Shown here in pieces: positions 1 to 64,000 of a DNA stretch of 64,000 nucleotides. The DNA is from Tetramitus jugosus. Taxonomy: Eukaryota > Protista > Heterolobosea. The DNA lies in contig OW569395.1 in the NCBI GenBank assembly GCA_937625935.1, positions 243,065-307,064 of the forward strand. The letters are read 5' to 3'. The position numbers were made by a program, and so were the translations under genes. Each line of letters begins with the position of its first letter. Position 1 is the stretch's first letter. Under the pieces are notes generated by a model. It searched no databases and was not told the DNA's origin. It worked only from the letters and a program-made list of their open reading frames with translations.

Positions 1-1148
1 TTTTCTCGCATTCATTGCACAACCAGTCATCATTCGGAATGGCAGTTTAGATGCTTATGAATCTACTTTCATATAGGTTTGTGTTGGAAATATATCTGGA
101 TTTCCTGTTATTAACAGGAAGGAGAGAAAACAGTCAACCTTGTTGGACTACCGTGCACCATATTGTTCCCAGACGGGAATTGGGAAGGGCAGAGAAAATG
201 AGTCAGCTCCACAGAAATTTCGTCGAGCAATCATTGATACAGTTCAACCGGTAGAGACGAGAGTAATTGTCCATAGTTTGGATGAAGATGACAACATCAA
301 CTCTTCGTCAACTTCTTCTGAGTCCTCTAGTGATGAAGAAGAAGTAATTGTTGCCTATACTCCTGTTGTCTCTCGTGTTGGTAGAAGAAGACGACGTAAG
401 GTATCAAATTCTGAAGGAGATGAATCAGTAGGGAATATTGCACGAATATAATGAACGATATTTATTAATATTTGACACAGTCACTTTTCAGAGACTATCT
501 GCTTGTGTGTTCGATATTAATTGTCGTTTGGCCTTACGGGCGAGTTTTGCCTTCTTTCTCGATACATTTGAGCTCCCACTTGCGAAGATTTAATATACGA
601 ATCATCTCACCCAAGAACAAATTGCAGAACACGAACTGTCGGTGAAGTGTTTGGAGGAAGAGAGATTCATATGCTTTGGAGGCTTGAAGAAGATAGATAA
701 GATGAAGTCGGAAAGCGTCCAGATATTATTTTCACCTCTGACTCCCTCCCTGTCTGTTTTGAATAAATTTGAATAACACATTTTCCTGTAAATTCGTACG
801 TTACATTAATTCCTACTAGGATTGGGATCAGGAGACCCCTATGAATAAGTATTTGAATAAATTTCTCAGATCCCCTCCCTAGGGGCGTAAGAAATAATAT
901 CGGGACGCTCCCCCAGTGAGTGGATGTATCATCCTCTTCATCATCCTCAATGACTCTCTTTCGTTTGGATAATTTAACACCATCAGCAGGTGCGTATGTT
1001 ATCTTGGGAGTCATCGTTGTGTGATAATTGTCGGCTAAGCGCCGTTGACGCTTACGTAAAAAACTTTTGGTCACACAACCACAAGACGTCCTTAATCAAT
1101 TTGACCAATTGATGGACTCAATCTTGGATCTTCGATGTTCAATTTGAA

Positions 1149-1505
1149 TTGCCAGAAATCAAAACGCCTATGATTGTTCTGTTGCCCGGATCACTGTCCT
1201 ACCAAGATGTTCAGATTGCTTTGATTGAGTTTGATCAGGGAGTATCTCGAACATACTGTCCTCTTTTTCCCAATCAGATTTCAATGTCCATTGCCGTTTA
1301 TGGAACTCTTGCAACCAACCTGGTCTATGTGGACGAGCCAGTAAGTTCGAAGATTGGAATAATCAAAATTGGTATGAGTGATACAACTGCAGGGCTCAAC
1401 AGAACAGTTCGTGTGACCATGTACTTCGGGAAGTCAGAGATAAAGCTACATGCCGTGGAGAGGAACTACGGTAGGAAATATGAGGCTTTGTTCATCACAA
1501 GATGA
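1149..1505 (+). pseudogene. C-terminal fragment of an HSPA12-like (atypical Hsp70) protein
   Basis: RTYCPLFPNQ..MSIAVY..VYVDEP..KIGIIKIGMSDTTAGLNRTVRVTMYFGKSEIKLHAVE resembles the HSPA12-family C-terminus (G.l.idmPD..GldR.V.vtm.FG.tEik..A). No ATPase domain ORF is present upstream. Confidence 0.5.
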
Positions 1506-2220
1506 GCCACAAGGGTGGAAAGTATTTAAGAAAATGAATAAATATATTTCACTACTCAGTCTGCCAGTCGTTTGAAAATTGTCTCAACAGAGGCTTAGGA
1601 AAAAACTCGGTTATCAACCTCACATATCAACCCTGGTCTTTTGATTGAACTAACAAGCATTTCATACTCGACAGGAGCATCTTCATGTTTCTCTGGATTG
1701 AACAACTCTTTCCCTCCAAGTTTGGTATAAAAACTCCCATTCTAGGGACATATAGAGTTAAACTGACAAACAAAGCCAACGAACTTTTTCCGCAATCAGT
1801 AATGTACTCAGTGACAATTCCCTTAGTTGGTGTTTCCTTACTCAGTTCTACCTTGATCAATTTTGTAATTTCTTCTTCGATCCTTGCGATGTCGTCAATT
1901 TCTCTTTTTCTTTCTCATCATCCTCCTTTCTGACAGAATGTTGGCTATCTTAAATTCGGTCATATCTCTTTCTCTTCTCAAAATCTTTTCCAATCCCCAA
2001 AGAGACATCCAATTAGCTTCTGATGGAAAATTCTCTTTTTCTGATCGAATGTGGGGCAATCTGTCAAGTTCACAGATTTAGAGAGCAGAGAGTAACTCAG
2101 ATATACTATCCAGAGTAGTATCAAAATGATATTGACCATGGACTTGTCAAATCCTTCTTGGAAAAAACTGCTGGAACATATTGAACTTGGCTTCCTGTCC
2201 TCTAATCTAAACTGAATGAA

Positions 2221-2300
2221 AAGGAATGATTTTAAATGATCTTGGGTGATGTGGGATGATGTGGAATGATGTACAATGATGTGGAATGATGGGGAATGAT
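2221..2300 (+). repeat. 10-bp period minisatellite, consensus GTGGAATGAT, about 8 degenerate units
   Basis: aaggaatgat tttaaatgat cttgggtgat gtgggatgat gtggaatgat gtacaatgat gtggaatgat ggggaatgat. Confidence 0.8.
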
Positions 2301-2417
2301 GATGGTTTTCAATAAAACATTATTTTTATCTACGATCTCACCATAAATTGTCAATTGAATTGTTTCTAGACAAGGTCACTACAAACAAACAACAAAATAC
2401 TACCAATACAGTCACTT

Positions 2418-4114
2418 ATGTCAGATAATAAGAAAAGAAAGTTCGAAAAATTTGCAGCAACTCTACCCAAGAAAGAATGTAATCTTTGTGGAGAAGAATA
2501 CCCTGTGAATCAACTCTATGGTCACTTGAGAGAGTGTTTGAGAGACTGGGAGGAGATGTCTGGTCTTCCTCATGTTTGTTTCTGTGGTGTGTCAACCACC
2601 AAAGAGACCATCCAATCAATTCAAGCCAACATTCAACCAACACAGTCAAACACAAATAACCCACAACAACAACAACCTAACAGTGGATTGAGTACTGAGA
2701 ACTGGACACAACAACAAACTATTCAAAGCCCTTTCACACAAGAAAACTATTGGCTCCAAAAGAAAGGCCAAACTGAAAAAAAGAGTAAGTCAAAAGTTAC
2801 GAAAACGTGCTCAATCAACGGTAAGTTTTGCAAAACCAAGGACTCACCTCTACAATACTATGTGGTTGTGTCTGTGGGATCAAAAAGCATCAAGATATGT
2901 AGAGTCATCCATTTCAGTTCCACCAATATCATACCACTCCTATCAGCAATAACATTGATGTGTGCAAAGGATCAAGATATTGTTGCTTGGGCACAAGAAA
3001 CAACACATAAGTGTACCAAGTGTAACAGGGCATGTAACGACTTTTTTGCCGTGTGTAGTTGCCGTCAAGAGAAAAGAGTTTCAAATTTTGCAAAACACAA
3101 TGCATAATGGATTACTTTGAGTGCAAGCGTGCAGGAGATTGGGAAAGCTTCTGTAGGAGTAATTCTGAACATTCCAACTACAATTCACCATATACTAACT
3201 TCTTTTAAAAAAATTTAGGTTACTTAGTTACATTGCTCGAAAATGAACCGAGATTATACAAGATAATTGAAGTTGCGTTACACGAGTTGAATGGGAGTGA
3301 ACAAGCGCTTTGACGCATCCCTTGCTTTAAGTTTTGTGATATTAGGTTTCTTCACACTCACCCTTTCAATCAACTCCTTAACAACACTTTGGATTAGACA
3401 ATATGTTGTAGATGATTTCTTGGCATGGATTGCGGATACTGACTCCTCCCAGATTTACAGATATAACTATGCCACATTAGTATGTATGTCACATGCGATG
3501 GACCAATACATTTCTCTTCCATTGCGTGACAACCGTGACAATTTTGGTGTACATTGGAGAGGTGTTCAAATAAATTTGGTCGGTGATGGAGTTGAACAAT
3601 CAGTAAGTAAAAGTATTGATAAATTAATTGAGAGAAGTCTCTATTCTGGAAAGAAATGCCTCCATACGTTTACAAAGCTGGCATATTGCAGTCCAAATGG
3701 AATACTCTATTTTCTTTCCGCTACTTATACCGGATGTAAAACCGATTCTCAACTAATGTCATTTCCGAGGAAAATTATATTTGGGAAAATCTTGATGAAG
3801 ATGAATACATTGCGCTTGATAAAGGTTTTAAAGGCTTTCAGAAATATTGGAAAAGTGTGGCTATGCCATTTATGTATGCTAGAGATAGTGAATTATTACC
3901 GGAGGATGCCGATTTCAATAAAGAATTTGCCTCTATAAGAACAGTAATTGAAAATGCGTTTTGTTCAATTAAGAAATTCAGAATTTGCTCTGACAAGCTC
4001 AGAGTGAAAACAAGTGATCTAGAACATGCCAAATGTGTGCATGATATGGCTTGGAGATCATGCACCGGTATCGTGAATTTGGTTCGTGCACCACTGAAGT
4101 CTTTTCATAATTAA
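2418..4114 (+). mobile_element. PIF/Harbinger-superfamily (DDE_Tnp_4-like) transposase gene with N-terminal Cys/His zinc-finger region, multiply frameshifted
   Basis: HTH-like LWIRQY..FLAW; catalytic motifs VGDGVEQ, LYSGKKCLHT, SPNG..GCKTD. After a -1 shift near 3766: YIALDKGFKG and FNKEFASIRTVIENAFCSIKKF. ORF 2418-3107 has CxxC..HxxxC and further Cys clusters and continues after a -1 shift near 3072 as FKFCKTQCI. Branch point TACTAAC 3193-3199 with acceptor AG at 3218. Confidence 0.8.
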
Positions 4115-4271
4115 GATTTTCAATGATTCGAATAAATAAACAATGATAAGGAATGATTTATTAGACTTGGACGAAAACAAATAAAAAATGGGTTGGTGGG
4201 TGATGTGTGCTTTTTTGTGGATGGATTGGAAGTGAGTGGAGTGCTTTGTTTGTGTGAAAAAATGCCGATCT

Positions 4272-5239
4272 TTATTCCTCGACACACTTGTCTTGCTCGA
4301 CAAGAGTGTCATCAGTAATAAAAAAATCTACCTCGTCCATACAAATGGTCATCGGTTGTTCTTCTTCTTTCTTCGGCATGATAGTGTAACTATACTTCAT
4401 ACCTTCATGCATGTACATACCATTCATGCATTTTTTGACATCCACGCTCTTTGGCAGAGGAATTTCGATGTGGTGGCTCTTCTCTTCTGCCCTTTGTTTC
4501 AGACATCGGAGACCCTCAACCGTCGTTCTTCGCGCGATCGCCAATTTTCCAATGTCCATAGAGGGAAATGTCCACAAATGGAGATCAAGCACTACAAAAT
4601 AGGACTTCTCCTTCTTCTGAATTTTGACATCCTGTCTGTAGTGTGAATTTGCGCGCCATTCGTAGTAAAAGAAGTTGTCGCTCTCCATCACTTGATACAA
4701 CAGGTGAGGGGGCATCTCCTTATGGAACTGCAATCTTAAACTTTCCAAATTCATCTTGCTAGGAGCACCAACTAATGTAACTCCAGCTTCTTGATCTTCG
4801 TCAGTACTTACTTCAGATTCTGATTCAACAAAAGGCCTATTTCTCTTGGCTCTCTCATCACGTGCCTTGTCTTGTATGGAGCGGCTCTGTGAAACCATCT
4901 CAAAGAACTGATCTCTCATATCGACATCAGACCTTTTCTTTGCCTTTTTGTTCTCCATCTCATCGTCATCATCAGCGCTCTCTCTATCACTCTCTTTTTT
5001 CTCTTTGGAGCAGCCTTCTTGCAGTATCTGTACACAGCACTACCAATTTGCTCTGGGGATCGTTCCCAATGTGGGTTCGACTTAGACATCAAGTCACACA
5101 ACTTTGCATCAGTATCAGTCGGATGATTCTTCTTGTGAAGACCCCAGGATATCTTCAGTTCTTCTATCAAATCATCAGACCACTTTCCAGTCTCAATTAC
5201 CTTTGGTGAAACCTCCTTTCTTCTACCCCTTCTTGTCAT
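4272..5239 (-). CDS. Myb/SANT-like N-terminus + acidic linker + alpha-crystallin (HSP20)-like C-terminus; one -1 frameshift in an A6 run (4995-5000); probable Harbinger accessory protein
   Basis: ORF 4916-5239 has GKWSDDLIEEL...WERSPEQIGSAVYRY (Myb-like W / RS..Q pattern). Adding one A joins it to KESDRESADDDDEMENKK and ORF 4272-4958, which carries ESDNFFYYEW..QDVKIQ..IEIPLPKSVD..EGM..TIMPKKEEE (ACD-like pattern). Confidence 0.5.
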
Positions 5240-5303
5240 AATTGGTTGAGTTCAACTGAAAGATTGAACTCAACTGAAGGCATCAGCAACTGCATCAGCA
5301 ACA

Positions 5304-5735
5304 ATGTTGATCGAAATGTTGAATTCGAACTCGCACAAAGTGGGCGAACATTCGTTTGTTGCATCATTTGGACTCCATCACACAATAGCCGATGCCATTT
5401 TCTCGACATATCTTGCACGAGATATTGATCCATTCCACTTCCTTTGGACGTTAATTTATTTAAACGAATATAGTGTCACTCGCGCAGTTCATTGGAAATG
5501 GAGAGTATCTAGAACAACATTTATGGATGCAGTGTGGTCCACACTTCGACAATTGCAATATCTCTTACCCGCATTCGATATAAACGATCGAATGGTCTTT
5601 GAGCACTAAAGAACAAGCATGTTTCGTAACATTTGGATGATTGTGGATGGTACAGAGTGTCGTGTGAAACGCCAAAAAAGTATCTATCAACAAAGAGGAC
5701 AGAAAAACAACTATCATTTCGAGTTCTCTCGTTAA
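5304..5735 (+). mobile_element. Second, 3'-truncated PIF/Harbinger-type transposase pseudogene
   Basis: FVASFGL..HFLWTLIYLNEY..WRVSRTTF (HTH region). In-frame TAA at 5607-5609, then in the same frame MFRNIWMIVDGTECRVKR (first catalytic Asp motif). Confidence 0.7.
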
Positions 5736-6202
5736 TCAACAGTTGGCTTTGTTCGGAAATGGTTTTTTCTTGTTTTTTCTCTTCGTTCCTGCTGACAATC
5801 CCTACTGGCTGTGTTTTTCCTCTCTAACAATTGGATTTGACATGTCAACTGGAGCCTCTGTTTCCCATTCTGCGTTGTTGAGGTTAACTTTTGATTGAAA
5901 CTCTGAACACAATGCAGAGTCAGCACTACGATTCTTTTTCTTGTTTCCTTTCGCTACAGACTTTTCAACTATGATGATACCTTTTTGGCTTGAGAAAACA
6001 GTGTTCTTTCGTCACAAGAAAAAACACAAAAACTGCTTACAACTTCCTTCAGGTCAAATGTCATTGTAACATTTTCTCCGATCAACTTCCACACAATTCT
6101 CGACCGAGGCGCCAAACCTAAAAACCGCGCAAAAAAAATCAAACAAAACACAGCGATTCACATAACACACAACAACACGAATACTACTACACTTGACAAG
6201 CG

Positions 6203-7006
6203 ATGCAACCCATTAGTGCCATCAGTGTAGAATTTGATCGCATCTCTCAAAATCGACTCAATCTCAGCAACGCCATCATTGACTACAGTGTCTCTATTGA
6301 AGATTTGGCCATTTTACTGGAACGTGATTTTGATGCATCACAGGACGGCGTAACAACTGAAGAACAATTGGCACACAAAAAAGTCATGTCTGAACTCGAA
6401 CATTGTATTCGTGTTTTTTTGAGTCAGAGTCAGCGTATAGAGACTAGAAAATCATCGTTTGATCAAATGATTAGGGCATGTGGGAGTGAGATACCTGATG
6501 ATTTGATGCAAAAATGGGATCAAATCGTAGAAGGCAATGAATTGGATGAGAGCGGAGAAATTGAGATGGGCGGAGAAAATTATGGGCGGTTAATGTCGGA
6601 GGCGGAGTTGAAGAAGAATGAGCGGTATCGAAGGTTCATGACTGAGATTTTTAGAGTGCATCATCCGAATGAGACATTGTCGTTTGATGATGATGAAGAT
6701 GAAGATTTGATTATGGGTGCAGCAGAGATTCAAATTCATTGTCCTGTCGGAAAAAATATTATGGAGCAGCCAGTAAAGTCGAAAAAGTGTGGTCATGTGT
6801 TTGATAGGCCGAATATTGTCGATTTGATTCGGACGTCGGGTGGTGGAAGAAGAGTTGTGGATTGTCCAGTGGCTGGTTGCATGTCTTCGATTGCAGAAGC
6901 TGATTTAGTGGCTGATAGGCAAGTGGAAATTGATATTCAGAGAGAGATTCGAAAGAGACGTGAGAAGGCATCTCAATTGACTGACGATGCTGTTGTTTTG
7001 GAGTAA
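6203..7006 (+). CDS. NSE2: E3 SUMO ligase NSE2/MMS21 (SMC5/6 subunit), SP-RING domain
   Basis: C-terminal HCPVGKNIMEQPVKSKKCGHVFDRPNI...VDCPVAGC preceded by acidic DDDEDEDLIM; helical N-terminus. Confidence 0.9.
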   Translation: MQPISAISVEFDRISQNRLNLSNAIIDYSVSIEDLAILLERDFDASQDGVTTEEQLAHKKVMSELEHCIRVFLSQSQRIETRKSSFDQMIRACGSEIPDDLMQKWDQIVEGNELDESGEIEMGGENYGRLMSEAELKKNERYRRFMTEIFRVHHPNETLSFDDDEDEDLIMGAAEIQIHCPVGKNIMEQPVKSKKCGHVFDRPNIVDLIRTSGGGRRVVDCPVAGCMSSIAEADLVADRQVEIDIQREIRKRREKASQLTDDAVVLE

Positions 7007-7327
7007 TTACTATTATTTTGAGATGATGAAAATGATTGTAAATGAATGGCATTTGACAGTTGTCGCGCATTGTAAAATAATGAGAAGACGATAAAATGAG
7101 TGTCCCATGTATGCAAAGAGTCACTCTTAACTTTTGTGCTCCTGTGAGTTTGACGGTAGATAAATGGATTGTAATCTGAACAAGAATCAAATTGGTCGAA
7201 GATCCAATATCGCTCACAATATTTGCCCACATACACATCTGCCAGATTGATTAAATATTAGATGCACCGTTTGTGTCCGTGCATTGATTTTAATAAAACA
7301 TAAGTTAATGTCAACCAAGAAGAAAAC

Positions 7328-8356
7328 TTAAGCTAATTTTTCAAAGGCCCATCCAACCAAGTAGGCCATCGCCGTTGCGAAACCACCTTGAAGTAACATG
7401 ATCACACCACCCTTGATCACCGACTTTCTGACCAAAAAGTTCTTGAGAGCACCGAGAGCAATCAGACTCAAGCCAGTCAATCCAATCGAGATCCAAAAGA
7501 ATTTATCTGGTCTCGTTCTCACTGACTTGGCCGGAGCAAAGATGAAACTAATCAAAGGAACAGCACCAAACACAATAAACGACAAGAACGTAATGACACC
7601 TTCCTTGATTGGCTCCAACCATCCTTGTTCCTCTACTTGAACACCTTCAATCTCCAAAAGCATCACATCTGCAAACACAGCCTTGTTCTCTCCCAAAAAT
7701 TCCACAATCATCGCCGAATCATTCTCGTCAAATCCCTTGTCCGTAAACACTTGGCGCATAATTTTTTTCTGTTTCTCCGGTTCTCTCTCACACCGCCACA
7801 GGTATTGCCTGCGAAGCTTTTTGGCCTGTTCCACCTCCGCTCTAGAGCTAAAGTAGTCTCCTAGTCCCATAGCAAACGCATCACCCACCAAATTGGAGAA
7901 ACCAACAATTAAAAGTGCATAAAAAGAGAGACCTGATGCAACAGAGGCAGCCACAATAGCAAATGTAGTAATAATACCGTCTAATCCTCCAAAAACAATA
8001 CTCTTGACGTATTCACCTACCAGAGCATGCTTTTCCTCGTGAGCATGTTGAATATCAGAGTGAGAGCTACCTTGATGAGTCGTCAGTGCTCCACCATCTT
8101 CATCGTCACCAGTAGGACCACTAATGGATTTTTTTCGTCTCTTTTGTTCATGTATAAACTTTGATTGGGAAGAGTCGTTGGCACTGTAAGCTTCTGAAGC
8201 CAAAATCATGTCATCCCGCACACCCACACTGTAAATGATTGTTCGGCAAAAATTTGACGCGCCAAAAAAATGGCGCCAAAAAATGATCGTGTTGGTTTTT
8301 TTTCATTGTTTCAATCAACGGCACAACGAATGCACTTACACTTTTGATTTTCTCAT
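7328..8356 (-). CDS. VIT1/CCC1 family vacuolar iron/manganese transporter; 2 exons (8356-8340, 8228-7328)
   Basis: YVKSIVFGGLDGIITTFAIVA, NLVGDAFAMGLGDYFS, TFLSFIVFGAVPL. Intron 8339-8229 (GTAAGT...TTTACAG) gives the in-frame start MRKSKV|VGVRDD. Confidence 0.9.
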
Positions 8357-9595
8357 TCTTGTTTGTTATTGTTCGTTATTGAATGATGATGTGGTGATTG
8401 TTGTTTGTTTCAACTTCTTGTTGTTGATGAATAAAAAATTCGTGTTGCTGTTTGAATTTCAAATGAAGAAATCTTCCATTTCATCGGCAAAAGATCAATT
8501 TGCGCAGTTTCTTGCCCAAGCATTCATTCACCCGGCTGAGCTTTGTCGGAAGACCGACACGTTCCTCGCCACTCCCGCCTTCATTTGTTGGAATACGAAC
8601 CTTCTCTCACACAATCTTCCTTCCAAAAGCTCGCCACAACCCGGGTAAAAAAATAAAGCGCCGCCTTGGTACTCGGCGTGTCAGGTAGCGTTCTTTTGGG
8701 TCTTTGGTTGCGCCAGTTGTCAGAGTGAGAGTACGGTTCATTGCACAGCAGGAGGGTGCTCTGGGTTCGAGCTCCATGGCTTGCTCTACCTGAGCAAGTG
8801 ACGTTGTTTGGTGTTGAACGCGCCCCAACCAACAAAAAGAAGCAGCTCTCATTTTGTTTCAAATGATTGGATGTTTATTCTTCAATGTAAGAGCTAGTTC
8901 TTGCTCTCTTGGTTGTACTATAACCGTTATCTTGTTCAGTATCTTCTGGTTCTCTCAGTCTCTTGTTGCTACCGTCGATTCTATCGGCATGCAATGCTCT
9001 CAATGCAACAGACACATATTCGGAGAACTTCTTGCGACTTTTCAGAGCAGCCTGAGCACTCATGGCAATCTTCAACAGAGTATCATCCCTTCCATTATAG
9101 ATTGCTTGTTTTTTCAATACATCTTCCTTCCTCTTCTTCTCCTTGAAGAAGGTACAATGAAGCGTTGCGAGAGAAACAATCTTTTCGACATCCTCTCGCT
9201 TCAAGTTTGTTCGTTCCAATTTCTTGGCAGCACTGGGCAAGGCATAGCTAATTCCCAGAGGATCTAAACCCAGGGCCGGACCAGCAATTAAAATCATTGT
9301 TTTCATTGCGAGGCAGTAGAGCTTGACATTGTATACCGTAGTTGTTGTTGTTTTTGTTTGCCAGTCGGAACAAAAATTTCCGACAGGTGGCGCCAGTCAA
9401 CCAACTACAGAAATTACTCCGCAAAGGGATACAAAAAATCCAAAACATACAAACTTCCCGTCAACAACAACAAAGCTATAAGAAGAATTGGAGACAAAGG
9501 AAGAAGGAAAGAGAAGAACATCAGAGATGTTGGAAAAGAATTAGAGTCGATGGTGACTCCTCTGTTGATCAACACAACTGGGATGGAAAGCAAAA

Positions 9596-10442
9596 TTGTT
9601 CGACTATGTCAAAGGATTCCAAACTCTCTATGGGTATGATCGGGTCACCTACAACATTCATTTGCTCATTCATGTTGGCTGGTGTTACAAGAGACATGGA
9701 CCGTTGATCTGCTATAGTGCCTTTCCGTTTGAGAGTTTTAACAAGATTGTTCTCAGTGGGATACATGGCACCTATCGTGTTGAGAAGGGACTGTCAGAAG
9801 CGATTCCGCTCTATCAGTTCTTGGACCGTCGAATGAGTGAAGTGAAGGATGATACGACAAGAAAAGTACTACAACGAATGAAGGTATGTGAATGACTTAC
9901 TGTGTGCTTGTTGAGTTGTCCTGACTAACACTTGTGATGAAAGAGCAAAAAGATGGTGATTAGCAACAAGATTCAAGTGCCCGCTACATCTAATGATGAC
10001 CGGACTGTCTTTATTTACGGTCAAGACAAACAAAAGTCGTCATTAACTCGGGATTTCAGTCAAACAGTGTTCAAATATGCGAGAATTGATGGAAAATTGA
10101 TAGAGTCCAGAGCTCATGTCAGGCAAAGAACTTTTCAGAACAGTTTTGTCAGGTTCAAGGACCGATCGTATGTATTACTCTGCATTTTGTGTGTTTGTAT
10201 CAATGTTGACCTACCTCAAATGGTGACATAGGATTGGAATGATCCACAAGATTTACAAACAACAAGAAGGAGATGAGGAGAGATGGATGGTGACTGTGAA
10301 GAACGTGCACAACAAGCGTTTGATGACAATGAACAGTAAAGATCTACGAGAGATCAACAATTTGTTGATTGTATTTATTGTGGATGACCAAGTTGAGTAT
10401 GTCATGGATGTGCTGGATTGGCACGCCATGACACTGAGATAA
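9596..10442 (+). mobile_element. EnSpm/CACTA-like transposase, 3' fragment with two introns
   Basis: FQTLYG..VTYNIHLLIHV..HGPL..YSAFPFESFN is the typical CACTA/EnSpm-group C-terminal motif. GTATGT donors at 9884 and 10168, branch GACTAAC near 9923, acceptor CATAG at 10231. N-terminal catalytic part absent. Confidence 0.7.
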
Positions 10443-10810
10443 GCCCCGCTACAAATAAAGCTACCATTGAACTCCACTGCTGCATCTACCTTTCGAACTT
10501 GGCGCATGACTCAGAGCTCGTTGTTGTTCCGTTTCGGACTGCTCTACCTTGAGACATGACGCATGCGCAGACTTCTCCAGGTATCAACCAAAAAGGGGAC
10601 CTGGCGTGGTTTTTTCCTTCTTTGTCTCCAGCCTGGGGCACGTTGCTCGTTCTTTCGTGTCGTGCTTGAGAAGAGAGAACAAAATGGAGGTGGAGCGGCT
10701 CGGGAGTCAAAAAAATTTCACCCGGGAAACTTCAAATCTCAAACGAAAAAAACACGAAATTTTTTCGTCAACAAAACACGAACGAAAAAAACAAACCACA
10801 GAAGAAAAAA

Positions 10811-11824
10811 ATGAGTGTAGAACAACAGCAACAACAACAATTCACGGGAATCAACACAACTGATCCCTATCCATCACCCTACTACTCCCAACAACAACCA
10901 TCATCATCATCATCCACAAATGAACATTATTTTGACATGAACCAACAATCATCATCACAACAACAACAAAATGAAGAATCATCATCTCTACTCCATCATT
11001 CTCCGACCACCAACAACAACAAGAAGAAGAAAAAAAAGAAGGCATTTTGTTGTGGAGCCGCTCATTGTGCCCACTCATGTTCATGCAACATTGGTGACTA
11101 CATTAAGAGTGTACTATTTGGTGGATTAGACGGTATTTGTACAGTTTTTGTTTGTATCGCTACCATTGTCAATATATCAACGGGTCACGTGCCCATGATT
11201 TACATTTTGATATTGGGAGTGGCCAAATTGATGAGTGGAGCGATTAGTATGGGCATTGGAGATTTTATGTCATCCAAGGCGGAAGTTGATTTGATCCGAT
11301 TGGAACGAAAACGTGAAATGTGGGAGTGTGAAAATTTTATTCGCGGAGAAATGGATGAAATGGCGGACATTTATGTAGAGAAGGGATTGAAAAAGGAGTC
11401 GGCAATGAAGATGGTGGAGCTCATGAGTCGAAACAAGAAGGCTTTTGTCGATGTGATGATGGTTCAAGAATTGGGTCTTTCTGCGGATTACGATGCTTGG
11501 TTCCCGCTCAAAAGCGGACTAATTAATTTCTCCTCCTTTATTTTCTTTGGATCGATTCCAATGTTGATTTATGTGGTGACGACAGTGGTGGACAGTGTGG
11601 GCAAGAATAGGTCCAATCTGGATCAACATGGTATTTTTTATATTGATATTGGAATTACGTGCTTTACGTTGATTCTCATGGGCGCACTCAAGAGCAAGTT
11701 TTCTTCGCAACATTTTTTAATTTCCATCTTGTTTACGGTGATTGTGGGAATCATTGCAGCAGGATCGGGTTACCTTGTGGCGTATTTGTTGGCCACGGGA
11801 TTGCACATTAAGAATGTGGATTAA
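10811..11824 (+). CDS. VIT1/CCC1 family transporter, second paralogue
   Basis: YIKSVLFGGLDGICTVF, SGAISMGIGDFMSSKAE, ERKREMWE, FVDVMMVQELGL; Q/S-rich N-terminus. Confidence 0.9.
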   Translation: MSVEQQQQQQFTGINTTDPYPSPYYSQQQPSSSSSTNEHYFDMNQQSSSQQQQNEESSSLLHHSPTTNNNKKKKKKKAFCCGAAHCAHSCSCNIGDYIKSVLFGGLDGICTVFVCIATIVNISTGHVPMIYILILGVAKLMSGAISMGIGDFMSSKAEVDLIRLERKREMWECENFIRGEMDEMADIYVEKGLKKESAMKMVELMSRNKKAFVDVMMVQELGLSADYDAWFPLKSGLINFSSFIFFGSIPMLIYVVTTVVDSVGKNRSNLDQHGIFYIDIGITCFTLILMGALKSKFSSQHFLISILFTVIVGIIAAGSGYLVAYLLATGLHIKNVD

Positions 11825-12010
11825 ATAATATTGTTGTTTTCGTTTTTTCCCGTGTGAAAGTACGTGCATGTTTTTATGGATTTAGGTCCAGTATTGTGAG
11901 GATTACGTTGACTGTCATTTCGAACAAAAGCTTTTGTTCCGTGACAACAAGTTGGTTAACAAGGGAAAAACGAAAGTGGAACTCTGGAAAAAAGAAAAAA
12001 ACCTGTTAAC

Positions 12011-13837
12011 ATGGTATCAGTGGCTCATCTTCCATTCGATTGTCTTCATGATATTTCATCCTTCCTTGGCTTGGGTTCTGTGAGATCCTTGCTTCTCACA
12101 TGTTCGTCACTCCATGCTCAGTTGACTACATCCCATAACTCGATGTTTCTGTGGATGACTCAACTCAATTATTTTGTAATCACTGAGATTGTTGTCTTAC
12201 AAAAGGAGGAGACTGCTGGCATGAATAACCAGAGCAAGAAAAAGAGAAACAAAGTGATTCATGCATTAAACAACCAACTGACGAATCAGGAAAAGCTTTT
12301 GAAACGATACAGATCACGCATGCAGCGACAGAGAAAGGCTCGTATTGAATATGGAATGCACGAAGAAGAGGAAGGAAGCGATGAAGCAACTCATACTACT
12401 TTCTCAATTTATAATTGTTTGAAGCAATTGTACTTTTCTGGAGTGGTTCGAAGGTTGAAATCTCAAGTGAATGATATTGTGGAGCGAATGAAGGTTGCAA
12501 AATCGATCCGAGAACTATTTGTGCTGTTTGAGGAAGCTGTAAAGAACAATGATTTGAGTGTGTTCAAGAGTGGTGTAGTATTGGAGAATGAGGAGGAATT
12601 GAGGAGAATTGAACATCAAGAGGCTCTTCTATGGAACATCAAGAGTCACACCATAAGTTTTCTTTTCTATTTCCTAAGGGCAGTATTCACACTCAAGGAA
12701 GATCTTGAAAACAGTGAAGATTCTGTCTCGTTGGTGCAAAGGATCATTCACATACTTGAGCAACTGGTGAATAAGTATCGTATGAGTGCAGCTGGAAAAG
12801 GCAGTTTCGACCAGACACCACTGTCTCTCGCAATCAAAATTCGAAATTTGGATATCTTGAAAGCATTCATTGCTTTGTACAATCAAAGTATTGTCCAAGA
12901 CAAATTTGCTCAGAGTACAATGCTGTTTGATCCAAATAAGATGAGAGAGAATGCACTGACGCACTTCATGCCTCTTTCTATTGCCATCAAAGAGTGTGTT
13001 CACACAGATCTGATTGACCTCATACTTGATGAAGTGTATGAACCAAATAAGAAGGAAATGATTGAAGCTGTTTTGAACTGTCGTCCAGTTTATAGCGATC
13101 ATCATTTTTGCTCTATTCTGGATTACGACTTGTCTTGGATCAAGTCCATTATCAGCAAGTATCAAATCGATATGACGACTCTTTCAGAGAACATCTTTTG
13201 TTATGCCGTCAAAGCCAATTCATCATCGACGTACGAGTTGATCCAATACTGTTATTCACAAGGATTAAGAATAAGAAATATTCGCAAAGAAGAACGCCCT
13301 CTTGCTGATGATCCCTTCCTGCCATTATTATACAAGAATGGAGTTCAAAGAGAGGAACAAGAAGTGATAGAATGCATGGATTTGCTGTTGACTGCCGGTG
13401 GAGAATTGTACTACTTGCCAATATTTGACAGAGTAGTCATCAATAGTTTCTCCATCAAATTGTATCAATTTCTTGCGAAGAATGGAGCTGACATGAATTT
13501 AGCTGGGTTTTCAAGCTTTCCACCTCTCATGAATGTGATCTCAAGTGCTAACTATACAAGAGATAGTTTGACGAAAGCGAGATGGTTGCTTGAGTGTGGT
13601 GCTGATCCGACACTATTCTTTCTCAGCAACAATCTATATTATCAAAATTGTCACCTGAGTGCATTGCGTCTTGCTTACCACAGATTTGTGCTTGAGAATC
13701 ACTTTCCTCAAATTCTTGATCCTATCATTAAATTGTTGGCTGAATATGGAGTGACAAAAGAAACAGAGAAACTTGATCCTGATGGCCTCTCCTTTGACCA
13801 ATGGTTCGAAATTGCAAAAACAAGGTTTCTGGAATAA
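12011..13837 (+). CDS. F-box-like N-terminus + ankyrin-like repeats protein
   Basis: HLPFDCLHDISSFLGLGSVRSLLLTCSSLH (F-box-like); QTPLSLAIK, FLAKNGADMN, WLLECGADPT (ankyrin-like). Confidence 0.7.
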   Translation: MVSVAHLPFDCLHDISSFLGLGSVRSLLLTCSSLHAQLTTSHNSMFLWMTQLNYFVITEIVVLQKEETAGMNNQSKKKRNKVIHALNNQLTNQEKLLKRYRSRMQRQRKARIEYGMHEEEEGSDEATHTTFSIYNCLKQLYFSGVVRRLKSQVNDIVERMKVAKSIRELFVLFEEAVKNNDLSVFKSGVVLENEEELRRIEHQEALLWNIKSHTISFLFYFLRAVFTLKEDLENSEDSVSLVQRIIHILEQLVNKYRMSAAGKGSFDQTPLSLAIKIRNLDILKAFIALYNQSIVQDKFAQSTMLFDPNKMRENALTHFMPLSIAIKECVHTDLIDLILDEVYEPNKKEMIEAVLNCRPVYSDHHFCSILDYDLSWIKSIISKYQIDMTTLSENIFCYAVKANSSSTYELIQYCYSQGLRIRNIRKEERPLADDPFLPLLYKNGVQREEQEVIECMDLLLTAGGELYYLPIFDRVVINSFSIKLYQFLAKNGADMNLAGFSSFPPLMNVISSANYTRDSLTKARWLLECGADPTLFFLSNNLYYQNCHLSALRLAYHRFVLENHFPQILDPIIKLLAEYGVTKETEKLDPDGLSFDQWFEIAKTRFLE

Positions 13838-13874
13838 AACACAAACAAACAACAAAAGAGATTTTTTCATCTCG

Positions 13875-15296
13875 ATGCCATCCTTGATTCATCTTCCGTA
13901 TGATTGTTTGTCCGGCATCTCATCCTTCCTTGGCTTGGGTTCTGTGAGATCCTTGCTTCTCACATGTTCGTCACTCCATGCTCAGTTGACCCCATTGAAC
14001 GATTCAAAGCTCATCTGGATGACTCAGCTCAATTACTTTTTGGTTGCTGAGATTGAATTCCTGGAGATGACTGACAAGAGCAAAAGGTTCAAGAATTCGA
14101 TTTGTAAAGAAATTGACCGATTGAACAGTCAACTGAAGGATCAAGTAGAGTTTTTCAGACGACATGGGCAGAGGCAAAGGAACAAGGAGAGGTATTTCAG
14201 AAATGAAAATCAAGGAGAAAGTCAAGGAGAAACAGATGACCCTCCGCCGTACACTGCTTATTCAATCTATCGTTGTTTGAGACAATCGTGCTGTTCTGGA
14301 GTAGTCCGAAGATTGAAATTTCAAATGAATACGATCATAGAGAGAATGAAGGTTGCACCATCAATCAAAACATCGATTGAGGTATTTGAAGAAGCTGTAA
14401 AGAACAATGATTTGAGCAAGTTCAAGAGTGGTAGGACTTTGGAGAATGAAGAATTGAAGAGAATTGAACATCAAGAGCGTCTGCTCTGGTCTATCAAGAG
14501 TAACGGTAGAAGCTTCCTTTTCCATTTCCTACATTCAGTAGTTGAACAAAGGGAAGATCTTGACAACACCGAAGATTCTGACTCTTTGGTGCAAAGAATC
14601 ATTCAAATACTTGAGCAACTGGTGAATAAGTATCGTATGAGTGCAACTGGAGAACTACTGAATCTGGCAATCAAAATTCGAAATTTGGATATCTTGAAGG
14701 CATTCATTGCTTTGTACAACCAGGGTAACAACTTAACGAGAGGGTTTTTTTATCCAAGCGAGAGGAACGAGTATGTATTGCGGATTCCGCGTATACCTCT
14801 TGCTGTTGCAATCTACGAGTGTGTCCACACAGATCTGATTGACCTCATACTTGATGAAGTGTATGAGCCAAATAAGAAGGAAATGATAGAGGCTGTTTTG
14901 AACGGTCGTCCAGCTCATAACGGTCATCAGTATCTCTCTATTCTGAATTACGAATTGAGTTGGATCAAGTCCATTATCAGCAAATATCAAATCGATGTGT
15001 CAACTCTTTCGGACCACATCTTTTGTTTTGCTACTGTATCCAATTCATCATCGACGCCATATGAGTTGCTCCAATACTTTTATTCACAAGGATTACGAAT
15101 GAGCAAAGATCGCAAAGAAGTAGATGGAGACAAATATGATGAATATGTAGTATTATACAGACAAATTCCTCGTTTACTTGACCCAGACATGAAGCCTTAC
15201 CCTGGTACTTATTATGGTCCTCCTTTTGGTCAACCATTTGACCAGTGTCCCTTTGAATACTGGCTGGATATCGCGAGAAGATCGATCCCCCCGTAA
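13875..15296 (+). CDS. Tandem paralogue of the preceding F-box/ankyrin-like gene, shorter C-terminus
   Basis: ATG at 13875 (MPSLIHLPYDCL). Shares long near-identical blocks with 12011-13837, e.g. LAIKIRNLDILKAFIALYNQ and ECVHTDLIDLILDEVYEPNKKEMIEAVLN. Confidence 0.75.
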   Translation: MPSLIHLPYDCLSGISSFLGLGSVRSLLLTCSSLHAQLTPLNDSKLIWMTQLNYFLVAEIEFLEMTDKSKRFKNSICKEIDRLNSQLKDQVEFFRRHGQRQRNKERYFRNENQGESQGETDDPPPYTAYSIYRCLRQSCCSGVVRRLKFQMNTIIERMKVAPSIKTSIEVFEEAVKNNDLSKFKSGRTLENEELKRIEHQERLLWSIKSNGRSFLFHFLHSVVEQREDLDNTEDSDSLVQRIIQILEQLVNKYRMSATGELLNLAIKIRNLDILKAFIALYNQGNNLTRGFFYPSERNEYVLRIPRIPLAVAIYECVHTDLIDLILDEVYEPNKKEMIEAVLNGRPAHNGHQYLSILNYELSWIKSIISKYQIDVSTLSDHIFCFATVSNSSSTPYELLQYFYSQGLRMSKDRKEVDGDKYDEYVVLYRQIPRLLDPDMKPYPGTYYGPPFGQPFDQCPFEYWLDIARRSIPP

Positions 15297-15361
15297 ATAT
15301 ACTCGCTTTGTTGTAAATTCAAAATAAAGCACAATGTGCTGGGTTTAGCAAAAAGAGTGCT

Positions 15362-16534
15362 CTATTCTGTAAATTTGGACTGGAATCGCTTCACTACGAC
15401 CTCACAGAAAGCAGTGATTGAATTCTCAAACACTTTTCCATTTTCAGCTTGGAACAAAATATCAACAGCCACGGCAGCGTGGAAGAATTCACGATACAGC
15501 TCGAAGCCCATCAACATATGAGGTTCCATATGTCCTGCTTCGACCATGGCTGGAAACACACCTCTGTAAGCAGTCAAAAAGGTGTCTCTAAAACGATCAG
15601 CATTAAAACCTTCAATCTCTCCCAATCCCAATCCATCTTCTTCAAAGAATCGAACCATCTGCAACACTACAGCAATATCGAAACCGAAGAAATTGTGATG
15701 AGCCTGATCAAAATCGAAGATCCATAAAGTAGGTAATCGATCTGCTTCGGTGCTCTCTTCTGCAAAGTAGTTGCTCACGTTCAAATCTCCATGAATTACA
15801 CCATACACTGAGTCATGCTTCTCTCCGCATGAGGTCAAAAAAGGAGAAAGCTTTGACTCCCAAATGCTCAGCAGGATTTTAGATGCTTCATGACCTGCCT
15901 CTGCCCTTGATTTGATACGTTCAATATCGGTACCACCACCATGAGTTTCACTGCACTGTGGCATGTCCTTTTCCATTTGAGTCCACTTTTCTGGGTTGCC
16001 ACCTTTGATCGAAACAGCTTGATGCAACCTTGCTAGAGCTTGTCCCAAAGCAGCAATGATGGAATCATTGGTCAGACCACGCCACTTTTCAAGAACAGCA
16101 CTACCCTTTGCATGCTCGAAAAGCACTGCAAACCATTCCTTGTTCTTGTCTGCTTCTGCTTCATATGGTGTCACCAGAGCAATGAACTCCTCCTCCTCCT
16201 CGTTTGCATTGGATCCACAGAGTGGAATTGGAACGCACAAATGTAAGGGTACATTGGATCGATGGATGAGATTAATGTAGTCCAATTCAGCTTGAATGGC
16301 CTTTTGGGAACGATGGTCCTGTGGAGTCAATCTCAGAATGAAACATTTGTGGCTGCTCTTGTTGTCTCCCTCCTCCTGGGTTTCTTGAACCAGATAGGTA
16401 TGATTTTCTGATTGTTTGATGAGTTTCACAGTGCAATCAGATAAGCCCCATGCACTACAGATTTGCTTTCTACCTTCAGTTGAAATGTTCATTTTGTTTT
16501 TTTTGATATGAACTGGACTCTGGATTTCCGACAT
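15362..16534 (-). CDS. Aminoglycoside phosphotransferase / type II homoserine kinase-like phosphotransferase
   Basis: SENHTY, FILRL, AELDY, LGQALARLH, YGVIHGDLNVSNY (Brenner motif), IFDFD, FGFDIAV. Intronless; first ATG at 16534. Confidence 0.85.
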   Translation of the reverse strand: MSEIQSPVHIKKNKMNISTEGRKQICSAWGLSDCTVKLIKQSENHTYLVQETQEEGDNKSSHKCFILRLTPQDHRSQKAIQAELDYINLIHRSNVPLHLCVPIPLCGSNANEEEEEFIALVTPYEAEADKNKEWFAVLFEHAKGSAVLEKWRGLTNDSIIAALGQALARLHQAVSIKGGNPEKWTQMEKDMPQCSETHGGGTDIERIKSRAEAGHEASKILLSIWESKLSPFLTSCGEKHDSVYGVIHGDLNVSNYFAEESTEADRLPTLWIFDFDQAHHNFFGFDIAVVLQMVRFFEEDGLGLGEIEGFNADRFRDTFLTAYRGVFPAMVEAGHMEPHMLMGFELYREFFHAAVAVDILFQAENGKVFENSITAFCEVVVKRFQSKFTE

Positions 16535-16749
16535 GGTTGAGCTTGTGGCCAAAAAGCTCTTGGTTCAATTCTGGCATGCCGGGTGTGTGAACAGCGAAAC
16601 ATTCTCGATTATTCAACCAAAATGTGTCATTTTGGGCAACTGTGACATTAGGGATGTGAATTTGTATTCCCCTCGGAATAATGAGTGCTACTATTTTTCC
16701 GTCTTGCCTGGCTTTCCACTGCGGTGGTTCGAAAACAAAAAAAAACAAA

Positions 16750-19700
16750 ATGAACAATCAACAACAACAACAATTATCACTTTCTGGTGGTGGTGGTGGT
16801 AGTAGTGTTGTTGATTCTTCTTCAACCAACAAACAATTACGAACGCCCACTACACCCACCACACCCACTACTCCATCATCATCATCATCATTCAACAATA
16901 ATAATAGTAACAACAACAACAACAATAATATGACAACAGTGACGATCCCAAGAGACAAATACGAAGAACTCATTAAAGAATTTCAAAAGCTTCAACAACA
17001 AAACTCACTACTGAAAAGAGCCGTCATTGATGTACGTCTCACCTCCTCATTCATTCATTTTTTTTTGTATTCCAAAAAAAAAAATACAAAAAAAATTTTT
17101 TTTTCATATCATCATCATCATCAACTCACACATTTGTCTATTATTCGTTTCACAGGAGCAAAAGAAGAATAAGGCACTGAATTTGGAATTGGATCGAAAA
17201 ACGACACAACTCGAACAAAAAACGGAAGAAACAGATCGATTGGGCTACAATAATCTTCGACTCGAAAAACGATTGACTCAATTGATGTTTGATTTGGAAG
17301 AATATGAACGCAACAACAATAAGTCCATCAAATCCACCTCAATTACTCCTACCTCCGCCTCTAATACTCCGACTTCGACCAATACTCCTACTACCTCAAA
17401 CAGCAACAACAATACATCATTTTTTGGATCATTCCTATTGGGTAGTGGCAGTAACAACAACAATAACAACAGCAACAATAACAATCAACAACAATTGACC
17501 ATTAATGACTACCTCTCTCAAATCACTCAACTCAAAAAAGACATGGAAGTCATCAGTGAAGACCTCCAACACAAAATCAAGGAAAATGAACGTGTACACA
17601 TTGAATTATTCGAACTCAAATCCACCCATGAACTCTCCCTCCATCAACTCCGCGATCAAATCTCCGACTTTTCAACGAACCTTCAACAAAAGGAGAAAAA
17701 ATTGGAAGAGTGGAGCAATCGATGGGACGATGCACAAAAAAGACAACGAATCGAACGAGAGACCACTCTAGACACCATCAATCAACTCAAACAACAATTG
17801 TCCTTGCATCAAAATGCTCAAAACGAACGAAATTTGTCAATTGAAAAAATGAATCGTGAAATGAACCAATTGCGCACCATTCTCGCACAAAAAATGATGT
17901 CATTTGATGATACGCGACTCAATTGCTTGAATATTCTCAATGTGGCATCACCTGCTCGGAGTAATTCTCGAGTGGAATCGGCACGAATTGAAATGATGGA
18001 ACGAAGTGCATTGTTGAGTCGACAATTGACAAAGGGATTCGCCGGATTGTATGCCAGCATGAATTTGAAGATTCAATTGTTGAGTAAGAGCCTTTCGACG
18101 TGTCATTCTCCCACCATTAAGCACATTGCTCAACGAGTGATTTCTCCGACTGGAAATGTTCAGAACACGACAATGAATATGGATGTGAATGCATGGTTGA
18201 ACAAGTATAGTGAAGAGTTGGGTAAAGCGACAGAAACTCTCATTATGGATGCCAAACAATCATCGTCATCATGCTTGTTTTTGTTGAAAAATGATGAAAA
18301 AAAAAATTTTAGTTCAACATTGATGATGGAATGGCAAGATTTTGTACAATGCAAGAAACAACAAAAAAAGCATTGGAAAATGTGGATGAAATCATTGAAA
18401 AATTGGCTTGTTTTTCATCGTGATACTCTCCTGTATTTGGTTGTTTGTGTTCAAGATGGTGATTGTTATAGTATGGAACCACCTACTACACCTGCTAATA
18501 CTACGAATATGACGATGATGACGAATAATAATAGTAGTGGTGGTAGTAGTAGTGGTAATTATATGAAATTTCAAGAAGTGTACATGAGAATGACTCCAAT
18601 GACAAGAGTGTATAAACAATTGTATGATAGTATGGATCAGTGTGTTGAGTGTATTGATGAGAGTATCATCATGAACAACAATAACAACAACAACAATACC
18701 AACCAAAAGAATAGTAGTCATAGTAATAGTAGGAGGAATGATAATGATGATGAAAATCATCATGTTGGAGTGGAGAAACAGAGAAAGCGATCTGCATCAG
18801 CTGTTTCTTCAGGTGGTAGTTTGGTCAAGAAGCAGGAGGACATGACAAGTGAAATTCAACAAGGTGAAAATGGTGAAAATGAACAAAACGAAGCAGAAAA
18901 AACAGAAAAAATAGCGTCGTCCTCGTCAAAATTCATGCAATGCATGCAAAAAATGCAAGATGATCTCACAATGTTCATGGAAGTTGCATGCACGACGATT
19001 GCACAGGAACAAAAGGTTGTTTTTGTGTCGCCAATGATCAAATCAGCCAATGAAAAAATTACAAAATCATTGTCTGTGATTGTCAGTGTCTATAGCAACA
19101 TTTTAAAGTCGTTTCAAATGTTGACCGAATTGAATGAATCGAATCAAAAGGTGTATTCTCGTGGTGTACTGTGTGACTACTCTCAATCATCATTGAAAAC
19201 AAAAGTACGTGGTGAATTTTCACTGGATGGTAATGATGATGATGATGATGATGATGACTCGATGCAATTCTATTACAAGGACAATGACTCAGTGTTGAGT
19301 TCCATGCAATTCCGAGGTCAAAAATATTTGAGCATGTTGGGTCAGAGACAAGCGCAAGACGTGGCCAATTTTGAAAACATTTCACTGTCGGAAGCCATCA
19401 AGAATAAGCAACTTGTGGAGAAATTGAAAAAGGAATTGGATGAAATTCGAAGCAAATTATCAAGCTACGAAGAACAGATTGATGAATATGAGAGTGTCAT
19501 GGATAGTATGCGTGAGGAAGTTCGGTTGTTTGAGCGTCGATTCTATGAATGTTTTGTCAACTGGAATTTGTCTGTTCAGAGAAAGAATATGACGGAGCTC
19601 ATTTTTGAAGAATCAAAGTGGAACGACAATAAATCAAAAATGAATCTGCAGGCCTATGTAGATCAAGTGGACGATGTTTTGCAGAGGAGTTTGGAAGTGT

Positions 19701-20362
19701 TTGATACGAAATTGAAGACTCTGGTCGAGGCAAAGCAACTACTAGAAAGCAGGATCAATCACTCGCACAAGATTCGATCAAAGAAGGCTTCCGAGTCGAC
19801 GGTTGATCTCGAGCAAAACAGTGAGAATGACAATGGTGAGCAACTCGAAATTCAATCTGATGAACACAACAACAATGATGAATCAAGACTAAACCATCAT
19901 GTGAAACCGCTCTATTTATCAAAGTCTGACAAGTGCATTGTCAAGGCTCGACCAATGACACCACAAGATGAGAAACTGTTTTCACCTGCTGACATCCATC
20001 GTGAAATCAAACTCAAGGAGAAACTATCGCAACAGACGGATCATTTAATGAAACAGATTGAAATTTGCGATCTGAAAGCTGTAGAGTACCGACTACAATG
20101 GCAACAAGCTGTGATTGAGTTGGAGGAGGCCACTGAAAGAGAGAATCAACTGTCACTTCGTCTGAACGCGACTGACCAGTTGCTTCAGTTGGCGCAAGAT
20201 GACTTGCGGACACATACCATTAATTATGAGAATCAAATTCAGATTCTATCCGACAATTTGGCAGTTTTGCATCATCGTCTCGACCTGGAGGAAGAGATGA
20301 AGAACCAGCCAAACTCTATTCTATCGAACCTTTCATTCTTCACAAGAAACAATAATGACTAA
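16750..20362 (+). CDS. PPP1R21: PPP1R21 (KLRAQ-motif protein, FERRY complex scaffold) homologue; intron 17032-17155
   Basis: The spliced N-terminus KYEELIKEFQKLQQQNSLLKRAVID|EQ...DRLGYNNLRLEKRL matches the KLRAQ domain pattern. The C-terminal NYENQIQILSDNL matches the TTKRSYEDQ-type tail. GTACGT...CACAG intron is in frame. Confidence 0.8.
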
Positions 20363-20412
20363 CAGTAATACATTGAAAAAAGAACAGAGAGAGGTTCATT
20401 TTATTGACCAAT

Positions 20413-23400
20413 CTATTCCGTGTGTACATTTTCTTTGTTCAGTTCCTTATCAAATAGATCAGCGCTCTTCGGCGTCTTTCTGTTTGTGGTCGTCAGATTG
20501 GGACTGGTTTCGCTCGAGCTTAACCTCTTGGTCAACTGTTTCTCAAACTCATTGTATGAGGGCAATCGCGTGAGCTGCTTTCCAAACTCGTTGGCAGAAC
20601 CTGGTCGTGGTCTCAGCGTGTTCTGGTGATCGTTGCTGGTGAGTGGAGAGGGAAGACTTCTGTCAGCCGGTGGGCTGGCAAACAAGTTTGGACTTTGCAG
20701 GTTGAGATCTGCTTCTCTGATTCTTGATTTTAAATTTGGAATCGAATCGACGCTTGAAGGTGTTTCAGGCATCAAGGATCTAGTATGAGTTGGTGTAATG
20801 CTACGTGTCTCTGGAGTACTCTTGCTCGAGTTCGAGCTTAGGATTAGAGATGATGCAGCGCGTTTCCGAGTGTTACCATGTTGGGGACTCCGGGGAGAGA
20901 CCGAGTAGGATTTCTTAGAAGTTGACGTACTACTGGGTGTAAGGCTATTGTACACTTCATCGAGAGCAGATTTTGATGATCTGTCTGTGGAACTAGAGGC
21001 CACAGATATCGTCGACGATTTCTCTAGTGGCGAGGACTGTTCGCTAGATGGTGGTGTAAATCTGGAATAGATTCCTGATCCTGAAACAGTGCCACCCAAC
21101 TTTGTAATCTGCTCCTTTAGTTGTCTATTCTCCTCCATTACTGTCTTGTTCAACTCAAGAATTCTTCTATTCGTACTGTTGAGTTGTTCCACTTGACGCT
21201 CCAACTCCTGAGCTCTGTCTGAAGAAAGAAGGTGGGCCTTCTCCTTGAGAGATAATCGCAACCTATCCTCACTCTCAGCAGCCTTTTCCTTTTCTAGATT
21301 CATCGCCCTCTCATATGAACGAATAATTGTTGTTTTGTTCGTTACTTCTCTTTGAATCATTCTTATCTGACTTTGTAAATCAAGAATCTCGCTCTTTAGG
21401 GAACCAACTACATCTTGGCTTGCCTGCAGTTCTTGACTCATTTCTTGTTTCTCCTTCTTTACAGAGTCAAGCAACTCAGTCGTTTGTGTTAATGTGTCCT
21501 CCAAGTTTTGAATCTGAGTGGCAGTATCTCGGTTCTTTTGCTCAAGGAGCTGAATGTGACTGTTCGCTTCTCCCAACAACGTTCGATCATCAGCATGTTT
21601 TGCTTGCAGATGCTCCAATGATCTCTTGAGAGTTGCGACTTCGACTTTGAGCGAATCTGATTCCATTGTTTCAGAGTGAAGTTGCTCCTCAACTTTGGTT
21701 TTTAATTCTTTGAGTTCGTAGAATTGCCTTCTCGTCTCTTCCAATTTTTGGCTTGAACTGATCGACTGCGATTGAAGAGATTCAATCTGCGCAGTCATTC
21801 TTCTATTCTCTTCTGATACTTCAGAGCTCTTTTGTTTATGGCTAGATAATTCTCCCTCGAGAGTCACAATCGATGACCTTAATTTTTGGATAGTGTTGCT
21901 GTGCTCTGCACATTGCTCCTGATACTTATCTCTTGCCAGAGACAACTTTTCATTTTGGTCACTTAACGCAGCTACTTGAGAATTCCTGTCTTTGATTAAT
22001 CGTTCAATCTCTGTCTGATGCAACTCCTTCATTTGTTTTAACTCCAAAATATTTGCTTCTTGTGTTCTATTCATCATTAACTTGTGAAGTACCTTGGCTT
22101 TTGGGAAGTAGTGCCTTAACAGAGTATGCAACAGGACATTATTTCTTTCACTACCCTTAGCTTTAGAACTATAGTTTGTCAAAATTGTATTGATCTTATT
22201 CTCAAATTGAGTGAAAGAATCAAACTCGTTCATCTTCTTATCGAGATCAGCAAAAGACTCTGTCAGGATTCTGGAACACAACTTATTGGACGTGTCTCTA
22301 AGTACATCTCTCATCTTTGTGTAGTAATTGGCCATAAAGGTTTTCAATTGATGTTTGTATTGCTTCTTCTTTTCATCGCCGATTGAGCTGTCAATAAATA
22401 ATTTCATGGCTTGTTTAGCTTTCTCGTTATGGATTGCCTCCAAAGCATCAATCTCTAAAATTCCATTCTCACTAATGGTCTGTTCAATCGCTTGCTTATA
22501 GAATTTGGTTGCTCTTGACAGAGCAGATTCACATTCTGATTGAACAATGTTGTCCCAACAGCTTTCGATGACAATACCTCCCTCGTTCATTGCCTTTGTG
22601 TAATGGTTACAAAGAGAGATAAAAGTTCTTCCAGTCAAGACGTCCGATTGGATTCTCTTTGGTTGAATCTTGTTAAATATTTTCTGTTTGAGTTCGTCTA
22701 TTCGGTTTAAAAATTCAGAGCGCAAGTCATCTCGAGTGGCATTCGCCAACTTCTTCTCTTCGAAAATGGGTCTAACGATGGTGAAACATTCTCTCTCTAG
22801 AAAGTAGTCCTTTAGGATTTGCTTCACATTACGTTTTGAAGAGTCCGTATCTTCCGTTGATTGCAGTGCCAATTCCAGGTAATCATTATCAGTCATTGTT
22901 TCCCCTCCTTTGGACACCAACTCGAGACTAAAATCCCTCACGAGCCACATGAATGATGGAAAGAACTGAGCTAGCTCTCTCGCATCAGACATTGCTTGTT
23001 CGTTAGAAAATGATCTCTTGGCCCTAGTTCTCACGAGCTTTGATAGCTCAGCTACGATAGCTAACCGACTAATCGCAGTCTCATCAATAGTACCCATGCT
23101 ATTGTAAATAAATAATGAGCTCAACAACAGTCCTAGAGAAAAGATCTATTGGAAAGAAAAGTTAAAACTCTTGTAAGCAACAGTTGGCAACAACAATAGA
23201 AAACAACATACTTGATGATCATATGTTTCATTGGCTTGAAAGGAACCTAATCCCTCAGTATCAACGAGTAACAACTGAAAAGAACCAAATTGGTTTCGAA
23301 TGGGTATCAATTTGCCCCAAACCCAGAGACCCTTGGTACATGGATGAACAGTAGGACCAATTTCGAACCCATCTCTCATTCTACCAAGAAACTGATTCAA

Positions 23401-23544
23401 AATGAAACTTTTTCCCGTTCTCGATAAACCTGCTATGCACAACACAGCGATAGGACCATCAACTTGAGCAATTAAAGAAGCTGTTTGGTCATCGACAACG
23501 AACCCTTCATCAGTAAGGGTTATTAGAGGTAATGCACAGTCCAT
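20413..23544 (-). CDS. Guanylate-binding protein (GBP/atlastin family) with long coiled coil; intron 23146-23211
   Basis: GLSRTGKSFILNQ (P-loop), TKGLWVW, LLVDTEGLG, YDHQ|IFSLGLLLSSLFIYNS, FPSFMWLVRDF. GTATGT...AATAG intron is in frame. Confidence 0.9.
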
Positions 23545-23774
23545 GTTGTTGCTGTTGGCATTCAATAGGATAGGACGACCTTTCTTTCACCGTTTTTTTT
23601 TTCAATTCTTGTGTGCTCGATCGTTTGATGGCGCGCCAGATTCTGAGCGCCAAACACTTACTGTAAACAGCGTTTCTGTAACCGTTATCCAAATGTACAA
23701 AATTTGGAAATGGGAGCTTTTTCAGAGATGTTTCCCTTGTGATTTAACCGAGAGATCTCGCCACACATAAAATA

Positions 23775-24576
23775 ATGATGAAACGAGGTGAGCCTGGACA
23801 CATTATCGCTGCTCAAGTAAGTACTCAATAGAATTCACCTGGCGGTAATGATTTCATTCATGTTCATATGACTAATAAGTATCTTACATCTTGTTTTGTA
23901 GAGACAACTTGAGAATGCACAGCCCGTGCGAACCGGAAGGAAGCATATTGGATCTAATTCTGCCCGACCATCCTCTGCAACGTCATCGATTCTACCTGTT
24001 TCTAACCATGTTCCTATCACATCTGTTAGCAGAAGACCATCGACTGCGAGCTCCTTGAGCAACATCCTTGCCCACAATGGTGAAAGTATTGCTCAAGCTA
24101 CTCAGTTAAGAACTGGAAGAAGAGTTGCTGTTCACTCCTCCTCGTCTGCATCCTCTCTTGATAACCCACTGGCTACAACTAGGCAACAAACCCGTGCGAG
24201 TGCCACCTCAGAGACCATTGGTGCTCCTCCGGCTCCCTCCTCTTCAGCTCAGATCAGAGCACACAATCAGGCAACAGCATCCTACAGAGGAATGTACAAG
24301 GAACAAGAGATTGCAAAGAGAAGAGAACAAGAGCAGAAAGAACGCGAGGCCATGAGAAGATCAGTACAGGAACAAATGCGACGGGAGAGTGCTCAACGGT
24401 ATGAGCAAGAAGAGCTCGTTCGCAAAGAAAACAGTGTTCAGCAACCACACGTGACACGACAGTCCAGAATAGATCCCGCAGCTACAGTTTCACAAGAAAC
24501 GATCAACCAATACCTGAGATCCAAGCCAATATGGCGCTTCAAAGACAAAGATTATGGTCAATACAAAATCTCTTGA
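23775..24576 (+). CDS. Uncharacterised S/A-rich coiled-coil protein; intron 23817-23901
   Basis: MMKRGEPGHIIAAQ|GTAAGT...TTGTAG|RQLENAQPV splices in frame into ORF 23926-24576. Confidence 0.6.
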
Positions 24577-24802
24577 ATTCTTCCACTTGTCACTTCACAT
24601 GTGACCAACCACACCTGAACAACAACAGTATCCAACCCAGAGCTTTGAACACGCAATTCCAATTCACGTGTTTTCTCGAATGTGAAAAAAATTGTTGTAA
24701 CGCACTGATTCGGAGTAAACACAAGCCACAACAAAAATTCGCGTGTTGGAAACAGAAGCTTTTTCTCCCTTCAATAAAACAACTCATTGAAAGATAAAAA
24801 AA

Positions 24803-26266
24803 ATGTCGCTGTTTGATAGTGGAGCTTTAATCACAATATTCTTGGCAGTAGCCATGTTGTTCACCGGTACCATCAACACGTTGGGTATGCATCATGATCA
24901 ACTCATCACATGAATGAAGCTATCAACAGGAAGAATGAAGAAATTGACACCAAAAAATTTTATTTGTTTTTTTAGCCACCAAATTTCAAGATTTAAGAGT
25001 TGTCAAGGGTATTGGTGATGGTCCACCAACTGCTTTTGAACATCCATTCTCTCAAACAGCTGCCATGTTTTTGGGTGAGCTCTTGTGTCTATTTGTCTTC
25101 TATTTGACTCTCTTACCAAAGTACTTTTCAAAGAAGGAAAGCTCTGGTGAAGAAAATGAGAGCTTGACACAGTCTGATGCACTCGCTGGTGATGACTCAC
25201 AAGCAAAGCAAAAGAAACCAAAATTGAATCCTCTTGTTTTGTGGATTCCTGCTTGTTGTGATTTGGGTGGTACCACACTGTTGAACGTGGGTCTGTTCTT
25301 GGTATGTGTTTTTAGCTCTCTAGCTGAGCTTTATTTTTTTGGCGCCAAAATTTTGTTTTACGGGATGGCGATTCTCACTCTTTTTTTTTTTGGTGTTGAC
25401 AATGTGCACAGACCTATGCTTCTGTGTATCAAATGTTGAGAGGTATCGTTGTGGTGTTTAACGGTTTGTTGGCATTCATCTTTTTGAAGCAACGTTTGTA
25501 TCCACATCACTGGGGAGGTATTCTCTTGATTGTTCTTGGTACTGTGATTGTTGGTTTGAACACGATTTTGTATCCTCAGGGAGAGGGTGCTGATGTGCCA
25601 CGTAATCCAACTCTTGGTAACATTTTGGTGATTGCCGCTCAAGTTTTGGCCGCCATTCAATTTGTTGTCGAAGAAAAATTTTTGTCCAAGTATGATGCAC
25701 CTCCATTGCAAGTTGTTGGTTGGGAAGGATTCTGGGGATTGAGCATGTGTTCTGTTGTGCTCTTTGTGTTGTATTGGATTCCTGGAAGTGATTATGGAAG
25801 CATGGAAAATGCAGTTTATGCGTTTGCTCAAATGTACTATGACTGGAAGTTGTTGTTGGCTGTGTTGGGCAGTGTTTTCTCCATTGCCTTTTTCAATTTC
25901 TTTGGTATCAGTATCACGCAGAGAATCAGTTCTACTACTCGTTCCACCATTGATAGTATGAGAACCTTTTTGATTTGGATTGTTTCATTGATTATTGGTT
26001 GGGAACATTTTTCATGGTTGCAGATTGGTGGTTTCGCTGTCTTGGTTCTCGGAAGTTCCATCTACAATGAAGTGTTACCAATTCCATACTATAGAGCATG
26101 GTACAGAAAGAACAAGGCTGACTATTTGAAACGCCAAGCAGAAGAGCAAGAAAGAAAGGAACAAGAAGAGGTGGACAAGACTATTGAGAGAAGAAAGGCT
26201 CTTCAAATCAAGTATAGGAACCAATCTAAGGACTATGGCAGCTACGCCAATGTTCCAACCAACTAA
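24803..26266 (+). CDS. SLC35F6-like drug/metabolite (nucleotide-sugar-type) transporter; introns 24885-24975 and 25302-25411
   Basis: MLFTGTINTL|ATKFQD..FEHPFSQTAAMFLGELLCL..PACCDL..|TYASVYQMLRG..QFVVEEK..VVGWEGFWG..SIAFFNFFG. Both GTATG...AG introns restore the frame. Confidence 0.9.
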
Positions 26267-26286
26267 ATTTTGAATACAATTAACTT

Positions 26287-26690
26287 TTAATAATCCGTGT
26301 CAGAAGTCATCATTGCCATTCTCACATGAAGCCAGTCAAGCATAAGAGAATAGACAAGAATGGAACGTTGAATGTCTCTGTCGTCCGAGGAGTTAAACAG
26401 TGTGCAACCACTAAATGTTTAGTGACTCACAACAGAGACATCAATGCGGCCAAAAACATGCTCCATCTACTGAGAACAGAAATGGATGGACAGTCACGTC
26501 CCGATGCCTTCAAGAGGAAGAAAAAGGTCGCAAAAGAATTAATCAAAATGGTGGAACACCTCCAAGGCTCACTCCATCAAGCTGCTATGTAAATCCCGAT
26601 TATAGGAGCGTTAAGGTGTCTTATCGGGAAACCATAATGTTTTTATTATGGCTTGATGGACAGTAGACCGCCACCTTAATAATCCGTGTC
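26287..26690 (+). repeat. 15-bp direct repeat TTAATAATCCGTGTC at 26287-26301 and 26676-26690
   Basis: Exact duplicate on both sides of the Fanzor fragment. Confidence 0.95.
26302..26675 (+). mobile_element. 5'-truncated Fanzor/TnpB element (C-terminal Zn-ribbon + RuvC-III coding fragment plus right end)
   Basis: Frame from 26302 reads RSHHCHSHM...GVKQCATTKCLVTHNRDINAAKNMLHLL...SRPDAFKR, i.e. the C..C..NRDxNAAxN..RP..F tail typical of Fanzor/TnpB. The segment is bounded by a 15-bp direct repeat. Confidence 0.85.
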
Positions 26691-26694
26691 GCTC
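26594..26694 (+). ncRNA. Predicted Fanzor omegaRNA (scaffold to about 26679, guide from about 26680)
   Basis: Stem TCCCGAT(26594-26600)/ATCGGGA(26623-26629); hairpin CCATAAT-GTTTTT-ATTATGG (26632-26651); loop sequence TTAAGGTG (26611-26618) is exactly complementary to CACCTTAA (26672-26679), forming a pseudoknot next to the flank. The 5' and 3' limits are estimates. Confidence 0.65.
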
Positions 26695-28610
26695 GTGTCA
26701 TACAAGTCTGATCTCGTGGATGATTTTCGTCTGAATCTGCTGCTCTGATTGCTACTGCCCTTGGTTGTCCGACTGCTTCTGGAATTGGGTTTCGATCTTG
26801 ACGCTCGTTCATCATCACTCGTCATGTAGTCACTCGTCGAGTAAAGACTATCGCTGTAGATATTGGCTTTCTTTCTTGTTGATTTGCTCGCCATGTTTGA
26901 AGGGGAACTTGATCTCCGTGTATGTTTCTTTTCGTTTAACTTGTGGAGCTTGTTCTTTAGCACATTTGGATCGAGTTTTGGTTCTTCTCTTAGTTTAGGT
27001 GATCTGCTCCAAGCTCTGGGTGGAGTTGATGGTCGAGAATTCTTCTTACCTCTACCGTTTGTATCTAGATCAGAATTTCGAGATGTAGTAATTAATCGCT
27101 TTTCGGGAAGCCGTCCCCGAGATGAATCTCGTTCAACCGAAGAACTTCTACTAGAGCTACGTGAAGATTGTTTCGGAACTGGTGGTTTTAGAGATTTTGC
27201 TTTCGCGTTCTTTTGTGCAACATACTGTGTTGGATTGAACCTTGTTGAAGATTTAGGTGCTGAAGTGGGTCGGTTGTTTCTTGGACTTGGAGAGAGTGAT
27301 CGTCCTCGAGACGAACCATTGGCTCTCGAAACGGAGGAAATTTTCTTGTCATCATGAGCCATCTTATCCAATTTTAACACTAGTCGATCACATTCGGCTC
27401 TCCATCTCTTCTCAGATTTTGTCATTTTAATTAAATCTTCCCTGTACAGTGCAATTTCGTCGTCCTTCTTCTTCAAGAACTGATCTTTGAGCGCTTTGTC
27501 CTCTGCCAATACTTTTAGTTGTCTCCGAAGTTGTCGAATCTCTACTAGATATTGTTTGTTGTTGTGCCCGGTTTCAACGTGCACTTTAAGATTTGATATT
27601 TCATTCTTTTGGGCGATGTAATCTGCGGTTAGGTTTTCACATTCCTTTCTCACGTCTGATAGTTCCTTTGCGCTATCCTTTTGTAGCTGTTCGAAAGCTT
27701 GTTTAATATTCTTGTACTCTCGTCTTAGTTTCTCATTTCTTTCAACCATAAACAATAATATCATATGTAAATACAGTAAGAAATGGCCAATATTCCGATC
27801 CAACAACATGGACAAATAAATACCTACTCTTTCTGAATCTTTTCAGTTTCTTCATCATTCTGAAAACTATTGTCCCTCTGAGACTTCAACTTTCCTCTCA
27901 AGATTAAATTTTCTTCCTTCACTTTTGCATTTTCTTCCCTCAACACTTGAACCATCTTTTTCAACCTCTCTGCATCTGGTTTAACATAACTTAGTGGTAG
28001 AGGATAATGAACACAATCATATTCTACATGATATACCATGTCCAAGTACCTCTGATTCAAATTTTCCTTGAGAGATGATGAAACAGAGTGTTTTGTCAGC
28101 AAATCAGCAGTAGAAGAAGAGGCCATTGTAGTGGCAGTACTTCCACTCTTTCTTCTAAAGTTCTTTTGACACACGAGTTCCAACTGAGACCTCGTTAACA
28201 GCTCTAGAGTCACAGATGTCGATGTCCGTTTCAATCCATCGAACAACATTTGAACAAATTTTCGAAAGTTTTTAAAGTTTCGAGCTGTGGCAGTCACATT
28301 TTCAACATCTGATCGCACAGCAGTATCCCAAACAGCAACAAACAACAAAAACAAGGGAAAAAGTCAAACAAAAATGCTTTTTGGACTCAAAAAGAAGATG
28401 TTGGTAAAACGAACCTTGTATGGTAAACTCTCCACACCATTGATCACAAGTTGATTGTTTCTCCACACTGAGAAATAAGGAACTTTGCTTTGGTGTTCGC
28501 ATGATACAGGTGTAAGGTTCATTGTAGAAAATGTAGTCTACTTTGAAGGCAAAATCTTGATCATTGTTGCTTGCACCGCCTTCTTGTTGTTGTGGTATAG
28601 CTCCACTCAT
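26676..28610 (-). CDS. CCDC61: CCDC61/VFL3 centriolar SAS6-like protein; introns 28414-28309 and 27827-27739
   Basis: KVDYIF..DQWCGEF..|DVENVTATARNFKNF..F..ML..SVTLELLT..RYLDMVYHVEYDCVHYPLPL matches the CCDC61 head domain. Followed by a coiled coil and RFNPTQYV. Confidence 0.85.
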
Positions 28611-28908
28611 TTTTTGGTGCTTTGAAAGAGAGGATTCTCTGTTTGAGGTGGTTGCATCGATCGACGCGCGCAAACTGTAATTTTTTTGGCGCGTTGAAAT
28701 GTCGGCAGTTTTTGCTTGGAACGAGCGCTGTTTGCGGCTACTGCTGTATTTGCTAGGGCGGACTCCTCAATTTGATTGCAATACTGTTCTCGATTATAGT
28801 AGGAGTACTATTCTATTTCACTGGAAGAACTGCTGCAGAAAGAAGAAACAAACTGAAATTTTTACTTTTGTTGCTCTTGTTGAACTATTGTTTCAAGAAG
28901 CCCCAAGG

Positions 28909-31900
28909 ATGGATCACTCGACGACCAAGCTGCGTTTCTTATTCCTTTTCTTAGTTTTTCTATGTTTTACCACTTCAAACGTTCATTCTCAGGAGTGTGG
29001 TGGACACGGGTCTCTCGTCGGTGGCCAATGCGTCTGTTTCGCATCTTGGGCTGGCCTTAACTGTACAGATAGTATTCTCTGGGAGTCATGTATCCCTGAA
29101 GAAATAGACGGATGTCTTTCAGTTTATTACTCTGATGTGCTTGTGAGTGGAGATTACAGTGTGATGGGATCATTGACTCAAAGTGGTTTTGATTACGTTG
29201 ATTGGTATGGAGCATCCATGCTGGAGTGGTCAGGGAATCGCATTTATCGGAGGTTTAACAAACCATTGGGGTCTGGATATGGATTCTCAGTCTCCGAGGC
29301 AAATAGTCAGTGGCAAGACAACCTCTTATTGATTCGTCCAAATAGCACCATGTTCGATTCTCATGTTCAATATTTTGTATCAGACTCAAGTAATAAGATC
29401 TCTGCTACTTGGCACCCAGTTACTAGACCAATGGTTACATTTGTCTCTCAATACTATAACGGCTCGGTCAGAGTAACAGGAGCGTCAAATATTCAATATG
29501 ATATAGCATCTGACCTTCTCACGATGAACTTAAATAGCGTAGGTTGGGCATTCAGTGACTTTAATGTAACTACAAATCAAATATTGAGATCAAACTGGAT
29601 CAGTGTGAAACCAGGAGTTATCGATCCACGTGTATGTCACGGTGAAGCATTTGGAATCAATGTAACTTCCACAGATTCTGGACGGATAGTGATTAATATG
29701 AATCATTGCAATTTTCCTCGGGTTCCCGTTGTTTTTAACTCTCTCGTCAGTGATTGTGATCTAGGAGGTGTATCAGGAGCAAATCATATTATAGACCCGA
29801 GCGAATTAGAAGCATTCATTGAAATCAGAGGCTCAAATTTATCCACACTTGTTTCGGGTTGCAATATAACGTCTCGGTGGGTAGCTATCATACCCGATCA
29901 AAACACTACTTGTACTAATGGAACTAATTCTTTATTATGTTCTGGGACAGGATCTTGCTTGTTGGATAGTAAGAAAAGATTTGGTACCTGTCTTTGTGAC
30001 CAAGGTTGGACAGGTCCTAGTTGTGAGATAGCAGTCACTATTGGATGCAATGCTCACTTTCATAACAGTTCATCAGCATGCTCGAGTCATGGAAACTGTG
30101 GATTGAGTGGAAAATGTTCATGTCTACCTGGTTATGATGGCTCTGACTGTGAACACTTGATTCGATGTTTTGGAATCGAGAGTTCCAATCGTTTAGTGTG
30201 TAGTGGTCATGGAAGTTGTTCTTCTACAGATGTTTGCAATTGCCATACATCGTGGACCGGAAAGGATTGTTCTATCCCACTTTGTGGCTCAAAAAATTCA
30301 ACAGATCCTCTCGTTTGTTCGGGGAGAGGGTCGTGCGTATCTCCAGACCATTGTGTTTGTAAGTCAAATGATCAAGGTCATTGGAGCGGCCAATACTGTG
30401 AGACATGTTCTCTTGGTTATCAAGGAAAGAACTGCACAGAAGCATTCTGTAATTCTACAGTGTGTAGTAACAAGGGAAGTTGTACGACATTGAATACATG
30501 TGATTGTTACTCCAATTCTTCAATAGGGCAATGGAGTGGCGTGAATTGTGAAAAATGTTTAGACAATTATTATGGACTTGATTGTCTTTCCTATTGTGAT
30601 CCCGTGCGGAGTTGCAGTGGTCACGGATATTGTTCTCCTACTGGAGAATGCTCATGCTTTAGATCTGATAATATGGGGCATTTCATCGGTCCGAACTGTT
30701 CAACTTGTTATCCTGGTTATTATGGTCAATTCTGTCAAAATAGTGCAAGAGAGTTTAAATTTTCAAGCAGAGGGGATCGATTAGTGGGACAATTTACTCA
30801 CGCTGCTCGGTACCTGCCTCAGACAAAGTACATATCACAAATCGATTGTGCCGTGATTCTGGATGATATATCTCTAAATCTGGTAGGTACAGGTGCTAGA
30901 TGTATTTGGCCAGTGCCCGAGTCTGCTTCTTTTGAGATAATTTTCGGGGAGAATGCCAATTTCAATATAGGGAATTCATTGGTTGTAGATATTTTGGTTA
31001 CGATCGGAAATGTATCATTGGGTAAGAGATTCCAACAACTAGTAGTATTACCACCAGCTTCAGGAGTGACACCGCCGGTATCTATGATTAATGCTCCTTT
31101 ATCAATTGGACAATGCGATGATTTGATTCTGGATGGATCTTCATCAGGGGATTACACTCGTCGATCATTAATCTATGGATGGAAAGTTTTGAGTGGAACT
31201 GGTACGGCGGCTATGAATCAATATCTTATTCAACATAACACTTCGAGAGTTACAGTACCCTCAGAATTTTTGACACCCGGTGATCGATACGTCTTCCAAC
31301 TCATAGTGACAAACTTTATGAACATTAGTAGCAAGATTAGCCAGGTTTCAATTGAAATACTTCAGCAACCTGCTCCTATCGCTCAAATTGTTGGACCCCA
31401 ACTACAAGAGATCTTTCCTATGCAGTTTTTTAAGCTTGAGGGCAGAACTCTGACTAGTTCATGTTTTTCAAACACTAGTGATATTATCTACAGTTGGAGT
31501 CAAACCACTGGTACACTTGTGAGTGGACAAGCTACGGGTAAAAACTTGTTATTCCCTCCAGGTTCATTCCAAGCAACAGGAGTAGACACAAAGTATGAAT
31601 TTGTTTTGACTACATCCATCAAAAGTAATCCGTCTGTGTATACAAGAAAATCTGTGACTGTGTTGGTGAAGACTAGATCACTGGTCGCGGTGATATCAGG
31701 TGGTAATTTCAAACAAGCTGTGTCTAGTCCCTTGATTCTTGATGCAAGCTCTTCATATGATCCTGATGGTGTACCATCTGCTGCAACATACAAGTGGTAT
31801 TGTTTTAGCGCAATCACCAATGGATTATGTAACTTGGACGCTCAGAGTGAAGCAATACTGTCAACCAATACGAATAAGCTCTCTCTTCCTGCGTCATTTT

Positions 31901-34900
31901 TACCTCCAGGTCGCTATCGGTTTGAACTTTTATTCACAAAGGAAGCTCGGTCGTCATCTGCCCAGACAACAATAGAACTTGTAGAAAATGCAGTTCCAAT
32001 TGTTACAATTTATCCTGTAGTCGAAAAAGTTGATCCTGCTGAGCGTTTGGTTCTTCGTTCTTCGGTGTCCACCTCAAAACCTGATTCCGCATTTAGGTTG
32101 AGATGGTCAGTAGTGAGTGGAGATCTTGCATTGACAAAACAGACTGTCGATAGTCCCATTGACAGAAAATTACTATCTATTAGAGCCAATACGTTGACTG
32201 AAGGGCAACGATATACCTTAAGATTAGAGGCTACAGATGAAGAAGGAACAGGATCTTCTGAAATTACAATTGTTGTGAATTCTGCACCTAATGTTGGTCT
32301 GTTCTCGGTGAACCCTCCCGTAACACATGCATTTTCTCCTATAGAGCTCTCTTGCTCACAGTTTTCAGATGATGACGGCCCTCTACACTACCTTTTTGGA
32401 TATCTGAATGAGAATTCCAGGTTTATTCCATTCAACATCAGACCATCTCTCTCGAACAGATATCAAGTTCAGAATTCTCCACCAGGATATGGCCCTAGTA
32501 ATGAAATAACATTTGTGGTTAAGGTTTTTGATTCATATGGAGCTTCTACATTATCCAAAGTAATGGGTATCGCCAAACCTTACTCACCAACCAATCAAAC
32601 AGAATTGATTGCGTTTTTCAACAACCAAGTGAAAGATTTAAGGTACATGGAGGCGGAGGATATTGCGAATATTGCAACAACACTTCCATCTCTGCTATCT
32701 TCTAAATCTGAAAATAACTCATATGCTTCTCAATTACGAGAATCAATAGTTACATCGCTTGTGGATTCGTACCAAAAAGACGCCACTCCTTCCTCAAAAT
32801 TTAGTTTAGAGAAAGTGACTTCTGCTATAGAAATTATTCTAAGCGACCCCAATCAAAATACTGGCGATACTATTGTAACATCTAGGAACTTTGTTAGTGC
32901 AGTATTAGATGAAATTGTTGACGCAAAGAAATATAGCTTAACAATCATCGAAAATATTGGTAATACAATCTCGAACTGGTTGTCTACTATTTCGCTGAAG
33001 ATAGCGACCAATACCGAAACATTCTCGATGAAAAATGTAACTCAAAGCACAGAAATGATCACTAAAGTAACTAACGCGATGTTAGCCAATGCATATTCAG
33101 GTGTTGAGGGACAAGAGATCACAACATCAACTTTTTCTGCAGTTGTAATGAAGGAACAACCAACTTCTCTTGATCAATTAGCGATTCGGTTGAATAATGA
33201 TGAGTCACAATCTCAAAATACAACCATTATGCTTCCAGTTTTCAACAGCTCATATGGAGGAGTCGCTGATATATTTTCCGGCTCGGACGATGTAGGTATT
33301 CGAGTGATCATTAATGAATTTAATGCGTACTTTCACTCAGCTTCTTCTGAAAATATTACGACCCCGGTATTATCTCTCCAATTTCTCTCAGATAGTGGTG
33401 AGGTTTATCATGTTTCAAACTTATCCGAGCCAATTATTTTCATTCTAACAGTACCAGACGGGTTGGATCTCGCACAACTTAATTTTAATGAATCAGAAGC
33501 CGGATTGCGTCCAGTCTGTAAATACTGGGATACGAGATATTCAGCTTGGAATAGTACAGGATGTACAGCTATCAATGTGACTGAAACAACTGTCACTTGT
33601 GCCTGCACTCACACCACTGACTTTTCTGCTTTTGTTGATTACGTTGTCCCTTCCTTTAATGTTTTGACCAGAGATGATTGGAGAAATATTGTCAATTTGA
33701 ATAAGGATAATATGCTCACAGCAGTTGTTATTTCTGTTATGGCAGGTGTCTATATTCTTCTCGTAATTTTTGTTCTACTGTTGAAATACTTCATATTCCG
33801 GAGTACGAATCAGATCATTGAAGAATCACAGAAGACAGAAAATAAGAAAGAGAATGGAATAGTTCGTTCTGTGTTGGAAGAATTCAAATCTGAGCACTTG
33901 TATCTATCGATGTTCTTCAAGAACGAAGGAAAGGAGCACTTCAGTCTGATTCAAAAGTTGACATGTGTTTATATTTCCATTCTGGGATGTATGACTGGTA
34001 ATGCTTTGACATTTGGACAAGATGTCAAGAATGAAACACAATGGATTGTTTCTTCTATTGTGGCAGAATTGTGTCAGGCTCCAATTACTATTATGTTTAT
34101 TTTCCTGTTTGTGATGACTGCACCAAGAGCTTGGAAAAGAACAACGAATAACTCAGAATCACTGCAATCAGCAATTGCTGATGAAACTGAAATACCAGAT
34201 GTTCATGTAGTTAAAATACCGTCTGCAGATTCTGAAATAGTTGTCATCTTACATCCTCACTCCCTAGCTAGGGATGATCTCACAACTGACTCTCGGGAAA
34301 CAGCTTTATTGTCCAAGTCAAGCAAGTTGGCTTACTATATCAATCAGTACAAAGAAAAGAGAGAAGTGATTCTGGACAAATTAGATGGCTTTGCTGGAAA
34401 AATATCATTAGTGCTCACAGATTGGTTTTCGAGAATTACATGGCAATCAAGTGTGTTCATAGTATTACTGACAATTCTATACTTTGGAGTGGTTGTTGGA
34501 ATTGTATTCATTGTCCCATTGGTTTTTGATTGGTTCAAGGGAGATCATCAGGTTGGATTGGGCGTATTCTTTGCGATTGTATATTTTGTCTCGATGGAAG
34601 TAATTTACTTGAGACTCCGATTTTCTAAGTTCAAACAAGGTGAGGTACCAAGCTGGAAATTAACAAGATTTGGTTTTGTGCTTGCTGGGAGTGTAATTGT
34701 CATTGCAGGTTTAGTTGTTATTGCTATGATTCCCGTCATTACTCTTGTGACACCAAAGAAGCACAAGTGGTACATCAAGAATATCATAATAGTCGTAGGA
34801 ACTGGCATTATTATGATTGCAGCAATCGTCTGGTGTATAGTTTTATCTCGACCCTGGAACAGAGAAGATGTGCTTGATGAAGATGAATATGATTCTATCA

Positions 34901-35382
34901 TCATGGAAGAAGCGAAATCGTTCCCAATATCTACCAATGGAGTCAACACGGATGGAACAAAGAAATCTGACAAGAAGTGGAAAGCCCTGTTTTATTATGT
35001 CGCCAAGTATTACAACTCTCCGTTTTGGTTTCCATGGTGGTTCCTCATTATCATTTATGGTTTAGCCGCCGTTTATATTGTGCTATGTAGCTATTGTCTG
35101 GTATTGTATGGTATTAAGTTTGATTCACACAAGGATAGTCATGGAATTGGACAGTCAAAGAGTTGGCTTCTGGGAAGTGGAGTTGGAGTGACTCAAGACA
35201 TCTTCCTCAAGGGTCCCATCGAGTTTCTGTTCAAAAACGTTCTGTTGATATTGATGATCAAGTTTTTGGATACTCTTTTCTTTGTGAAACGGAGAGTTGT
35301 TCAGGAGAGTGCAATTCAAGAGCAGGAGAATAGAGAAAATTTACCTGGTGAGGTCGGGCCCCTAGAGAAGCAGGAAACATGA
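28909..35382 (+). CDS. Polycystin-1-like / adhesion receptor: signal peptide, EGF-like repeats, REJ/PKD region, GPS, multiple TM helices
   Basis: Signal peptide from M at 28909; repeated CSGHGSC..C.C..W.G..C; LILDGSSS/LILDASSSYDPD (REJ); CKYWD..WNSTGC..TCACTHTTDF (GPS); hydrophobic C-terminal segments. Confidence 0.85.
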   Translation: MDHSTTKLRFLFLFLVFLCFTTSNVHSQECGGHGSLVGGQCVCFASWAGLNCTDSILWESCIPEEIDGCLSVYYSDVLVSGDYSVMGSLTQSGFDYVDWYGASMLEWSGNRIYRRFNKPLGSGYGFSVSEANSQWQDNLLLIRPNSTMFDSHVQYFVSDSSNKISATWHPVTRPMVTFVSQYYNGSVRVTGASNIQYDIASDLLTMNLNSVGWAFSDFNVTTNQILRSNWISVKPGVIDPRVCHGEAFGINVTSTDSGRIVINMNHCNFPRVPVVFNSLVSDCDLGGVSGANHIIDPSELEAFIEIRGSNLSTLVSGCNITSRWVAIIPDQNTTCTNGTNSLLCSGTGSCLLDSKKRFGTCLCDQGWTGPSCEIAVTIGCNAHFHNSSSACSSHGNCGLSGKCSCLPGYDGSDCEHLIRCFGIESSNRLVCSGHGSCSSTDVCNCHTSWTGKDCSIPLCGSKNSTDPLVCSGRGSCVSPDHCVCKSNDQGHWSGQYCETCSLGYQGKNCTEAFCNSTVCSNKGSCTTLNTCDCYSNSSIGQWSGVNCEKCLDNYYGLDCLSYCDPVRSCSGHGYCSPTGECSCFRSDNMGHFIGPNCSTCYPGYYGQFCQNSAREFKFSSRGDRLVGQFTHAARYLPQTKYISQIDCAVILDDISLNLVGTGARCIWPVPESASFEIIFGENANFNIGNSLVVDILVTIGNVSLGKRFQQLVVLPPASGVTPPVSMINAPLSIGQCDDLILDGSSSGDYTRRSLIYGWKVLSGTGTAAMNQYLIQHNTSRVTVPSEFLTPGDRYVFQLIVTNFMNISSKISQVSIEILQQPAPIAQIVGPQLQEIFPMQFFKLEGRTLTSSCFSNTSDIIYSWSQTTGTLVSGQATGKNLLFPPGSFQATGVDTKYEFVLTTSIKSNPSVYTRKSVTVLVKTRSLVAVISGGNFKQAVSSPLILDASSSYDPDGVPSAATYKWYCFSAITNGLCNLDAQSEAILSTNTNKLSLPASFLPPGRYRFELLFTKEARSSSAQTTIELVENAVPIVTIYPVVEKVDPAERLVLRSSVSTSKPDSAFRLRWSVVSGDLALTKQTVDSPIDRKLLSIRANTLTEGQRYTLRLEATDEEGTGSSEITIVVNSAPNVGLFSVNPPVTHAFSPIELSCSQFSDDDGPLHYLFGYLNENSRFIPFNIRPSLSNRYQVQNSPPGYGPSNEITFVVKVFDSYGASTLSKVMGIAKPYSPTNQTELIAFFNNQVKDLRYMEAEDIANIATTLPSLLSSKSENNSYASQLRESIVTSLVDSYQKDATPSSKFSLEKVTSAIEIILSDPNQNTGDTIVTSRNFVSAVLDEIVDAKKYSLTIIENIGNTISNWLSTISLKIATNTETFSMKNVTQSTEMITKVTNAMLANAYSGVEGQEITTSTFSAVVMKEQPTSLDQLAIRLNNDESQSQNTTIMLPVFNSSYGGVADIFSGSDDVGIRVIINEFNAYFHSASSENITTPVLSLQFLSDSGEVYHVSNLSEPIIFILTVPDGLDLAQLNFNESEAGLRPVCKYWDTRYSAWNSTGCTAINVTETTVTCACTHTTDFSAFVDYVVPSFNVLTRDDWRNIVNLNKDNMLTAVVISVMAGVYILLVIFVLLLKYFIFRSTNQIIEESQKTENKKENGIVRSVLEEFKSEHLYLSMFFKNEGKEHFSLIQKLTCVYISILGCMTGNALTFGQDVKNETQWIVSSIVAELCQAPITIMFIFLFVMTAPRAWKRTTNNSESLQSAIADETEIPDVHVVKIPSADSEIVVILHPHSLARDDLTTDSRETALLSKSSKLAYYINQYKEKREVILDKLDGFAGKISLVLTDWFSRITWQSSVFIVLLTILYFGVVVGIVFIVPLVFDWFKGDHQVGLGVFFAIVYFVSMEVIYLRLRFSKFKQGEVPSWKLTRFGFVLAGSVIVIAGLVVIAMIPVITLVTPKKHKWYIKNIIIVVGTGIIMIAAIVWCIVLSRPWNREDVLDEDEYDSIIMEEAKSFPISTNGVNTDGTKKSDKKWKALFYYVAKYYNSPFWFPWWFLIIIYGLAAVYIVLCSYCLVLYGIKFDSHKDSHGIGQSKSWLLGSGVGVTQDIFLKGPIEFLFKNVLLILMIKFLDTLFFVKRRVVQESAIQEQENRENLPGEVGPLEKQET

Positions 35383-35469
35383 GGAAGAAAGGGAAAACTG
35401 CAAAAAGTCGAAGCTAAATAAATTGGTTTCCGTAAATGAACGCCCCTTTTGAAAAAAGAAACAAAAAAA

Positions 35470-37125
35470 ATGATCGGGACTCTACTGTTTGTTGGTATTG
35501 GGACATGGTATTTTCTCTCTCTAATGATATCCAGAAGGAAATGGGAGTGGATTGAAAGAGACATTGAGAAGAACATCCAAGATTCTCTGAAGAAGGGACC
35601 TATTTTGATGAGTATCCAAGGGAAAAGAAGAATTGGCAAGTGTTCTACTACTTTACAATTGTTGGATTCTCTTCACCTCCCCTACTTGATAATCTATGTT
35701 GCGAAAGATGAAAAATTTATGGTGCGTAGGTTCAGGCTGTCACTGGGGTGTGAAATTCGTAAGCTTCCTGAAGTAATCCCTGCATTGTGGAGGCGCATTA
35801 GAGAAGGTACAGTATTCGTTCTGAAGGAGACACAAAACTGCTCCAGCAATTTTCAACTCTTAATTCAAGAGCTAGCAGACAGAATTACACTTGAGAGACC
35901 ACGTGGAGGACTCATTGTCATGGGTTCTTATCAACCAAATGTTGATAGTCATCCACTACATGGGTTTGATAATGTGTTCAATGTCGAAACCTTCAATACC
36001 CGTGAATGGAAACAACTCATGGACAAACAATGGATATCGAAACCTCAACTCATGTTAACTCTGTTCTCGTTATTTGGAGGCAATCCCCATCTGTACAGAT
36101 TATGTTTTGACAAAATGAAGGTGAACAACAAAACCACGAGAGCAGAAATATTGAAGAATGTTATTGATGGTGGGAATCAGAGCATGGTCAAGAACATCAT
36201 GAGAGTTGATGACGAAGAGGGCATGTCGGGACAAAATTCTATAGAAACACAGGTGCCATTTGACAATGATACATCATATCCATTGCTACAGCTAATCACT
36301 GGTGTGAAGGAAACCAAGGTAAGGTTGCTGGATGGTAGAATCTTGGATGTACATGATGATTTTGGAGATATGGATGACTTTGAGGAGAAGCAACTTCAAT
36401 CATGGATAAGAAGCATTGTTAAGGACCGATGTCACTATGAAATACAACCCTTCCCTCATAGAGACTTTAACTTCCTCAAAAAAGTCACCCCACATCTGCA
36501 ATGTGGGAAATTGAAAGGTGTCGACACTGGTATTGATTTGACCTGCAAATTTGCGAATCGAAAGAATGGATCGAGAAGACAAACTCTTGTATTATGTTCT
36601 GTGAAGAGGCAGTTCAATCAATTGGACTGTATCAATATGATTTCACATGTAGAGGAGTTTACGAAACTAGAGAATACCAACAATACGGATATCATCTTAG
36701 TCTTCATAGGTGCTGAGGCGACTTGGAAACAGAAATTTGATTTTGTGAGCAGGTGTCCAATGAAATATCCGTGTTATGCTTTCGATCTTCGTGATATGTT
36801 ACATTTCCCCCGCTTCATTAACTTTGATTTAAGGCGTTCTGTAACTTCATTCATGTTCAAAGTACGACAGGAATGGAAAAGAAACTCATATATAATTGAT
36901 AAGAAGATCCAACAGCCTGCTTCAAAAACACCTGTACCTGTTCAGAAGGAACCTGGAAATGAGAGGTCACTTGCGACTAAAAACTCGGAACCAATTCAGA
37001 CTTCTGAACAGTCAGATCCCACAACAATAACCCAGCCACCAACTGCGTGCTCGTGTTCATGTACTCCCCAACCGAAATTATTAATGAGGATCATTCGAAC
37101 CGAGGGGAACTACTTTGGCCAATAA
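35470..37125 (+). CDS. Archaeal-type (ATPase_2-like) P-loop protein, degenerate, with possible PD-(D/E)xK-like C-terminal region
   Basis: IQGKRRIGK Walker A; VLKETQN in the Walker B position; LIVMGSY; FGGNPHLY; GIDL..LCSVKR; N-terminal hydrophobic segment. Confidence 0.6.
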   Translation: MIGTLLFVGIGTWYFLSLMISRRKWEWIERDIEKNIQDSLKKGPILMSIQGKRRIGKCSTTLQLLDSLHLPYLIIYVAKDEKFMVRRFRLSLGCEIRKLPEVIPALWRRIREGTVFVLKETQNCSSNFQLLIQELADRITLERPRGGLIVMGSYQPNVDSHPLHGFDNVFNVETFNTREWKQLMDKQWISKPQLMLTLFSLFGGNPHLYRLCFDKMKVNNKTTRAEILKNVIDGGNQSMVKNIMRVDDEEGMSGQNSIETQVPFDNDTSYPLLQLITGVKETKVRLLDGRILDVHDDFGDMDDFEEKQLQSWIRSIVKDRCHYEIQPFPHRDFNFLKKVTPHLQCGKLKGVDTGIDLTCKFANRKNGSRRQTLVLCSVKRQFNQLDCINMISHVEEFTKLENTNNTDIILVFIGAEATWKQKFDFVSRCPMKYPCYAFDLRDMLHFPRFINFDLRRSVTSFMFKVRQEWKRNSYIIDKKIQQPASKTPVPVQKEPGNERSLATKNSEPIQTSEQSDPTTITQPPTACSCSCTPQPKLLMRIIRTEGNYFGQ

Positions 37126-37496
37126 AAACCATCTCATGTAGTGAGTTCATCTGCTATTGAAGTCAGGAGTCCACCAGATGGATCGGATGTTTAAAAACTC
37201 AGGTGTCCAAAATCTTCTGCTCTAAAAAATGTCACGAGTGTCCTCAATCCTACTCTTAGGATTGATACATGTACTGCAATCCAAATTGTGGGACTGCCTT
37301 GTAAAGCTTCGTGAATCATGGGATGCTTGTCCTTACTGACAGATTTACCCTTTATCGTCAATTCACAATCTCAGGATCACCGATAGATAGCTGATGATTT
37401 GTCTTTGGAATAAATTTATCCCGATGTGGCTGACTATTCGACATCCAGGAGAGTTGAGATGATGAAACTTCCTCTCCAAGTGGCATGAAACGAAAA

Positions 37497-39395
37497 CTAC
37501 GACGGGTCATTTTTATTGACCTTGTTGTCTGGTTTCTTTGTTTCACCCAAAAAGTATTTGTCAGCAATTGGTTGATTATTTTCCCTAGTTTCAAACCTTT
37601 TGAATCCATCTCCAAGCTTTGGTTTGCCTGCCTCAACATACCATTCTAGGGCCGAGTTGTAATTTCGAGCAATCTTTCCCATGACACCCTTACAAACTTT
37701 CTTGAAAGTCCACATTGACAAGGCACTGTCACTATCCAGTCGACCTCCCATGTTCGACGCAATCATATTATTTACATAACACTTATTCTCCTCAACTGTT
37801 TCTATCATTGTCCACGAGTAGTTTCTCATTGTAACTACCTTTTCATTTTGTGGTTCAGGTCTGCCAACGAGGTCAAAATACTTGCTCCTTATGACTGGCT
37901 TATTCAATTCATAGTAGGTTTTGGTGGTTGAATCGTAGACTGACGATGAGCTGAAATAGGAGATTCTATTTTTCACAAATGGGAGAGCAATCTGTGTCGT
38001 GTGATTGAGGAGAATACTATGGAACATTTCTTGATTCCTCACTTCGTCCTCCAGTGGATCATTTGCCTCCATATTATCATTGTCACCAATGGTCTGAAGA
38101 TCATCATCCTCACCAATGTCATCAATCTCACCACATTCCCTCTTCTTATCCTTTGTTTTTCCGAATATATCCATATCTTCTCTGGGTGCCAACAGAAACA
38201 TGTCAGCATATTCAGTTTCCAGAGAGAAAATCATGGCATGCTTCTCCGTGCTATTCATCAGATGATGTAAATCAGAAGCAGAACAATCCATATTGAAAAA
38301 CACCTTTAAGAGTTTCATCTTTCCGTACTTGCGGTCTGTTTGCGCATCTGTAACTCTCAGTTGACCCAAGAACAGCATGAATGATTTCACATATTTTCCT
38401 TCGACTCTCTCATTGTGAAAGAGTTCCCACTGAACACCGTCTCTGGCCAAATTTTTAGCCATTGCTACATCCTTGCTTGAAATGAACGCTCGTTCCTCAT
38501 CCTTGATATTGTATACCATTTGCTTGAGTTGAGACTTGTGTGTCGCAATCTTTTCCAATTCACTCTGCTTCTTGTACTGTTTTCGAACAAAATCTAGCCA
38601 CGATTCACTTCTTACGAACCGAACAAACGAGTCCTTCTCCAAAGTCCTCAGTATAGATGACAGTGCCGATTGAAAGATTTGAAAGGCTTCCATTGACAAT
38701 GGATCCATCAAACGATCCTTGTTCTCAACAGCAGCTGCACACGTCGAAGAAGAAGAAGACGACGATGATGCAGCAGTTACGTTCGATGTCGACAGAGAAA
38801 GACCTCCCATTGTCAACGGAAAGTAATACTGCCTATGAAGATGAAGTATCGTTGTCGTATGCGTCGCAGTCGTATTCGTGTTTGACGACGTTGTTACATT
38901 GCTGTTCCTTGTGTGAACACCACTTCCATGATTGGATATCGACATGGATGTTGTTTCACTATGATCCGCAGCAGCAGCATCAGCATCAACAAAATATTCA
39001 GCATCATCATTATCAACCATTGCCAGGAATGAATCCAATGCTTGTTCCACAGTCTTACTTGTCTCTGCACTCACATTAATCTGTTGTTTGCTCAGAGAAG
39101 AGAAATAGGTTGAAAAGATGGTTTGAGTCAACTGCCGTAACGCTGACTTCTTGTTTTCGAGCAGAATGGATTGACAGCTCTCCCAGAACAGCAAGCCCTC
39201 ACTATTGAACTCTTTTTGGAGAAAAAGCTTATATTGGTGTCGGGCAGCAGTGTCACACAGGATTTCCTTGAAATGGAATTGATACTCATGGATCTTGAGT
39301 TTCTTTTGGGCCTTCTTCATGGACATTCTTTTTTGAATAATTGTCTTCTTGTTTGTGTGCTCTCTCACAAGTGAAAATTCAGCGAATCTGAACAA
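37497..39395 (-). CDS. RGS-domain protein with C-terminal START-like domain
   Basis: FKEILCD..YKLFLQKEFNSEGLLFWE..IFSTYF..QINVS..F..LEKDSFVRFVRSE (RGS, split by an S/T-rich insert). The C-terminal PFVKNR..W..IETVE..MGGRL is START-like. The true start may be the ATG at 39326. Confidence 0.75.
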   Translation of the reverse strand: MFRFAEFSLVREHTNKKTIIQKRMSMKKAQKKLKIHEYQFHFKEILCDTAARHQYKLFLQKEFNSEGLLFWESCQSILLENKKSALRQLTQTIFSTYFSSLSKQQINVSAETSKTVEQALDSFLAMVDNDDAEYFVDADAAAADHSETTSMSISNHGSGVHTRNSNVTTSSNTNTTATHTTTILHLHRQYYFPLTMGGLSLSTSNVTAASSSSSSSSTCAAAVENKDRLMDPLSMEAFQIFQSALSSILRTLEKDSFVRFVRSESWLDFVRKQYKKQSELEKIATHKSQLKQMVYNIKDEERAFISSKDVAMAKNLARDGVQWELFHNERVEGKYVKSFMLFLGQLRVTDAQTDRKYGKMKLLKVFFNMDCSASDLHHLMNSTEKHAMIFSLETEYADMFLLAPREDMDIFGKTKDKKRECGEIDDIGEDDDLQTIGDNDNMEANDPLEDEVRNQEMFHSILLNHTTQIALPFVKNRISYFSSSSVYDSTTKTYYELNKPVIRSKYFDLVGRPEPQNEKVVTMRNYSWTMIETVEENKCYVNNMIASNMGGRLDSDSALSMWTFKKVCKGVMGKIARNYNSALEWYVEAGKPKLGDGFKRFETRENNQPIADKYFLGETKKPDNKVNKNDPS

Positions 39396-39877
39396 TCTAT
39401 TCGGTAGGTTTCCAAAAACGGTAATTTACCAACACCGTTTTTGGTCCAGACGGATATTTCGCTACGGTATCTTCATGTTGCGTTTTTGCCAAAGTAGTTC
39501 CAATCCAAACCAGGAAAACAAAAAGAACTCAACACGGCGCACTACTGTTCATTGTTCATTACAGCGGGGTTGATTTTAAAAAAGGAGTGCCAATCTCATA
39601 TGGAGATGAGCGATGGATAAACTGATGTCATTCACAGGCAAGAGTTTCCTCATATGTGAGCCGGTTGCTCCAATGTCCGATGAGAGTCACATAAACAACC
39701 TATCGGATGACACGAACGCCATTTTGCGGTATCTTCGAAGTACTACTTCCACTATTATGGTATGTTTGGAAAATCAGGGGCGCTCGCTCGGAGCGCTGGC
39801 ACCAGAACAGTCAACTTACAAATAATTCTGAAGGACAAACAAACAACAACATATTTACACACAGCTACAACAACAAG

Positions 39878-42800
39878 ATGATGAGATTTTTGTTTGTAGT
39901 GTTATGCTTTGCAAGTGTACTTTTTTTGCTCTTGCTCCGTGATACCACGGCCTCTCAAGACTATGGTTCCTTTTTGTCCCAACTTCAAGCCCTGACCGCA
40001 GAAGACATCCCATTTAGATCGCCAGTGATCCATCCTTTTCAGTCCAAAGAGGAGTTAGAGTTTGAATCACAAAGAGATCCCTTTGTGAGCTTCTCTGCAC
40101 GAGATTATCTCACGAGTGTGTCACGTGTGAAACACTTGGCTGATGTCGTTGTGAAACAAACCTTGTCCAAAAGAGCCATCAATCAAGCCAAGATGGAACT
40201 CTCCTCATTGCTACATGAACACTATCCTGTGAAGAAGAATATTAACCTCTTGGATCCCACTACCAATTCTAAGCTCGTGTTCCACTCTGATGCAAAAGTT
40301 CTTGCTGGTACAGTCTCATTGGCCAATGAAGCTTCCATTTCAGATGTGAAATGTCAAGATGAGAGTATTGTCGATATTCGAGTCAGTGATACCACAAGGA
40401 TTGCTCAGTGGATTCCAGGAACACGTATGATCATTCCCTCAAACTGGAAATGTGGTTCAGAACAGGCAGAAAACGAATCTGCAGTGTTCAGACTGATTAT
40501 CCGAAGAGAGGTGAAGGAGCGTGGGAATACCTCGTCTCCAACTTTGATTCGTTTCCACACACAGAAATTGCAACTTCATGACTTAATCGTGAACTCTAAA
40601 GTGACACTGCAATATGATCCTCCAGTGGACAAGATCTCACCATTGACACCAAGACCACCGCAGAATGTGATGACTTCGTTTGTATCAGGTACAAACAACA
40701 CTTGGCACAGTCTTTTCTCAACTTCTCAACACGCGCCAGGTCCACACAAACGATTGATTCCCTATTCTGGATCCGTTAAGAAAATGTTAAGTTTAGCCTC
40801 TTTTAACTATGATGATGATCAGTATGGTCCAAAGGAGGCTAATATGACGTTGTGGAGCGGAACTTCTGACTCTTATTCATACAATGTATATTGTGCCTCA
40901 TGTTTTGCTCATTTGAGTGTTGGGGTTCGTTTGGAACTTGAAACTGGCTGGCTCTCTATTGATCGAATTCGAGTCCTCGTGGGAGGAGTCATCGAGTATC
41001 AATATACGCTAGGGGGTAAGTTGGACATCAACTGGTTTTTAACAAAGAGAGCGGATATGTTGAAAGACATTTTTCTTGGTCAAGTTACCTTCAGCATTGG
41101 CTATATCCCTGTGGATATCACTTTCCATTTTGACTTTTCAATCGAGGTCACAGCCCAACTAGAAGCAGCTATTCACATTTCGCAGCATGGTTCTTTCCGC
41201 AGAGAGCTGTGGACTGGTTTTGAGTACTCTGGAGGCTCATTGCATCGTGTTGATGACTCAGAGTACGGGTCTCCTCATTTTGAAAGGCCTTCGTTGTTCG
41301 CGAACGGAAGTGCAGAAGTCAGGTTAAATATGATTCCAACACTCAAAATTAACCTATGGGGAAGTCTATATTCAGAAGCAACAATTGTTCCGTATTCTGG
41401 ACTAAACATTGACTCCAGTTCAGGTAACTCTTGTCCTACCAGTGATGTGCATTATCAATTTTACTGGGGCGTCGATGCCTACGTCAAGGTCACCCGATTT
41501 AGACTTCCTAGCTTCCTGGGAGGTTCCGATTTGTCAAATAGTGTTGGTCTACCCTGGGAATCAAGTGTTTTTGCTCTTGTAAGCAAGACTCCTATGAGCT
41601 GCAGTTTTTGTTCAGGTTGCGTACTAAACACTATCCGATCGATCACTTTTGATGATCGAGTACTAGATATGCCGTACAAAGTAACTCCTATTTCTACGAT
41701 TGCATCACTCGAAATTACTCTTGGTCTGTATAGCGGAAGTTCAGATAATTACTTGTATATTCCTACGTATCGCATACAAACTGAAACATTATCCTGCACA
41801 AATGGTTGTACGTTCAAGTCTATTGTTCTCAACAATATCAATCCAAAGAAAAAGCTCAGAATTGATCGTATGATCTATAAAACTTTGGCTGGAGACCCTA
41901 TCGTAGCTACATATGATGTCTCGTTTGACATTATCTCATCGATGGGAAAACTCCTAATACCCTCTCAATATCATACAGCGACGCCCAGGGTTCCTTTGTT
42001 TTTGTCGACGGAGTGATTTGGGAGAATACTGGTCTTATTGTGCAATCTAACAATTCGATATATCTCTCCGTCTGTAGTATTGTCGACTCACCCACTTCCT
42101 ATCAATTTTCATTCGTTTATCTAACGGCTGAAGGAGATATAGCTTCACCCATACAAAGAACGATGGATGGGAGGGATAGTAGATTAGTGACTCGGTTTTC
42201 AGCCGATGGCAATATTTACATTCCTGACAGAGTTGTCATGAGATTAAATACTCATTTTGGTGAAGTTGATGCATATTGTGTGCTGGTTGGTATCACTGCC
42301 AATCTGGAGGAGGAGATACTTGACTATATGCCAATCCTCTCCCAACAAAAACAAGAAACAGCAAATCTCAAACTTGTTATTAGTGATCGTTATGAGCACT
42401 ATACTGCCGTTGCTCATGTTGTCTCCAGATCAAATGTATCACGATTTACTCTCTCTCTTGAAATCTATTCACGAGTAGAGATGGGATCAGTCGTCCCCTT
42501 AAATTACGCAATGGAGAATCTAACAAGTCTATTTGAAATTGATTTATCAGATGAAGATCCTTCTATCGTTTATGATTATTATGTGGAGATTACAAAAATA
42601 TTGGGGGATGCATCCTACTTGGTATGTGGTATGACTGAGGACCAAGACTGGTCCAAAGAAATTCGTGCAAATAGTACTGGTGATTTTGTAGAACGTCATA
42701 AGTTGATTGTGCGAGGTCAAGAATTTCTCATCTTGATTCGAAATGCAATGTTCCTCAAAGTATTTTCTCTCATCAAGTTGTATCCTGGCCTTAGTTCTTA

Positions 42801-44082
42801 TCATAACATTGGGTTCCCTCCCTCACTCGATTTAATAACTATGGAAAAAACATTTGTTGCACTGCATTCTCGCCACGATATCGAAAGACTTCACTTTAAG
42901 ATTGTTGCCTATGAATCTGTGGATATCAAGTGTGAACAATGTTATTTCGACGTATCTTTTAGGCTAGTTGAGCTACCAGAGTATCGGATTGTTCAGGATA
43001 TTCGTGTTTTATCCAACGTGTCCAATGTTGTAGAAACTACTATTGAGTTAGGAAATTTGGAAACAAATGGTATAACTTTGAGCACTATTCTCGAGAATTT
43101 TAACGTTGAGGTCATAGTTCGTCCAGTATCAGCTACACCTTTCACTGTCCGAATATTCTTCTCCCAATCATTAGTTGTTCAACAACTCGCCAAGCAGCAG
43201 GGAGTCATCGAACAAAATCAAGTACTTCACTATTATATTCCCAAACACTTGATTCAAAATTATCGAGGTGTTGTAGTAGAGGTATTGTCGTTGGAAGGAG
43301 TCAACGGTAACATTGATCTCATCGTTGGCCAACCAGGTCTCATTCCCTATCAAGCCGCGCCAAGCACCATTCTAGTTGACAGCTCAGGATCAGGAAACTA
43401 TACCGCATTGGCCCGGATGTTTGACTCACCTACCCAAACACGAAACCTCAGATTCCAACCAGATAACTATTATCTTTCTGTTTCAGCCGCGAGAAACACG
43501 AAATATTTGATGAACATTAGAGAGTTGTTGCCTGGATCTATCACTGTACAAATCAGAGGAAACAAATTGAATGAATCCAGTGTGGTAGTAGTGAATGATG
43601 GATTGGAAGTCACTCTGCTGATTGAGCAAGGGGATCAGAAGTGGAATACTGAGCTCGTTGTTCCATCAGAGCGCGGATCTCTTTTGGCACAAGAGTTGCT
43701 CAGCCAACTCAAGAGTAGTAAGAATTATACCAATGGGTGGAACAAGCAGGTGTTACCAAAGCTCACTTCCCTTCTTCGAAATGTAACAATGATGAACCAA
43801 GTTATCTTCTTGTCCAGTCCCTTCGAGTTAGTTATTCGTATTCCGGCGATCAAAGAGTACCAGTTATCTGTTGCGGAAACCGAAATTATCACACTTTCAA
43901 AAGTTGATCCAATGTTCTTCTCTACAGGAGAAACATCCATGGAGGTGAAGGGCTCTTTTTCTCTGTTCACTCCACCATCAGTTGACACCTCAGCAAGCAC
44001 CATTAATTTTGCAGTAAGAGGCCAAAGATACAACATTGTTATTGTCCTGCTTGCTCTTTTTGCTTATGTAGTTCTGCAATAA
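39878..44082 (+). CDS. Large secreted / putative GPI-anchored surface protein, interrupted by a -1 frame change between 41929 and 42013
   Basis: Signal peptide MMRFLFVVLCFASVLFLLLL; YCASCFAH motif; the second ORF is open from 41929 in the -1 frame and ends in a hydrophobic GPI-like tail (SASTINF...IVIVLLALFAYVVLQ). Confidence 0.6.
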
Positions 44083-44147
44083 AGATATCGATTTAGACTG
44101 GTTCCACCGCATGCTTTTCCAACATGTTGTTTATTACATTATTACAA

Positions 44148-45449
<1,302 letters not shown>

Positions 45450-45785
45450 CTATACTTTTGATTCGTTGATTTGATGTTTTTTTTGGTTGGGAGCAAGCTT
45501 GCTCTCTAATTTGTGATCTGGGCAGCTTGCTGTTTTGTTCACCCATTCAACAGAATTTTATTGAAGGTAAACTGAGTTTTTGATACCCTAAATTGCCAAA
45601 CAAGGTTGTTGTTTCGGGGGAGTTTCGGACACCAATTTCTCCGTTGAACAAAAGGAGTTTTTTCTGAATACAATATGGTTATTTATTACCATCATCATCA
45701 AATTTTGTTGAGCCTATGCTGTGTGTACCTTGTGTCTTCATCGTTTGGATAAAGCTTTCTCCTAGTTTATACAAAATCTACATGT

Positions 45786-46295
45786 TCACAAGAGTACTCC
45801 AATAAAATGACCCAATCTCTCTCTTCTCTCAGGAACACGACCTGTGGTAGGCAATCCATAGGCAGTCAACAAAGCATCAATGTCCCCTCCAGTCATTGTG
45901 TTTCTTACATCTTGTGCTCTGTTTGGAAAGTTTGGAGGAACAATACCTTCATTGGTTTCGAGTCCTTGAAGAGTACCAGTACCAGCGTTAGCATTGTGGA
46001 TTCTAGCACAGTTTCTTCGTTCCATTAGGTCCATTCTATGTGTAATCTGGGTATTCACATCATGGATGGAATTTTGTAGGTTGGTGTTCATGGTGTTCAT
46101 GTTGGTGTTCATGGTGTTCACGGTGGCAACGAGAGCGTTCAATCCAGTTTGAAGAGCAGTCAGTTGCTCTGGCACGTTTGCTAGTTGATTGGTCAAAGTG
46201 GTCAACTCTTCAACAGGGATGTCACAGGCAGTACCTTGAGTGTTATTGATGAGATCTTGAGGAGAATTGTTCATTTTGGGTTGATTAGAAGCCAT
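45786..46295 (-). CDS. Mug135-like C-terminal domain protein, copy 1
   Basis: Coiled coil, then [34 protein letters not shown]. Confidence 0.6.
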   Translation of the reverse strand: MASNQPKMNNSPQDLINNTQGTACDIPVEELTTLTNQLANVPEQLTALQTGLNALVATVNTMNTNMNTMNTNLQNSIHDVNTQITHRMDLMERRNCARIHNANAGTGTLQGLETNEGIVPPNFPNRAQDVRNTMTGGDIDALLTAYGLPTTGRVPERRERLGHFIGVLL

Positions 46296-47492
46296 GAGTG
46301 TTATTTTGTTATTGGTTGTAGTAGAAGTAGCGCGCGAAAAAGTTCCATCAATTCATTGAACCGAAAAGTGCGCCAACTGTTACATTACAGAGAAGGTTGA
46401 CCAACTTTTTAACGTTCCTTCATTCCTTGTTAAGTTCACTTGTGTTCATGCAACTCACACTGGAAATAACCTTAAGACGGTTAAGTTTATCAACAAGATT
46501 CCATCTACGATCACCAAGACCACATCCATTCCGGTTTCCTTAGCTCTCAACAATTGTGTTAGCGTCGGGACTATTGAGACAGTTACTTTGACAGTAAAAC
46601 GACAGAGATGGAGCATGTCGTTGTCTGTCGAGGTTGATGAGATGCTTGAGCTGCAGCCCTTGTTGCACATGATCTTAATCGCTTGATCGGCTTGTTTTCT
46701 AGAAATAGGAAATCCATGTCTCGAGTGCTATCCAAAACGACACTGGGTGCGATACGTCCATCAAATCGGCGTCAGGTTTCTCAGATTTGATAAGTGAAGT
46801 TTTTTTGGTGAGACACCAATCGATCTACCCTAATCTGCTGTGACAACCTTCCAATTCATCTATGTCATACTCGCGAGATGGAGTACTAGAACAGCCATGG
46901 CATTCGTATCCCTTTGCACCCCATCATACTTCAGAATACGCTCTATCGTGGTCGTTCATTGCAACGAAATCAGAGCAAGTTGGGAGTTGGCTTGCACCAA
47001 TTATGATATTGTGACCTTTGCAAAAAGGAAAACCTGTGAAATCATTAAATTATAGTATCATTCGTGCCGTCTTTGTTTCAAGAACCAGAAAGAAAAGTGG
47101 TATCTACCAATATCTCAGGAGAACCGTCATCTGCTGAGGTAAGCATTTTCCCTTTCGACATGAAACCATTTGACAAGTTTAAAATCAACAGTTGTCGGTC
47201 TTTATTGGGTAACTTCATTTGCCAAGGAAACACTGAGCTACTTTAAGCAGTACAACAGTCATACTCATTCTATTTACACAATAAGCAGAATCAATCAACT
47301 TGCATCAGTTTACTAGGAGAAGAATAGAAACTTCAAGGACATAGTGAAATCAGAAGGCCTCACAATAGGACAAGTTTCATTGATAGGTGAATGAAGTGTC
47401 AAAGTTCAAGCTGATGGGAAAAGAATAGGCAAATTAAGCTTGGCAATTAAGTTGGTCAACATTGAACAAAGTCCAATGCACCATCAGGAAGA

Positions 47493-47800
47493 TTATTTAC
47501 AACAAGAACATCTCCTACCTCTAAAAGGTGTAAAGGAGAAACAAAGCGGATGGAAAAAACTGTTACATGAGGAATAATGGTTATGAACTTCACAACCAGC
47601 ATGATATTGACAATCACCACAAGTATGTTCCCAACAACTACATGCATAACCACATATTCCGAAACATTTCCTGTAGGGACTAGGACATGCTTCATTCTCA
47701 TTCCTTCACCACTCGGACTTTGGTTCTCTATTGATTCTGTACTTGTATGTGAGAGCATTAGGTACCACAATGCGAAAACATGTGTAACATGGACCCTAAC
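47493..47800 (-). pseudogene. Cys-rich secreted-type protein remnant
   Basis: A minus frame not in the ORF track reads CPSPYRKCFGICGYACSCWEHTCGDCQYHAGCEVHNHY..CSCCK*, with an in-frame TGA at 47706-47708 upstream. Confidence 0.55.
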
Positions 47801-47806
47801 GTTCTT

Positions 47807-48745
47807 CCTTGCAGCAACAGAAACAGTAGCTTCACCACCACCATTGGTAGCTTCTGTGGCGGCTGCCTTCTTCTTGAGCTTCTTCTTGTTCACCTTTTTC
47901 TCCGTGGTTGGTTCAGCTTGTTGCACAGTAGTCGCTGCCCAGCTTGCTGTTTTGTCTCATTCAACAGAATTTTATTGAAGGTAAACTGTATACAACAAAA
48001 GTTTTTCAGATACAATTTGGTTTGTTTATTACTATCATCATCAAATTTTGTTGGACCCATGCTGATGAATCTGTGTACCTTGTGCTTCATCGTTAGGAAA
48101 AAGCTTTCTCCTAATTTATATACAAAATCTACATGTTCACAAGAGTACTCCAATAAAATGACCCAATCTCTCTCTTCTCTCAGGAACACGACCTGTGGTA
48201 GGCAATCCATAGGCAGTCAACAAAGCATCAATGTCCCCTCCAGTCATTGTGTTTCTTACATCTTGTGCTCTGTTTGGAAAGTTTGGAGGAACAATACCTT
48301 CATTGGTTTCGAGTCCTTGAAGAGTACCAGTACCAGCGTTAGCATTGTGGATTCTAGCACAGTTTCTTCGTTCCATTAGGTCCATTCTATGTGTAATCTG
48401 GGTATTCACATCATGGATGGAATTTTGTAGGTTGGTGTTCATGGTGTTCATGGTGGTGTTCATGGTGTTCATGTTGGTGTTCATGTTGGTGTTCATGGTG
48501 TTCACGGTGGCAACGAGAGCGTTCAATCCAGTTTGAAGAGCAGTCAGTTGCTCTGGCACATTTGCGAGCTGATTGGTCAAATTGGTGAATTCTTCAACAA
48601 CGACAGTGGTGTTGTTGGTGAGACCCTGGAGGGCATTGCTAAACTTGGGTTGATCAAAAGCCATGGGTGTTTGGTTGGATTTTTTTGTTCAGTACGAAGC
48701 AATAAAAAGTTCCATCAATTTATGGAATAGTAAAGCGCGCCAAAC
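47807..48745 (-). repeat. Segmental duplicate of about 45274-46380 (METAP2 5' fragment + Mug135-like gene)
   Basis: 47811-47939 copies the METAP2 N-terminal coding sequence ([33 protein letters not shown]), then jumps to the sequence matching 45522 onward. The downstream gene is near-identical in its 3' part. Confidence 0.9.
48137..48664 (-). CDS. Mug135-like C-terminal domain protein, copy 2
   Basis: C-terminus identical to copy 1; expanded NTM/NTNM repeat; divergent N-terminus. Confidence 0.6.
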
Positions 48746-49607
48746 ACAAAAAAGGCGGGAATGTGATCTCTTACAAAAAACTGACCTTACAACAAAAAAA
48801 CCAATTTCCGAGATAGAAAACTTGGGATCTCTCTTCAAGTTCCAACACAAGCTCTATCTCTTCTGCTGGCGGACAATTTTGATTTGAATGTACCACTTCG
48901 CATATTGGTGTGACTCAGCAGAAGAAAAGAACGAAAGATGTGCCTTGGATGCTTTCTCTGACAACAGATTCCAATTGCTTGATGAGATGCAAAGCTAGTC
49001 CTTCAGTATGCCTCGACAGATGGTCCTTGGGTCGTGCTCTCTCTGACTCCCAAGTATATGATTTCGCCTTAGAAATTGCAAGGCTGATATGCTTTGCCAT
49101 AGTTGTTTCCCAATCTACTTTATATCGAAACTCACCGTTTTGCACTCAAGCTCCAAATGCTCCAAATGCTCCGTACAGTGAGTCGAGCAAAGGTAGGCAC
49201 TTTTCTCACACTCGCAAATTCAGAATGCCAATTTGTGGACGACCATACTTTATGTTCGGGAAGTACCAGCAATTGCGATTCTTTGGTCCTTTCTGTTGAT
49301 GATCCCACGGTCACGACATGATTAAAATGAAACAGACCTGTTTCTTCAGTTTGAAGGTTAGTTCCCTTCCACCAACCACTGAAAATGTTTTGAGAGATTT
49401 GTTCCCAAGACTTGTGTGCTTTCATTTGCAGCACCTTGCTGGAATGGGTGTTGGAATGGGTGTTGGTTTAGGTTGGAGTTTGGATTTGTCCTGGGCTAGA
49501 AGATGGGCAAGGAGTGATTTTTTCATGTTGAGTTTGGAAACGATGTGTTCAACATCGGTGTTAACTTTATCTGAAAAATAGATTGAATTGTACAAAATTG
49601 TTATGCG

Positions 49608-52028
49608 TTATGCTAGACCAATCTTCCACCAGACATGAACACAAATCAAGTAAATGTTTGCAATTGAGATTGTAACTAACAATGTAGGCATACCTGCCTT
49701 CAAAAATTGGAAGAAAGAAATGGGAGTATGTTCCTGTTCTGCAATACCGGCAGCAATCAAGTTGGCACTGGCACCAATTAAAGTACCGTTTCCACCGAGT
49801 GTAACACCAAGAGCAACTGACCAAACGAGAGGTGCGATAGGCATGTTGGCTCCATCAGCAAGTTGCAAAACAACAGGAATAAATGCACTGACACATGCAA
49901 CATTATCAATCAATGCAGAAACGAATGCACTAGCCCACATGATGATAGTGATAGCAACAACCAATCGATATCTTTCGTCAATTTGCAAAATGATGTTACT
50001 TGTGCTACTGCCAACAAAGTCAATGAGACCAAGCTCTTCAACACCGCTCATCAACATGAACAAACTACCAAAGAACAATAGTGTAACCCATTCAACCTTT
50101 TCCACAATTTCTGCAAACTGATTTCCATTCAAGTTGGCCAACAAGAGCATGCTTGTTGCACCAATGACTGCAATCCAAGGCAAACTCAAATCGAGGAAAG
50201 ATCTAAAGAATGGTGCGCAAAAGAACATGAGAACAACCAGAACAAGCACCGCACTGCAAATGAAGAATAATCGCTTGTCATGAATAGGATATTGCTTTTC
50301 CAAGTCATCAATATCTACAGTGTGAACAAAAGTTTCGTCTCGTTTCTTGATCATTTCCAATTCACTGTTCAATTCATCGACGTGCTTCATCAACATTTGT
50401 CTCACTTGTTTCTCCTCTACTGTACAATCACCAATCTGTCTTAAGCTGTTCATCCAAATTTCAATTTCTTTCTCTTTGGCCAACAATTCATCATTCAAGA
50501 TTGGTTTTTGTGTAAAGATATTCCTAAAAAGCACAAACCGAATGAGTAACATGGTGGCAATAATATTCATAATGGTAGAGGGAATGATATAAAGTGATAA
50601 CTTGAAGAATGTGATTCCACGTTGACGAATATCTGGATTATTGACGATCAATACCAAGTCACCAACAGCAGTACTTCCACCTCCAATGTTACTCATCATA
50701 ACAATTGAAATCATGAGAGGAATTGGAGAAATATTAATCACTTTGCACAAACGAATCGAAACTGGTATCAAAAGCAATATAGTGGTGACATTATCGAGCA
50801 CAGCACTCACAATAGCCGTAAATATACAAAGAATAAGTGTCAATAACCAAATTTTGCCTCGAGATATCTTATACGCCTTAATGGCCATAAATTCAAAGAA
50901 ACCAGTTTTGCTGTAAACGCCAACCATGATCATCATACCAAACAACAGCCCAACAGTTTCAAATTTGATCCAATGTGCCACTTCTTCGAAACTGGGTCTC
51001 CGTTTCAGTATGGTCAATGTCGAAAGAGTAACCATGGCTCCCAACATGGCTGCAATAGTACGATGAACTAAATCAAAAATGATCAGGATGTAGACAGACA
51101 CTAGAATCAATGCAGCAAACAATACTCGATAATCAACGAGCTTGGAACTACGGAAAATGTCCATGGAAAATGGAACGGGAAACAATGAATCAGTTTCGAT
51201 TGCAATTCTCAATGGAGCTTGACTCAATGGCCTCTTTTGCATTTTTGTTGCATCTCCATCGACAGTTTGCCAATAATATTGACCTACGGTACGGAATTCG
51301 AACCATTTTGCACCATTACCTTCCTTGTAATCCTCTGGACGAGTCAATGGAGGTGTCTCTTTGGTGATATCAGGCAATTCAAATTTAAAAGTTTGATTTT
51401 CAACTGGAAGCCATCTATTTTCGACATTGTACTCAAATTTGAAATGAATACTATGATTTCTTTGTGGAAATGGTTTTGACACCATCATGAAATCATCATC
51501 ATCATTATTACTACTAGTAGTCATAAATACATGATCATCATCTTTCATTGTTTTCATGCTATTGTTACTGTAATAGAGATAATAGGATGGAGAGAGAGCA
51601 AACCATGTACGAATCACATCTTTCGATTCACTTCCGCGATTCAAATCGATAAACAAAGGTCTTCTTGAAACAATGGCATAGCTCTCCACATACTTATCCT
51701 CCTGTTCCTTATGCACCACGAACAAAATGACAAAACCAATATAGACACTCATCAATAAAATAGTTGACAAATGTTTGGATATCCATTTGAGAGTTTTGCT
51801 CAAGAATTGAAGACGAGAGATCATTTTGTTTTTTTTTCTTATTGGACGATCATCAGCATCATCATCATCAGCATCAAAAGGATCCTGTGGTTGTTCATGG
51901 TTCAGACCATCAGCATCGTCAACGTCCTTTTGATTATTGACATCTTGAGAATAGTGAATAAGGGGAGATGAAAGAAGTTGAAAGGATTCTTCTTCATGAG
52001 AGCTTGGTGGTGGCTTTTCAATGTTCAT
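49608..52028 (-). CDS. OCA2/P-protein-like anion permease (ArsB/NhaD superfamily)
   Basis: DLVHRTIAAMLG, ETVGLLFGMMIMVG..TGFFE, SAVLDNVTTILL, SNIGG, VEWVTLLFFGSLF, SALIDNV, LGGNGTLIGASANLI. Confidence 0.9.
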   Translation of the reverse strand: MNIEKPPPSSHEEESFQLLSSPLIHYSQDVNNQKDVDDADGLNHEQPQDPFDADDDDADDRPIRKKNKMISRLQFLSKTLKWISKHLSTILLMSVYIGFVILFVVHKEQEDKYVESYAIVSRRPLFIDLNRGSESKDVIRTWFALSPSYYLYYSNNSMKTMKDDDHVFMTTSSNNDDDDFMMVSKPFPQRNHSIHFKFEYNVENRWLPVENQTFKFELPDITKETPPLTRPEDYKEGNGAKWFEFRTVGQYYWQTVDGDATKMQKRPLSQAPLRIAIETDSLFPVPFSMDIFRSSKLVDYRVLFAALILVSVYILIIFDLVHRTIAAMLGAMVTLSTLTILKRRPSFEEVAHWIKFETVGLLFGMMIMVGVYSKTGFFEFMAIKAYKISRGKIWLLTLILCIFTAIVSAVLDNVTTILLLIPVSIRLCKVINISPIPLMISIVMMSNIGGGSTAVGDLVLIVNNPDIRQRGITFFKLSLYIIPSTIMNIIATMLLIRFVLFRNIFTQKPILNDELLAKEKEIEIWMNSLRQIGDCTVEEKQVRQMLMKHVDELNSELEMIKKRDETFVHTVDIDDLEKQYPIHDKRLFFICSAVLVLVVLMFFCAPFFRSFLDLSLPWIAVIGATSMLLLANLNGNQFAEIVEKVEWVTLLFFGSLFMLMSGVEELGLIDFVGSSTSNIILQIDERYRLVVAITIIMWASAFVSALIDNVACVSAFIPVVLQLADGANMPIAPLVWSVALGVTLGGNGTLIGASANLIAAGIAEQEHTPISFFQFLKAGMPTLLVTISIANIYLICVHVWWKIGLA

Positions 52029-52286
52029 GGCTGATTATTGTGCGGTTGTGTTGGAAAAGAAAGAACGGAGAATAGAGCATTACTCCGATTTTCCAAAAGG
52101 AACCTATCCGAATTTCCGACCCGACCCATCCGACTATCCGAATAGTTGCGCGAAACGTCTCGGAATAGGACGTCCTGGAAATCTTGGGAAACCCGGTTTG
52201 ACTAAGAATAACACAAGTTATGCACCTGAAATTCGTGTTATTCAGACCACACATTATTCAAAAACAATATCATAACACACAAGAAA

Positions 52287-55200
52287 ATGACTAACACAAT
52301 TAATAATACGGAAGTGATTGTAATGGATACTCCTGCATTGACAGTAGCTCATCCACCAAATCAAATTGTAGATAGAGTTGACAGTTTTGAACTGTCAATG
52401 AATCAGAAAGACGAGGAAGATGGAAATGATGAACAAGAACAAATATCAGAGGTTGAGAATGAAGAAGAAAATGGTGATGATGACCAAGAAATCAAATGGC
52501 ACTTTCTCAACTATGACAAAGTCATGAAAAAGTTGGGATTGACTGAACAACTGCCATCAGAATATCTCAAGACGGGACTCTCAAATAAGGAAGCTGAAAA
52601 GAGATTACAAAAGTATGGACCAAATATATTGGCATCTGGTGGTAGCAGAATTCCACTATGGATTCGGTTGCTGTTCAGACACTCGGTAACACTAATGAAT
52701 CTAGTTTTGGTGACTGCTGCTATTCTGTGTGGCGTTGTCAAAGATTGGGTTGATCTGGGCGTGATTCTCTTTGTTGTCGCCGCCAACATTGCCATTGGAT
52801 TCTTTCAAGAGTATCGAAGCGAGAATACGATGGCCAAATTGAAAAATTTAACAGCTCCACAGTGCAAAGTGTTACGTGAAGGTCAAGTACAACAAATTTT
52901 GTCCAGTAATGTAGTACCGGGTGATATTGTTGTATTGAAGGAGGGTGATTCTGTGCCTGCTGACTTACGGATTAATGAGTCAATCAACTTGGCGTGTAAT
53001 GAAGCTCTGTTAACAGGTGAAAGTGTACCTGTATCAAAAGTGAGTGATACATTGTCTCGTGGTGATACCAATGAGAATGGAGGTACTGAGATGAGAGCAG
53101 TTTCATTGGATATCCAAAGATCACCAACTGCAGCTGATGAGAGAGTCTCCAGTGATTCTTTTGAGAGTAGTCGTACCTCTCTCGATATTCGGCCTTCACT
53201 TGAAATGAAACGACTAGTCAACATAGGGGGAATGAAGAAAAAGCAAAAGACTGTTGCATTGGGTGATCGAACCAATTGCGCATTCATGAGCACTACAGTA
53301 GCCCAAGGCAAAGGTTGTGGTATTGTAGTGGGCACAGGTATGAATACAGAGATTGGAGCTATTGCTAAATCTTTAAGCAATACCAAGGAGCGTAGCACTC
53401 CATTGCAACGTAGATTAAGCTATATGGCAATGGCTATTGTTGTTCTGGCTATACTTGCAATTGTGATTGTTATTATTTGTGTATGGCAATATCAAGGAAA
53501 GGATCAAATTTTCCCTACTGCCCTCATCAATGGTATCTCAATTGCTGTAGCCATTATTCCTGAGTGTCTTGTTGCTGTTGTTACTTTAACAATGACTGCT
53601 GGTGTACGGAAAATGGTGAGACAAAATGCTATTGTTCGCAAAATTGCCAGTTTGGAAAATTTGGGCAATGTAACAGATATTTGCAGTGACAAGACTGGTA
53701 CGCTCACTGAAGGTAAGATGGTGGTCACTAATTTCTGGGTTGCCAATCGTGAGTATAGCGTGACATCTAATCCATCTGATCCAACTGATGGAAATATCAT
53801 GATGGGTGAGGGTGAATCTAAGCAAGTCGTTGAACAATTAACTGAACCAATGCGTTTATTAACAACTGTGGCATCCTTGTGCAATTCATCAACTTTGTTT
53901 TTGAAAAACTCACTGGAGAATAGAGAGGCAAATTCAGATGGTGGCCCTGAAGTTGCTGTTGATGATGAAGAAACAAAAATCAATATGGAACCAGAGTGGG
54001 TTTCTACAGGTGATGCAACTGAAATTGCACTCAATGCCTTATCTCAGAAAGTGAACATGAAGAAGCATGATTTGGAGGAGAGTACATATACACAAAAGTT
54101 GGCAGATTTTCCATTTGACTCCACAATCAAGCGCATGACTGTCATCTATGCTAAGAATACACAAGAGAAGAATAATGTTCTTGTATTGACTAAGGGTGCT
54201 CCAGAACGTGTTTTAGAGCTTTGTACCAATTATATTGTTAATGATGAATTAGAAACAGCAGACCTAGATGAGACATGTATTGAAACGATCAAGAGACAGA
54301 ATGAAGTGATGGCAGATCGTGGACTCAGAGTACTATGTTTGGCGTACCGTAGTATGCCTTTTGATGAATATGATGCATCTGAGGATCAGTACAAGGGCCG
54401 ACAAAACGTAGAAGTTGACTTAACGTTTTTAGGACTGGTGGGAATCATGGATCCTCCGAGGAGCGAAGTTCCCGATGCTGTTGAAAGGTGTCATAGAGCA
54501 GGTATTGTTGTAAGAATGCTTACTGGAGATCATCCATCCACAGCAAAGGCAATCGCTAGACAAATTGGATTGATTAGAGATTCAGATTTGACCAGAGAGG
54601 GAGTGGTGATGGTTGCAACTGACTTTGACAGTTTAACTGATGAAGAATTGGCAGATATGGAAGAGTTACCTCTCGTGATTGCAAGATGTAGTCCACAGAG
54701 TAAAGTTAAAATGGTGAAGGCACTACAAGATCGTAATAGGTTATGTTCAATGTCTGGTGACGGTATCAATGATGCTAGTTCAATCACTGATGCAGACGTT
54801 GGTATTGCCATGGGTCGCAATGGAAGTGATGTGACAAAGGAAGCAGCTGATATTATCCTTGCTGATGACAACTTTGCGACTATTGTGACTGCTATTCACC
54901 AAGGACGAAGAATTTTTAACAATATTAGAAAATTTGTTGTCCATTTATTGTCAGGTAACGTTGCACAGTTATTTGCATTATTAATTCCAGTGATTGCAGG
55001 TGATCAAATTCCATTGAATGCAACACAGATTTTGTGGGTCAACTTAATCACGAGCAGTCCACCGGCAATTGCTCTTGGTATGGAACGAGGTGGCAAAGGA
55101 TTAATGAACAAAAAGAAGTTTCCTCTTGGTCAATCTCTGTTTAGCTTAGAATCCATTTGCGATATTATTTTCTATGGATCTCTCATGGCCTTGGTCATGC

Positions 55201-55613
55201 TACTCAACTATTATTGCATGACGAGATTGTGGTTGAACAGATCTATCGAGTCGGCTCGTGCCGTTGTCTTTTCAACAATGACACTTTTGTTGCTTTTGCA
55301 CGCATACAATTGCCGACACAGACGTAAGTCTTTCTATATGGATCAAGCTTGGAGAAGTTATGGACTGCACATATCACTTATCATTGGTATTATTTTACAG
55401 GTGAGTGTTCTGTATATCCCAAAGGTTAACACTGTACTGTTCCATATGAATCCATTGAAGGGTGATGAATGGGGATTTGTTTTGGTGGGTATTGTTGTTT
55501 TTATGACTGGGGCAGAGTTGTACAAATTGATGAAAAGAACATTGACATTGTCTTTGAACTCAACGAAAAAATTATTGAGGAGGAATCGGGATCAAGATGG
55601 TGAAATGGCCTAA
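52287..55613 (+). CDS. P-type ATPase, type IID (ENA-like Na+/K+ efflux)
   Basis: EALLTGES, AIIPECLVAVVTLTM, ICSDKTGTLTEGKM, KGAPE, MLTGDHP, ARCSPQSKVKMV, GDGIND, HLLSGNVAQ, WVNLITSSPPAIALG. Confidence 0.93.
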   Translation: MTNTINNTEVIVMDTPALTVAHPPNQIVDRVDSFELSMNQKDEEDGNDEQEQISEVENEEENGDDDQEIKWHFLNYDKVMKKLGLTEQLPSEYLKTGLSNKEAEKRLQKYGPNILASGGSRIPLWIRLLFRHSVTLMNLVLVTAAILCGVVKDWVDLGVILFVVAANIAIGFFQEYRSENTMAKLKNLTAPQCKVLREGQVQQILSSNVVPGDIVVLKEGDSVPADLRINESINLACNEALLTGESVPVSKVSDTLSRGDTNENGGTEMRAVSLDIQRSPTAADERVSSDSFESSRTSLDIRPSLEMKRLVNIGGMKKKQKTVALGDRTNCAFMSTTVAQGKGCGIVVGTGMNTEIGAIAKSLSNTKERSTPLQRRLSYMAMAIVVLAILAIVIVIICVWQYQGKDQIFPTALINGISIAVAIIPECLVAVVTLTMTAGVRKMVRQNAIVRKIASLENLGNVTDICSDKTGTLTEGKMVVTNFWVANREYSVTSNPSDPTDGNIMMGEGESKQVVEQLTEPMRLLTTVASLCNSSTLFLKNSLENREANSDGGPEVAVDDEETKINMEPEWVSTGDATEIALNALSQKVNMKKHDLEESTYTQKLADFPFDSTIKRMTVIYAKNTQEKNNVLVLTKGAPERVLELCTNYIVNDELETADLDETCIETIKRQNEVMADRGLRVLCLAYRSMPFDEYDASEDQYKGRQNVEVDLTFLGLVGIMDPPRSEVPDAVERCHRAGIVVRMLTGDHPSTAKAIARQIGLIRDSDLTREGVVMVATDFDSLTDEELADMEELPLVIARCSPQSKVKMVKALQDRNRLCSMSGDGINDASSITDADVGIAMGRNGSDVTKEAADIILADDNFATIVTAIHQGRRIFNNIRKFVVHLLSGNVAQLFALLIPVIAGDQIPLNATQILWVNLITSSPPAIALGMERGGKGLMNKKKFPLGQSLFSLESICDIIFYGSLMALVMLLNYYCMTRLWLNRSIESARAVVFSTMTLLLLLHAYNCRHRRKSFYMDQAWRSYGLHISLIIGIILQVSVLYIPKVNTVLFHMNPLKGDEWGFVLVGIVVFMTGAELYKLMKRTLTLSLNSTKKLLRRNRDQDGEMA

Positions 55614-56731
55614 GGACTTAAGATTTATCAACGAACGTAGTTCGAAGCGAATGGTGCGAACCTCCCTCATGTGCTTTGGAAAGGGTGCGGTGACAATGAT
55701 CGTGGCTGAAAGAAACTTTCCACTGGCCACCTTTGTCAGGTCAAATCGCCTGCAAACTCTTTGTGAAATAAAAACTTTTCTGATTGAGATTTCATGTGCC
55801 ATTCATACAGATATGGGTTTTTATCAACGACCTTTCCCACAATGTCCAACTGTGTGAACATATTCATCAATAACCAAGAGTTCATTCAAGATCAAGATCT
55901 TCAGTGCTTGAGCGAAGTTTGGAAAGAAGCGATCTTCATCATGCGATAACGGAAGATATTGGTCCCAATTAATTTGGATTCCTCAAAATTCCTAGATTAT
56001 AGTTCTTCATAAATATGTTCTCTTGTCAAACGTCATGTCTTCCGGTTGACCGCCCATGGATAGGGTTCGAACACCGAGATGAACCTTCAAAAGAAAGGAC
56101 CTTGTTTGCAGTCGACCCCAATCTTCAACAAGATGATTATGTGGAACAAATTCAATATCAAGTGCTTGTTGTTTCGAATCGAACCAGAGTGGAAAGAACG
56201 AGAATATCATTATAATTTTGATACGGATTATTACGAATACTCGTAACTCCAAGGTTGTGTGTCAGAAACTTTTGAGCGCAAAGAGGTCTGATGGAAAGTT
56301 CGACAAGTTCGATATTATGCTCGAGATCAAGGACAAAGAGCTAGCTGCTCTGAAATGTATCGCTTCATTCGACAAGTACAAATCGAGGAATACCAGTATT
56401 GAAGCTGGAGAAGAAGTATCTGAAGAAGAATTTGAATCTGAATCTGATCCGGAAGGGATGAAGTCTGACGAAACGATGGTACTCAAGACAGCTCCACTTG
56501 CTAAGAAGAGAAAGAGAAACGATAATGATGTTTATGGAAAAGTGGAACAATTTTCTGAGAATAAAAAGATCAAAAGAAACGGTGGAGTTACTGACTTGGC
56601 CAAAATGCAAACACCAGTTGTTGTCATAAGCAACAAGCTCTAAAATGGAGAACTCCCTGTTGATACCAGTGAACGTCCAGAACCCACCTCCAGAATGAAT
56701 TAGCCTAAGGCGGGAATGCTCAGAAAACTAA

Positions 56732-58375
56732 TCACAGAATGTTATCAACTGGCTTCACTAATATTGATTCATACATGTGGAAGAAATAGTGGTATCGTAG
56801 TAGTTGGAGTCGAATCATCCCATCAAACGATGTCAGATCGCTCCATATCCTTAACTCTTTGATTAGCACCAAGTAAGAACGCAGAGTCAACACGTTTCCA
56901 CATGATGTGATCAGAATCGGGTTTGAATTTCGTTCATCAACGGGAAAGGGCAATCTGCAACTTCCATAGCAATACCCGGATAGCGTTCTCCATTTCTGGG
57001 ATATAAATTACCTGGAATCAGGTTCACTGGTGTATCATAGCCAAACATTTGACCGGTCAAAATTCTTGGAATCAAGGAGTGATCTGACATGTTACACCAG
57101 TAACAGCAACAGTGACCTGTTTGATTCAAGAATCACACCTGGTGACTGTATCTTCCTTTTATTTTTATATCTTTGAGGAGATGTTGGACTGCCCAAGAGT
57201 ATCTGGAGTATTGCCAGTGATCTGGTTAGAGTTATATTGTTTAAATGTAGTAGAAGTGTGCTGTGACAATGGCAAGAAGATGGATAGGTTACGAGGTGGC
57301 ACAGAATAGTTCACATAGTTTATTGGTAGAACAAGTGACTGATTTGGTGATAGCCACCAGGTACTGGTCCATAAACCTTGTAAGAAGCTTCAGAACCTTC
57401 CTGTGGGATCTTATAAACAATAGAGTCCACTTTCATTTCTGAAGTAGTTGTATCAGACCAGGTAATCACAAATGTATCCTCAGTTTCGTTCAGAATTGAG
57501 TCCATTGATAGAGGTCTTCTCACATTCATGAAAATAATATTATTAATATACGTAGGCAATTAGATCCAGACTTCCTCTATCGCTGACTTTCCAACGAGCA
57601 ACTCCAATATAGTTAGCAACATATATATCCAGAACTACTGCAATGACTTCACTAGATCCTCTGAGATGCACCTTGTAGATGGAATTGCTAAATCGACCAA
57701 GAAATGTCGATACAGATGATCCAGTGTATGGATCCAATAGAAACAATGATGAATCAGCAATGAATGCAAGTGTGGCTCCATTCCATGCTGAATTGGCTCG
57801 AACTGCACCAAAACTGGTCAAATTAAACAAAATCTTGATTGGCTCAAGTGTTCCTGGATTCACAGATTGGAGTAAATAATTCTGTGTGGTTTGACTTGGT
57901 CGCGTAATCTCCAACAGTGAGCCAGATTTGTCATCATAGTGGAGATCATTGATGAAAGTGGTAGTATTTGCAACATACAAAAGTTCCTTGTTAACCAGAT
58001 CCAGAGCAGTCATAGAAATACACTTCTCACAATAAGTGGCAGTGTATGCAATACGGTTTGTTCTATCAACTGTGAAAGATACCCAAGCTCTTGAACCGCC
58101 ACACTTTGGTTCGTCTTTCCAAAATGTATAATTTTTGCATATCTCCATCGTAGTGATATCGAGTTCTGCAACGCTGTCACTTTGCATAAGTGATAATTTC
58201 TTTGAGAAGACCACGCCAAGGATAAACACACAATACAATTGCGAAAAGTGCTGCTCTCATTTTGTTTGGTTCTGAGGACGTTGTCTGACAAAAATTGGAG
58301 GGGAATCTCCTGAATAAGTGGAAGAGTCTGTTGGGTTTTTACATGGAACATCAATGAACGAACTTTCCTTAACAA
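56732..58375 (-). pseudogene. Frameshifted remnant of a beta-rich (propeller-like) extracellular protein
   Basis: Successive overlapping minus-strand ORFs (57543-58238, 57320-57559, 56911-57129, 56732-56953) with protein-like composition, separated by frame changes. Confidence 0.35.
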
Positions 58376-58608
58376 ACTAGCTTTTGTAGATAGAATTATT
58401 CTCGGACTGACTTATTGATGGAACAAGAGAAATAGGTAATCAGGAAGAAACTACTGTCAATTTACAGGTTCTGCCCAATTGCGTAAATGTATGTGATTGA
58501 TTGACTTGTCATTCATTTTGGAGATGGACAACGCTCAAATTCATTTGATATCATGTGTTGGTTCTCCATCTTAGCTCCCGAAGAAAAAAAGCAAAAAGAA
58601 CAACAGAT

Positions 58609-59646
58609 ATGTCAGGGATCAGTTGGGACGAATTGAGCCAGATTTTGTTCTTTCTTCCCGTGACTTCCATTTGTCGATACTCTCAAACGAATCGCTTGGC
58701 CTACGATTTCATCAGACACAATCGAACTCTATGGTCAGAACTTTTGAAAAGAGATTTCGCATTCATTGTTCGTTTGGAACAAGACCCATCATTGTATAGG
58801 ACGAGAGAGTTACAACCATTGCTCATCACACCTAGCACTATGGATCAAAATTGTTGTGATGAAATGAGAGATTTCATGTGTCAATATGTTCGATTTTTTC
58901 ACTTTCCGTTCAATCGAGCAGGATTCAGGCTCTTGTGCGACGATTATGTCGTTTCAAAAGTTTTGTTCACTGTGCCGGATAGTTCGTTGAATAAGTCAGT
59001 GATTAATGCCATAATGACCAGAGAACTTGTGATACCAACGTTTGATGAGTCATCGGATTCGAGCATTGATTTCTTGTGTTTGTGGATGACGTCGAACCAA
59101 CCAACAATTACTCCAAACACCATGGTGTTTCTATTCTGGATGTTTGGGAATGGATGGGAGCGATTTAGAACCGATCCAAAGAGGTACTACAATGAGAGTC
59201 AATGCTTAGTGATTACAATAGATACGAGAGATGCATGGCATGAGGACACTTATTCCACGCTTCCGCATGTTGCGGTTTCGTTGGGTGATAATTCTTTGTC
59301 AAGAGCTTTAGGTTCACTAAGGGAAGTGAAAGTCGTGATAAATCTGGAGCCCCCAAAGGCCTGTAAAGGTGTATTGATTGTTGGTGTTGGCGATTGGTCA
59401 AAAGATGCACCCGTTTCAAAGCAGAGATTTCTCAAGGATTGTGCTCAATTGTTCGATCGTTTACCTTTGGAGTACTTTGAGTTGAATTATGATAATGTAG
59501 CGACCATGTCTGATGTCTTATTGAAACGCTTTTACACGTTTTATCAGCAGTCAGCTCTGGAAGACGACTCACCACCACTGGAGGTTCAACCACCTGAGCA
59601 ACAGAGCATATGCGTACCTCCAAAATCCAGATGTATCTTGAGTTGA
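58609..59646 (+). CDS. F-box + degenerate Ras/Rab-like domain + CaaX (CILS)
   Basis: ISWDELSQILFFLP..LWSELLKRDF (F-box). LFWMFGNGWERFRTDPKRYYNESQCLVITID parallels the small-GTPase IWDTAGQERFR...YYRGA...VYD. Also VLIVG and LEYFE; ends KSRCILS*. Confidence 0.7.
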   Translation: MSGISWDELSQILFFLPVTSICRYSQTNRLAYDFIRHNRTLWSELLKRDFAFIVRLEQDPSLYRTRELQPLLITPSTMDQNCCDEMRDFMCQYVRFFHFPFNRAGFRLLCDDYVVSKVLFTVPDSSLNKSVINAIMTRELVIPTFDESSDSSIDFLCLWMTSNQPTITPNTMVFLFWMFGNGWERFRTDPKRYYNESQCLVITIDTRDAWHEDTYSTLPHVAVSLGDNSLSRALGSLREVKVVINLEPPKACKGVLIVGVGDWSKDAPVSKQRFLKDCAQLFDRLPLEYFELNYDNVATMSDVLLKRFYTFYQQSALEDDSPPLEVQPPEQQSICVPPKSRCILS

Positions 59647-61342
59647 GATGAATGTATACATTGACGAATTGCAACTACAGAGTTAGAACCCAAAGAGACA
59701 TTTGATAGGCAATGGAGAAATCACTCAGGAAATAAAATATTAATCCACACCAATAGTTACTGGGTGGGTCCATTCTTTGTGGTCACACAAAAACGACCTT
59801 AAACACTTGATGAAGTATGCGTTCAAAGTGAATCAGATACTGAAAGAGTACCATTATCCATTTTTTATTGTTGTGCTCGGCACCAAAAGAAAGTTTGCAA
59901 ACCTCAACCATTTTACTAATGAAAATTGGTCTCGGGTTTGTGTGGGTTTGGGTTATTAGGTAAGACCAATACATTGGGCACCTATCTAATGAAATCAATG
60001 ATCTCTCACACCTCTCATAGAATGATTCTCTCAGAAGAAATTAATCTCTACTGTAATCAAGGATGCCTAGCAGCGCGTTGAGTGACCCCAAGCCAATATT
60101 GAACCAGTTTTTGTGGGAGCCATTCGTCTTCTCTAGAGCCTCTTGGTTGTTTGTATGTGCGGAAAAGCAGAAGGGAAACCTTATGCACAGTAAACCTGAG
60201 ATGCAGTAACTTTACTGCCGGGAAAGCAGTAAAAATAGTTGCAGATACATATCTGCAATCAACAGACACGAAAGCTATTAACAAAATTAAGATCAATGCT
60301 AATAAAATGAATGAGCAAGAGCTTCTCTCTTTTATTTCCAACTTGGCTTCGTTACTCTTCAGTTTGATGATAAGAAAATTAGAGTAAAACATTTCGATAA
60401 TTAGGAACACCTCAACCACAAAACACAACAGGGTTAGCATATTACAACATATGCGTAAGTCAAAGATATTTAGATTTGATTGGGTTTAGTTTAGGTTTGG
60501 TGGTTTTCGGTTTTGTTTTTATACTGTTTCCTCAACTTGTTAAGGGTGAACCAGTAAGTATTGTATTTATCATGGTTAGAAGTCCTGAACAGGAGATGTT
60601 TCGCCGAATATTTATGTTAGAGCAGTAAAATAGTGTACTTTCACATGCTTTTCTGTGGCGCTTAAAAATAACCATCATCTCTGGGCATATTCACTGCAAC
60701 GATCAATTCACAAATACACCACGATAACCTAAATAATGAACCAACTGAAGGTTGATCAAGATATGAAGACTCGCGAAGAGATGTTGAAGTGAAATTAAAT
60801 CATATCCTTATCAGATCAACTGGTTCAAATGATAGAATTGATACAACTATCATCAGCACCTGGAACTAAGATGAACCATTGATTCTAGTCAACAATTATC
60901 ACAGACAACTAGCCAGCAATCCACAACTCAAGCAATTACGACGCAGCGAATACTTCGAGTCAAACGAGAGGAACCAAGCCAATATTCTATCATTGCGAGA
61001 CAGTAATGTGTGACACTGAAGACTATCGTATCATAATTTTAAAGAACTGGAAGTCCACAACAAATCAGTTATTCTTATCCTCAAGGGAGTATAAATCATC
61101 ATTTGCTCAACCCTTCACTTTAGCAGATCTGAGAACATTTATTGTAAATATATTTCGCATAACCATAATATAAAGAATTGCTGGAAGAAACTTGATATTG
61201 GCATATGTATGTGGACATGGAGATTCTTTCATGAAGATTGAGGAGAAGATATGAACATGCTTAAATCCAAGAATCTGAACTCACCGGGGACTCACCGGAA
61301 GATGAGAGCCTTCTTGAACAGGGTGCCACCAAAAAACAAAAG

Positions 61343-62135
61343 GTGACCACAACAAGTACGAACACACAAAGAATGGAAAAATGTAAGTGCTCAATACCAT
61401 CTTGTGGAAACGCCAAGAGTGTCGTCATCGTCAAAGTTGGTGATTATGAACAGAATTTCTGTACGATTGAACATTTGACCAAAGATTGTGACGCCAGTGT
61501 AATCAACTCACTTAAAACACGAATGAAAAGTGTAGAACAAGTTGCAGTTGCTTTAAAGAAAGTGACTAGTAGTCATTGTGAGAACAAATGTACCGGAACA
61601 ATTGGTCTGTTTGCACTTCATGCAAGAATGCGTCCAATCAGTGTTGCATGTTCCACTTCATGCTTCGTTGAGTTACTCAAGATGATCACTGCTCATTACG
61701 TCCTAAGACACGTGAAGAAATACGATAATCTCAACGATGAGACTCAAGAAGAGGATGAGGAACAGTTGTTTGATTCGGATGATGACGACACTCAGAATCA
61801 AGAGGCGGATGAATAATTGTTTTCATATTGACTAGCATTTTCTCTTGTAGTGAATTTTGATTTTTTTGAGGAACATCGTTATTCAAGCATCAAACTGGAT
61901 TGTATCCAAATGAATTCGATGAAGTGTATTACCAATATGTGATCAACTCAGTAAGCAAACTGTTGATGGAAAGAAACTGAAAATGAAATCAGGAAGACCA
62001 AGGAGTCTTGATACGAGACAACAGTTGATGATGTGTTTAATGTGGATGAGGAGAAATTACAGTTCGGAAGATTTGAGACTTCACTTCAACATTTCTGTAT
62101 CGCGTTGTTTTGATTACAATAAAAACACATTGAAT
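61343..62135 (+). mobile_element. Subtelomeric 5' remnant of a Harbinger-type transposase (Cys/His fingers, FxxxTGL motif, HTH), truncated at a telomere-like seed
   Basis: CSIPSC..VVIVKVG..FCTIEH and C..KC..ACSTSC; LFKHQTGLYPNEFDEVY at about 61880-61930; GRPRSLDTRQQLMMCLMWMRRNYSSEDLRLHFNISVSRC (HTH_Tnp_4-like). No DDE domain follows. Confidence 0.7.
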
Positions 62136-62231
62136 GGGTTGGGTTTGGGACTTGTTATTCCAGTCATAACCGTTTACAGCTCTTGAAGGCATTTATGGGT
62201 GTGGGGTGTCTAATTGGGTTTGGGTTTGGGG
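62135..62231 (+). repeat. Interstitial telomere-like seeds (TGGGTTGGGTTTGGG 62135-62149; TTGGGTTTGGGTTTGGGG 62214-62231)
   Basis: Short copies of the terminal repeat in the same orientation. Confidence 0.7.
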
Positions 62232-63222
62232 TCCGTAGTATTTTGAAAACCGGTTTTTTTTGACGTTTCCTTTTTTGGCATATTGTTTTTTGAGATTTTT
62301 TATTGCTCTAGGAGCTTCATCTGGTTGAGGTGAATAGATTGGCGTGGTTTTCAACTCGATTTGAGCTTTATCGGCTCGTAGAGCCGATATATCTGTGCTC
62401 TATTTAACAGATTTTTATCGGCAACAGTGTTAAAACAGCAATAGATTGTAGATGATTTTGATCCTATACTGGGGATAAGAGGTACAAGTTAAACATGATT
62501 TCTTTGTCTTAGACCAGAGTATTGAGACATTATTTGATCATTTTTAACATGATTTCCTACTAACTATATTTTTTGACTTGATGTCTTATGACTTGATTAT
62601 TCTGAAATTTTGACTGACTTGATTTTGCGTTTTTCTGAATAGAATCGATAGTTTTTATCAATCAATCACAGTATGATCAGATGTTTTATCTATTATTGAG
62701 ACTTTTTGATTCAAAATACTGCAAGACAGTGAAAATAGTGAAGTCTCAAATTTGATTCGAGTTTATAGTTAAAATGCCAGACTCAACCGATCAGAAATAG
62801 AGAGTACTAGCTTTGCTTCACACCAATACAGTTTTATGAGTGTAATGGACCGAAAATCGTTAAAATAATTCTTCTTCAGAGAAAGAGAAACTCTGATATA
62901 ATGAGAATTCCAATTTTGTGTTTTTCTTGAGTGCAGAGTTGAATACCCGAACCCAACCCGTCATAATTCAAGAAGAATAGAAATAATTAGTCATAAAACA
63001 AATATTGACTCCCTTAATTGCCTCTAATTCTTCCATATGTCGAGCATTCAAGGAGAGGTTTTCTGTTTGTGACAAAAACGAAGGAGGAAATGTCAGGAGA
63101 TGGAAAAAGATATGGACTGAGTAGTTTTAGCTTCCCTTTATCTTGTGTGATCAGATTTTAGATAGTAGATCGATACTGTTTTGAATTTGGATGAAATTTT
63201 TGATTTTTGAGAAAGAAGTTCA

Positions 63223-64000
63223 TTTGGGTTTGGGTTTGGGTTTGGGTTTGGGTTTGGGTTTGGGTTTGGGTTTGGGTTTGGGTTTGGGTTTGGGTTTGGG
63301 TTTGGGTTTGGGTTTGGGTTTGGGTTTGGGTTTGGGTTTGGGTTTGGGTTTGGGTTTGGGTTTGGGTTTGGGTTTGGGTTTGGGTTTGGGTTTGGGTTTG
63401 GGTTTGGGTTTGGGTTTGGGTTTGGGTTTGGGTTTGGGTTTGGGTTTGGGTTTGGGTTTGGGTTTGGGTTTGGGTTTGGGTTTGGGTTTGGGTTTGGGTT
63501 TGGGTTTGGGTTTGGGTTTGGGTTTGGGTTTGGGTTTGGGTTTGGGTTTGGGTTTGGGTTTGGGTTTGGGTTTGGGTTTGGGTTTGGGTTTGGGTTTGGG
63601 TTTGGGTTTGGGTTTGGGTTTGGGTTTGGGTTTGGGTTTGGGTTTGGGTTTGGGTTTGGGTTTGGGTTTGGGTTTGGGTTTGGGTTTGGGTTTGGGTTTG
63701 GGTTTGGGTTTGGGTTTGGGTTTGGGTTTGGGTTTGGGTTTGGGTTTGGGTTTGGGTTTGGGTTTGGGTTTGGGTTTGGGTTTGGGTTTGGGTTTGGGTT
63801 TGGGTTTGGGTTTGGGTTTGGGTTTGGGTTTGGGTTTGGGTTTGGGTTTGGGTTTGGGTTTGGGTTTGGGTTTGGGTTTGGGTTTGGGTTTGGGTTTGGG
63901 TTTGGGTTTGGGTTTGGGTTTGGGTTTGGGTTTGGGTTTGGGTTTGGGTTTGGGTTTGGGTTTGGGTTTGGTTTGGGTTTGGGTTTGGGTTTGGGTTTGG
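63223..64000 (+). repeat. Telomere, (TTTGGG)n, about 130 units, G-rich strand running to the window end
   Basis: 778-bp perfect hexamer array with a single TTTGG variant at about 63967-63971. Confidence 0.97.

Follow-up and report, generated by a model that had tools for sequence, protein, structure and literature searches.

The fragment and its neighbours

The window, a 64,000-nt stretch of Tetramitus jugosus contig OW569395.1, is a chromosome end, with a telomeric GGGTTT array at positions 63222-64000. Positions 26299-26679 of the window are occupied by the 3' 381 bp of a Fanzor1 element. On its upstream side and on the same strand, the last exon of an EamA/SLC35-type transporter gene (25424-26266, plus strand) ends 33 nt before the fragment, and this gene is a possible source of read-through RNA for it. 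On the other side lies the last coding stretch of a minus-strand gene (26676-27815). This gene was searched exon by exon, and the match of an upstream exon to CCDC61 (6hxt, E 0.007) is weak evidence that it is CCDC61-like. The element was inserted at the stop codon, which is overlapped by its right TTAA (26676-26679, plus strand), and the gene was left intact.

The coding tail (26299-26592, plus strand) comprises a zinc ribbon and the RuvC-III RD. As the original prediction had read it, the translation of 26302-26592 contains CATTKC, NRDINAAKNM and RPDAFKR, with a stop codon at 26590-26592. The RuvC-I D, the RuvC-II E, REC and WED are all missing, and the fragment therefore cannot encode the nuclease. 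The profile search suggested for this translation gave a divided answer, with a weak match for the fragment alone (PF07282, E 0.0037, below the cut-off) and strong matches for full-length sisters. The tail is 98-99% identical to the tails of full-length copies, whose open frames span roughly 650-685 aa. Compared with the sisters closest to it, the window copy is short by 2 nt after 26305 and by a further 2 nt after 26602, both private deletions. Since its left end is absent the copy is now immobile as well as protein-less, and it may still give rise to a slightly damaged omegaRNA. Ghost omegaRNA loci of the Spu-1 type have lost the ORF, carry both inverted repeats and are mobile. The window copy has no left terminal inverted repeat (TIR), and its left junction is a target duplication located where that repeat would stand. 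Protein-less omegaRNA loci (ghost guides) and a TTAA TAM are already known; the main interest lies in what is probably a homing scar, with its set of alleles, in a TIR-borne Fanzor1.

A Fanzor1 family on Kolobok-like ends

Searches of the amoeba's own genome gave 43 DNA and 42 protein matches, corresponding to about 36 distinct right ends. Fanzor1 proteins, of about 600-900 aa, are marked by a RuvC triad in the order D(PG), E, zinc finger and RD; within the sequence read, a single open frame with all three triad motifs is retained by 19 copies. The family is young. In a single-sequence search with a full-length copy the sole match was SpuFz1 (E 2.7e-14). A family profile ranked Fanzor1 far above Fanzor2 and TnpB, with SpuFz1, GtFz1 and PpFz1 (6e-97, 3e-74 and 1e-73) far ahead of ApmFz2 (6e-11). 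An AlphaFold model of a family copy (pLDDT 90) superposes on SpuFz1 with a TM score of about 0.7 (Foldseek E 1e-22). Judged by sequence, profile and model the nuclease family is Fanzor1, which bears out and narrows the earlier assignment to a eukaryotic RNA-guided nuclease family; RNA-guided cleavage itself is predicted. An assignment to Fanzor2/IS607, which is TnpB-like and without TIRs or duplication, was ruled out by the TIRs, the TTAA duplication and the profile ranking. Some 1,900 related clusters exist, and no relative was found among viral contigs. With that many relatives and a TTAA TAM already known, the family would be ordinary if regarded as a new editing enzyme alone.

All 31 of the 31 right ends read lose similarity immediately past CCTTAA. 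Because similarity stops exactly at the TTAA, the predicted guide boundary (26680) is right, and the proposal that the scaffold ends in TTAA with the guide following it is borne out at the level of sequence. The accompanying check for full-length copies gave the same boundary: full-length sisters exist, and none of the 31 ends stops elsewhere. The same start would be expected from the Fanzor1 rule that the duplication forms part of the omegaRNA scaffold (PMC10711439). By analogy with described Fanzor1 systems the guide would be about 15 nt long (PMC10711439, PMC11423790), and the predicted guide (26680-26694, plus strand) is taken from flanking DNA, which here is the antisense strand of the final codons of the host gene. 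Of the 31 right flanks, 13 start the guide with G, 10 with T, 7 with A and only 1 with C.

The right TIR GACCGCCACC (26666-26675, plus strand) mirrors the left end GGTGGCGGTC. Left ends in the family are known mostly by coordinates; a metagenomic relative revealed the left end as a mirror of the right one, and a pattern search found TTAA+GGTGG(C/c)GGTC inverted 2.55-4.6 kb upstream of 12 right ends. As these 12 copies have mirrored left ends, the family consists of TIR elements that end in GG...CC and duplicate TTAA, the TIR being at least 10 bp long. Normal insertions, as seen in the 12 copies, duplicate TTAA only. This fits the signature of the Kolobok superfamily, namely TTAA duplication and 5'-RR...YY-3' termini, and the superfamily has been reported in Naegleria (PMC9587614). 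We therefore describe the family as a Fanzor1 on Kolobok-like carrier ends, a likeness drawn from the ends and the duplication, while Kolobok is missing from the Fanzor carriers listed in PMC13565253. No transposase was found, and a piggyBac carrier was rejected: the genome has 13 PF13843 matches, none of them inside a Fanzor element, and the GG termini also differ (PMC9587614). Transposase matches of the piggyBac type, in open frames of 582-968 aa, lie at G000:C34:198515, C18:150044, C30:266267, C18:38735 and C39:393561. Elements of 3.2-4.6 kb on G000 contigs C8, C22, C26, C34, C43 and C6 carry an extra 1-2.5 kb upstream of Fanzor, which is not a piggyBac transposase. TTAAGGTWCC was also tried as a general left end, and among the Fanzor copies it fits only L057 and L029.

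TTAA as the insertion target is supported at both ends of 12 copies and once at an empty site (see below). A TAM of exactly TTAA does not hold up equally well, because occupied CC-TTAA-guide ends would then target themselves. From this we infer that the TAM is longer than TTAA and reaches further 5', or that self-cutting is otherwise blocked. For comparison, the TAM measured for GtFz1 is TTAA(N) (PMC10432273). That a TAM equal to the duplication would mean self-targeting turns the point into a sharp prediction on the TAM.

Among the known systems SpuFz1 of Spizellomyces punctatus (PMC10432273; PDB 8gkh) is the best sequence and fold match. The two elements share a single ORF between TIRs, no transposase, a right-end omegaRNA and protein-less derivatives (PMC10432273). 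They differ in the ends, with TTAA duplication and GG..CC termini here and TA within a CATA TAM in Spu-1, and the identity is about 19%. The present family also has predicted pseudoknots, and scars of the kind described below are not among the features given there for Spu-1 (PMC10432273). GtFz1 of Guillardia theta is likewise a Fanzor1, with the TAM TTAA(N) (PMC10432273, PMC11423790). In contrast to the present family, its locus is reported to be without inverted repeats, and its omegaRNA has 150 nt; as the identity is about 15%, the likeness of the TAM cannot be carried over as evidence for this family.

Several copies have been rearranged. The Fanzor ORF of the copy at C2:593775 is split by a MITE (L008:1227-1431) that measures about 200 bp and has inverted ends of 17 bp. 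Copies L017, L018, L020, L021 and L024 are about 71-89% identical to L002 overall, yet their 3' ends are near-identical, which suggests that Fanzor variants have exchanged sequence by recombination or conversion. Seven copies (L012-L016, L020 and L027) have a different terminal 25 nt, ending ACTACATCCTTAA, and this type of end is nearly identical to that of a Fanzor in a different sample (L065:1210-1241) with 42% identity, suggesting that ends have been swapped between Fanzor families. A sister Fanzor1 subfamily has a different and shorter right end, which in L062, L063 and L066 finishes with CTCTAT; L059, from the own genome, looks related.

The omegaRNA scaffold

The region 26570-26679 is predicted to fold more stably than its shuffles (z = -3.17), and no Rfam family matched. 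Three elements of the original prediction lie where it had placed them (all on the plus strand): a 7-bp stem (26594-26600/26623-26629), a hairpin now called H2 (26632-26651; 7-8 bp with a U-rich loop) and an 8-nt complement (26611-26618/26672-26679). It had missed a further hairpin, H1 (26585-26605; 5' arm 26585-26592, loop 26593-26599), which is 8 bp in most sisters and covaries in diverged relatives. Because 2 nt are gone after 26602, this conserved upstream hairpin is trimmed to 5 bp in the window copy, and the scaffold can thus no longer be called intact. The loop of H1 supplies the 5' strand of the 7-bp stem, which is therefore probably a first, H-type pseudoknot. The stem covaries in diverged relatives, where CCCGA/UCGGG becomes CCCAA/UUGGG and CUAAA/UUUAG, with three of six pairs changed on both sides in an imperfect alignment. 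In alignment A2, 95.7% of cells pair, compared with 30-48% for slid partners, and the covariation score was reached by none of 500 shuffles, in a test where the structure came from the aligned sequences themselves and the rows are mainly from close relatives. A 10-bp helix (26573-26582/26651-26660) was considered as the core and dropped, being perfect in the window copy and broken in many sisters.

The invariant TTAAGG (26611-26616, plus strand) complements the terminal CCTTAA and is a candidate for an end-pairing pseudoknot. Across six lineages, tested for covariation and sharing 49-78% identity with L002 at their ends, TTAAGG is kept 69-82 nt from the end while its neighbours change. The pairing is 8 bp in the subtype of the window copy only and 6 bp family-wide; in the seven copies with the other right end and in three diverged relatives it is 6-7 bp with no compensation, one relative having 9. 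In the sister subfamily (L062, L063 and L066) the corresponding loop and end, aligned on a short anchor, retain four pairs, two of them changed on both sides. The pseudoknot proposed earlier stays plausible for its invariant 6 bp, which show no covariation within the TTAA family, and the 8-bp form is not family-wide. Analogy cannot carry it, since Fanzor1 omegaRNAs are reported to lack, and to have lost, a 3'-end pseudoknot (PMC10711439, PMC13565253). Taken together the alignments are suggestive of a conserved end-pairing pseudoknot in this Fanzor1 family, and the TTAAGG/CCTTAA pairing could also be a subterminal repeat acting at the DNA level. If the pseudoknot is real, the view that its loss let Fanzor1 ride many transposons would have to be revised.

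The duplication at the left junction and the alleles of the site

The original prediction had overlooked a perfect 15-nt direct repeat, 26287-26301/26676-26690, which consists of TTAA and the first 11 guide bases. Its left copy (plus strand) is made up of TTAA (26287-26290), which at the empty site is the tetranucleotide targeted and the predicted core of the TAM, and of 11 nt repeating the start of the guide target (26291-26301). The last three of these, GTC (26299-26301), are a microhomology common to the target (+9 to +11) and the interior of the element. A second patch, TGTCAT, lies 5 nt past GTC in the same register in target and element, and a 2-nt loss lies 4 nt beyond GTC. The chance that the 12 nt outside the microhomology would match within 20 nt of the junction is about 3e-6. 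No such duplication was found within the flanks examined of L003, L019 and L022 (left-truncated) or of L030, nor in metagenomic loci within the DNA examined. As the other truncated copies read show none, the scar is verified for one copy only. A tRNA-Glu gene stands on the same strand about 30 nt upstream of the left-truncated Fanzor tail of L022 (1854-1928, stored orientation), with a T5 run between them.

Alleles of the site were read from contigs of four runs (X1, X3, X4 and X7; DNA or unlabelled), and these contigs give no phase. X7 has a precise empty site, with the 15-mer in single copy and one TTAA. X1, X3 and X4 have an empty site short of one TAA. The left junction of the truncated copy was present in X3 with no differences and the right junction in X1; both runs are probably from the project of the assembly itself and hence not independent. 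The truncated copy is a polymorphism of the site, and neither X4 nor X7 has it. A donor allele, in which the site would hold a full element, did not occur among the joints and loose ends listed for these runs. The TAA loss removes the terminal Tyr of the host protein, and because the protein of the one outgroup keeps this Tyr, the TAA-deleted allele is, on the sequence, derived, with the predicted TAM removed from in front of the target. Lacking a TAM there it would escape cutting, an escape paid for with the final residue of the host protein. The deletion may also be simple slippage in a 2-unit repeat. We are unsure if the left scar junction would be immune to cutting, considering that the GtFz1 heteroduplex is only 9 bp (PMC11423790).

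The fragment is probably the product of an aborted homing event after a Fanzor cut. A TTAA/TIR transposon carrying Fanzor1 would once have resided here, with an omegaRNA guide read from its right flank, and an empty allele (as in X7) would have been cut by Fanzor protein from an intact copy, 14-21 nt past the TAM if the enzyme behaves like SpuFz1 and GtFz1. The right broken end would then have entered the occupied chromatid or homologue and been extended by copying, first through the guide and the TTAA and then across 381 bp of the element, before it was released early and joined at GTC to the trimmed left end. The expected product, TAM plus 11 target bases, element tail, TTAA and guide, is the sequence observed, and the sole perfect target of the damaged omegaRNA would be the empty allele of the same locus. 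Several observations support this: the perfect 15-bp repeat begins exactly at the TAM, where normal insertions duplicate TTAA only; the X7 empty allele, the TAA-deleted alleles and the junctions in X3 and X1 are present; and the copy has an exact right end and no poly(A) tail. The 19 copies bearing the triad and the resemblance of the model to SpuFz1 suggest a source of the nuclease. By analogy, the cut sites known for SpuFz1 and GtFz1 (14-21 nt past the TAM, PMC10432273; 14-17 nt for GtFz1, PMC10432273 and PMC11423790) would fall just beyond the duplicated stretch, and as the 11 retained bases are fewer than this distance, modest trimming is needed. The unexplained 7-19 bp duplications of Chlamydomonas Fanzor1 elements (PMC3627910) also argue for it. 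Against it stand the donor allele, which was not seen, and the single verified scar.

Deleted copies of DNA transposons usually arise by abortive gap repair, and internal deletions and swapped ends are frequent in this family. A transposase alone might have sufficed, if after excision a left TTAA misprimed on the right TTAA of a sister, as the TTAA at both ends allows, copied 11 nt of flank and paired at GTC with the strand synthesised from the right side, with no RNA-guided cut required. Two template events would however be needed, the ordinary form of such repair retains the left TIR or joins at TTAA with no flank copied, and a length near the Fanzor cut distance is left without a reason; we consider this origin unlikely. 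A 5' truncation with microhomology and a 15-bp duplication is, on the other hand, the classic signature of a LINE, and target-primed reverse transcription of a Fanzor transcript, or RNA-templated repair of a break, would leave a copy truncated at its 5' end and flanked by a 15-bp duplication of the target. No donor allele would be needed here if the RNA ended at TTAA, and the two private 2-nt deletions suit sloppy synthesis. The absence of poly(A) speaks against such an insertion, as does a 3' end of exactly TIR and TTAA without foreign flank, when Fanzor1 omegaRNAs extend some 15 nt beyond the duplication (PMC10711439), and we regard it as quite improbable.

The locus had been proposed as a maintained protein-less guide donor acting in trans, to which regulation of the host gene by the antisense guide may be added. 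The omegaRNA region is nearly whole, the genome has 19 potential protein donors, the upstream gene could read through, and the ghost omegaRNAs of SpuFz1 work (PMC10432273). A trans target was not found: the assembly has no other site within 2 mismatches, and 5 sites at 3 mismatches compared with 11 control matches. Moreover, the scaffold is damaged, and the allele, being polymorphic, is missing in X4 and X7. That the 3' end survives is explained by the origin of the copy, and the antisense relation by insertion at a stop codon. Such a role is very doubtful, and we retain aborted homing as the most probable explanation of the fragment.

Bao and Jurka described 5'-truncated Chlamydomonas Fanzor1 elements with 7-19 bp duplications starting at the target motif, which are rare in Fanzor-less Helitrons, and left open if Fanzor is the cause (PMC3627910). 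The Helitron-borne elements CRe-1/2/3 resemble the window copy in 5' truncation, intact 3' end and motif-anchored duplication, but were explained by one-ended rolling-circle transposition, whereas the carrier here has TIRs and no rolling circle (PMC3627910). Since the same shape occurs in a TIR element, Fanzor is likely the shared cause, and the scar would separate a Fanzor effect from rolling-circle transposition of Helitrons. A parallel is the restorative homing of TnpB in IS605/IS607, with a right-flank guide and with TAM and target re-formed at the empty site; there cut and copy-back were shown by bacterial experiment, whereas here there are genomic traces alone (10.1101/2023.11.20.567912; PMC13565253). 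Such homing has been shown for TnpB and IscB, and a 2026 review lists none for Fanzor (PMC13565253; 10.1101/2023.11.20.567912). A homing role has so far been shown only in bacteria. The amoeba is free-living, cultured and probably diploid, and since it has many intact copies, guides that can be read and empty sites that are polymorphic, an in vivo role of Fanzor is directly testable. More tentatively, and with somewhat less than even confidence, one species may display three states of Fanzor homing: a cuttable empty site, an aborted copy-back with TAM-anchored duplication and a TAM-less escape allele. The same process would then explain the Chlamydomonas duplications, and a Kolobok-type Fanzor1 lineage would have kept or regained a TnpB-like end pseudoknot.

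Deletion derivatives were also met elsewhere in the family. L029 (G000:C8:461447, assembly) and L067 (520-944, metagenome) share one insertion site, with right flanks identical at 291 of 300 positions, and are different deletion derivatives, suggesting that break and repair happened there repeatedly. L068 and L069 are one short internal-deletion derivative at two different sites in two metagenomes, and deleted copies with an omegaRNA end may therefore move.

Follow-up and report, generated by a model that had tools for sequence, protein, structure and literature searches.

TTAA-anchored 15-bp duplication around a left-truncated Fanzor1 element in Tetramitus jugosus: a candidate footprint of aborted RNA-guided homing

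A short piece of a Fanzor1 transposon in the genome of Tetramitus jugosus, found in a 64,000-nt stretch of one contig (hereafter, the window), raises the question of how an element that has lost its left end came to lie between two identical 15-bp sequences that open with its own target site, TTAA. The original prediction had read this layout as the product of homing, in which an element-free allele was cut by the element's own omegaRNA-guided nuclease and incompletely repaired from an element-bearing template. Searching the window confirmed the duplication itself: the 15-mer TTAATAATCCGTGTC occurs on either side of a 374-bp piece with no other mismatch-free match in the whole window, and chance repetition was dismissed on the finding that 0 of 100 shuffles gave three matches at two mismatches or fewer. 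The 374-bp piece is 98.7-99% identical to the 3' end of the element and has more than 40 matches, at up to 99% identity, in its own 26.35-Mb assembly. Comparison with full-length copies bore out that it starts inside the Fanzor open reading frame (ORF), lacks the left inverted repeat and carries no poly(A) tail; at its right end, TTAA comes immediately after the 13-bp inverted repeat, without an intervening A-run. It differs from all 18 aligned copies by a missing AT just after the 5' joint, a G>A change at 26454 and a missing TG after 26602. The left copy of the repeat was indeed TTAA plus 11 nt of the right flank, the sequence predicted to be matched by the guide, and its final GTC (26299-26301) also matches the element, so that the joint contains a 3-nt microhomology. 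Regular cut-and-paste insertion at TTAA (piggyBac- or Kolobok-like) does not describe this locus, which lacks the left repeat and has a 15-bp instead of a 4-bp duplication (Table 1).

Table 1. Features of the truncated Fanzor1 locus and its neighbouring host genes, in window coordinates.
Feature	Position	Strand	Remarks
Last exon of upstream EamA/SLC35F-like transporter gene	25424..26266	+	
Left copy of 15-bp direct repeat	26287..26301	+	TTAA (target site, predicted TAM) and first 11 nt of right flank
3' terminal 374 bp of Fanzor1 element	26302..26675	+	Element positions about 2306-2684; without left end and without poly(A)
C-terminal remnant of Fanzor ORF	26302..26592	+	Part of zinc ribbon and RuvC-III motif HNRDINAAKNM; stop codon 26590-26592
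Predicted omegaRNA scaffold region	26560..26675	+	From ORF end to transposon end; boundaries approximate
Right 13-bp terminal inverted repeat GTAGACCGCCACC	26663..26675	+	
Right copy of 15-bp repeat	26676..26690	+	TTAA at authentic transposon-flank junction and 11 nt of flank
Last coding stretch of convergent host gene	26676..27815	-	Right TTAA supplies the stop codon (TTA, 26676-26678)
Predicted guide-matching target	26680..26699	+	Right flank after TTAA; length of ~20 nt assumed by analogy

The element is present in multiple copies in the assembly, with a reference length of 2,684 bp (~2.7 kb). Full-length copies consist of TTAA, a 13-bp inverted repeat, about 2.7 kb of sequence, the inverted repeat and TTAA, set in flanks that differ from copy to copy, and encode one intact, intronless ORF of 642 aa. 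A full-length copy (L031) matched the Cas12f1-like TNB domain (PF07282) above the cut-off (E = 7.9e-10), as expected of a TnpB-like protein with RuvC and zinc-ribbon domains, and the ORF matched, distantly, the Fanzor1 protein SpuFz1 of Spizellomyces punctatus (8GKH; E = 4e-14, residues 324-619). The motifs IDPG, DEFMTSQKC and NRD of the full-length copies align to the catalytic D/E/D motifs of SpuFz1, the glutamate being located six residues before the zinc finger with the RuvC Asp and the last Asp also in place. A search with the Fanzor protein returned six relatives, and no transposase gene was found in the elements examined. All that the window piece retains of this ORF are the last 88-97 codons, in which, by alignment to SpuFz1, the RuvC-III Asp (codon 26437-26439) is the only catalytic residue kept; since RuvC-I and RuvC-II are absent, the remnant cannot encode a nuclease.

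Several subfamilies depart from this plan. In a 4.6-kb subfamily (L048-L050), additional non-Fanzor DNA follows a left repeat that differs slightly; in L048 (3846-6250), ~2.4 kb of such DNA separates the left repeat from the Fanzor gene and holds ORFs of 150-210 aa, with no transposase gene among them. Another subfamily (L040-L044) shares the Fanzor body and keeps the TTAA duplications, yet has different inverted repeats (GGATGTAGTTCG...), its difference from the main family being confined to the last ~20-25 bp of the right end (element-sense coordinates; L041 is the reverse complement of the stored locus). A third group of copies (L017, L018 and L020) matches the reference at only ~71% identity through most of its length, yet at 95-96% over the last 340-360 bp, with the switch in identity lying within ~30 bp of the truncation point in the window; this pattern of sequence identity suggests that a 3' module was exchanged between subfamilies. 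Finally, the right flank of L037 has TTAA and 9 nt in common with a site in the upstream cargo of the same copy (4515-4527 and 8368-8380, element-sense, on the reverse complement of the stored locus; G000 contig 2, about 615 kb). We rejected this 13-nt match as a scar, as it lies in cargo common to other copies, the same site being present in the 4.6-kb subfamily (L048-L050); it could mark the birthplace of a longer transposon, formed from a scarred copy together with its left flank.

At the window locus, a single TTAA forms the shared end of two convergent host genes (26267-26290; 26676-26678), whose ends both remain intact after the 15-bp duplication. The reverse complement of the 15-mer encodes Asp-Thr-Asp-Tyr-stop, the end of the convergent gene, while in a transcript-like run (X19) poly(A) is added to the transporter mRNA at 26290, inside the left TTAA region.

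Left-end-less copies scarred in the same manner occur elsewhere in the genome. In all three clean scars among the copies read, the duplication begins at the TTAA abutting the right end: besides the window copy (TTAA+11, GTC), these are a 114-bp right-end piece on contig 24 (L053), flanked by TTAA and 18-20 nt of its own right flank (2 mismatches in 24; AA microhomology), and a 2.57-kb copy on contig 48 (L046) that lacks ~40 bp of the left end and is flanked by TTAA and 9 nt of its own right flank (CGT microhomology). The joints of the latter two thus carry microhomologies of 2-3 nt. Two additional copies (L040 and L038) have TTAA and one letter, followed by a short filler (ATA and TGTCC, respectively). 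Between 6 and 20 nt of flank are retained, and truncation points vary (element positions 40, 241, 2306 and 2571). It had been anticipated that full-length copies would have only short duplications and truncated ones longer ones. The first expectation held, with a plain 4-bp TTAA duplication in all 16 copies that have both ends visible; the second was borne out by the TTAA+9 and TTAA+18-20 copies but not by seven other left-end-less fragments or copies, which show no duplication. For the fragments without one (L022, L030, L054, L055, L019/L045 and L047), a search of 300-8000 bp gave no match above chance. In L022 (1849-1923), a 311-bp right-end-only fragment is located ~30 bp downstream of a tRNA-Glu(CTC) gene.

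The right junction, in contrast to the left, is authentic throughout, consisting of the terminal repeat, TTAA and a flank that differs in every copy, and in no copy read did a poly(A) tail or foreign flank follow the right end. These junctions bear directly on the alternative that had been named alongside homing, namely LINE-mediated retro-insertion of a Fanzor transcript by target-primed reverse transcription, with a 15-bp target-site duplication. Such an origin would account for the 5' truncation, and a 15-bp duplication is within the usual range of 7-20 bp. Nevertheless, the poly(A) or LINE-type 3' tail is missing, with the right inverted repeat leading directly into TTAA; the insert ends at the exact terminus of a DNA transposon, and no copy carries flank from a source locus; moreover, the duplication starts with TTAA abutting the right end in three of three cases (chance ~1/256 each), rather than independently of any motif. 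We therefore disfavour LINE-mediated insertion as highly improbable and close to refuted.

Is the insertion itself recent, and what did the site look like before it? Comparing the contigs of four public runs with positions 25300-27700 revealed that the insertion is polymorphic, with an empty site in three other data sets. A contig of a hydrocarbon metagenome (X4) spans the locus but lacks exactly 389 bp, with 15 ambiguous letters, leaving an empty site with the 15-mer in single copy, exactly the predicted pre-event site. Contigs from a groundwater metagenome (X1) and from an isolate of the species (X15) skip 392 bp and have TTAATCC in place of TTAATAATCC. Over 904 and 630 bp, the flanks of the X15 allele match the window letter for letter, which makes the insertion a recent difference among very closely related strains. 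The empty allele has TTAA exactly at the right-end junction, on which ground we rejected capture of a random fragment at a staggered break. All models left after LINE insertion and random capture are set aside start from a transposase-made junction at this TTAA.

The two forms of the empty allele, TTAATAATCC (X4) and TTAATCC (X1 and X15), differ by one AAT unit, the latter having one fewer; read on the minus strand, the convergent gene thereby gains or loses its last Tyr codon in frame. In the allele with fewer units, CTTT rather than TTAA stands in front of the guide-matching sequence, and this allele might be resistant to cleavage. X15 also contains two-haplotype bubbles at 27280-27426 and 27462-27589, seen as contig pairs with 7-8 differences at depths of ~17 and 10, indicating that allelic templates can coexist in one isolate. 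While empty alleles were thus recovered as the original prediction proposed looking for, a full-length allele at this TTAA was found neither in the four runs nor in one metagenome scan, using contigs, which drop rare variants and break at repeats; nor did the contigs of the four runs over 25300-27700 include the window's own left joint.

That scan, in which 23 nt of the left flank were compared with JGI metagenome contigs, yielded one record, Ga0256771_1023680 (L057), and exact-protein look-ups for the flanking gene returned either this record or nothing. L057 is a metatranscriptome contig that represents a spliced transcript of the upstream transporter, the 110-bp intron seen in the window being absent. 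It reads from the 3' UTR into the same 15-mer, then AGG, and then the element from position 241 to the end of the contig, at 97.7% identity. We rejected the possibility that this joint is a splice product, as neither does an AG precede element position 241 nor does a GT follow the 15-mer. The locus is therefore represented by two truncated alleles, which have an identical left break end (TTAA+11) and also share the next two letters (AG). The 374-bp piece in the window is probably a later internal deletion of a ~2.4-kb allele rather than the original product, judging by the sequence of L057, and the earlier claim that only the 3' 374 bp of the element had been copied is probably wrong. Simple descent is the most likely relationship of the two alleles: a ~2.44-kb insertion without the first 240 bp would have arisen first, and ~2.07 kb would subsequently have been lost between two GTCAG words. 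Should the two alleles instead be independent events with the same +11 end, this would imply a very precise cut.

We consider RNA-guided cutting of the empty site, followed by aborted copying, to be the best reading of these observations, and hold it tentatively, at somewhat less than an even chance. Under this reading, a full-length, TTAA-inserting Fanzor1 element would once have been present at this TTAA on the sister chromatid or homologous chromosome, and an empty copy of the site would have been cleaved within the right flank, at a distance of some 11-21 nt from TTAA. The most likely agent of this cut would be the element's own Fanzor-omegaRNA complex, with that flank as its guide. The right-hand end, being fully homologous to the filled template, would invade it and copy leftwards through the flank, TTAA and right end into the element, while the left-hand end, in which TTAA plus 11 nt are heterologous to the filled template at that place, would prime poorly. 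If synthesis stopped short of the element's left end (in the longer allele, at position 241) and the new strand were end-joined to the left break end through microhomology or a 3-nt filler, the product would read left flank, TTAA+11, 5'-truncated element, TTAA and right flank; a later ~2.07-kb deletion between the GTCAG words would give the 374-bp version.

The break ends speak on both sides. The left ends keep TTAA and 6-20 nt of guide-matching flank, at or below the published cut distances of Fanzor1 enzymes (14-21 nt), which we count in favour of homing, although templated end joining mimics such ends. A retained flank of 11 nt is shorter than the published Fanzor1 cut distances, so that trimming must be assumed, and as the filled allele also has TTAA beside the target, cutting of the donor by its own nuclease poses a problem. 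Every form of homing needs a full-length allele at the site, and its absence from the data surveyed is counted against it, as are the small number of clean scars, three in all, and the seven left-end-less pieces that show no duplication. Overall, the homing interpretation has gained TTAA-anchored scars and empty alleles but no filled allele, and the product does not identify the nuclease; together with the fit of the rival explanations, this is what keeps our confidence where it is.

A marked asymmetry between the two ends of the element is also informative. A search with the terminal 17-mer found 12 left ends, 12/12 of them paired with a right end, and the 4/4 intact copies of the other subfamily were paired as well, such that all 16 left ends are paired; left ends were lost in at least 13 copies and right ends in none (sign test, ~1e-4), in a census that left out the termini at C31:455k and the upstream parts of C3 and C19 and in which C25 (365k) was classed as a right end by pattern search only. 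One-sided loss of the left end would follow if copying were always initiated in the right flank. Internally deleted copies that keep both ends are common too, and such copies are what two-sided gap repair usually leaves after excision.

Polymerase-theta-type end joining with templated insertion could produce an identical layout with neither an empty allele nor a Fanzor cut. Here, a resident full-length copy would be broken at or near its left end, for instance by a transposase cutting one end only; the left chromosomal TTAA would anneal to the right-end TTAA on the resected partner and copy 6-20 nt of the right flank, after which the strand would fall off, re-anneal by 2-3 nt inside the element and extend. 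Short templated insertions, microhomology and fillers (GTC, AA and CGT; AGG in L057; ATA and TGTCC in L040 and L038) are characteristic signs of such joining (PMC2895639). Several truncations take only 40-270 bp of the left end, as short resection predicts, and the internally deleted copies with both ends point to transposase-induced breaks that are repaired imperfectly in this genome. The end-loss bias is harder to accommodate, since breakage would have to be specific to the left end to give at least 13 left-end losses against no right-end loss; the template would lie up to 2.7 kb away from the break, and the first annealing step, if continued, would delete the element. We regard this route as unlikely, though as one to be taken seriously.

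The constancy of the right junction would also follow from one-ended integration, in which a transposase joins an excised element without its left end to TTAA via the right end alone, and host repair then fills in 6-20 nt from the free 3' end of the target, breaks the other strand and joins the damaged element end. This explanation has the merit that no earlier filled allele is required, and none was found. Its cost is a right-end-only activity together with a second-strand break that has to be posited ad hoc and at varying distances, and the variable truncation points (40, 241, 2306 and 2571) are not pseudo-ends. We know of no precedent for one-ended integration among TTAA-type transposases, and judge it improbable.

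The cutting step of the favoured reading, in which a Fanzor-omegaRNA complex cleaves the empty site, presupposes a guide RNA. At this locus, the proposal that the guide lies in the right flank draws on the architecture of Fanzor and TnpB loci (PMC10432273, PMC13565253). The region after the stop codon folds into a structure more stable than those of shuffled sequences (z = -2.95). In X19, which we take to be RNA-like because the transcript of the neighbouring gene carries added poly(A), contig word depth rises from about 20 to 77-533 over 26515-26676, far above that of the ORF part. Both the raised 3' depth and the stable fold fit the predicted omegaRNA; Rfam returned no relevant family for this region.

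Read-through RNA contigs also run past the right end into the flanks, an observation that bears on a variant in which RNA is itself the template. The Fanzor mRNA or omegaRNA of the filled allele, paired through its guide to the cut empty site, would in this case be copied by a cellular reverse transcriptase, giving the same product, and the left end does have TATA-like boxes upstream of the 5' ends at positions 40 and 241. Such guide-primed reverse transcription would nonetheless have to act on non-polyadenylated RNA and would dispense with neither the filled allele nor the Fanzor cut; truncation points vary, and the intronless ORF precludes a splicing test. We find it decidedly improbable.

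A wider interpretation, possible yet doubtful in our estimation, extends aborted copying at a cut empty site to the family as a whole. Fanzor1 would serve a TTAA transposon as a homing nuclease in its native host, left-end-less copies with TTAA and additional flank would be failed homing events, remnants reduced to omegaRNA, right end and guide, such as the 374-bp piece, may still be copied into empty alleles by Fanzor provided in trans, and the allele with one AAT fewer would embody natural resistance. The locus offers a natural test bed within one species, with susceptible and possibly resistant empty alleles and long and short truncated alleles, to which the further scars elsewhere in the genome and the strong one-sided bias in end loss add. 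If the scars were made by Fanzor, they would for the first time provide evidence of RNA-guided homing from within a eukaryotic genome and illustrate the decay of such elements into immobile, guide-bearing remnants; if they are ordinary products of end joining, they provide a useful caution for interpreting such footprints.

Among characterized enzymes, the closest points of reference are other Fanzor1 nucleases. GtFz1 recognizes a TTAA TAM and cleaves at a distance of 14-17 nt, and SpuFz1 cuts at 16-21 nt, leaving 5' overhangs (PMC10432273). The element described here has the Fanzor1 architecture, with its RuvC D/E/D residues aligned to those of SpuFz1, but the match is distant (E = 4e-14), and the TAM, omegaRNA ends and cut sites of its enzyme are predictions. 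Homing is established for the bacterial relatives of Fanzor, TnpB and IscB, and only for these (10.1101/2023.03.14.532601; PMC13565253): the nuclease targets the TAM and flank of a vacated site, and copying from the filled copy restores the element. In the IS200/IS605 and IS607 elements, a transposon encodes an RNA-guided nuclease whose guide is the flank beside the right end, as is predicted for the present element. The present case differs in that the host is a eukaryote and the carrier is an inverted-repeat transposon that duplicates TTAA, so that the filled site keeps both TAM and target, and in that only failed products, rather than restored elements, are visible.

Insertions of the LINE-1 type resemble the window locus in their 5' truncation, microhomology at the 5' joint and flanking duplication of ~15 bp, and differ from it in that here the 3' end is a DNA-transposon terminus without poly(A) and the duplication always starts at the transposon's TTAA. 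A nearer parallel in repair is provided by P-element excision in Drosophila, after which aborted synthesis-dependent strand annealing and alternative end joining are documented, with incomplete copying of the transposon from a sister or homologous template and microhomology or filler at the joints (PMC2895639). P-element gaps are two-sided and both ends are usually kept, whereas in T. jugosus copying appears to have been one-sided, and the flank is partly duplicated because the break, as we infer it, lies outside the element.
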